Source: Fibrobacteraceae bacterium (lineage in GTDB: Bacteria > Fibrobacterota > Fibrobacteria > Fibrobacterales > Fibrobacteraceae). Taken from it: a stretch of 28,905 nt of DNA. Where the stretch lies: contig DATIQS010000227.1 in assembly GCA_035470605.1 (NCBI GenBank), positions 1 to 28,905 of the forward strand, in the 5' to 3' direction. The notes below the pieces were generated by a model. The model did no database searches. It worked only from the letters and a program-made list of their open reading frames with translations, and was not told where the DNA came from. Positions within the stretch are counted from its first letter, which is position 1; each line of letters begins with the position of its first letter. This document shows, piece by piece, positions 1-28,905 of the stretch. Both the position numbers and the translations under genes were made by a program.

Positions 1-858
1 CTTCTGATCAAAGCCGGCTCTGGGGCCTTGACGCACGGAGTTCCCGATAGCGCCGGAGTTCCCCCAGAATTTGTGAGCCACACATTGATTGCGGAATACA
101 ACGATTGCGAAGGAACCGCCAAAATCATCGACGAGAACAAAGACCAGCTGGCCGCCGTCATTGTAGAACCCGTTGCAGCCAACATGGGTGTCGTCCCTCC
201 CTCTCCAGAGTTTTTACCCTTGCTGCGCGAGAAATGCACACAACACGGCATTTTGCTCGTCTTTGATGAGGTCATCACCGGTTTCCGTCTTGGCCTCGCC
301 GGAGCCCAGGGCTGGTCTGGTATTTCCGCAGACATTACGGTGTTTGGAAAAATCATCGGCGGTGGAATGCCTGTGGGTGCTTACGGCGCCAAAAAGGAAC
401 TGATGAGTATGGTTGCTCCAGAGGGCCCCGTTTATCAGGCAGGGACATTATCTGGAAACCCTGTGGCAATGGCCGCAGGAATGGCGACCCTCAAACAATT
501 GCGCAATTCCATCGATTTTTACGAAAAGTTGGAGGCGCGATCCGCTGCACTGGAAGTGGGTTTACGCCAAGCCGCACAGGATGCGGGGGTTCCCATCTAC
601 ATCAATCGAGTCGCCTCCCTGATGACCATTTTCTTTACCAGCAGTCCTCGGGTTTCCACCTTTGCTCAAGTTCTGGAATGCGGACGGGATGCCTATGCCC
701 GCTTTTTCCGTCTGATGCTGGAACGCTCCATCTATTTACCACCGAGTCCTTTTGAGGCCTGGTTCCTCTCCGCAGCCCATGGGGAAAGCGAAATTGTGCG
801 CATTGTGGATACCGCGAAACAAGCCTTCTCGGACCTGCGTAAAGAATTGGCGGGGTGA
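1..858 (+). CDS. hemL: Glutamate-1-semialdehyde 2,1-aminomutase, 5'-truncated by the window edge
   Basis: The frame is open from base 1 (LLIKAGSGALTHGVPDSAGVP). It carries GSA-AT motifs VIVEPVAANMG, FDEVITGFR, FGKIIGGGMPVGAYG (PLP lysine), VYQAGTLSGNP and PSPFEAWF. Confidence 0.96.
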   Translation, partial: LLIKAGSGALTHGVPDSAGVPPEFVSHTLIAEYNDCEGTAKIIDENKDQLAAVIVEPVAANMGVVPPSPEFLPLLREKCTQHGILLVFDEVITGFRLGLAGAQGWSGISADITVFGKIIGGGMPVGAYGAKKELMSMVAPEGPVYQAGTLSGNPVAMAAGMATLKQLRNSIDFYEKLEARSAALEVGLRQAAQDAGVPIYINRVASLMTIFFTSSPRVSTFAQVLECGRDAYARFFRLMLERSIYLPPSPFEAWFLSAAHGESEIVRIVDTAKQAFSDLRKELAG

Positions 859-1229
859 TGGACTTCGAGGCGATCCTTTTAGTCGCCCATGGGGACGGAG
901 CGGGCGAGACGTTGCAAGTGTTGAAGCAACTGGCGGAACAACTCACTCGTCGCATTAACAGACCTGTTTATGCCGCGCAATTGCTCGCCCCCCCCCAAGA
1001 GGTTCAGCTTTCAATCGTTTGTGAAGACCTTATACAGCATGGTTTTCACCGTATCGCCCTGTTCCCCTGCTTCCTCGCTAACGGGCTTCATGTCTCCCGA
1101 GACATCCCCAATCAAGTCCGGGAGATTCAAACTCGTTTTCCAAAATTTGAAGTGGAAATTTTCAGCCCCTTTGGCGCGGATTCGTCCCTGGTGGACTTGC
1201 TACTTCACAGACTGCAGTCCTCCTCTTGA
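858..1229 (+). CDS. cbiX: Single-domain sirohydrochlorin chelatase (CbiX-S/SirB-like), 123 aa
   Basis: LLVAHG and LFPCFLANGLHVSRDIP match the two His-bearing CbiX/SirB motifs. The ATG overlaps the hemL stop (TGATG). Metal specificity (Co or Fe) cannot be read from the sequence. Confidence 0.8.
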   Translation: MDFEAILLVAHGDGAGETLQVLKQLAEQLTRRINRPVYAAQLLAPPQEVQLSIVCEDLIQHGFHRIALFPCFLANGLHVSRDIPNQVREIQTRFPKFEVEIFSPFGADSSLVDLLLHRLQSSS

Positions 1230-1283
1230 CGGAAACGCCAGAATATGGGATGATGAGGGCCTGTTCCATTACCGGGAGGGAAA

Positions 1284-1775
1284 ATGTTGAAACGATTAGC
1301 CATGATTGTCCTTGCCACCAGCACATTCGCACAAACAATTCCATTGGATCTCACACCAACCATTGTTGAGGAACAAAATAGCTCTCCTATACTAGTAGAC
1401 GCACCAGCCCCCGTAGAACGCAATGAGACTCTAAGCCAGGCTCACAACATTACGGGCTTTGCCGCAGCACTACTCGGGTTAGCCACGGCACTTTCCGCAC
1501 CTTTTATTGCCGAATCCGACGCCCATGAAATCATGGGCTACACAGCAGCGGGTTTTGCCGCAATTTCTATGGCTGGGGGATTTGCAGCCCATCATAACGA
1601 AATTGGTCCACAACAAGGTTCCAGTTCCAACAACATGCATGCCATCCTTGGAGTTCTCGGGGGCTCCATGATGGTCATCACTCCATTCCTCGCACCCGGC
1701 GGAGCACACAAGGTTGTCGGAGGGACCGGAGCGGCACTCATGTGTTTATCAGTTACTTGGAAAATCGTCTTTTAG
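1284..1775 (+). CDS. Hypothetical membrane protein with a signal peptide and four H-x-[IV]-x-G-initiated hydrophobic helices (possible b-heme protein)
   Basis: GGGAGG RBS upstream. Signal peptide MLKRLAMIVLATSTFA. His54, His81, His119 and His142 each start a Gly/Ala-rich helix. Confidence 0.75.
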   Translation: MLKRLAMIVLATSTFAQTIPLDLTPTIVEEQNSSPILVDAPAPVERNETLSQAHNITGFAAALLGLATALSAPFIAESDAHEIMGYTAAGFAAISMAGGFAAHHNEIGPQQGSSSNNMHAILGVLGGSMMVITPFLAPGGAHKVVGGTGAALMCLSVTWKIVF

Positions 1776-1783
1776 GAGAACCT

Positions 1784-2293
1784 ATGTTCAAAAAATGCTT
1801 CCTATTCTTCGTTTTTTGCTGCACGGCATTTCCGGCAGCAGCGGCACAGATCGCCATCCTTTTCAACGGGAACACCCCAGTAAATTCAGAAACCATTCAC
1901 TTTCTGGAAAAGCAGATGCAACAAACAGGGCAAGACCTTAAGCTGGTTCCTGTTTCTGATGGATCCACAATCAAACCGGGCCTTTACAAAGCAATCCTAA
2001 TCCTCAACACAGGAATCCCAGCAGGCATCGACCGCAAACTCGCAGAGTTCATCAACGCCTGGGCTCAAAAATCCGATCTTCTCTTGATTTCCCTCCGCAC
2101 CGGGAGTAAGGATGTGAAAGTGGAAAGCCTTACCGCATCTCCGGCAACATTGGGAATCGATGGAATTGCAGCCGCCTCTACCTGGAAAGGCAAAGGCTTG
2201 TCTGCTCTGTTCGGTGGGAAAAACAGTCCAGAATACGAGATGCATCTGGAGTGGACAAAACGCGTCATTCATTGGATACAGACCCGTCCCTGA
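1784..2293 (+). CDS. Secreted hypothetical protein with a flavodoxin-like alpha/beta pattern, 169 aa
   Basis: AGGAG RBS at 1774-1778 favours ATG 1784. Signal peptide ends AAAA-Q. Strands (IAILF, LKLVPV, YKAILIL, LLLISL) alternate with helices. The fold assignment is inference. Confidence 0.75.
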   Translation: MFKKCFLFFVFCCTAFPAAAAQIAILFNGNTPVNSETIHFLEKQMQQTGQDLKLVPVSDGSTIKPGLYKAILILNTGIPAGIDRKLAEFINAWAQKSDLLLISLRTGSKDVKVESLTASPATLGIDGIAAASTWKGKGLSALFGGKNSPEYEMHLEWTKRVIHWIQTRP

Positions 2294-2300
2294 CAATCCT

Positions 2301-3557
2301 ATGCCGATCATTTTGTTTTTGTATGGCGTTTTGCCTGCCGTTCAGATCTTTGCCTTTCTGCAAGGACGGGCGGCCTACAACGTTTCGGACGCGGTCAACT
2401 ATTCGTCCTCCATTCTTTTATTTCATTGGGTCCTTGCCAATGTTCTTCTGGCCTCCAAAATTCCCTGGTTTCAGCGATTGGTTCCTTACGATGCGCGGGT
2501 TCGTCTTCATATCTTAGCTAGCGCGGGAATTGCCTTGGCGCTGAGTTTCCACGTGACCTATAAAATTCTGATGGGGAAATGGATTGACCTCGTTTCCTGG
2601 TCCCTGCTGGCAATGATGGCGGTACTCCTTTTTTTGGCGGTGCTCTGGGTCCCAATTCCTGGCTTTAGGGCCTTCCGCCATCTTGTCCATTCTTGGCTAG
2701 GCTCCCTTTCCTACGACCGATCCAAAAAAATTCATTCCTTCATTCTGATCTTCGCTACTGTGCTGATTTTGTTGCATGTCGCACAAGCCGATCTGTTCTC
2801 CCAAGTTCCTCCATGGTCAGCAATTTTCTATCTAGCTCTCTATCTCTCCGCTTTGGCGGGGCACCTCATAGCACGCGTTGGTCTGTTCCGCACCAAGGCC
2901 ACCGTGATCCGCACTGAACGGCGGCGAGACATTGTCGTCTTGTATTTGCACCCGCATCGAAGCTTTCATTTCCGCAGTGGGCAATTCGCCTTTCTACGCG
3001 TCAAACTTCCATCGCATAAAATGGAAGAGCATCCGTTTTCCATTCTCTCCACGCCTCAAGAACCGGTGATCACTCTCGCCATCCGCGCCTTGGGCGACTT
3101 CACCAAGGATCTGGAGCATCTTCCCCCGGGAAGTCAGGTCAGCCTAAATGGTGGCTACGGTAATTTTTATCCACGAGGAGAAAGCCCTCTTTGCTTCATT
3201 GCATCAGGAATCGGCATGGTCCCCTGTATCAGTATTCTCAAATCTTTGCAGGAGTCAAGAGAGTCTCGTCCGATTCTCTTTTTCCTTGCGGTCCACGATT
3301 TGGAAGGGCTCCCCGAACGGGAACGCCTTGAGGCTATTCCCCGAGACCTCCCCAATGTACACCTGCGCATCCTGACCTCAAACCCACCAGGGCCTCGTTT
3401 TGGGAAAACGTTTTTCCAACATGAGATTCCAGATCCACGCTCGTTTTCCTATTTCCTCTGTTCGTCGTCCAAGGTCCGACAAACGGTGATCCAAGCTCTG
3501 CACGCCCTAGGGGTACAAAATCGGGTGATTCACTACGAGACCTTTACTCTGGGGTAA
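2301..3557 (+). CDS. Ferric reductase-like transmembrane domain plus FAD/NAD(P)H-binding (FNR) domain; bacterial NOX/FRE family, 418 aa
   Basis: About 6 TM helices with His pairs (RLHILAS, SFHVTY, KIHSF, LLHVAQ). Further motifs: FRSGQFAFL, EEHPFSI (FAD), GGYGNF, FIASGIGMVP (NAD(P)) and C-terminal HYETF. ATG 2301 was chosen because the upstream extension overlaps the previous gene. Confidence 0.88.
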   Translation: MPIILFLYGVLPAVQIFAFLQGRAAYNVSDAVNYSSSILLFHWVLANVLLASKIPWFQRLVPYDARVRLHILASAGIALALSFHVTYKILMGKWIDLVSWSLLAMMAVLLFLAVLWVPIPGFRAFRHLVHSWLGSLSYDRSKKIHSFILIFATVLILLHVAQADLFSQVPPWSAIFYLALYLSALAGHLIARVGLFRTKATVIRTERRRDIVVLYLHPHRSFHFRSGQFAFLRVKLPSHKMEEHPFSILSTPQEPVITLAIRALGDFTKDLEHLPPGSQVSLNGGYGNFYPRGESPLCFIASGIGMVPCISILKSLQESRESRPILFFLAVHDLEGLPERERLEAIPRDLPNVHLRILTSNPPGPRFGKTFFQHEIPDPRSFSYFLCSSSKVRQTVIQALHALGVQNRVIHYETFTLG

Positions 3558-3576
3558 CATCTGCACGGCAGACGTT
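3556..3576. terminator. Hairpin between convergent stops (possible bidirectional terminator)
   Basis: AACaTCTGC-ACG-GCAGAcGTT pairs at 8 of 9 positions in the 25-bp gap. There is no clear U tract. Confidence 0.35.
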
Positions 3577-3582
3577 AGCGGC

Positions 3583-5958
3583 TCATTTGCCTTTTTTCTG
3601 AAACAGCAAAGAGATCACCTGATCGATGTGTGAGTGAGTCTGAATGGTGAGCCCTTGACGAACAGCGTCGGGAAGTTCTGAAAGCTGGCGCCGATTGTCC
3701 AACGGAATGTGAATGGTCTTCACCCCGGCCTGCAATGCGGCAATGGATTTTTCGGTAAGACCGCCGATCGCGTGTAATCGTCCTGTTAGAGAAACTTCTC
3801 CCGTAAACGCCACCACAGGGGGGACGGTCTGACGAGTAAATGCGCTTAACAAAGCCAAGGTAAGAGCGATTCCCGCCGAAGGCCCATCCTTGGGAACAGC
3901 ACCTTCTGGAACGTGAATATGAATATCGGTTTTACGAAAAATTTCGGGGTCCACTCCGAACTGAAGGGCCCTCTGTCGCACCAGAGTCAACGCAATATGC
4001 GCCGATTCTTTCATCACATCGCCAAGCTTACCGGTGAGATCCAAACGCCCCTTCCCAGAGAGTAAGACGCACTCAATCTGTAAAATTTCGCCCCCAACCG
4101 GGGTATAAGCCAACCCCGTCACAACCCCGGGTAACGCCTTGCGTTCCAACTCATTGCAGCGATACGGAGGTACGCCGAGATATTGAGCAACCGCCTTCGG
4201 CTGAATGGAGGAGCGATGCTTCTTTTTGGAAATAATTTCCCAGGCACGCTTGCGGCAGAGGTGATCCAATTGGCGCTCCAGGTCACGCACCCCCGCCTCT
4301 CGAGTGTATTCATCCAGAATCACATCCAAGGTCTCAGGAGAGACCTGTAGTTGCCGAGGAATGGACAGCCCATTGCGCTGGGCTACCTTCGCTAAGAGAT
4401 GCCGCTGCACAATCTCATGTTTTTCATGGCGATGATAACCACTGATTCGAACCACCTCCATACGGTCAAGCAAGGGGCCAGGAATTCCTTCCTCCACATT
4501 GGCGGTTGCGACAAAAAGAACTCGCGACAAGTCGATCCCCAATTCCAAATAATGGTCCTGAAATTCCTGATTCTGCTCTGGATCAAGCACCTCCAGTAAC
4601 GCACTGGCTGGATCTCCACGGAAGTCGCTAGACATCTTATCCATTTCATCGAGCAGCAGAAGCGGGTTCATGGATTTCGCTTTGCGTAACGCTTGAATAA
4701 TACGCCCAGGCATAGACCCAATGTACGTACGTCGATGGCCTCGAATCTCCGCCTCGTCGCGCACACCGCCCAAGGTAATACGGACAAAATTCCTCCCCAA
4801 GGATTCCGCAATTGATTTTGCGAGGGATGTTTTTCCCACCCCAGGAGGTCCGACCAGACATAAAATAGGGCTCCGATTTTCGCCAGGGGAAAGTTTCAGG
4901 ACTGCCACATGTTCCAGGACACGCTCCTTCACCTTTTCCAATCCGTAGTGATGTGCTTCCAATTCCCGGCGTACGCGATTCAAATCCAGGTTATCTGCCG
5001 TATAATCACCAAAGGGCACAGAAAGAAGCGTATCCAAATAATTGCGCACCACCGCATATTCTGGCGTTGAAGGGTGCAAATTTCCCAAACGAGAAAGTTC
5101 CTCACGAGCCTTGGCCTCTACGGCTGGTGGTAATTTATGGCTACGAATCCGTTTATCAATGGAAGCATGATCCGCGTTGGTGAGCTCTGGATTTTCCAGT
5201 TCTTCCTGCAACAAACGAATTTGTTCATGAATAAACCATTCGCGCTGATTCTGTTGCATTCGATAGCGAACATCCTGCTCCACTCGTTGCCGCAAGTCCT
5301 GCATCTCGTTTGCTGCACCCATCCCAGAAAGGAGACACGATACCGCCTCAGAGAGCGAAGAGCATTCCAAATATTTCTGAACGTCAGGCAGCGACATTTG
5401 CACATAAGGCGCAACAACCTGAAGGACATCCACCGGATGAGGCATACCGTCAAGATTTAACAGGATCTCTCCTGGAACATTATGCGAGGTGGCGTATTCC
5501 TTGAATCGTTCAAGCAGCCGTTTGCGTTGTGCCTGAGACTCTTTATCCGCAGGCAAACGGAAGGGATGTGCTTTAATGTGCGCTGTCCAGAAACCGTCTT
5601 TTAAGGAGAGATCTTTGCTACATGCCGGGAGAATTCCTTCCACCAAAATCTTGACATATCCATTCGGCAAATAGGTAAAGCTCTGTATACGAGCCACCAG
5701 GCCAACGTCATACAAGTCTTCTGGAACTTTCAGCTCATCGGCATCCAAGTCGCGTTGCAGCAAAAGAAGCACCAGTTGCTCGTCTTGGGTACGAGCATGT
5801 TCCATTGCTCGCAAAGAAGCCTCCCGGCCCAGTAAAAGCGGGGTCGCTGTTCCTGGATATACGGCGGTTTCTCGTAGTGGAATTACGGCATAACGGCCCT
5901 GAAAATCAAGCATCAGGGCCCTAGAACCGCTATTGTCGGCATGCAATGTCTCGCTCAT
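3583..5958 (-). CDS. lon: ATP-dependent Lon protease
   Basis: N-domain (PLRETAVYPG), Walker A GPPGVGKTS, GGVRDEAEIRGHRRTYIG, catalytic PKDGPSAG serine and IGGLTEK lysine. ATGA overlap with the clpX stop. Confidence 0.97.
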   Translation of the reverse strand: MSETLHADNSGSRALMLDFQGRYAVIPLRETAVYPGTATPLLLGREASLRAMEHARTQDEQLVLLLLQRDLDADELKVPEDLYDVGLVARIQSFTYLPNGYVKILVEGILPACSKDLSLKDGFWTAHIKAHPFRLPADKESQAQRKRLLERFKEYATSHNVPGEILLNLDGMPHPVDVLQVVAPYVQMSLPDVQKYLECSSLSEAVSCLLSGMGAANEMQDLRQRVEQDVRYRMQQNQREWFIHEQIRLLQEELENPELTNADHASIDKRIRSHKLPPAVEAKAREELSRLGNLHPSTPEYAVVRNYLDTLLSVPFGDYTADNLDLNRVRRELEAHHYGLEKVKERVLEHVAVLKLSPGENRSPILCLVGPPGVGKTSLAKSIAESLGRNFVRITLGGVRDEAEIRGHRRTYIGSMPGRIIQALRKAKSMNPLLLLDEMDKMSSDFRGDPASALLEVLDPEQNQEFQDHYLELGIDLSRVLFVATANVEEGIPGPLLDRMEVVRISGYHRHEKHEIVQRHLLAKVAQRNGLSIPRQLQVSPETLDVILDEYTREAGVRDLERQLDHLCRKRAWEIISKKKHRSSIQPKAVAQYLGVPPYRCNELERKALPGVVTGLAYTPVGGEILQIECVLLSGKGRLDLTGKLGDVMKESAHIALTLVRQRALQFGVDPEIFRKTDIHIHVPEGAVPKDGPSAGIALTLALLSAFTRQTVPPVVAFTGEVSLTGRLHAIGGLTEKSIAALQAGVKTIHIPLDNRRQLSELPDAVRQGLTIQTHSHIDQVISLLFQKKGK

Positions 5959-7235
5959 GCGACTTTGCTACGCAGAGTAAGCGGGGCCGGTTCAGGAAGC
6001 ATTGCCTGATCCACCATTTCCGCTGTCACCACAAATTCCTGGATATCTTTTTGCCCTGGTAGGTCATACATGGGCTTTTGCAGCACGCGCTCCATGACGC
6101 TACGGAGGCCACGGGCTCCAGTCTTGCGGTCCAGAGTCTGCCGAACAATAGCCTGTAGGGCATCATCTGTGAATTTCAACGTAATCCCTTCCATCTCAAA
6201 TAAACGCGCATACTGTTTTGTCAAGGCATTGCGGGGACGATTCAAAATATTGAGTAGCGCCGCCTCATCCAATTCATCCAGTCCCACCACGACAGGCAAA
6301 CGTCCAACCAATTCAGGAATCAAGCCGAACTGAATCAGATCATCGGGCTCACACTGACGGAAAAGTTCTCCCATAGCGATTTCCCGGCCGGAATGGATAT
6401 CCGCGCCAAAGCCCATACCGCCGCGATTGATGCGCCTCATAACAACGCGATCCAGGGTTTCAAAAGCACCGCCACAGATGAACAAAATATTGCGGGTGTT
6501 GATATGCACCAAATTCTGCTCTGGATGTTTACGCCCCCCCTTAGGAGGCACCGCTGCCACCGTACCTTCAAGGATCTTCAGCAGGCCCTGTTGCACCCCT
6601 TCGCCAGAAACGTCACGAGTAATCGATGGGTTCGCCGTTTTGCGGGCAATTTTATCCATCTCGTCCACAAAAATAATACCTTGCTCTGCGCGCTGGACAT
6701 TATAGTCCGCCGCCTGCAACAGACGGACCAAAATGCTTTCCACGTCTTCACCCACGTAACCCGCTTCAGTCAGCACGGTAGCGTCTACAATGGTAAAGGG
6801 AACATTCAAAAACCGAGCCATGGTCTGAGCGAGTAACGTTTTCCCAGATCCCGTTGGGCCAATCAACAAGAGGTTGGATTTTTCCACCTCCACAGTCCCC
6901 ACTTCCTTAGGTTGACGAAGGCGCTTATAATGATTGTAGACGGAAACAGACAAAGCCACTTTCGCCGAGTCCTGACCGACCACATACTCATCCAAGTGAG
7001 CCTTGATCTGGGCGGGTGTGGGAAGATCGGGCTGCTGAGGCACGACAGAAGTTCCGGCGGTTTCGTTCGCCTTCGAATCCTTAGCCAATTCCTCTACCAT
7101 GATTTTGTAGCACATCTGTACACATTCATTGCAGATGTGGACCCCAGGGCCAGTCAAAATCTTCGCGACCTGTTCCGGGCCTTTGCCGCAGAAGGAACAA
7201 GTAATCCGAGGGTGGTTCTTTCCTGTACGGTACAT
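5955..7235 (-). CDS. clpX: ATP-dependent Clp protease ATP-binding subunit ClpX
   Basis: C4 zinc finger CSFCGK...[37 protein letters not shown] loop and TGARGLR. Confidence 0.98.
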
Positions 7236-7244
7236 GAATGCCTC

Positions 7245-7835
7245 TTACTTTGCGCCCTTGCGCGGCTGAAAAATTTCATCCACGATTCCGAAATCCAAGG
7301 CCTCCTGAGGCCCCATATAAAAATCACGGTCCGTCTTTTCGCGCACCTCGGGGACGGTCTTGCCCGTGTGTTTCGCAACGATTTCCGCCAACTGGTCACG
7401 AGAGCGAACAATTTCCTTGGCGTGAATTTGAATGTCCGAGGATTGGCCAGTAGCCGCGCCCATGGGTTGATGAAGCATCACTTTGGAGTGAGGCAACGCG
7501 TAGCGTTTTCCCTTTGTGCCCGCGGCCAAAAGGACCGCCGCCATGGAAATCGCAGAACCGATACAGATAGTGACCACATCGGGACGAATATGCTGCATGG
7601 TGTCGTAAATCGCCATCCCCGCTGAAACGTACCCCCCTGGGCTGTTGATGTAAACGATGATGTCTTTTTCGGGGTTTTCATATTCCAAAAAAATCATCTG
7701 GGCCATGACATTGTTGGCGACCTGATCATTGATCGGTTCCCCGAGAAAAATAATACGCTCTTTCAACAGACGGGAATAAATATCGTAGACGCGTTCACCG
7801 CGTCCAGTGTTTTCAATAATGGTAGGGATCAGCAT
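7245..7835 (-). CDS. clpP: ATP-dependent Clp protease proteolytic subunit ClpP
   Basis: [23 protein letters not shown], catalytic Ser region [13 protein letters not shown] and DRDFYM. AGAGG RBS. Confidence 0.98.
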
Positions 7836-7902
7836 GCAAACCTCTCTTCTCAGATTTCTGCTTAAAAGTAGAAAACTAGTGGCACTGAATTTTTCCCAGA
7901 AG

Positions 7903-7931
7903 ATTATCCTAGATCCCGCAGTTGATCACAA
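7903..7931 (-). promoter_or_regulatory. Putative sigma70-type promoter for clpP-clpX-lon
   Basis: The minus strand reads TTGTGA-N17-GATAAT, about 70 nt upstream of the clpP ATG. It lies inside the repeated element, so it may be coincidental. Confidence 0.4.
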
Positions 7932-7975
7932 AGAGGATATGTGTCAGTAGCAGCTAAAGCTGAACGGGCATATCA
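7908..7975 (+). repeat. Dispersed repeat core, copy B (inverted relative to 20228-20294)
   Basis: Hand alignment gives 53/68 identical columns with one 1-nt gap, including the exact 16-mer AGCAGCTAAAGCTGAA (7949-7964 versus the complement of 20239-20254). Confidence 0.9.
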
Positions 7976-8080
7976 GAACGGAGATATCATCCAACTGACC
8001 GGCGACAAACAGGGTCAGTTGGAAGAGGAATTTTTATGCCTCACCAAGCCACAGGATGTGGAACATAAAAATCGACCGGG

Positions 8081-8899
8081 TCAGCTACTGCCGTTAGGTT
8101 TAAAAAAAGAAACGCCATGGCCCAAAAGTTCGCTGTGAATATCCCCTAAGGCCGGAAAGGTTTTGCGCCATCGTTTCAAATTTTCCAAGTCCAAATCCGC
8201 CTCCAGAACACGCTCCTCTGGACCTGCTAGCGCGATCCTTTCCCCCTGAGGTCCGAAGACAGCACTTTCTCCCTTATACTCCAAAAATTTGTCTCGCCCA
8301 GCACGATTGACCCCCAAAACAAAACACTGGTTTTCAATAGCACGAGCCTGCAACAAGGGAAGCCAGTGCGCCTGCTTGGGGCTAGGCCAATTCGCTGGCA
8401 CTGTAAAAATCTGGGCTCCGGCGCGTACAGCATGGCGAAACGCCTCGGGAAAGCGCAAGTCATAGCAAATGAAGGGAGCCACCTGAGCATCTCCGGCAGG
8501 ATAGAGCAGGATGTCTCGCCCAGCCTCAAAACGTTTGTGCTCTCCGCCGTAGGTAAAGGGGTGTAATTTCTGGAATTTTCCCAGGACGTTTCCCTCTGGG
8601 CCATAGGCCACAACCAAATTTTGCCGACGCCCATCAGGAGCCGGGGTAATGCCAGAGCCCTGGATCACACATTGCAGTTCCCGAGCCAATGCGGACAGGA
8701 AATCACCCGTTTCCGCGAGTTGCCCTGGCGAACCCTCCACAAGTCCACCGAACTCCACATCAAAACCGGTCGCAAACATTTCGGGCAAAACGACAAGAGA
8801 GCCAGGCAGCACCCGACCAGCCAATAATTTCCGCACACAAACGAAATTGGCATGTTTATCACGCCATTGGATGTCGAGCTGCACCAGATAGGCCTTCAT
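8081..8899 (-). CDS. Carbon-nitrogen hydrolase (nitrilase superfamily; omega-amidase/Nit-like)
   Basis: Glu-Lys-Cys triad in VLPEMF, FQKLHPF and ICYDLRFPE, plus RAIENQ. GAGG RBS. Confidence 0.92.
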   Translation of the reverse strand: MKAYLVQLDIQWRDKHANFVCVRKLLAGRVLPGSLVVLPEMFATGFDVEFGGLVEGSPGQLAETGDFLSALARELQCVIQGSGITPAPDGRRQNLVVAYGPEGNVLGKFQKLHPFTYGGEHKRFEAGRDILLYPAGDAQVAPFICYDLRFPEAFRHAVRAGAQIFTVPANWPSPKQAHWLPLLQARAIENQCFVLGVNRAGRDKFLEYKGESAVFGPQGERIALAGPEERVLEADLDLENLKRWRKTFPALGDIHSELLGHGVSFFKPNGSS

Positions 8900-8905
8900 G
8901 ATGCC

Positions 8906-10627
8906 TCAGTATTTTTTCAAACTGGCCATGTGAGCACACAGGCGGGGCATGGTCTCAAACTGGCTGCGGTCCAAGCGTAATAAACGAACCTCGTAACGGC
9001 GGTTGCTGAACTGCGCCATGATTTCAAAATTATCTGGACTTTCCCATACCACCGCCTGGAAGGACAGGGTGTCGCACTGCGAGTCGCCCGTGGAAACTCC
9101 AATGCCCGAAATACGGCTATTCTGGGCTAAAAGGCGTCCAAAAAGATCAAACACCGTCCCTGGGCGACCGGGATGAAAAGAGGTATCCCTGGCGGTGACA
9201 TGAACAGCCGTTAAGCCCCGATCCTTCGAAAAGACAATCGTACTGGTGTAAAGGAACGGCGGTTCCCATTTCTTTTCCTGCCAGACCAGACTATCGATTC
9301 GTTTGAAATCCTCGACAGAATAACGAGCAAAAAATTCCTTGGGGCTTGCTCCCCAGCGCACTAAATAGTGCCCCAGGCGTTCCGAAAAGGTACGTTCTTC
9401 AGACTTCACGCTCCGTAAGGAGTCTGTCGTTCTGCGCAATTCCTGAGATAAGGCCGCGGAGGCCGGTTCACGCACCACAGCCTTGGCTTCCTGAATGCGA
9501 AGCTGAATGTCTGGATATTCCGAATCGCGGTCCTGAATGGACTCAAATTGATCTCGAGCCAGATCAAATTGACGCGCCTTGAGATACGCCTGTCCCAAAG
9601 CATCGCGCAGGGGCATATTTTCTGGATAAAGATTTACTAGCGGTTCCAAAATATCAATCGCCACCTGGGCCTGACTACGCGGCGTCACCGAGCCCTCAAC
9701 ATTGCGGACGCCTGGAGGTGACTTTTCCCCCAGAGAGGCCAGCGCCTCTTTTGCCAAAGAATCCTGCCCATTGATCGCAAGAGCCCGGCGATAATGTGCT
9801 TCCGCCTGATCAAATTTGCCCTGATACTCCTTCAGATAACCCTCAAGCGTCAGCAAAGCCGTTTCTCCAGGAAAACGGCTCAGCCCATATTCCACCACCT
9901 GTCCACAGCTATCCAAATTGCCTGCGCCATGATAGGCCCAAGCGAGCATCGCGTAAAAACGTCCATCGGAACCATGGGTCAAAGTAATCCCCGTCCTCGC
10001 TTCTGTTTGCGCTCCCAGAAACTGATTTCCCCGGAACAACGCCCGAGCGAGGCTCAGATGCGGTTCGACATGCCCAGGAGCCTTCAGCACAGCCTCTTCG
10101 AGGAATTGCAATGCCACGGTGGATTGCCCCTGTTTTTCCGCGAGCATCCCCCGTAACCAAAGCGCATCAGGGTCCCCAGGATCCAACTTGTCAAATTGCG
10201 CCAGAAGAGACTGCCACTGAGTGGCCAAATCGTCATTCCATGCATCTGCCGCCAGCAGGGTTTTACCCAGTCCGACTAAAATACGGTGATAAGAAGGAAA
10301 CTGCATTTGCATGGCTTGGTAAGTCACCAACGCTTGGCGCCAATCTCCTTGCCGCAAAAGCTCATCGGCCCGCTGCAAATCCGCCAAACTCGCAACCGGA
10401 GGATCTGGATATTTTTTTTCCTTTCCGCTCTCAATGGTTAAGGAGGAGCCAGGGGGAAGACCAAAAGGAATGTCCCCCACTTCGATGCGCTGAGGACCGA
10501 GGAGGCGTCCCAAGTTATACATCCCAATGGTGATGAGCCCACCGAGAATCAATGCCAAGGCATAAAAAGACACCTTACGCGCATCAACGCGGTTTTTCCA
10601 ATGAGTGGGAAATGGGGCCCGGGGCAT
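8906..10627 (-). CDS. N-terminally membrane-anchored tetratricopeptide repeat protein, 573 aa
   Basis: Hydrophobic anchor FYALALILGGLITIGMY after a basic N-terminus. Many TPR-like units (e.g. GKFDQAEAHYRRALAIN, LGQAYLKARQFDLARDQF). The C-terminal ~160 aa is a non-TPR domain. Confidence 0.85.
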   Translation of the reverse strand: MPRAPFPTHWKNRVDARKVSFYALALILGGLITIGMYNLGRLLGPQRIEVGDIPFGLPPGSSLTIESGKEKKYPDPPVASLADLQRADELLRQGDWRQALVTYQAMQMQFPSYHRILVGLGKTLLAADAWNDDLATQWQSLLAQFDKLDPGDPDALWLRGMLAEKQGQSTVALQFLEEAVLKAPGHVEPHLSLARALFRGNQFLGAQTEARTGITLTHGSDGRFYAMLAWAYHGAGNLDSCGQVVEYGLSRFPGETALLTLEGYLKEYQGKFDQAEAHYRRALAINGQDSLAKEALASLGEKSPPGVRNVEGSVTPRSQAQVAIDILEPLVNLYPENMPLRDALGQAYLKARQFDLARDQFESIQDRDSEYPDIQLRIQEAKAVVREPASAALSQELRRTTDSLRSVKSEERTFSERLGHYLVRWGASPKEFFARYSVEDFKRIDSLVWQEKKWEPPFLYTSTIVFSKDRGLTAVHVTARDTSFHPGRPGTVFDLFGRLLAQNSRISGIGVSTGDSQCDTLSFQAVVWESPDNFEIMAQFSNRRYEVRLLRLDRSQFETMPRLCAHMASLKKY

Positions 10628-10631
10628 GCCC

Positions 10632-11474
10632 TCACCCCCGGAGGAAGTCGTTTAGCTTGTCCTTGTTTTCCTTGGACTTCTGTAGCTTGCGCAAAGTCTT
10701 GTTTTTGATCTGACGGACGCGCTCACGGGAAAGCTTTAGGTCTTCGCCGATATCCTTGAGGGTTGTGTCCTCCACTGTCCCCAGGCCATAGAACATACGC
10801 AAAATTTCCTCTTCGCGTTCCGGCAAAACAGAAAGCGCCTCGTTAATGGCGCCGCGCAACTCAGTGCGTTCGTATTCCTGTTCCTGGTCACCATCCGAGC
10901 CAAGAACATCCATCAGAGTAGACACGGAATCCAGGCTGGAGGAATCGTCGCCAATGGGCGCATCCAGAGACACATCCACGATCTTTTCCATGACTTCAAC
11001 GATATCGCGTTCAAAGGGCTGGAACTCTGGCAGGGAGATCGTCTTTTCGTAGTCCCCATGATTTTCCACCAAAGCGCGCTTGAAGCGATTCACCAACGCC
11101 AGCTTGTTGGGCGGGATGCGCACGGAGCCAACCTGCTCGAACAACGCTTTTTGGATGGATTGGCGAATCCACCACACCGCATAGGAAATGAACTTTACGT
11201 CTTTTTCCTGGTCAAAACGGCGAGCCGCTTTGAAAAGGCCCAAATTGCCCTCATTGATCAAATCCAGAAGGGTAAGACCTCGCCCCTGGTATTTGCGAGC
11301 AACACTCACCACAAAGCGCAAGTTACCGCGGATTAGGCGTTGTAACGCAGCACGGTGAATACTGCGGCGACCATCGTCTTTCAATATCGCCAACAGGGCC
11401 TGTTCTTCTGAAGGGGTCAATGTCGGGTACCGATTTAGGTCCCGAAAATACATGGCTTCGTTTTGATTACTCAT
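10632..11474 (-). CDS. RNA polymerase sigma70 factor, RpoD/SigA-like, lacking region 1.1 (280 aa)
   Basis: Region 1.2 YFRDL...LTPSEE. Region 2 NLRFVVSVARKY...DLINEGNLGL...KFISYAVWWIRQSI. Then SLDAPIG and the region 4 HTH TLKDIGEDLKLSRERVRQI. Confidence 0.95.
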   Translation of the reverse strand: MSNQNEAMYFRDLNRYPTLTPSEEQALLAILKDDGRRSIHRAALQRLIRGNLRFVVSVARKYQGRGLTLLDLINEGNLGLFKAARRFDQEKDVKFISYAVWWIRQSIQKALFEQVGSVRIPPNKLALVNRFKRALVENHGDYEKTISLPEFQPFERDIVEVMEKIVDVSLDAPIGDDSSSLDSVSTLMDVLGSDGDQEQEYERTELRGAINEALSVLPEREEEILRMFYGLGTVEDTTLKDIGEDLKLSRERVRQIKNKTLRKLQKSKENKDKLNDFLRG

Positions 11475-11496
11475 CAGCCTCGACCAATACTCTCAG

Positions 11497-11505
11497 ATTA
11501 TACCA
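11497..11505 (-). promoter_or_regulatory. Extended -10 promoter, proximal to the sigma gene
   Basis: The minus strand reads TGGTATAAT (TGn plus consensus -10), 22 nt upstream of the sigma ATG. No recognisable -35. Confidence 0.55.
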
Positions 11506-11583
11506 AGATTTTAGGGACATCCACTCGTTTTTTTGGCCGGCTGACCACGGACTCTGAAAAAGTGGAGTTCCCACACACTCGCG

Positions 11584-11613
11584 AAATTAAGCTAATCGTT
11601 AGAATTCTGTCAA
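11584..11613 (-). promoter_or_regulatory. Distal sigma70-type promoter for the sigma gene
   Basis: The minus strand reads TTGACA-N18-TAATTT. The spacer contains the palindrome CTAA-CGA-TTAG. Confidence 0.5.
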
Positions 11614-11724
11614 CGGAAAACATCAAGGATCTTGCGTGATAGGCCAGGTGACTTTCATCTGCATCGGCAACGCATCGAGCAGGGACGCTGAAGCACCCAT
11701 ATAGGGGAAAAGGCGTGTTGGGCA

Positions 11725-14292
11725 TCACCCGTTGTCGTCTTTTTTCGGAACTTTGGGCTTGCCCCAGCGGCGTCCACCTGCTTTGGGTTCCCGTGGAGGG
11801 AACTCAAATTCAATTTTCCCCACTTTGGATAGTTTCAGTTTGGCATCGAATTTCTTGCGCGTCCGCGAAGAGACAAAATCCTTAAGTAATTCGGTGGATT
11901 CACCATGCAGCATCCGAGTAATATCGTTGGGGGACAGGGTGCGGCCCAAAATCACCTTGGAGATGCGTAAACCGGTCTTTTCACCAGACAAGGCGGAAGC
12001 GGATGCATAGGCGCTCCCCACATCGAAAACCGGGCTCTGATCGATCGGAGAATTGCCGAGTGGGGTGGCGGAATTCACGTCAAAAGCCTGACCGTTTTCT
12101 CCCATACCAGCGTCCGAGGCGAACTCAAATTCAACCGCCCCCTTGGAGTTAATCACCAAGCTTGCCACAAACTCCTTGCCGCGTTTCGAGCGAAATCCGG
12201 TAAGAGGACCAATGCGTCCCTTGTCTAGCAAGTCCTTGACCTCAGTGGGGTCCATAAGGCGCCCCCCCAGCAATTTCCGCACCAGGATTCCATCCTCAGT
12301 TTCATAGGCCGTAACGGTTTCCGTTACCTTGCGGCCATCCGCCAGAGAGAAGGAGGCTTCCTGCCGGGTGTCATCTTCCTTGAAATTTTTGATGCGGTCC
12401 ACCACGCGCCGAGTAAGGTCCACAATTTCATGCATAAATTTGTCGCGCGTGTACTGCCCCCGTTCCATCAGACCGAGTTTGTGTTCCCATTCACCGGTGA
12501 GTTCCGGGCTAGTGAGATCCTCAATTTGCATGGCTCCCGTGAGACGAATCAGGTCAAAAGCCTTAGCGGTGGGCACCAGTTCTTTGCCCTCGCGTATCAG
12601 GTATTTATCGGAGATCAATCCCTCGATTACTGCCGCGCGTGTTGCCGGGGTTCCCAAACCGCGATCTTTCATCGCATCGCGCAGCTCGTCGTCCTCGATG
12701 AGTTTCCCCGCACTTTCCATGATGGAGAGAAGCGAAGATTCCGTGTAACGAGCCGGAGGACGGGTCTGGTCGCCCAGGATTTCGATGGCTTGGTTGCGGG
12801 CCGGAGTATTGGGAGGAAGCGGTGCCAGCACGAGCTCTTCGTCCGCCTCCTTACCATAGACAGCACGCCAACCGGGCTCTACCAGCACCTTGCCCTCAGT
12901 GCGAAAGGTTTCGTCTTCTACGGTGGCGATGCGCACGGTCTGCTGGAATTGCGCCGCGGGGAAAAAAATCGCCACAAAGCGCTGACAGATCAGTTGGTAG
13001 ACCTTGGATTCCGCCTCACTCAGCTCGGTTCTGGCGTCATTGCCCGTAGGGATAATCGCATGGTGATCGGAAATCTTCGCGTTATCGAACACGCGTTTGT
13101 CCTGTTTAACCCACCCCTTGCGCAACGCGGTTTGCGCATGTTGCCCCACAGAGCCCTCCAATGTTCCCAGCACGGTTTTGACCTGATCGACATAATCTTC
13201 TGGAAGAAATTTGGAATCAGTACGGGGGTATGTGGTGAGTTTGTGCCTTTCGTAGAGCGCTTGAGCAATCTGCAGGGTGGTCTTCGCGGAAAAGCCAAAT
13301 CGCCCATTGGCCTCACGCTGGAGGCTTGTCAAATCATACAAAGGGGGACATTTGTTAAAGACGGGTTTAGAGGTTTCCTCTACCGAGGCGTCTTTTCCCT
13401 GGCATTTGGTGACAATCGTTTCCGCCTGGGCTTTGTCCCAAATACGACTCGCGTTGTCCTTTGCGTCTTGGCTATCCTCTTTTTTAAACTGGGGGTCGAA
13501 CCAACGTCCTTCCCAACTGGAGTTGCCCGCCTGGAATAGCGCTTGCAGGGTCCAAAAATCACGAGGCACAAAGGAGAGGCGATCCTGTTCGCGTTTGACG
13601 ATCAAGGTCAGGGTCGGTGTCTGCACCCGACCACATGGAGTCAGACGAAAGCCCCGACGCTGCCCTCCGGTTCCCAGGCCACTATTATAAGCAGTTAGGC
13701 CACGTGAGCTGTTGATGCCAACAAGCCAATCGGCCTCGGAACGACTGAGAGCGGCGGCGCGCAAATTGTCCATCTCGGCATGATTGCGCAATTTGGAAAG
13801 AGCATCCAGAATAGCGCTCCGAGTCATACTCTGCATCCAGAGGCGCTGGATCACTTTGCCCTGTAGACCGGATTTTCCCTGTTCGTGCTCCAGGATATAG
13901 TGAAAAATCAGCTCCCCTTCACGGCCAGCATCACAAGCATTGATGATGCGGGTAACGTCCTTGCGGCGGATGAGACGCCCCAAAGCAGAAAGCTGCGCCT
14001 TGGAATCCGCAATGGGCTTCAATTCAAATTTTTGAGGCAGAATTGGCAACGTCGTAAGGCTCCAGGCCTTGTTACGCTCATCCATCTCCCCAGGGTCCGC
14101 GATGGTCACCAAGTGACCCAGAGCCCAGGAAACGAGATATTCTCCGCCCTCATAGTGGGTTTTCTCTTTGGTGAATTTTCCACCCAGCGCCTTGACTAGG
14201 TCTCCGGCTACACTAGGTTTTTCCGCGATAATCAGGGTAAGACCCGAGTCGCCAGTTTTTCCCTTTGCTTTCAACGTCTTTGTGCTTGCCAT
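11725..14292 (-). CDS. topB: DNA topoisomerase III (type IA), 855 aa
   Basis: TOPRIM IIAEKPSVA, NACDAGREGELIF, GRVQTPTL, catalytic TYPRTDS, GLGTPATRA and C-terminal Toprim-C-like repeats (LTGFRSKRGKEF, FVSSRTRKKF). Start placed at MASTKTL; the longer in-frame extension runs into the nrdR promoter. Confidence 0.93.
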   Translation of the reverse strand: MASTKTLKAKGKTGDSGLTLIIAEKPSVAGDLVKALGGKFTKEKTHYEGGEYLVSWALGHLVTIADPGEMDERNKAWSLTTLPILPQKFELKPIADSKAQLSALGRLIRRKDVTRIINACDAGREGELIFHYILEHEQGKSGLQGKVIQRLWMQSMTRSAILDALSKLRNHAEMDNLRAAALSRSEADWLVGINSSRGLTAYNSGLGTGGQRRGFRLTPCGRVQTPTLTLIVKREQDRLSFVPRDFWTLQALFQAGNSSWEGRWFDPQFKKEDSQDAKDNASRIWDKAQAETIVTKCQGKDASVEETSKPVFNKCPPLYDLTSLQREANGRFGFSAKTTLQIAQALYERHKLTTYPRTDSKFLPEDYVDQVKTVLGTLEGSVGQHAQTALRKGWVKQDKRVFDNAKISDHHAIIPTGNDARTELSEAESKVYQLICQRFVAIFFPAAQFQQTVRIATVEDETFRTEGKVLVEPGWRAVYGKEADEELVLAPLPPNTPARNQAIEILGDQTRPPARYTESSLLSIMESAGKLIEDDELRDAMKDRGLGTPATRAAVIEGLISDKYLIREGKELVPTAKAFDLIRLTGAMQIEDLTSPELTGEWEHKLGLMERGQYTRDKFMHEIVDLTRRVVDRIKNFKEDDTRQEASFSLADGRKVTETVTAYETEDGILVRKLLGGRLMDPTEVKDLLDKGRIGPLTGFRSKRGKEFVASLVINSKGAVEFEFASDAGMGENGQAFDVNSATPLGNSPIDQSPVFDVGSAYASASALSGEKTGLRISKVILGRTLSPNDITRMLHGESTELLKDFVSSRTRKKFDAKLKLSKVGKIEFEFPPREPKAGGRRWGKPKVPKKDDNG

Positions 14293-14368
14293 CGCCGCCA
14301 AGTATAACAAGAAAGACCGAAAGATTTCCGCAAGATTTGGATCGAGAGAGTTTTCGACACTGAGAATG

Positions 14369-14420
14369 TTGGAATGCCATGGCGACATAAATTATATTCC
14401 ATCCAGCTTCTCTTGTTGAA
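14369..14420. promoter_or_regulatory. Overlapping divergent promoters for nrdR (+) and topB (-)
   Basis: + strand TTGGAA(14369-74)-N18-TATATT(14393-98). - strand TTCAAC(14420-15)-N18-TATAAT(14396-91). Confidence 0.4.
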
Positions 14421-14447
14421 GTTTTGTTCCTTGAGGATAGCCGTATC

Positions 14448-14903
14448 ATGATCTGCCCTTTCTGCAAACACGGCGAAGACAAGGTCGTCGATTCCCGTTC
14501 CAGCGGTTCCGCCATTCGTCGCCGACGTGAGTGTCTAGGTTGCGGACGCCGCTTCACCACCTATGAATATGTGGAAATGGTCCCCCTAACAGTCATCAAG
14601 CGCGATGACACGCGGGAGCCTTTTGCGCGGGAGAAATTGCTCTCTGGAATTCTTACCGCTTGCAAAAAGCGTCCGATTCCCCGTCAGACGATTGACGACA
14701 TCGTCAACGACATCGAGAACAAGCTAATGAACTCCGACAGCCAGGAAGTGCGCTACGATCAAATCGGCAATCTGGTCATGGATTCCCTGCGTCATCTTGA
14801 CCCCGTCGCCTACGTCCGCTTTGCTTCCGTATACCGCGAATTTAAGGAAGTTGGCGAATTCGTGCAGCAAGTTTTGGCCTTACAGAAGCCCGGAAAGCCC
14901 TGA
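14448..14903 (+). CDS. nrdR: Transcriptional repressor NrdR (Zn ribbon plus ATP cone), 151 aa
   Basis: MICPFC...KVVDSR...IRRRRECLGCGRRFTTYE and VAYVRFASVYREF. GAGG RBS at 14433-36. Confidence 0.97.
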   Translation: MICPFCKHGEDKVVDSRSSGSAIRRRRECLGCGRRFTTYEYVEMVPLTVIKRDDTREPFAREKLLSGILTACKKRPIPRQTIDDIVNDIENKLMNSDSQEVRYDQIGNLVMDSLRHLDPVAYVRFASVYREFKEVGEFVQQVLALQKPGKP

Positions 14904-14923
14904 CGCCCTCACGAATTTCCCCC

Positions 14924-16303
14924 ATGGACTCCTCTCCGAAATCCTTTCCGGTCAGCCGTTATCTGCAAAGTGTGAAACGCCTAGTGACGGAAAAAATTCC
15001 CCCGGTGTGGGTGCATGGAGTGATTTCCCAATTAACGGTGCGCGGACGCCTCTGCTACTTGTCGCTTTCCGAATATGCGGAGAATGATGTCCGCCCCATC
15101 GCGTCGCTTTCTCTGTATCTCTATGCTCAGGAATTGGAGGCTTTCAATCAGCGGCTCGCACGTCTGCCGCAGCCGTTTGCCCTTTCTACCGAGCTGAAGG
15201 TGTCCCTGCTGCTACAGGCTGACTTTTATATTCCGCAAGGGAAATTTCAGGCCAAGGTGTTGGATATCGACCCCGTACACACGTTGGGCGAACTCGCGCT
15301 GACCCGCCAGGCGATTTTACGTCGCTTGGAACAAGAGGATCTGCGGGAGCGCAACCGCAAGCTTTCTATGCCTTTGCTTCCGCTGCGAATCGGGCTAGTC
15401 ACCGCACCAGGCAGCGCGGCCTACCATGATTTTGTCACAACCCTCGCCACCTCTGGATTTGCGTTTGAGGTCATTCCGGCTTGGGCACGGATGCAAGGGA
15501 ATGAATCCGAAGGGACCATTCTGGAAGCGATGGGGAATCTGCTGCAAGCCCCCAATCTGGATGTTCTATGCATCGTGCGTGGCGGCGGTTCTAAGACCGA
15601 TTTGAACTATTTCGACAGTGAGGCCCTGTGCCGGGCGGTGGCTCTTTGTCCAGTTCCTGTCCTCACCGGTATAGGCCACGAAGTAGACCAGAGCCTCATG
15701 GATCTGGTCGCCTGGAAGGCCTGCATCACCCCAACCGACTGCGCCAAATTCATCATCGCCTGTGTGGAAGATGCTTGGACCCTGGCCCAAGAACGTGCCC
15801 AGGAAATCGTTCGTTTAGCCCGTCTTCGCGTAGAACGCGAAAGTGGGCGAATCCTCGTGGCGCAACAAAAATTGCAACGAGGTCTACCGGGACGAATCAC
15901 CCGGGAATTAGAACGCGAAAACGCTTTTTCCAGATCCCTGCAAAAATCCCTACGCCTGCGGCTGGAACAGGAACAGGCGAGGCAGCTTCGAAATCGGATC
16001 GGTCTTCGTCAAGGGTCCTCCAAAATTCTCAGTATGGCAAAACTTTCTCTGCGGCCTTGGCAGGACCGCATTTCCCAAACCAGCACAGCCCTTCTCGGCC
16101 AAACATCGTTACGCCTAGACATCCTAGGGGAACGAATTCGGGCCGCAGACCCCGCACGCATTCTGCGGCAAGGCTATTCCATTGCCACGGGACCCGATGG
16201 AAAAGTCCTTCGTTCCGCAGCGCAAACCCAAGTTGGAATGGAACTCCGAATCCGTCTGGCTCGAGGAGAAATCCACACCCAAGTGTTAGAATCTCGGAGC
16301 TAA
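14924..16303 (+). CDS. xseA: Exodeoxyribonuclease VII large subunit
   Basis: OB fold (VWVHGVISQL), RIGLVTAPGSAAYHDF, IVRGGGS, TGIGHEVD, TPT and RILRQGYSI. xseB is not in this window. Confidence 0.93.
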   Translation: MDSSPKSFPVSRYLQSVKRLVTEKIPPVWVHGVISQLTVRGRLCYLSLSEYAENDVRPIASLSLYLYAQELEAFNQRLARLPQPFALSTELKVSLLLQADFYIPQGKFQAKVLDIDPVHTLGELALTRQAILRRLEQEDLRERNRKLSMPLLPLRIGLVTAPGSAAYHDFVTTLATSGFAFEVIPAWARMQGNESEGTILEAMGNLLQAPNLDVLCIVRGGGSKTDLNYFDSEALCRAVALCPVPVLTGIGHEVDQSLMDLVAWKACITPTDCAKFIIACVEDAWTLAQERAQEIVRLARLRVERESGRILVAQQKLQRGLPGRITRELERENAFSRSLQKSLRLRLEQEQARQLRNRIGLRQGSSKILSMAKLSLRPWQDRISQTSTALLGQTSLRLDILGERIRAADPARILRQGYSIATGPDGKVLRSAAQTQVGMELRIRLARGEIHTQVLESRS

Positions 16304-16488
16304 AGGGCAACTGTAAATTCAAAGCCGGCAGTCAAACGCAATTTTCCCATCGCTGGAAAACGTTGGATATCTTTACAGGTCCGCTGCATGGCCTCCAAGT
16401 CCAATATTTCATCCTCTGGATTTAACTGGCGCAGCAAATCCATAATGCGCGGGATGTCATCACAATTGGCTTTGCGGAATTGAAACAT
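16300..16488 (-). pseudogene. Truncated GNAT-family acetyltransferase remnant (62 aa)
   Basis: GGGAGG RBS 8 nt before the ATG. MFQFRKANCDDIPRIMDLLRQLNPED resembles a GNAT N-terminus. A DGKIA strand continues in another frame. No acetyl-CoA motif A is present before the convergent xseA stop. Confidence 0.5.
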
Positions 16489-17008
16489 GGGAATTTCCTC
16501 CCACTGACCAAGGGCAAACAACCTGAAGAGCCTTATCCGTATCGACCTGGACCGCCACACTGTCGATGATGAGATTTTCTCCCATGGGACAATTATCAGT
16601 TTTCCGCCGGGTAAACAACCCAATCAACCCCGTAGGTCTCTCATACCGATACTCAATCCAAAGCGAGTCTCCGTGGGCTCGACTCTGGAACTGCTGCTGG
16701 ATTTGCACGGGCGTATGTGGTGCATGGCAATGCTGGTCAATTAGCGATATTTGAAGGAGGATGGTATCCCCAAGCCCTGCAGCAAAAGATACCGAATACT
16801 TGAGGCCTCGTCCCAACTTCTCTTCCAAATATTCCCGAGAGTATGCCGTGCCGGGATTAACGACCAGCGTAAGAGCGTCCCGCTTTGAAAAAAGGAGTTC
16901 CTGATCCGAATTTTTGTCTTCCACGAATGCAGAACCGCCGTTGCCCGAGCAGGAAAGAAAAAGGAAACAAGGAATCAAAAAAAGCCACGAACCGTCACGC
17001 GAAATCAT
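16460..17008 (-). CDS. Hypothetical lipoprotein
   Basis: Lipobox-like FLFLSC followed by SGNGGS. ATGA overlap with the methyltransferase stop. Confidence 0.7.
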   Translation of the reverse strand: MISRDGSWLFLIPCFLFLSCSGNGGSAFVEDKNSDQELLFSKRDALTLVVNPGTAYSREYLEEKLGRGLKYSVSFAAGLGDTILLQISLIDQHCHAPHTPVQIQQQFQSRAHGDSLWIEYRYERPTGLIGLFTRRKTDNCPMGENLIIDSVAVQVDTDKALQVVCPWSVGGNSHVSIPQSQL

Positions 17009-17610
17009 TGGGGACGGACCCCCTGGATCAAGAACATGGGGTATGCCCGGCCAACATTTTTCCCTTTGTCCACAAAAGCCGTCGTCGCCTGGATCGCGGT
17101 AAGCCCACAGGAGCGGTAGATGGACATAATCTCCGAGCGATCAAAACCGTTGTGCGGGACCAATGTATCGCCATGGAAAGAACCATCCTCGTTATCCAAG
17201 TCGCAAAAAGCAAGAACGCCTCCTGGCGTGAGCAACGGTGTCAAGTCACGAATTGCTTGTTCATGATCCTCCACGTGATGCAGGGCTAAAAGAGAGACGA
17301 TGAGGTCGTACTCTCCATCGGGTTCCTGGGAGGACAAATTGAGGGCCTGGATGTTATGCACCCCCATTTTGTCCGCTTTGTGAATGACCTGTTCCAACAT
17401 TCCCTGCGACGTGTCCGCAAAGACCACCTCGCGAGCCTTGTCCACAAAATGGAATCCCAGTAATCCCGTGCCACACCCAAAATCCATCATTCGAAAATGG
17501 GGTTGAACAGGGATGCGGGCAAGAATCTTTTGTGCAATGATTCTGGCGCGATCCACTCGGTACGCTTTTGCGTCCCAGTTGGCGGCATTCTGGTCAAATT
17601 GGTTTTGCAT
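17005..17610 (-). CDS. Class I SAM-dependent methyltransferase
   Basis: MDFGCGTG motif I, ADTSQGML, YDLIVSLLALHH and LTPGG. An alternative in-frame start at 17649 overlaps the DJ-1 stop. Confidence 0.9.
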   Translation of the reverse strand: MQNQFDQNAANWDAKAYRVDRARIIAQKILARIPVQPHFRMMDFGCGTGLLGFHFVDKAREVVFADTSQGMLEQVIHKADKMGVHNIQALNLSSQEPDGEYDLIVSLLALHHVEDHEQAIRDLTPLLTPGGVLAFCDLDNEDGSFHGDTLVPHNGFDRSEIMSIYRSCGLTAIQATTAFVDKGKNVGRAYPMFLIQGVRPQ

Positions 17611-17645
17611 GGTTGTTCTCTGCCGATTTTGTTGTGACTGAAAAT

Positions 17646-18278
17646 TCAAGAACAGGCTTCTACTTTAGCGAGCAGTGAATCCCGAATCTGGGCTGGAGCT
17701 TTCTGGGGGGACCCCGCCTGATAAGGAGGCTGTGGATCATACTCAATGGCAAGCTGAATCGTCTGCGCAACGGTATCTCCGCAAAGCAATCCGGCAAGAG
17801 AAAGAGCCATGTCAATCCCTGCGGATACCCCGGCAGCGGTGATGAGTTTCCCATCGCGAACTACCCGATCCTGCACAGGCTGGGCACCCAAACCACGTAA
17901 TTTTTCTAAAGCCATCCAGTGGGAGGTGGCGCGCTTCCCCTGCAGGAGTCCAGCCTTGCCCAACAAGAGAGAGCCCGTACATACTGCAGTGGTCCACTGG
18001 GTAATTTCATGAACTTTCGCAATCCAGTCCAGTAGGTTCTGATCTTCCATCAATTTGGAAATTCCGGGCCCCCCTGGAACGACAAGGACATCGGGATGAG
18101 GAAAAGCATCCCTCGCATTTTGCGGTAGAAGGGCTGTGGTACTTCCATTCAACGTAATGGGGCCAGGAAAGGCGGACACCAAATGCACCTTGGCTCCAGG
18201 CAAAAATTTCAGCACGTCGAACGGTCCAATGGCATCCAACGCGGTCATCTGATCGAACACGAGAATGGCGATTTCCAT
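17646..18278 (-). CDS. DJ-1/PfpI family protein (isonitrile hydratase InhA-like)
   Basis: LDAIGP, DVLVVPGG, TAVCTGS (nucleophilic Cys), GKRATSHW, TAAGVSAGIDMAL and IEYDPQPP. Confidence 0.93.
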   Translation of the reverse strand: MEIAILVFDQMTALDAIGPFDVLKFLPGAKVHLVSAFPGPITLNGSTTALLPQNARDAFPHPDVLVVPGGPGISKLMEDQNLLDWIAKVHEITQWTTAVCTGSLLLGKAGLLQGKRATSHWMALEKLRGLGAQPVQDRVVRDGKLITAAGVSAGIDMALSLAGLLCGDTVAQTIQLAIEYDPQPPYQAGSPQKAPAQIRDSLLAKVEACS

Positions 18279-18399
18279 ACCATTTCACAAAATAGGAAAA
18301 CTGTTTTCGAGTCGGATGAATCCGCGCACATCGCCCCTGTTTCCCCAGGGTATGTTTTCATATTATTTTCCCAGGTTTTCCTCCATCCAAGGGTCTCGA

Positions 18400-20109
18400 A
18401 TGAATCACAAACTGATTTTGTCCAGCATCATAACCTTGGCCGCATGGGCCACAGCACAAAATCTCACAAGCCTGGGAAACGACCCGGCCTACCCCCCCCA
18501 ACTGTACGTTGTCGGAGTAGGCTCGTCGCCCGTAAGCCAGGCGGATGCGGATAATCTGGCGGTAATGCAAATCCAGAAGCAAATCACCGTCACGGTGAAG
18601 GTCAATCAGGAAAGCGGCATGGCCTCCAAACGCAAAGGGAACCAAGAAGAGGTCCAACGCTGGCTGGACTCACGCACGACCATGAATTCACGGGGAGATC
18701 TACAGGGAGCAGACATCGTCAAACGCTTCCAGAAGGACAAAAATTTCATCGCCGTGGCCGCCCTCAGCAAAAGCAAATTTGCAGCCCAAAAGCGCCTGAA
18801 CATGAGCGAGGCGGCAAAGGCCATTACCACACTGGCGAGCCAGGCCAAAACCGATGCCGAGGCGAATAAGCTGGCCGACGCCCTAAGCGTCCGCTCTCGA
18901 ATTGAGGAACGCGTCCGCGACTTTGAGTCGGAACGCCTATTGCTTTCCGCAGTGGAGACATTGCTCCCTGGAGATACGGTCCCGGTGAACCTGGACCAAT
19001 TGAATAAGATTTTTAACACCGCCTTAAAAAAGCTTGCGATCACTCCAACTGCCGGAGCCGATCAAACCCTCACCGACCCGGCACAGAGCCTGCAACCCTG
19101 GGTGGTCCAGGTGACAGCCGCCGATGTTCCAATCGCTGAGATGCCACTAAAACTCGTTTCTCCAGACCGCAAGGTCGTTCGCACTGCGATTACCGATGTC
19201 CAAGGACAAGCGACCTTCTTCCCGGATTCCTATGTGCCGCGTGGCGCTGGAGAACAATTCTGGAAGGTCATGGCGGATTTGCAGGTGACTCGCGCTCAGA
19301 TGGACATCGTGGAACGGAAACGCGCCGAATTCCATGTCACGATCACTCCACAGGAATGCCGCGTTAACATCCAAACCACTGGGGTAAAATCAGCCGCAGC
19401 CCGGACAGAAATTGGAAATACACTAGCGAACTATGGATTCAAAAATGACCCTTCAGCCAAAAAGACACTAGTCGCATCCGTCACCACCCAACAAAAGGGA
19501 TTCAGTCAGGGACTTTCCGATCAAAGCAGTTTTGCCATGTTGGAGGTTTCTCTCGCACTGGATGTTCAGAACGCCGCGGGCCGCAGTCTTCAATCGGCCC
19601 TAGCGAAGGCCGTCGGAACAGGCAATGTGGATGCCGCCACTGTATCAGCCATCAAAAAGATGCAAATCGGTCCAGATGCGAGCCTCCTTTCAAAGGCGGC
19701 CTGTGGTGACGGAAGCCCAGCCAAGCCTCTCCCTACGCTAGCGGTTCTGCCTTTCAAAACGCCCCGCTTCTGGTATAGCGACCAAGCCAAAGCGGAAATG
19801 CTGGCGGACATGGTTGCCGGAGCAATTCACCGCACAGAATCCTATCAAATCGTCGAACGAACCCGCCTTAATGAAATCGTAAAAGAGCAATCCACGGGTC
19901 AACAAGGACTCATCGCCGATCCCGTGGAAGTAGGCCAATTACTGGGGGCTCAATTTGTACTCATGGGCACTCTCGTGGGAAACAATTGGGGAAACGTCAA
20001 GGTGGAAGGTCGGATCGTGGACACAAAAACAGGCACGATGGCCAAAGCATTCTCCGCCTCAGGCAGCCTTGAATCCATTGCGGATCAAATTGCGAAACAG
20101 GCCCTATAA
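18400..20109 (+). CDS. Secreted protein with an LPP20-like N-domain and a CsgG/TolB_N-like C-domain, 569 aa
   Basis: Signal peptide MNHKLILSSIITLAAWATA. YVVGVGSS...ADNLAVMQIQKQI is LPP20-like. LAVLPF...IVERTRLNEIVKEQ...VGQLLGAQFVLMGT is CsgG/FlgO-like. The earlier ATGs would overlap the divergent DJ-1 gene. Confidence 0.8.
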   Translation: MNHKLILSSIITLAAWATAQNLTSLGNDPAYPPQLYVVGVGSSPVSQADADNLAVMQIQKQITVTVKVNQESGMASKRKGNQEEVQRWLDSRTTMNSRGDLQGADIVKRFQKDKNFIAVAALSKSKFAAQKRLNMSEAAKAITTLASQAKTDAEANKLADALSVRSRIEERVRDFESERLLLSAVETLLPGDTVPVNLDQLNKIFNTALKKLAITPTAGADQTLTDPAQSLQPWVVQVTAADVPIAEMPLKLVSPDRKVVRTAITDVQGQATFFPDSYVPRGAGEQFWKVMADLQVTRAQMDIVERKRAEFHVTITPQECRVNIQTTGVKSAAARTEIGNTLANYGFKNDPSAKKTLVASVTTQQKGFSQGLSDQSSFAMLEVSLALDVQNAAGRSLQSALAKAVGTGNVDAATVSAIKKMQIGPDASLLSKAACGDGSPAKPLPTLAVLPFKTPRFWYSDQAKAEMLADMVAGAIHRTESYQIVERTRLNEIVKEQSTGQQGLIADPVEVGQLLGAQFVLMGTLVGNNWGNVKVEGRIVDTKTGTMAKAFSASGSLESIADQIAKQAL

Positions 20110-20118
20110 CGCAGGCCC

Positions 20119-20140
20119 ATAATAGGGGCGAAACAGCCCC
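20119..20140 (-). terminator. Intrinsic terminator-like hairpin oriented for a minus-strand transcript
   Basis: GGGGC-TGTTTC-GCCCC is followed by TATTAT on the minus strand. On the plus strand the tail is TCCC, not U-rich. Confidence 0.5.
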
Positions 20141-20148
20141 TCCCAAGC

Positions 20149-20329
20149 GAACGGCATAGGCTGACTAACGGCATCACGGGGGCATAAACCCAACGATAGC
20201 TAGCACCTTAAAGGAGGGAGTACAGGATGATCAGCCAATTCAGCTTTAGCTGCTCCTGGCATTTATACTCTGTATGTACAACTCGGGTTCTAGGTTTAAG
20301 CTAGCATCACCATAATATGGAAAGCGTCC
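20149..20329 (-). ncRNA. Candidate 6S-like RNA (~181 nt), copy A
   Basis: Rod-like fold that works only on the minus strand because of G-U pairs: GGACG/CGUUC, AUGGUGAUGC/GUGAUGCCGU, GAACCC/GGGUUU, a central bubble containing CAUAC, then GAGUA/UACUC, CAGGA/UCCUG and CAGCUAA/UUGGCUG. A terminator lies downstream. Confidence 0.55.
20228..20294 (-). repeat. Dispersed repeat core, copy A (homologous to 7908-7975)
   Basis: 53/68 identical columns with copy B. Extra shared blocks are TTTATGCC (20188-81 versus 8033-40) and GTCAGC-N3-TGCCGTT (20165-50 versus 8080-95). Confidence 0.9.
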
Positions 20330-20345
20330 TCAAAACGCCATAGAA

Positions 20346-20373
20346 TTGACCGCCGTTTTTCCTTTTCTATATT
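20346..20373 (+). promoter_or_regulatory. sigma70-type promoter for tRNA-Val-thrS-infC-rpmI-rplT
   Basis: TTGACC-N16-TATATT, followed by a GC-rich discriminator (CGCCGCC) 13 nt before the tRNA. Confidence 0.65.
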
Positions 20374-20386
20374 TCGCCGCCAGCCC

Positions 20387-20460
20387 GGACGATTAGCTCA
20401 GTTGGTTAGAGCACTACCTTGACATGGTAGGGGTCACAAGTTCAAATCTTGTATCGTCCA
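20387..20460 (+). tRNA. tRNA-Val (anticodon GAC), CCA not encoded
   Basis: Acceptor GGACGAT/ATCGTCC, D arm GCTC/GAGC, anticodon arm CTACC-TTGACAT-GGTAG, T arm ACAAG-TTCAAAT-CTTGT, discriminator A followed by TCA. Confidence 0.98.
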
Positions 20461-20510
20461 TCACCCCCCTTACATTCCCGTACCCAATCCCGGGCCGAAG
20501 AGGTGTCCTT

Positions 20511-22436
20511 ATGCAAGAAATTGAGTTGATCCTTCCAGATAAATCTGTACGCAAAATCCCTGCCGGAACGACGGGCCAGCAGGTGGCGGAGTCGATTTCC
20601 CAAAGCCTGGCACGCAAAGCTCTAGCGATAAAAATCGGCGGCAAAATTTTGGACCTAAGCCAGCCCCTAACTACTGGCGGAGATTTCCGTATCATCACCC
20701 CATCCAATGATGACCCAGACGCCCTTTACGTACTACGCCATTCCTGTGCTCATGTGCTTGCCGAAGCCGTTTGCGATCTGTACCCAGGCACCCGCCTTGC
20801 ATACGGCCCTCCGGTAGATGAAGGTTTCTATTACGATCTTGCCTCTCCAAAGCCCTTAAGCGATGACGATTTTCCAGCCATTGAAAAACGCATGGCAGAA
20901 ATCATCAAGGAAGATCGCCCGTTTACCCGTTGCGAAGTTCCCGTAGAAGAGGCAATGCGACGCACAGAGGGCGACAAATACAAGCGTGACAACGCCGAAC
21001 GAGCCGTCGCACGCGGCGATAAAATCATTAGTTTCTACGCAAACGGTGAACCCGGTAAAAATTGGGAAGACCTTTGCGCTGGGCCCCATGTTCCGAGTAC
21101 CGGGCGCCTCAAAGCCTTCAAAATTCTTTCCTTGGCCGGCGCTTACTGGCATGGAGATCAGAACTCCGACCAACTAACCCGCATCTACGGAGTCTGCTTC
21201 GCGGATAAAGAGGGTCTACAGAAACACCTGACCTTCCTAGAAGAGGCAAAAAAGCGCGACCATCGCCGATTAGGAAAGGATCTCGATCTTTTCCATCTCG
21301 AGGACCACAGCCCCGGTATGGTGTTCTGGCATCCCAAAGGCGCCTTTCTATACAATGCGTTACGCAACCATGTTCGCAAGGTGATTTTAGCCCGTGGATA
21401 TCAAGAGGTCATTACCCCAGAAATTGTGGATAAATCGTTGTGGATTCGTTCGGGACACGCCGACAAGTACAACGAAAACATGTTCAAAACCATGGCGGGC
21501 GATAAGGAGATGGCAGTCAAACCAATGAACTGCCCCTGCCACATCGAAATTTTCAATCAAGGTCTCAAGAGCTGGCGTGACCTGCCCCTACGCCTCGCCG
21601 AATTTGGGAAATGTCACCGCAACGAACTCGCCGGCACCATGCATGGCCTAATGCGCGTGCGCGGTTTTGTGCAGGACGACGCCCACATATTCTGCACCGA
21701 AGAACAAATCGCTCCAGAAGTACGCGACTTTTGCGTCCTAGTCAAAGACCTCTACGCCGACTTTGGCTTCCAGGTCGCTAAAGTCAAATTTTCCACACGC
21801 CCAGAAAAACGCATCGGTTCCGACGACCTCTGGGACAAGGCTGAAGCGGCTCTTGCAGAGGCAACCAAGCTGGCAGGGTTGGATGCCGAGCTAAATCCTG
21901 GCGAAGGCGCCTTTTACGGCCCCAAACTTGAATTCGTACTCAAGGACTGCCTAGGCCGCGACTGGCAATGCGGAACCATCCAGGTGGACTTCAACCTTCC
22001 TGTGCGCCTGGGTGCGACCTACGTGGGCCAGGACAACCAAAAGCACCATCCGGTCATGTTGCATCGAGCGGCTCTAGGCTCCATCGAGCGTTTCTGCGGC
22101 ATCCTGATCGAAGAATATGCCGGCGATTTTCCCCTATGGCTCGCCCCGACCCAGGTCCGCGTCCTCCCGATTTCCGAAAAATTCCAGGACTACGCCCTCC
22201 AAGTCCTTAGCAAGTTGATTGCCGCTGAAATCCGCGCCGAGGTGGACAACAGCAACGAAAAAATTGGATATAAGATCCGTCAAGGGGAACAACAGAAGAT
22301 TCCATACTTACTGGTGGTTGGAGAAAAGGAAACCCTGGGCAACCTCGTTTCTGTCCGAAAAAGAAAAGAAGGGGATCAAGGCCAGCAGTCCTTGGACGAT
22401 TTCGTAAAAGTTTTTAAATTAGGCCTCCCCAATTAA
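20511..22436 (+). CDS. thrS: Threonine--tRNA ligase, 641 aa
   Basis: TGS domain, editing domain (RHSCAH, DLCAGPH), KPMNCP, RVRGFVQDDAH, GEGAFYGPK, MLHRA and the anticodon-binding domain. GAGGTG RBS. The longer ORF call runs through the tRNA and is rejected. Confidence 0.98.
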   Translation: MQEIELILPDKSVRKIPAGTTGQQVAESISQSLARKALAIKIGGKILDLSQPLTTGGDFRIITPSNDDPDALYVLRHSCAHVLAEAVCDLYPGTRLAYGPPVDEGFYYDLASPKPLSDDDFPAIEKRMAEIIKEDRPFTRCEVPVEEAMRRTEGDKYKRDNAERAVARGDKIISFYANGEPGKNWEDLCAGPHVPSTGRLKAFKILSLAGAYWHGDQNSDQLTRIYGVCFADKEGLQKHLTFLEEAKKRDHRRLGKDLDLFHLEDHSPGMVFWHPKGAFLYNALRNHVRKVILARGYQEVITPEIVDKSLWIRSGHADKYNENMFKTMAGDKEMAVKPMNCPCHIEIFNQGLKSWRDLPLRLAEFGKCHRNELAGTMHGLMRVRGFVQDDAHIFCTEEQIAPEVRDFCVLVKDLYADFGFQVAKVKFSTRPEKRIGSDDLWDKAEAALAEATKLAGLDAELNPGEGAFYGPKLEFVLKDCLGRDWQCGTIQVDFNLPVRLGATYVGQDNQKHHPVMLHRAALGSIERFCGILIEEYAGDFPLWLAPTQVRVLPISEKFQDYALQVLSKLIAAEIRAEVDNSNEKIGYKIRQGEQQKIPYLLVVGEKETLGNLVSVRKRKEGDQGQQSLDDFVKVFKLGLPN

Positions 22437-22462
22437 CACCGGAAATAACCGGAGGATTTCGT

Positions 22463-23065
22463 TTGTTGCATAGTCCCAAAGGTAGAGTCATGCCAAACCG
22501 CCCATCGGACGGTACCCGTATTAATGAAATGATTCGCATCCCCGAGGTGCTAGTCATTGGCGCAGACGGCTCCCAAGTCGGGGTGGTGGATACCCGTCGA
22601 GCCATGCAAATAGCCAAAGATGTCGGATTGGATTTAGTTGAAGTCTCTCCCATGGCGAAGCCTCCGGTCTGCCGGATCATGGACTATGGGAAATATCGTT
22701 TTGAGCAAGCAAAAAAAACCAAAGCGGCAAAACAGAAGCAACATATTGTAAAGATCAAGGAAATTAAATTCCACCCCAAAACAGCCACCAACGACTACAA
22801 TTATCGAGTCAAACAAGCTCGTGAGTTCCTGGAAGGGGGAATGAAGGTTCGCCTTCTGGTCCAATTCCGCGGCCGCGAAATGGCTCATACGGAATATGGA
22901 AAACGCTTGTTGGACCAAGCCAAGCTGGATTTGTTGGAAGTCGGAGATATAGAAATGGAGTCCCGGGTGGAGGGCAACACCATGTCCACAATTTTCAATC
23001 CGCGCAAAACTCCACCGAAAAAGCATGAAACCGGGGTGGAATCCGAACCCACCGCAGCATCCTAA
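22463..23065 (+). CDS. infC: Translation initiation factor IF-3
   Basis: [16 protein letters not shown]...[20 protein letters not shown] and QFRGRE. GGAGG at 22451-55 lies 7 nt before TTG 22463; the in-frame ATG at 22490 lacks a comparable RBS. Confidence 0.97.
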
Positions 23066-23084
23066 GTTTAACGAGGTAACCTAT

Positions 23085-23282
23085 ATGCCGAAGATGAAAA
23101 CCCATAGTGGCGCCAAGAAGCGCTTCCGTGTGACGGGTTCTGGACAGATCAAGTTCAAACGTTCTGGAATGCGTCATATCCTGGCCAAAATGTCCACCAA
23201 GCGTAAGCGTAATCTGCGCAAAGGTGGAGTAATCAAGAAAACTGAAGAATACCGGGTCAAGCGAATGCTTGTCTTGGCTTGA
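23085..23282 (+). CDS. rpmI: 50S ribosomal protein L35
   Basis: [27 protein letters not shown]. Canonical position. Confidence 0.98.
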
Positions 23283-23296
23283 AAGGAGATTAAGAC

Positions 23297-23650
23297 ATGC
23301 CACGCGCAAAAAATCGGGTTGCATCCCACGAACGTCGCAAGAAAATATTCAAGGCTGCAAAGGGTTATTATGGACGTCGCAAAAGCAATCTGCGTCTTGC
23401 CATTGATGCGGTATCCCATGCAGGTCAATACGCTTATGAACACCGCCGCGACAAAAAAGGTGATTTTCGTTCCCTCTGGATCACGCGCTTGAATGGCGCA
23501 GTGAGAGAACATGAGTTGAGCTATTCTGCCTTTATCCATTTGTTGGACAAAGCACAGATTAAGCTGAATCGAAAGATTCTGGCGGATTTGGCTGTAACCG
23601 ACGCGCCTGCGTTTGCCGCAGTCGTCACCAAGGCCAAAGCAGCCGCTTAA
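23297..23650 (+). CDS. rplT: 50S ribosomal protein L20
   Basis: MPRAK...AKGYYGRR...YAYEHRRDKKGDFRSLWITRLN...LNRKILADLA. AAGGAG RBS. Confidence 0.98.
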   Translation: MPRAKNRVASHERRKKIFKAAKGYYGRRKSNLRLAIDAVSHAGQYAYEHRRDKKGDFRSLWITRLNGAVREHELSYSAFIHLLDKAQIKLNRKILADLAVTDAPAFAAVVTKAKAAA

Positions 23651-23669
23651 TTTCTGATCAAATTTTCTG

Positions 23670-23700
23670 GGCCGCATCTTTACATAGATGCGGCCGTTTT
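23670..23700 (+). terminator. Intrinsic terminator of the thrS-infC-rpmI-rplT operon
   Basis: Perfect 10-bp stem GGCCGCATCT-TTACAT-AGATGCGGCC followed by GTTTT. Confidence 0.75.
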
Positions 23701-23708
23701 GGTATAGT
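23679..23708 (+). promoter_or_regulatory. Promoter for the histidine kinase, embedded in the terminator; predicts a leaderless mRNA
   Basis: TTTACA(23679-84)-N18-TATAGT(23703-08) with TG extension. The ATG at 23715 is 7 nt after the -10 and has no SD. Confidence 0.55.
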
Positions 23709-23714
23709 ATCTCC

Positions 23715-26700
23715 ATGACCGGAGGGAAATCCCGGATAGGACTCATTTGTTTCTCATTGGCTACGGTGCTGATGGGATTTACGTGGGTTTTCTCCCACTG
23801 GATCTATTCTCAATCCATGGAGCTTTATCAATCCCTGGAAGATCAGGAAATTCTTGAGCAAAACAATCATCTAAAGGAACAGCTACAGGAAGAACTGCAC
23901 ACGCTTTCTAACTTGGGCGATCATTGGATTCATAATGGTTTGAAGAAAGCAGGTCAAACTTGGGTGTCCCCTGTAAATTTGAATGACAAATCAAGATTCA
24001 TGGCTCTTTTGGATACCCAGGGCGGCCAAATCTGGAAAACGACCTCCATGCCAAACGGGTTGCTAAGGGAGCCTTGGAGCCACAATCCACGATGGCTCAA
24101 AGAACTACACAAACATACAGAAGGCGTCTTGGCAACAGAACGCGGTTTATTGCTTTTGGCGATCCACCCCGTTCTTCAGGATGGGATGCAAGGTTCTCTA
24201 CTTGTTGGACGTTTTTTGGAGGATACCCACATTCCACTCCGCGAAGGCGAGTCCTCAGCTCACAACCAATCCCTCTCCGTCATTAAAAAAAATGCGGATA
24301 CCTGCCATATTCACATTGCGCAGAAAGATTTATTGGGTACAGATATTTGGCTACACACGGCCATCCAACGAAGCACCTTCTTAAAAGGAGTTGGAGAATC
24401 CAAGCATCTCGCTTGGCTGATTGGTCTTTCATTTGCGTTCTTTGAGTTTCTCCTTCTCCTAGCAATCCTGATTTTTTATAGGCGACGTTGCCAAGAACGA
24501 AAGGAATTTGAAACCCGAGCAGCCGATAGTGCGGCTGATTTGCAGGAAGCGGAGGACCGTTGGCACCAATTGGTGCATTCCGCAGGAAATGGAATTCTAT
24601 GGTTTGATGGACAAGGAAGCATTCTTTATATGAATCCGGCCTGCGAACAAATGTTTGGTCTTGGAATGAATGAGGCCGTTGGTAAAGATTTGCGAGTCCT
24701 ATTCGTGTCTGAGGAGTCAGCACAAAGTCCTCTGTTTCAATCCATTGATAGCGGTATGGCGCATGTGGTATCCGAAGAGGAACTGGGAATCCAAGGTCAT
24801 CCGACGCGCATGGTCTCTTACACGGTAGAGCCTCTGCACCGTCACGACCTAGTGACAGGTGGAGTCGCCATCTTTACAGACATTTCAGAGCGTATCCGTA
24901 TTTTAGCCAACCTGAAGGAAAGTGAAGAGCGTTTTCGGCGTTTTTCCGAGCTGCCGCTGATCGGCACCTGCACCATGTCTCTAGAAGGGAGATTCCTGAC
25001 TGTCAATCAAAAATTATGCGACATCCTAGGTTATCCTGAGGAAATTTTGTGTCAAATCACCTGGATGGAACGCTGCCCACAAGAGGATTTAGATGGGACG
25101 ATGGCTGATTTCCAGGAATTGATCAATGAGGTCGGGAATAATAAAATCGACGTAGTGCACCGATTGCGGCATCGAGCCGGCTCTCTACTGGAGGTTCATA
25201 TCTCGGCAATGCTCCTGCGTGATGCCCAGGGGAATCCCCATCAAATCGTCGCGTTGTTCGAGGATGTTACAGAGCGTTCCCGCTTGGAACGTGTGATGCA
25301 ATTTTCCGTATTCTTGACCCAGTACTCCGAAGCGGAAGGTCCCAAGGCTCTTTTAACCGCGGGGACGACGGAAACGATGCGAATGACCGAAAGCGAGTTG
25401 GCTTTTGCAGGGATTGTCGAGGACGACGGGCGCATTCTGGATCTCCAGGTATTGGCGGGTCCCAACTGGTACGGCATTGAAGCGGGACAACTTGAATTGG
25501 ATGAACGGCGGGAACTCTGGCGCAGTTGCATCCACGGAAGACAGGCAATCTTCTGCAATGATTTCAATAATATGTCCCTCTCTGTCCGTCGCAGCCTCTT
25601 TGATGCAAAAATTCCTTTGAGTCGAGTATTGTTGGTTCCCATTGTGGAACACAATCGGACAGCATTGGTGCTTGGTTTGGCCAATAAGGTTTCTCCCTAC
25701 ACATCCCTGGATGTTCGCGTGGCTGAATTACTAGGCAAACATCTTCGCATCTTATTAAGACGCAAGCAGGCTGAGGATACGGTACGAGAAAACGAACGTC
25801 GCATCCGCTCCATGTTTGAGGCGGTTCAGGCAGGGGTCGTTTTGGTGGATGCGCAAAGTTGTGTCATTATAGATGCCAACCCTCTTGCGGTTACCCTATT
25901 TGGAGGCGTTCGGGATGATCTGGTAGGACATTCCTGTTTAACCTCCCTGTGTTCCAGACAGGTAGGGGGGTGTCCCGCCTGGAATCAAGAAATGGTCAAT
26001 ACGGAGTCAGAACTTGTTCGCAAAGATGGTTCACGCATTCCCATTCTGAAAACGCTCTCTCGTATAGAAATTCAAGGGCATCAATATATTTTAGACAGCT
26101 TCGTGGATATTTCGGAACGGAAGCAATATGAAATACGCCTCAACGCCGCCAAAGATGCGGCAGAAGCGGCCAATCGAGCCAAGTCCAGCTTTCTTGCCAA
26201 CATGAGTCATGAAATCCGGACCCCGTTAAACGGTGTTATCGGCATGAATCAGTTGCTGTTAGATACACGTCTGGATGACGAGCAGAGACGCTTTGCGGAA
26301 ATGGCCCGCAACAGCGCGGAATCCCTGCTTGCATTAATCAATGATGTACTAGATCTATCCAAAATAGAAGCGGAGCGTGTAGTCCTCGAATGGGTAGAAA
26401 TCAATCTTTTGCAAATTCTGGATGAAGTTACTGACCTCTTTCTTGTTGCCGCTCTACGCAAAGGACTCGATTTCAATGTGATTGTCCATCCGGGTGCCAC
26501 TTTACGCTTTCGCGGAGATCCAGCGCGATTGCGTCAGGTGTTAACAAATCTCGTTGGAAACGCGATCAAATTCACCAGCAATGGATTTGTGCGTCTGGAA
26601 TTGCGTCCACTGGATCAATCATCGCAAAATACCTGGTTGCGCTTTAGCGTAGAAGATTCTGGCATTGGAATTTCCCCGGAAAAACAGACTCAGTTATTTC

Positions 26701-27620
26701 AGCCTTTTGTCCAAGAAGATACCTCCACAACGCGAGAGTTTGGAGGGACTGGATTGGGCCTTTCAATCAGTAAGCGTTTAGTGGAACTCATGGAGGGACG
26801 GATCGGCCTGGAAAGCGAAAAAAATGAAGGCTCGCTTTTCTGGTTTGAGATTCCAGTGCAACCGTTGGATTCTCCTCTAGGGCCCGGGCCAGACGCACCT
26901 CATGCCTTTATCACCGGTTTTCCAGAAGAGAAGGCGGATATTTTGGCAAAAGCGCTTTGGCAGGAACATATTCTTGTCACAAGGGACGAGTCAGAACTCA
27001 CATCCTGCACCTACGCGTTCTTCCCTGATGGATTTTCTATCCCCGAACTTCCTGAAAAGATCCAACCGATCAACGTCGGAGCCTTTCAAAATGGAGAACC
27101 AGCGACAGCGACACTTCAGCATCGCCTGACCTGGCCACTACGTTTTTGGGATTTGGCTAGGACCTTAAAACCGAAAAGTCGGAAACAACGATCTCCCCGA
27201 GCTCTTGCAGAAACAAAACCGGTACCAGGCCGCATCTTGCTGGTAGAGGACAACCTAGTGAATCAAAAAGTTGCCTTGGGCCTACTTCGCAAATTGGGCT
27301 GGGAGGCGGATCCTGTGAATAATGGACAAGAAGCCATCGCGGCATTGATGGAAAACACCTATGCTTTGATTTTAATGGATTGTCACATGCCAACCATGGA
27401 TGGATATGAGGCAACCCGAAGAATTCGCAAGGGTGCTGCAGGGGAAGAATCTGCGAAAATCCCCATCATTGCCATGACAGCTAACGCATTAAGCGGAGAT
27501 CGAGAACGCTGCCTTGAATCAGGGATGGATGATTATTTGTCCAAACCAGTCACCAAGGAATCCTTCCGGGTAGCCATTACCAAGTGGCACCAGCAATCCA
27601 GCAAAAACAGTCTGGTTTGA
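23715..27620 (+). CDS. Membrane-bound hybrid sensor histidine kinase (TM-periplasmic-TM-PAS-PAS-GAF-PAS-HisKA-HATPase-REC)
   Basis: Two TM segments and three PAS/PAC-like units plus a GAF. H-box FLANMSHEIRTPLNG, N-box RQVLTNLVGNAIKFT, G boxes DSGIG and GGTGLGL, receiver LVEDN...LILMDCHMPTMDG...KP. Confidence 0.93.
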   Translation: MTGGKSRIGLICFSLATVLMGFTWVFSHWIYSQSMELYQSLEDQEILEQNNHLKEQLQEELHTLSNLGDHWIHNGLKKAGQTWVSPVNLNDKSRFMALLDTQGGQIWKTTSMPNGLLREPWSHNPRWLKELHKHTEGVLATERGLLLLAIHPVLQDGMQGSLLVGRFLEDTHIPLREGESSAHNQSLSVIKKNADTCHIHIAQKDLLGTDIWLHTAIQRSTFLKGVGESKHLAWLIGLSFAFFEFLLLLAILIFYRRRCQERKEFETRAADSAADLQEAEDRWHQLVHSAGNGILWFDGQGSILYMNPACEQMFGLGMNEAVGKDLRVLFVSEESAQSPLFQSIDSGMAHVVSEEELGIQGHPTRMVSYTVEPLHRHDLVTGGVAIFTDISERIRILANLKESEERFRRFSELPLIGTCTMSLEGRFLTVNQKLCDILGYPEEILCQITWMERCPQEDLDGTMADFQELINEVGNNKIDVVHRLRHRAGSLLEVHISAMLLRDAQGNPHQIVALFEDVTERSRLERVMQFSVFLTQYSEAEGPKALLTAGTTETMRMTESELAFAGIVEDDGRILDLQVLAGPNWYGIEAGQLELDERRELWRSCIHGRQAIFCNDFNNMSLSVRRSLFDAKIPLSRVLLVPIVEHNRTALVLGLANKVSPYTSLDVRVAELLGKHLRILLRRKQAEDTVRENERRIRSMFEAVQAGVVLVDAQSCVIIDANPLAVTLFGGVRDDLVGHSCLTSLCSRQVGGCPAWNQEMVNTESELVRKDGSRIPILKTLSRIEIQGHQYILDSFVDISERKQYEIRLNAAKDAAEAANRAKSSFLANMSHEIRTPLNGVIGMNQLLLDTRLDDEQRRFAEMARNSAESLLALINDVLDLSKIEAERVVLEWVEINLLQILDEVTDLFLVAALRKGLDFNVIVHPGATLRFRGDPARLRQVLTNLVGNAIKFTSNGFVRLELRPLDQSSQNTWLRFSVEDSGIGISPEKQTQLFQPFVQEDTSTTREFGGTGLGLSISKRLVELMEGRIGLESEKNEGSLFWFEIPVQPLDSPLGPGPDAPHAFITGFPEEKADILAKALWQEHILVTRDESELTSCTYAFFPDGFSIPELPEKIQPINVGAFQNGEPATATLQHRLTWPLRFWDLARTLKPKSRKQRSPRALAETKPVPGRILLVEDNLVNQKVALGLLRKLGWEADPVNNGQEAIAALMENTYALILMDCHMPTMDGYEATRRIRKGAAGEESAKIPIIAMTANALSGDRERCLESGMDDYLSKPVTKESFRVAITKWHQQSSKNSLV

Positions 27621-27663
27621 ATTCTTGACGGAACTTCTATTGCCGTAGGAAGGCAGAAAGATT

Positions 27664-28095
27664 ATGTTTTTCGCAATGGATGCGCATATTCTCGCGGCCC
27701 GTCTGGCCATCGTAACTTCTGTATTAGCATTGGGATACAGCCTTTTTCATGTGAGCAATGCCTATGCCTTTATCACGAACCAAATCGGACAATTTCAGAA
27801 TATGGTGCATGAGGAACGCCTGATTCCATCCGCAATGAGACGTTTCAATCTAGCCGCGATCCTCATTATGGTCCTCTCCTATGTGGGGATCCTATACTGG
27901 GCTGGCTTGGCTTGGTGGATCTTGGCCATCGTTTTTTGCAAATATCTATTCACAGCTTATGTATCTGACCAAATTCAGGAAAGGGTTCTTCAAGGACAAA
28001 AATATGGAATGACGGATCATTGGTTGGTAAAAACGGATTCCATGGCCAATGTCGCAGTCCTTTCCTTTGTCCTGATGGTCTGTATATGGTCCTGA
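27664..28095 (+). CDS. Hypothetical integral membrane protein (~4 TM)
   Basis: 143-aa ORF with four hydrophobic segments, co-directional and closely spaced with its neighbours. The start could be a nearby ATG. Confidence 0.75.
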   Translation: MFFAMDAHILAARLAIVTSVLALGYSLFHVSNAYAFITNQIGQFQNMVHEERLIPSAMRRFNLAAILIMVLSYVGILYWAGLAWWILAIVFCKYLFTAYVSDQIQERVLQGQKYGMTDHWLVKTDSMANVAVLSFVLMVCIWS

Positions 28096-28637
28096 AACGC
28101 CTGGCGCGAATCCTCGCGTTGGCCCTTTTGTTTTCCATATCAGGGTGGACACAGGGCACCTTCCCTTTCATTATTGGTGGTCAGTTAGAAAGTGGAATCG
28201 GGATCCTTCCCAATGGAAATTCTGGATCGGGGCTCCTACGAGTAACTCCTTTTCTTGGAGCCTGGCTGCAAGGGTTGGGTTATGCGAAAGTGGGTCTTTC
28301 TTATTGGAAATACTCCAAAACAGACGCCCTAGATTCCTCATGGTCTGTCCGGGAACGCGACGTGAGTCTACAGTTGGGAATCTCGTATGGAGCCATCAAT
28401 CGTCCCTATTTCATTGGCTCCTTTACACGGGCGAAGCAATTAAGTGATCTAGGAGACACCGACTGGAATGAGTGGGGACTCGGCCTAGGGGCTTTTTATT
28501 CCCTAGCGACGTCATCCGCTCTTATGTTTGAAGCCGAATACCGCTGGATTACAGACCATTATGATCCAATTCAGGAAAGAGAAACCAGCGGGACTCGAAT
28601 GCAGATGAATCTTGGTTTCGTGGTCTATTTCTATTAG
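28086..28637 (+). CDS. Small outer-membrane beta-barrel protein, 183 aa
   Basis: Signal peptide MVLKRLARILALALLFSISGWTQG, alternating amphipathic strands and a C-terminal BAM-type signature (NLGFVVYFY). Confidence 0.8.
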   Translation: MVLKRLARILALALLFSISGWTQGTFPFIIGGQLESGIGILPNGNSGSGLLRVTPFLGAWLQGLGYAKVGLSYWKYSKTDALDSSWSVRERDVSLQLGISYGAINRPYFIGSFTRAKQLSDLGDTDWNEWGLGLGAFYSLATSSALMFEAEYRWITDHYDPIQERETSGTRMQMNLGFVVYFY

Positions 28638-28875
28638 GGACTCCTAAAATTCCCATTTTTCGCAGCGCAGACGTCGTGACGGAAGCTGCACGACATGATG
28701 CAGAAAATAGGCCATCGTTAGAATCATCAAATTCAAACAAATCCATCCTCAAACTTACTCCAAGTAGGGCTTGCATAAAAATGATTTTACCTAGTATTTA
28801 CAAGGCGTGAGCGGCGAATCATATACTTTTCTGTGCAAAGAAAACCATGACATCAGGAGAAAGTCCTTGCACCAG

Positions 28876-28905
28876 ATGAACGACAAAATCACATCCCGCA
28901 TCCCC
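28876..28905 (+). CDS. Possible start of the next gene (MNDKITSRIP...), truncated by the window edge
   Basis: An ATG with an open frame to the end of the window. A weak TTTACA...TATACT promoter-like pair lies at 28797-28827. Too short to verify. Confidence 0.25.
   Translation, partial: MNDKITSRIP

Follow-up and report, generated by a model that had tools for sequence, protein, structure and literature searches.

Two similar intergenic elements, lying ahead of clpP and of tRNA-Val in a stretch of 28,905 nucleotides (the window), are best explained as relics of a MITE family, a non-autonomous DNA transposon whose copies have become numerous in a single uncultured species of soil Fibrobacterota, a reading to which a probability of roughly 0.85 is assigned. 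The elements represent an ordinary genomic parasite rather than two genes for regulatory RNAs, and the family is an undescribed one of a familiar kind. Both window copies are old, judging by mismatches between the terminal repeats and by flanks that are alike at only 3/5 (copy A) and 2/5 (copy B) positions, and they are probably immobile. They sit directly upstream of the resident clpP and tRNA-Val promoters, which is a tolerated insertion zone, and no sign of an action of the window copies on the clpP or tRNA-Val operons was seen. In the proposed mechanism, a DDE transposase acting in trans would bind the terminal repeats and the element would be inserted at A/T-rich WTNAW sites with duplication of 5 bp; both this length and the ends are those of ISEcp1-type (IS1380-family) insertion sequences. 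The internal modules would be shuffled via nested insertion and recombination among copies. The core module of ~55 nt has also become part of another MITE family of the same genome (type I), which is unrelated to the first.

The similarity between the two loci had been noticed in a sequence-only reading, whose central alignment is reproduced exactly: in a pairwise alignment, positions 7908-7975 (+) match the reverse complement of 20228-20294 at 53/68 columns with one gap, and the shared 16-mer AGCAGCTAAAGCTGAA is present once per strand in the whole window (7949 and 20254). Chance is far from accounting for this similarity: the core is repetitive, and a genome-wide search for it returns 84 matches with blastn and 90 with nhmmer (copy A being 100% of the query behind both counts). 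The feature had been presented as a two-copy one; the whole-genome search instead gives ~90 copies, mostly intergenic. Moreover, the limits of 7877-8095 proposed for it have to be replaced by those of Table 1, and the suggested outer stem GUGGC/GCCAC falls partly outside the element, with 7880-7884 beyond the element end at 7908, and is taken to be incidental. The block GTCAGC-N3-TGCCGTT is genuine and represents the second terminal inverted repeat, found as the L end of each copy. For the block TTTATGCC, membership in an internal module holds, but in copy B this module is inverted relative to the core when compared with the other copies. A global alignment of copy B with copy A yields 111 identities.

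Table 1. Features of the two loci, with positions counted along the window.
Feature	Position	Strand	Basis or remark
Copy A, type II MITE, 191 bp	7908..8098	-	Between the CN-hydrolase gene and clpP; limits from the family's two terminal repeats
L-end terminal inverted repeat, copy A (CCTAACGGCAGTAGCTGAC)	8080..8098	-	Sequence; family consensus CCTAACGGCCGCAGTTGAC
R-end terminal inverted repeat, copy A (CCTAGATCCCGCAGTTGAT), inward reading	7908..7926	+	Pattern match, 1 mismatch
Core module of ~55 nt, copy A	7930..7988	-	nhmmer profile alignment of 90 copies
Imperfect palindrome (hairpin) of copy A core	7937-7973	-	Pair counts
5' flank TTAAA, candidate decayed target duplication, copy A	8099..8103	-	3/5 positions as in the 3' flank
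3' flank ATAAT, candidate decayed target duplication, copy A	7903..7907	-	WTNAW target consensus
clpP (neighbour, not element)	7245..7835	-	Pfam CLP_protease, E 3e-81
Carbon-nitrogen hydrolase gene	8081..8899	-	Pfam CN_hydrolase, E 1e-37, residues 5-246 of 272
Copy B, type II MITE, 148 bp, degenerate	20147..20294	+	Between a CsgG-domain gene and tRNA-Val
L end, copy B (GCGAACGGCATAGGCTGAC)	20147-20165	+	Sequence
R end, copy B, terminating ...CTCGGGTTCTAGG	20276-20294	+	Sequence
Core module, copy B	20234..20272	+	nhmmer match
Hairpin of copy B core	20234-20260	+	
Promoter-like site TTGACC-16-TATATT for tRNA-Val/thrS	20346..20373	+	Motif scan; downstream of and outside copy B
tRNA-Val(GAC) (neighbour, not element)	20387..20460	+	

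The family in the host genome and its two window copies

The host genome is a 2.9-Mb MAG that is 85% complete and distributed over 527 contigs. Its ~90 cores comprise 73 distinct sequences, and 84 of 90 avoid ORFs of 120 aa or more, even though such ORFs cover ~90% of the genome. Type II elements are non-coding, 50-340 bp long, and bounded by terminal inverted repeats of 19 nt, CCTA[A/G]nnnCCGCAGTTGAC at one end and of the ...CAGTTGTACAC type at the other. The genome holds 117 matches to these repeats; a stricter pattern gives 40 matches versus 0 for the reversed-pattern control. Complete type II elements number 16 as pairs of ends in inverted orientation, measuring 53-336 bp; inside, they are pieced together from short hairpin modules in a mosaic that varies between copies. 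Among the 14 type II elements longer than 90 bp, nine have 5-bp flanks that agree at 4/5 or more positions (for instance ttcaa/ttcaa, ttgaa/ttgaa, and attat/attat), while offset controls mostly agree at 0-1 positions. Terminal inverted repeats, target duplications, intergenic dispersal, and nested or mosaic copies together bear out what the sequence-only reading had offered as a fallback, namely an undescribed multi-copy MITE-like family.

The same core also occurs inside a second MITE, type I, which is ~335 bp long with GGGCACCTCTAAAAATT ends and 4-bp duplications. Its parent is present in the form of IS5-family copies with type I ends and DUF772 plus DDE_Tnp_1 domains, and type I ends amount to 138 in the genome. 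Many core copies are located deep inside contigs and many others at or near contig ends. The abundance of repeats (~90 cores, 117 type II and 138 type I ends in 2.9 Mb), together with the contig-end copies, fits assembly breaks at repeats, though it does not prove them. In the source run, the summed contig depth on the core is ~30x that on the flanks. The locus is present in one public run only, a soil DNA run, as contigs; no RNA run came up in this search, which was not directed at RNA. Additionally, one IS200-type Y1 transposase gene (PF01797, 124 bits) adjoins a type II remnant; the gene is truncated by the remnant and is without intact flanking ends.

The window copies themselves are without clean target duplications, which counts against the MITE reading. 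The flanks of copy B, CCCAA and TTTAA, are the less alike of the two pairs. The two ends of copy A agree with each other at only 11/19 positions because each follows a different family variant (AACGG versus AGATC). No ORF lies within copy A or copy B, and the earlier statement that no protein-coding feature explains the element is right, with the caveat that the end of the CN-hydrolase ORF is drawn from copy A. The 3' end of this gene reaches 18 nt into the copy, whose L end supplies the TGA of the ORF at 8081-8899 (-) and the five codons before it (PNGSS). The tail was compared with that of the orthologue in the same-genus genome (G001): in the hydrolase gene upstream of it, copy A has taken the place of the final codons together with the stop, which explains the odd C-terminus of the product. 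A MITE copy likewise explains the 'rod-shaped RNA' at 20149-20329.

The clpP start is 72 nt downstream of copy A. In the same-genus genome, compared at clpP, at tRNA-Val/thrS, and at the CN-hydrolase gene, gene order is not conserved ahead of either operon: clpP and tRNA-Val are preceded there by other genes than in the window, and the spacers are short and MITE-free. A sequence CTTGACG ... TATATT is likewise found upstream of tRNA-Val there, with no MITE. No empty site is demonstrable, because the upstream genes differ in this only same-genus genome.

Terminal repeats in other genomes and the search for a partner

The terminal repeats reach far beyond the host species. Species other than the host contribute at least 119 stretches with the repeat CCTAGATYCCGCAGTTGAC, most of them from Gamma- and Betaproteobacteria; 65 of these stretches contain an inverted partner, and 62/65 of them are elements of 102-312 bp, mostly ~235 bp. 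Perfect 5-bp duplications flank 31/60 of the elements from other species, with the consensus WTNAW and a variable middle base, whereas flank controls mostly agree at 0-2 positions. Repeats of 5 bp that were always identical would suggest a recombination site, which is contradicted by the variable middle base. The superfamily ranges over Fibrobacterota, Gamma- and Betaproteobacteria, one Opitutaceae MAG, and one Parasphingorhabdus MAG, and a plasmid search brought up a further unannotated MITE, in Caballeronia. The same-genus genome carries a single 219-bp copy without the core. The core, in turn, had no match in 40 relatives, the same genus included, and 0 exact-pattern matches in ~185,000 other species and in JGI metagenome contigs. 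A literature search for the terminal repeat yielded, among the papers it covered, primer coincidences only, and the ~235-bp superfamily with ISEcp1-like ends is apparently undescribed in the literature.

The ends resemble those of ISEcp1, for which the IRL is CCTAGATTCTACGT and the direct repeats are 5 bp (PMC6061673). Family variants start with CCTAGATTCCGCAG, identical to the start of the ISEcp1 IRL at 9/9 positions, and the first 7 nt of the copy A R end, CCTAGATCC, are identical to it as well. The family shares with ISEcp1 and the IS1380 family ends starting with CCTAGATTC and A/T-rich 5-bp target duplications, but the MITE ends diverge from ISEcp1 beyond nucleotide 9-10 and, unlike IS1380-family members, the MITE is without an internal transposase gene.

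An autonomous element with type II ends was not found in any genome or locus searched. With the IS1380 transposase models Pfam PF13701 and NCBIfam NF033539, no IS1380-type transposase was detected in the host MAG (85% complete and fragmented at repeats) or in 36 same-family and 6 same-order relatives. Across 60 relatives, these models matched three same-class genomes and nothing else; the IS1380 elements of that same-class genus have the ends CCTAGCCTGAATTCGTC, with only CCTAG in common with the MITE ends. Five MITE-rich proteobacterial genomes gave one weak, sub-threshold partial match with no terminal inverted repeat nearby, and tblastn found no transposase in 80 loci. Inverted-repeat pairs 0.6-5 kb apart in the host genome returned the IS5 parent of type I only. 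ORFs beside unpaired ends are ordinary, encoding M18 aminopeptidase, VWA, UbiA, epimerase, APS kinase, and ATP-grasp proteins. One candidate, apparently a 1.95-kb element between long inverted ends, was rejected, as it consists of two separate MITE copies flanking an aminopeptidase gene. A small chance is given to a different arrangement, in which the hairpin common to two MITE families would be a selected portable module, for example an RNA or DNA hairpin bound by a host or transposon factor, rather than a passive passenger, and the superfamily would be moved by an unrecognised non-IS1380 transposase; the latter, if true, would explain why the search for a partner failed in all MITE-carrying genomes.

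The hairpin core and rival explanations

The apical hairpin that had been pointed out before (CAGC-TTTA-GCTG inside GCC.GT/ACTGRC) is real. In the 73 distinct genomic copies, 88% of the pair cells are kept, and 0/1000 shuffles reached the observed pairing or double-change count. The core pair 28-37 is realized as A-T (n = 32), G-C (n = 23), and C-G (n = 1), with rarer compensatory pairs at 29-36, 30-35, and 24-42, and the hairpin is kept better than neutral decay alone predicts. These observations, and the presence of the same core within MITEs with unrelated ends, would favour a module that is under selection for some function (binding of a protein, stability or processing of RNA through the hairpin, or a role as small-RNA domain), was captured and spread by two unrelated MITE families, and acts on neighbours such as clpP-clpX-lon and tRNA-Val-thrS. 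This explanation is considered unlikely. The covariation in the core is mostly one split between two subfamilies, and related copies inflate the shuffle tests; moreover, a palindrome folds on either strand, and the wobble pairs (38 on one strand versus 25 on the other) are not strand-specific. The copies share the strand of the upstream gene in 42/63 cases, a weak bias on a crude ORF map (p 0.011), but that of the downstream gene in 31/75 only, and the geometry relative to the operon that had been claimed for both loci is therefore not a property of the family. A 9/12 sigma-70-like site spans the copy A R end and its flank and is directed at clpP; promoter-like sites are nevertheless at chance level, with 1 found versus 0.8 expected from shuffles, and neither copy contains the resident promoter-like motifs, which are conserved in the same-genus genome, MITE-free at these loci. 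Furthermore, the core was not found in the sister species and the other relatives and databases searched, by exact pattern in the ~185,000 species and the JGI contigs, and it is thus not needed for clpP or thrS expression.

The sequence-only reading had preferred paralogous RNAs of ~180-220 nt, possibly 6S-1/6S-2-like. A small RNA acting in trans, 6S-like or other, that is encoded by paralogous genes at the two loci is scarcely credible, and this possibility is already refuted by copy number and distribution. Both copies are intergenic and oriented as the downstream operon, and copy A folds below its shuffles (z -2.64), but its opposite strand folds equally well (z -2.70), a symmetric result, and copy B (z 0.01) does no better than shuffles. 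The Rfam comparison that had been proposed was run on both loci and no family matched at the gathering score; at that score, no relevant family appeared in the window or in ten proteobacterial loci. At E up to 10, both loci gave sub-threshold chance matches only (eukaryotic snoRNA/lncRNA families and MicX), and the 6S RNA model (RF00013) matched neither locus, even with E relaxed to 10, nor any other part of the genome. A genome with 90 copies, elements bounded by transposon-type inverted repeats, and a core that was not found in the same-genus genome and 39 further relatives also stand against small-RNA genes.

The mode of movement may also be questioned, since an interior made of hairpin modules, the single Y1 gene abutting a type II remnant, and the failure to find a DDE partner would suit REP/REPIN- or PATE-like repeats moved single-stranded by a Y1 (HUH) transposase of RAYT or IS200/IS605 type. 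Such a route is very unlikely: the elements have terminal inverted repeats of 19 nt and are flanked by true 5-bp duplications whose middle base varies, and HUH transposases (IS200/IS605, RAYTs) are not known to produce these features. The Y1 gene, besides, is truncated by the remnant and not placed between intact ends, and no conserved GTAG-type REP head is seen. An assembly or binning artefact limited to this MAG, for which the confinement of the core to one genome among the genomes and JGI metagenome contigs searched and to a single public run could be cited, has a negligible probability. The 73 distinct, diverged cores have different, unique genes around them, the terminal repeats recur independently in many assemblies other than this MAG as well as in one finished plasmid, and many copies are well within contigs, others being near contig ends, where assemblies break at repeats.

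Known systems and meaning of the family

Among known systems, the closest in kind are the bacterial MITEs such as Correia of Neisseria and BOX of pneumococcus. Like these, the present elements are short, non-coding, and of high copy number, have terminal inverted repeats, target duplications, two-strand folding, and modular interiors, are intergenic, and now and then overlap gene ends. They differ in their ends, duplication length (Correia elements duplicate TA), and hosts, and in that one hairpin module is common here to two MITE families with unrelated ends. The ~235-bp proteobacterial MITEs share the identical 19-nt terminal repeat CCTAGATYCCGCAGTTGAC and the 5-bp WTNAW duplication, but have their own fixed length of ~235 bp and their own conserved interior (TCACC..GGGTGA..CGCTAC..GATTGCAC), whereas the Fibrobacterota copies vary in length, are mosaic inside, and contain a species-specific hairpin core. 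IS5-family insertion sequences and MITEs are related through type I, whose ends GGGCACCTCTAAAAATT are close to those of the resident IS5-family IS, with 4-bp duplications and the core of the window copies; the window copies themselves are without type I ends and belong to type II. REP/BIME of Proteobacteria are similarly mosaics of short palindromic modules in intergenic DNA; they are without long terminal inverted repeats or target duplications, both of which the window family has, and are linked to RAYT genes. With 6S RNA, a strand-specific rod with a central bubble that is encoded by one or two conserved genes per genome, only a similar length and the rod-like predicted fold of copy A are shared, in contrast to the missing model match, the 90 copies, the strand-symmetric folding, and the absence from the relatives searched. 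An integron attC site was judged improbable on context, as the copies are solitary between housekeeping genes and have 5-bp duplications, while attC core sites (RYYYAAC ... GTTRRRY) end the cassettes of arrays beside intI. By eye, the variant ACCTAAC...GTTAGGT resembles these core sites, which the CCTAGAT variant does not.

The analysis removes a false lead, that of a new 6S-like RNA pair at the clpP and thrS loci; what it adds to the biology of mobile elements is modest, with no new kind of system. A MITE superfamily with ISEcp1-like ends now reaches across phyla, still without a known autonomous partner, and in one species modules have been exchanged between MITEs of the IS5 type and the ISEcp1 type.

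A MITE family that shares its hairpin core with an IS5-derived MITE

The repeat containing both window copies is a MITE family, termed type II. The sequence-only reading had aligned 7908-7975 (+) with the reverse complement of 20228-20294 at 53 of 68 columns with one gap, figures which are exact, and AGCAGCTAAAGCTGAA is present in both aligned stretches. When the two intergenic regions were aligned with MAFFT in the direction of their operons, they shared a high-identity block of about 75 nt. The supposed two-copy feature is far more abundant: 84 blastn matches to a 70-nt core query were obtained in the same genome, and a profile made from these gave 90 nhmmer matches (73 distinct sequences). 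Many core matches are located at contig ends of the source MAG (2.92 Mb, 527 contigs, 85.5% complete), of which the 28.9-kb window is one entire contig. Only one public run, from a soil metagenome, contains the locus; there, 7933-8014 has a roughly 30-fold higher summed contig depth than its flanks. ORFs of 120 aa or more occupy about 90% of the genome, yet 84 of the 90 core copies fall outside them.

Type II elements open with CCTA[A/G]nnnCCGCAGTTGAC followed by CGGGnCGA and close with ...GTGTACAACTGCGGnCGTTAGG. The end motif has 117 genome matches, and a stricter pattern has 40 against 0 for a reversed-pattern control. Complete elements number 16 and span 53-336 bp. Their 5-nt flanks agree at four or more of five positions in 9 of the 14 elements longer than 90 bp (ttcaa/ttcaa, ttgaa/ttgaa and attat/attat, for instance), offset controls giving mostly 0-1 agreeing positions. 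Inside the elements, hairpin modules form mosaics whose order and orientation differ from copy to copy. Judged by their end sequences and flanks, copies A and B are decayed type II copies. The block GTCAGC-N3-TGCCGTT, earlier taken as a third conserved part of a structured element, stands as real sequence, though its identity is the L-end terminal repeat of the MITE; the proposed outer stem GUGGC/GCCAC falls partly beyond the element limits. Copy A also alters a gene. The hydrolase ORF crosses the flank into the L end, where the terminal repeat supplies its final five codons (PNGSS) and TGA stop (8081-8098), so that the protein finishes ...KPNGSS and extends nine residues past the end of the orthologue in the same-genus genome.

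Features of the window
Feature	Position	Strand	Remarks
clpP	7245-7835	minus	clpX and lon on same strand
Copy A	8098 (CCTAACGGCAGTAGCTGAC) to 7908 (...CAACTGCGGGATCTAGG)	minus	flanks TTAAA / ATAAT
Carbon-nitrogen hydrolase gene	8081-8899	minus	upstream of clpP
Copy B	20147 (GCGAACGGCATAGGCTGAC) to 20294 (...CTCGGGTTCTAGG)	plus	flanks CCCAA / TTTAA
Promoter-like site of tRNA-Val	20346-20373		TTGACC-16-TATATT; outside copy B
tRNA-Val(GAC)	20387-20460	plus	downstream of CsgG-domain gene
thrS	20511-22436	plus	downstream of CsgG-domain gene

The same hairpin core is carried by the type I MITE (about 40 copies of about 335 bp, many close to identical), which has perfect 17-nt ends, GGGCACCTCTAAAAATT, and A/T-rich 4-bp duplications; of 16 complete copies, 7 show these duplications without mismatch. 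Its parent IS (C27:1-1242; L041:1-1242) belongs to the IS5 family, is bounded by GGGCGCCTCTAGAAAT and has an intact frame of 354 aa with DUF772 and DDE_Tnp_1 matches. A frameshifted second copy with these domains lies at C361:5697-6833 (L042:1290-2426), and the ends of both match the type I MITE. Nested and chimeric type I / type II copies are also present in the genome.

Since the type II family has no Rfam entry and its terminal repeat is without a match in the searchable literature, it seems to be undescribed, the kind of element being familiar. BLAST of the core against 40 relatives, the single same-genus genome among them, gave no match, and neither did an exact 22-position pattern run on about 185,000 other species and JGI metagenome contigs; that pattern matches 38 of the 90 own-genome copies.

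Terminal repeats and candidate transposase

At least 119 stretches from other species contain the terminal repeat CCTAGATYCCGCAGTTGAC, against about 9 expected by chance. The matches listed are mostly from Gamma- and Betaproteobacteria, including Thiodiazotropha, Sedimenticola, Burkholderiales and Rhodoferax, and also include the same-genus genome (G001:C112; L120). An inverted partner was located for 65 ends in the fetched loci; 62 pairings delimit elements of 102-312 bp, mostly about 235 bp, and three longer ones (772-1799 bp) rest on degenerate ends. The 5-bp duplications are perfect in 31 of 60 elements, with the consensus W-T-N-A-W and all four bases at the middle position. A recombination site was rejected, as such duplications with a variable middle base are instead the hallmark of DDE transposition, whether cut-and-paste or replicative.

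The proteobacterial MITEs of about 235 bp (L075:3394-3629 and some 60 other loci, L067-L146) have the same 19-nt ends, perfect WTNAW duplications and an interior motif kept across species, TCACC..GGGTGA..CGCTAC..GATTGCAC; neither an Rfam match nor a nearby transposase was found for them. An unannotated copy (L186:3001-3236) is flanked by genes for an oxidoreductase and a phospholipase D on the Caballeronia grimmiae plasmid p5 (NZ_CP084278.1), a finished IncP record. Separately, two same-class genomes (G032, G040) contain partly tandem repeats of about 90 nt with CCTAATTRCCGCAGTTGTC (L035:1463-1551, L040, L034, L039), related to the type II end and with no transposase beside them.

ISEcp1 has the left repeat CCTAGATTCTACGT and makes 5-bp direct repeats (PMC6061673). 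The proteobacterial MITE end equals this repeat over the first nine bases and the copy A R end, CCTAGATCC, over the first seven; on these terminal bases, type II is shown to have ISEcp1-like ends. Ends and duplications together place the window family in a cross-phylum superfamily tied to ISEcp1. ISEcp1 is a member of the IS1380 family, characterised by ends starting with CC and duplications of 4-5 bp. In a same-class genus, IS1380 elements have the ends CCTAGCCTGAATTCGTC. No IS1380-type transposase was found in the source MAG (85.5% complete), in 36 same-family and 6 same-order relatives, or in five MITE-carrying proteobacterial genomes and 80 fetched loci. Mobilisation of type II by an IS1380-family enzyme is given slightly better than even odds, roughly 55%. 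An IS200-type Y1 gene (PF01797, 124 bits; L192:1402-1821 = G000:C220:5444-5863) is interrupted by the contig end and seems an unlikely mobiliser; at its 3' end it runs into a type II remnant that truncates it, forming a nested mobile-element junction.

RNA and promoter readings

The suggestion of 6S-like RNAs fails. The 6S model has no match anywhere in the genome. Against Rfam, nothing reached gathering score, and relaxing the limit to E = 10 brought up unrelated families by chance alone, all below threshold. The folding z-scores of copy A are -2.64 (operon strand) and -2.70 (opposite strand); for copy B the value is 0.01. The hairpin is 88% paired over the 73 distinct copies, a value attained by 0 of 1000 shuffles. 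At pair 28-37 (G-C 23, A-T 32, C-G 1), one division between type I and type II makes up most of the covariation, other compensatory cells being a handful, and the two strands have 38 and 25 G-T wobbles. These data fit a DNA palindrome in recently amplified elements, and leave room for some constraint on the core hairpin.

The common geometry relative to the operons is not a family trait, because the core and the downstream gene share a strand in 31 of 75 cases. For the upstream gene the figure is 42 of 63 (p 0.011, using a crude ORF map). The tRNA-Val promoter-like site has a counterpart in the same-genus genome, at a locus free of the MITE. The 72 nt separating copy A from the start of clpP contain a TGGGAAAAA...TAGTTTTC stretch resembling the clpP upstream region of that genome. 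Both copies appear to have inserted immediately ahead of resident promoters. Straddling the copy A R end and flank is a 9/12 sigma-70-like site; shuffles also yield one such site.

Downstream of the MITE copies, tRNA-Val and clpP are preceded by TAnnTTT(G/C) motifs similar to the -7 promoter element of Bacteroidota type; the source MAG and the same-genus genome both have them (window 20346-20373 and 7850-7900; L052, L046). Elsewhere in the bacterial family, in other genera (L047-L050), clpP is almost spacerless behind an upstream gene, a candidate tig. This synteny is lost in the source MAG (window 7836-8080) and the same-genus genome (L046), which have different genes there.
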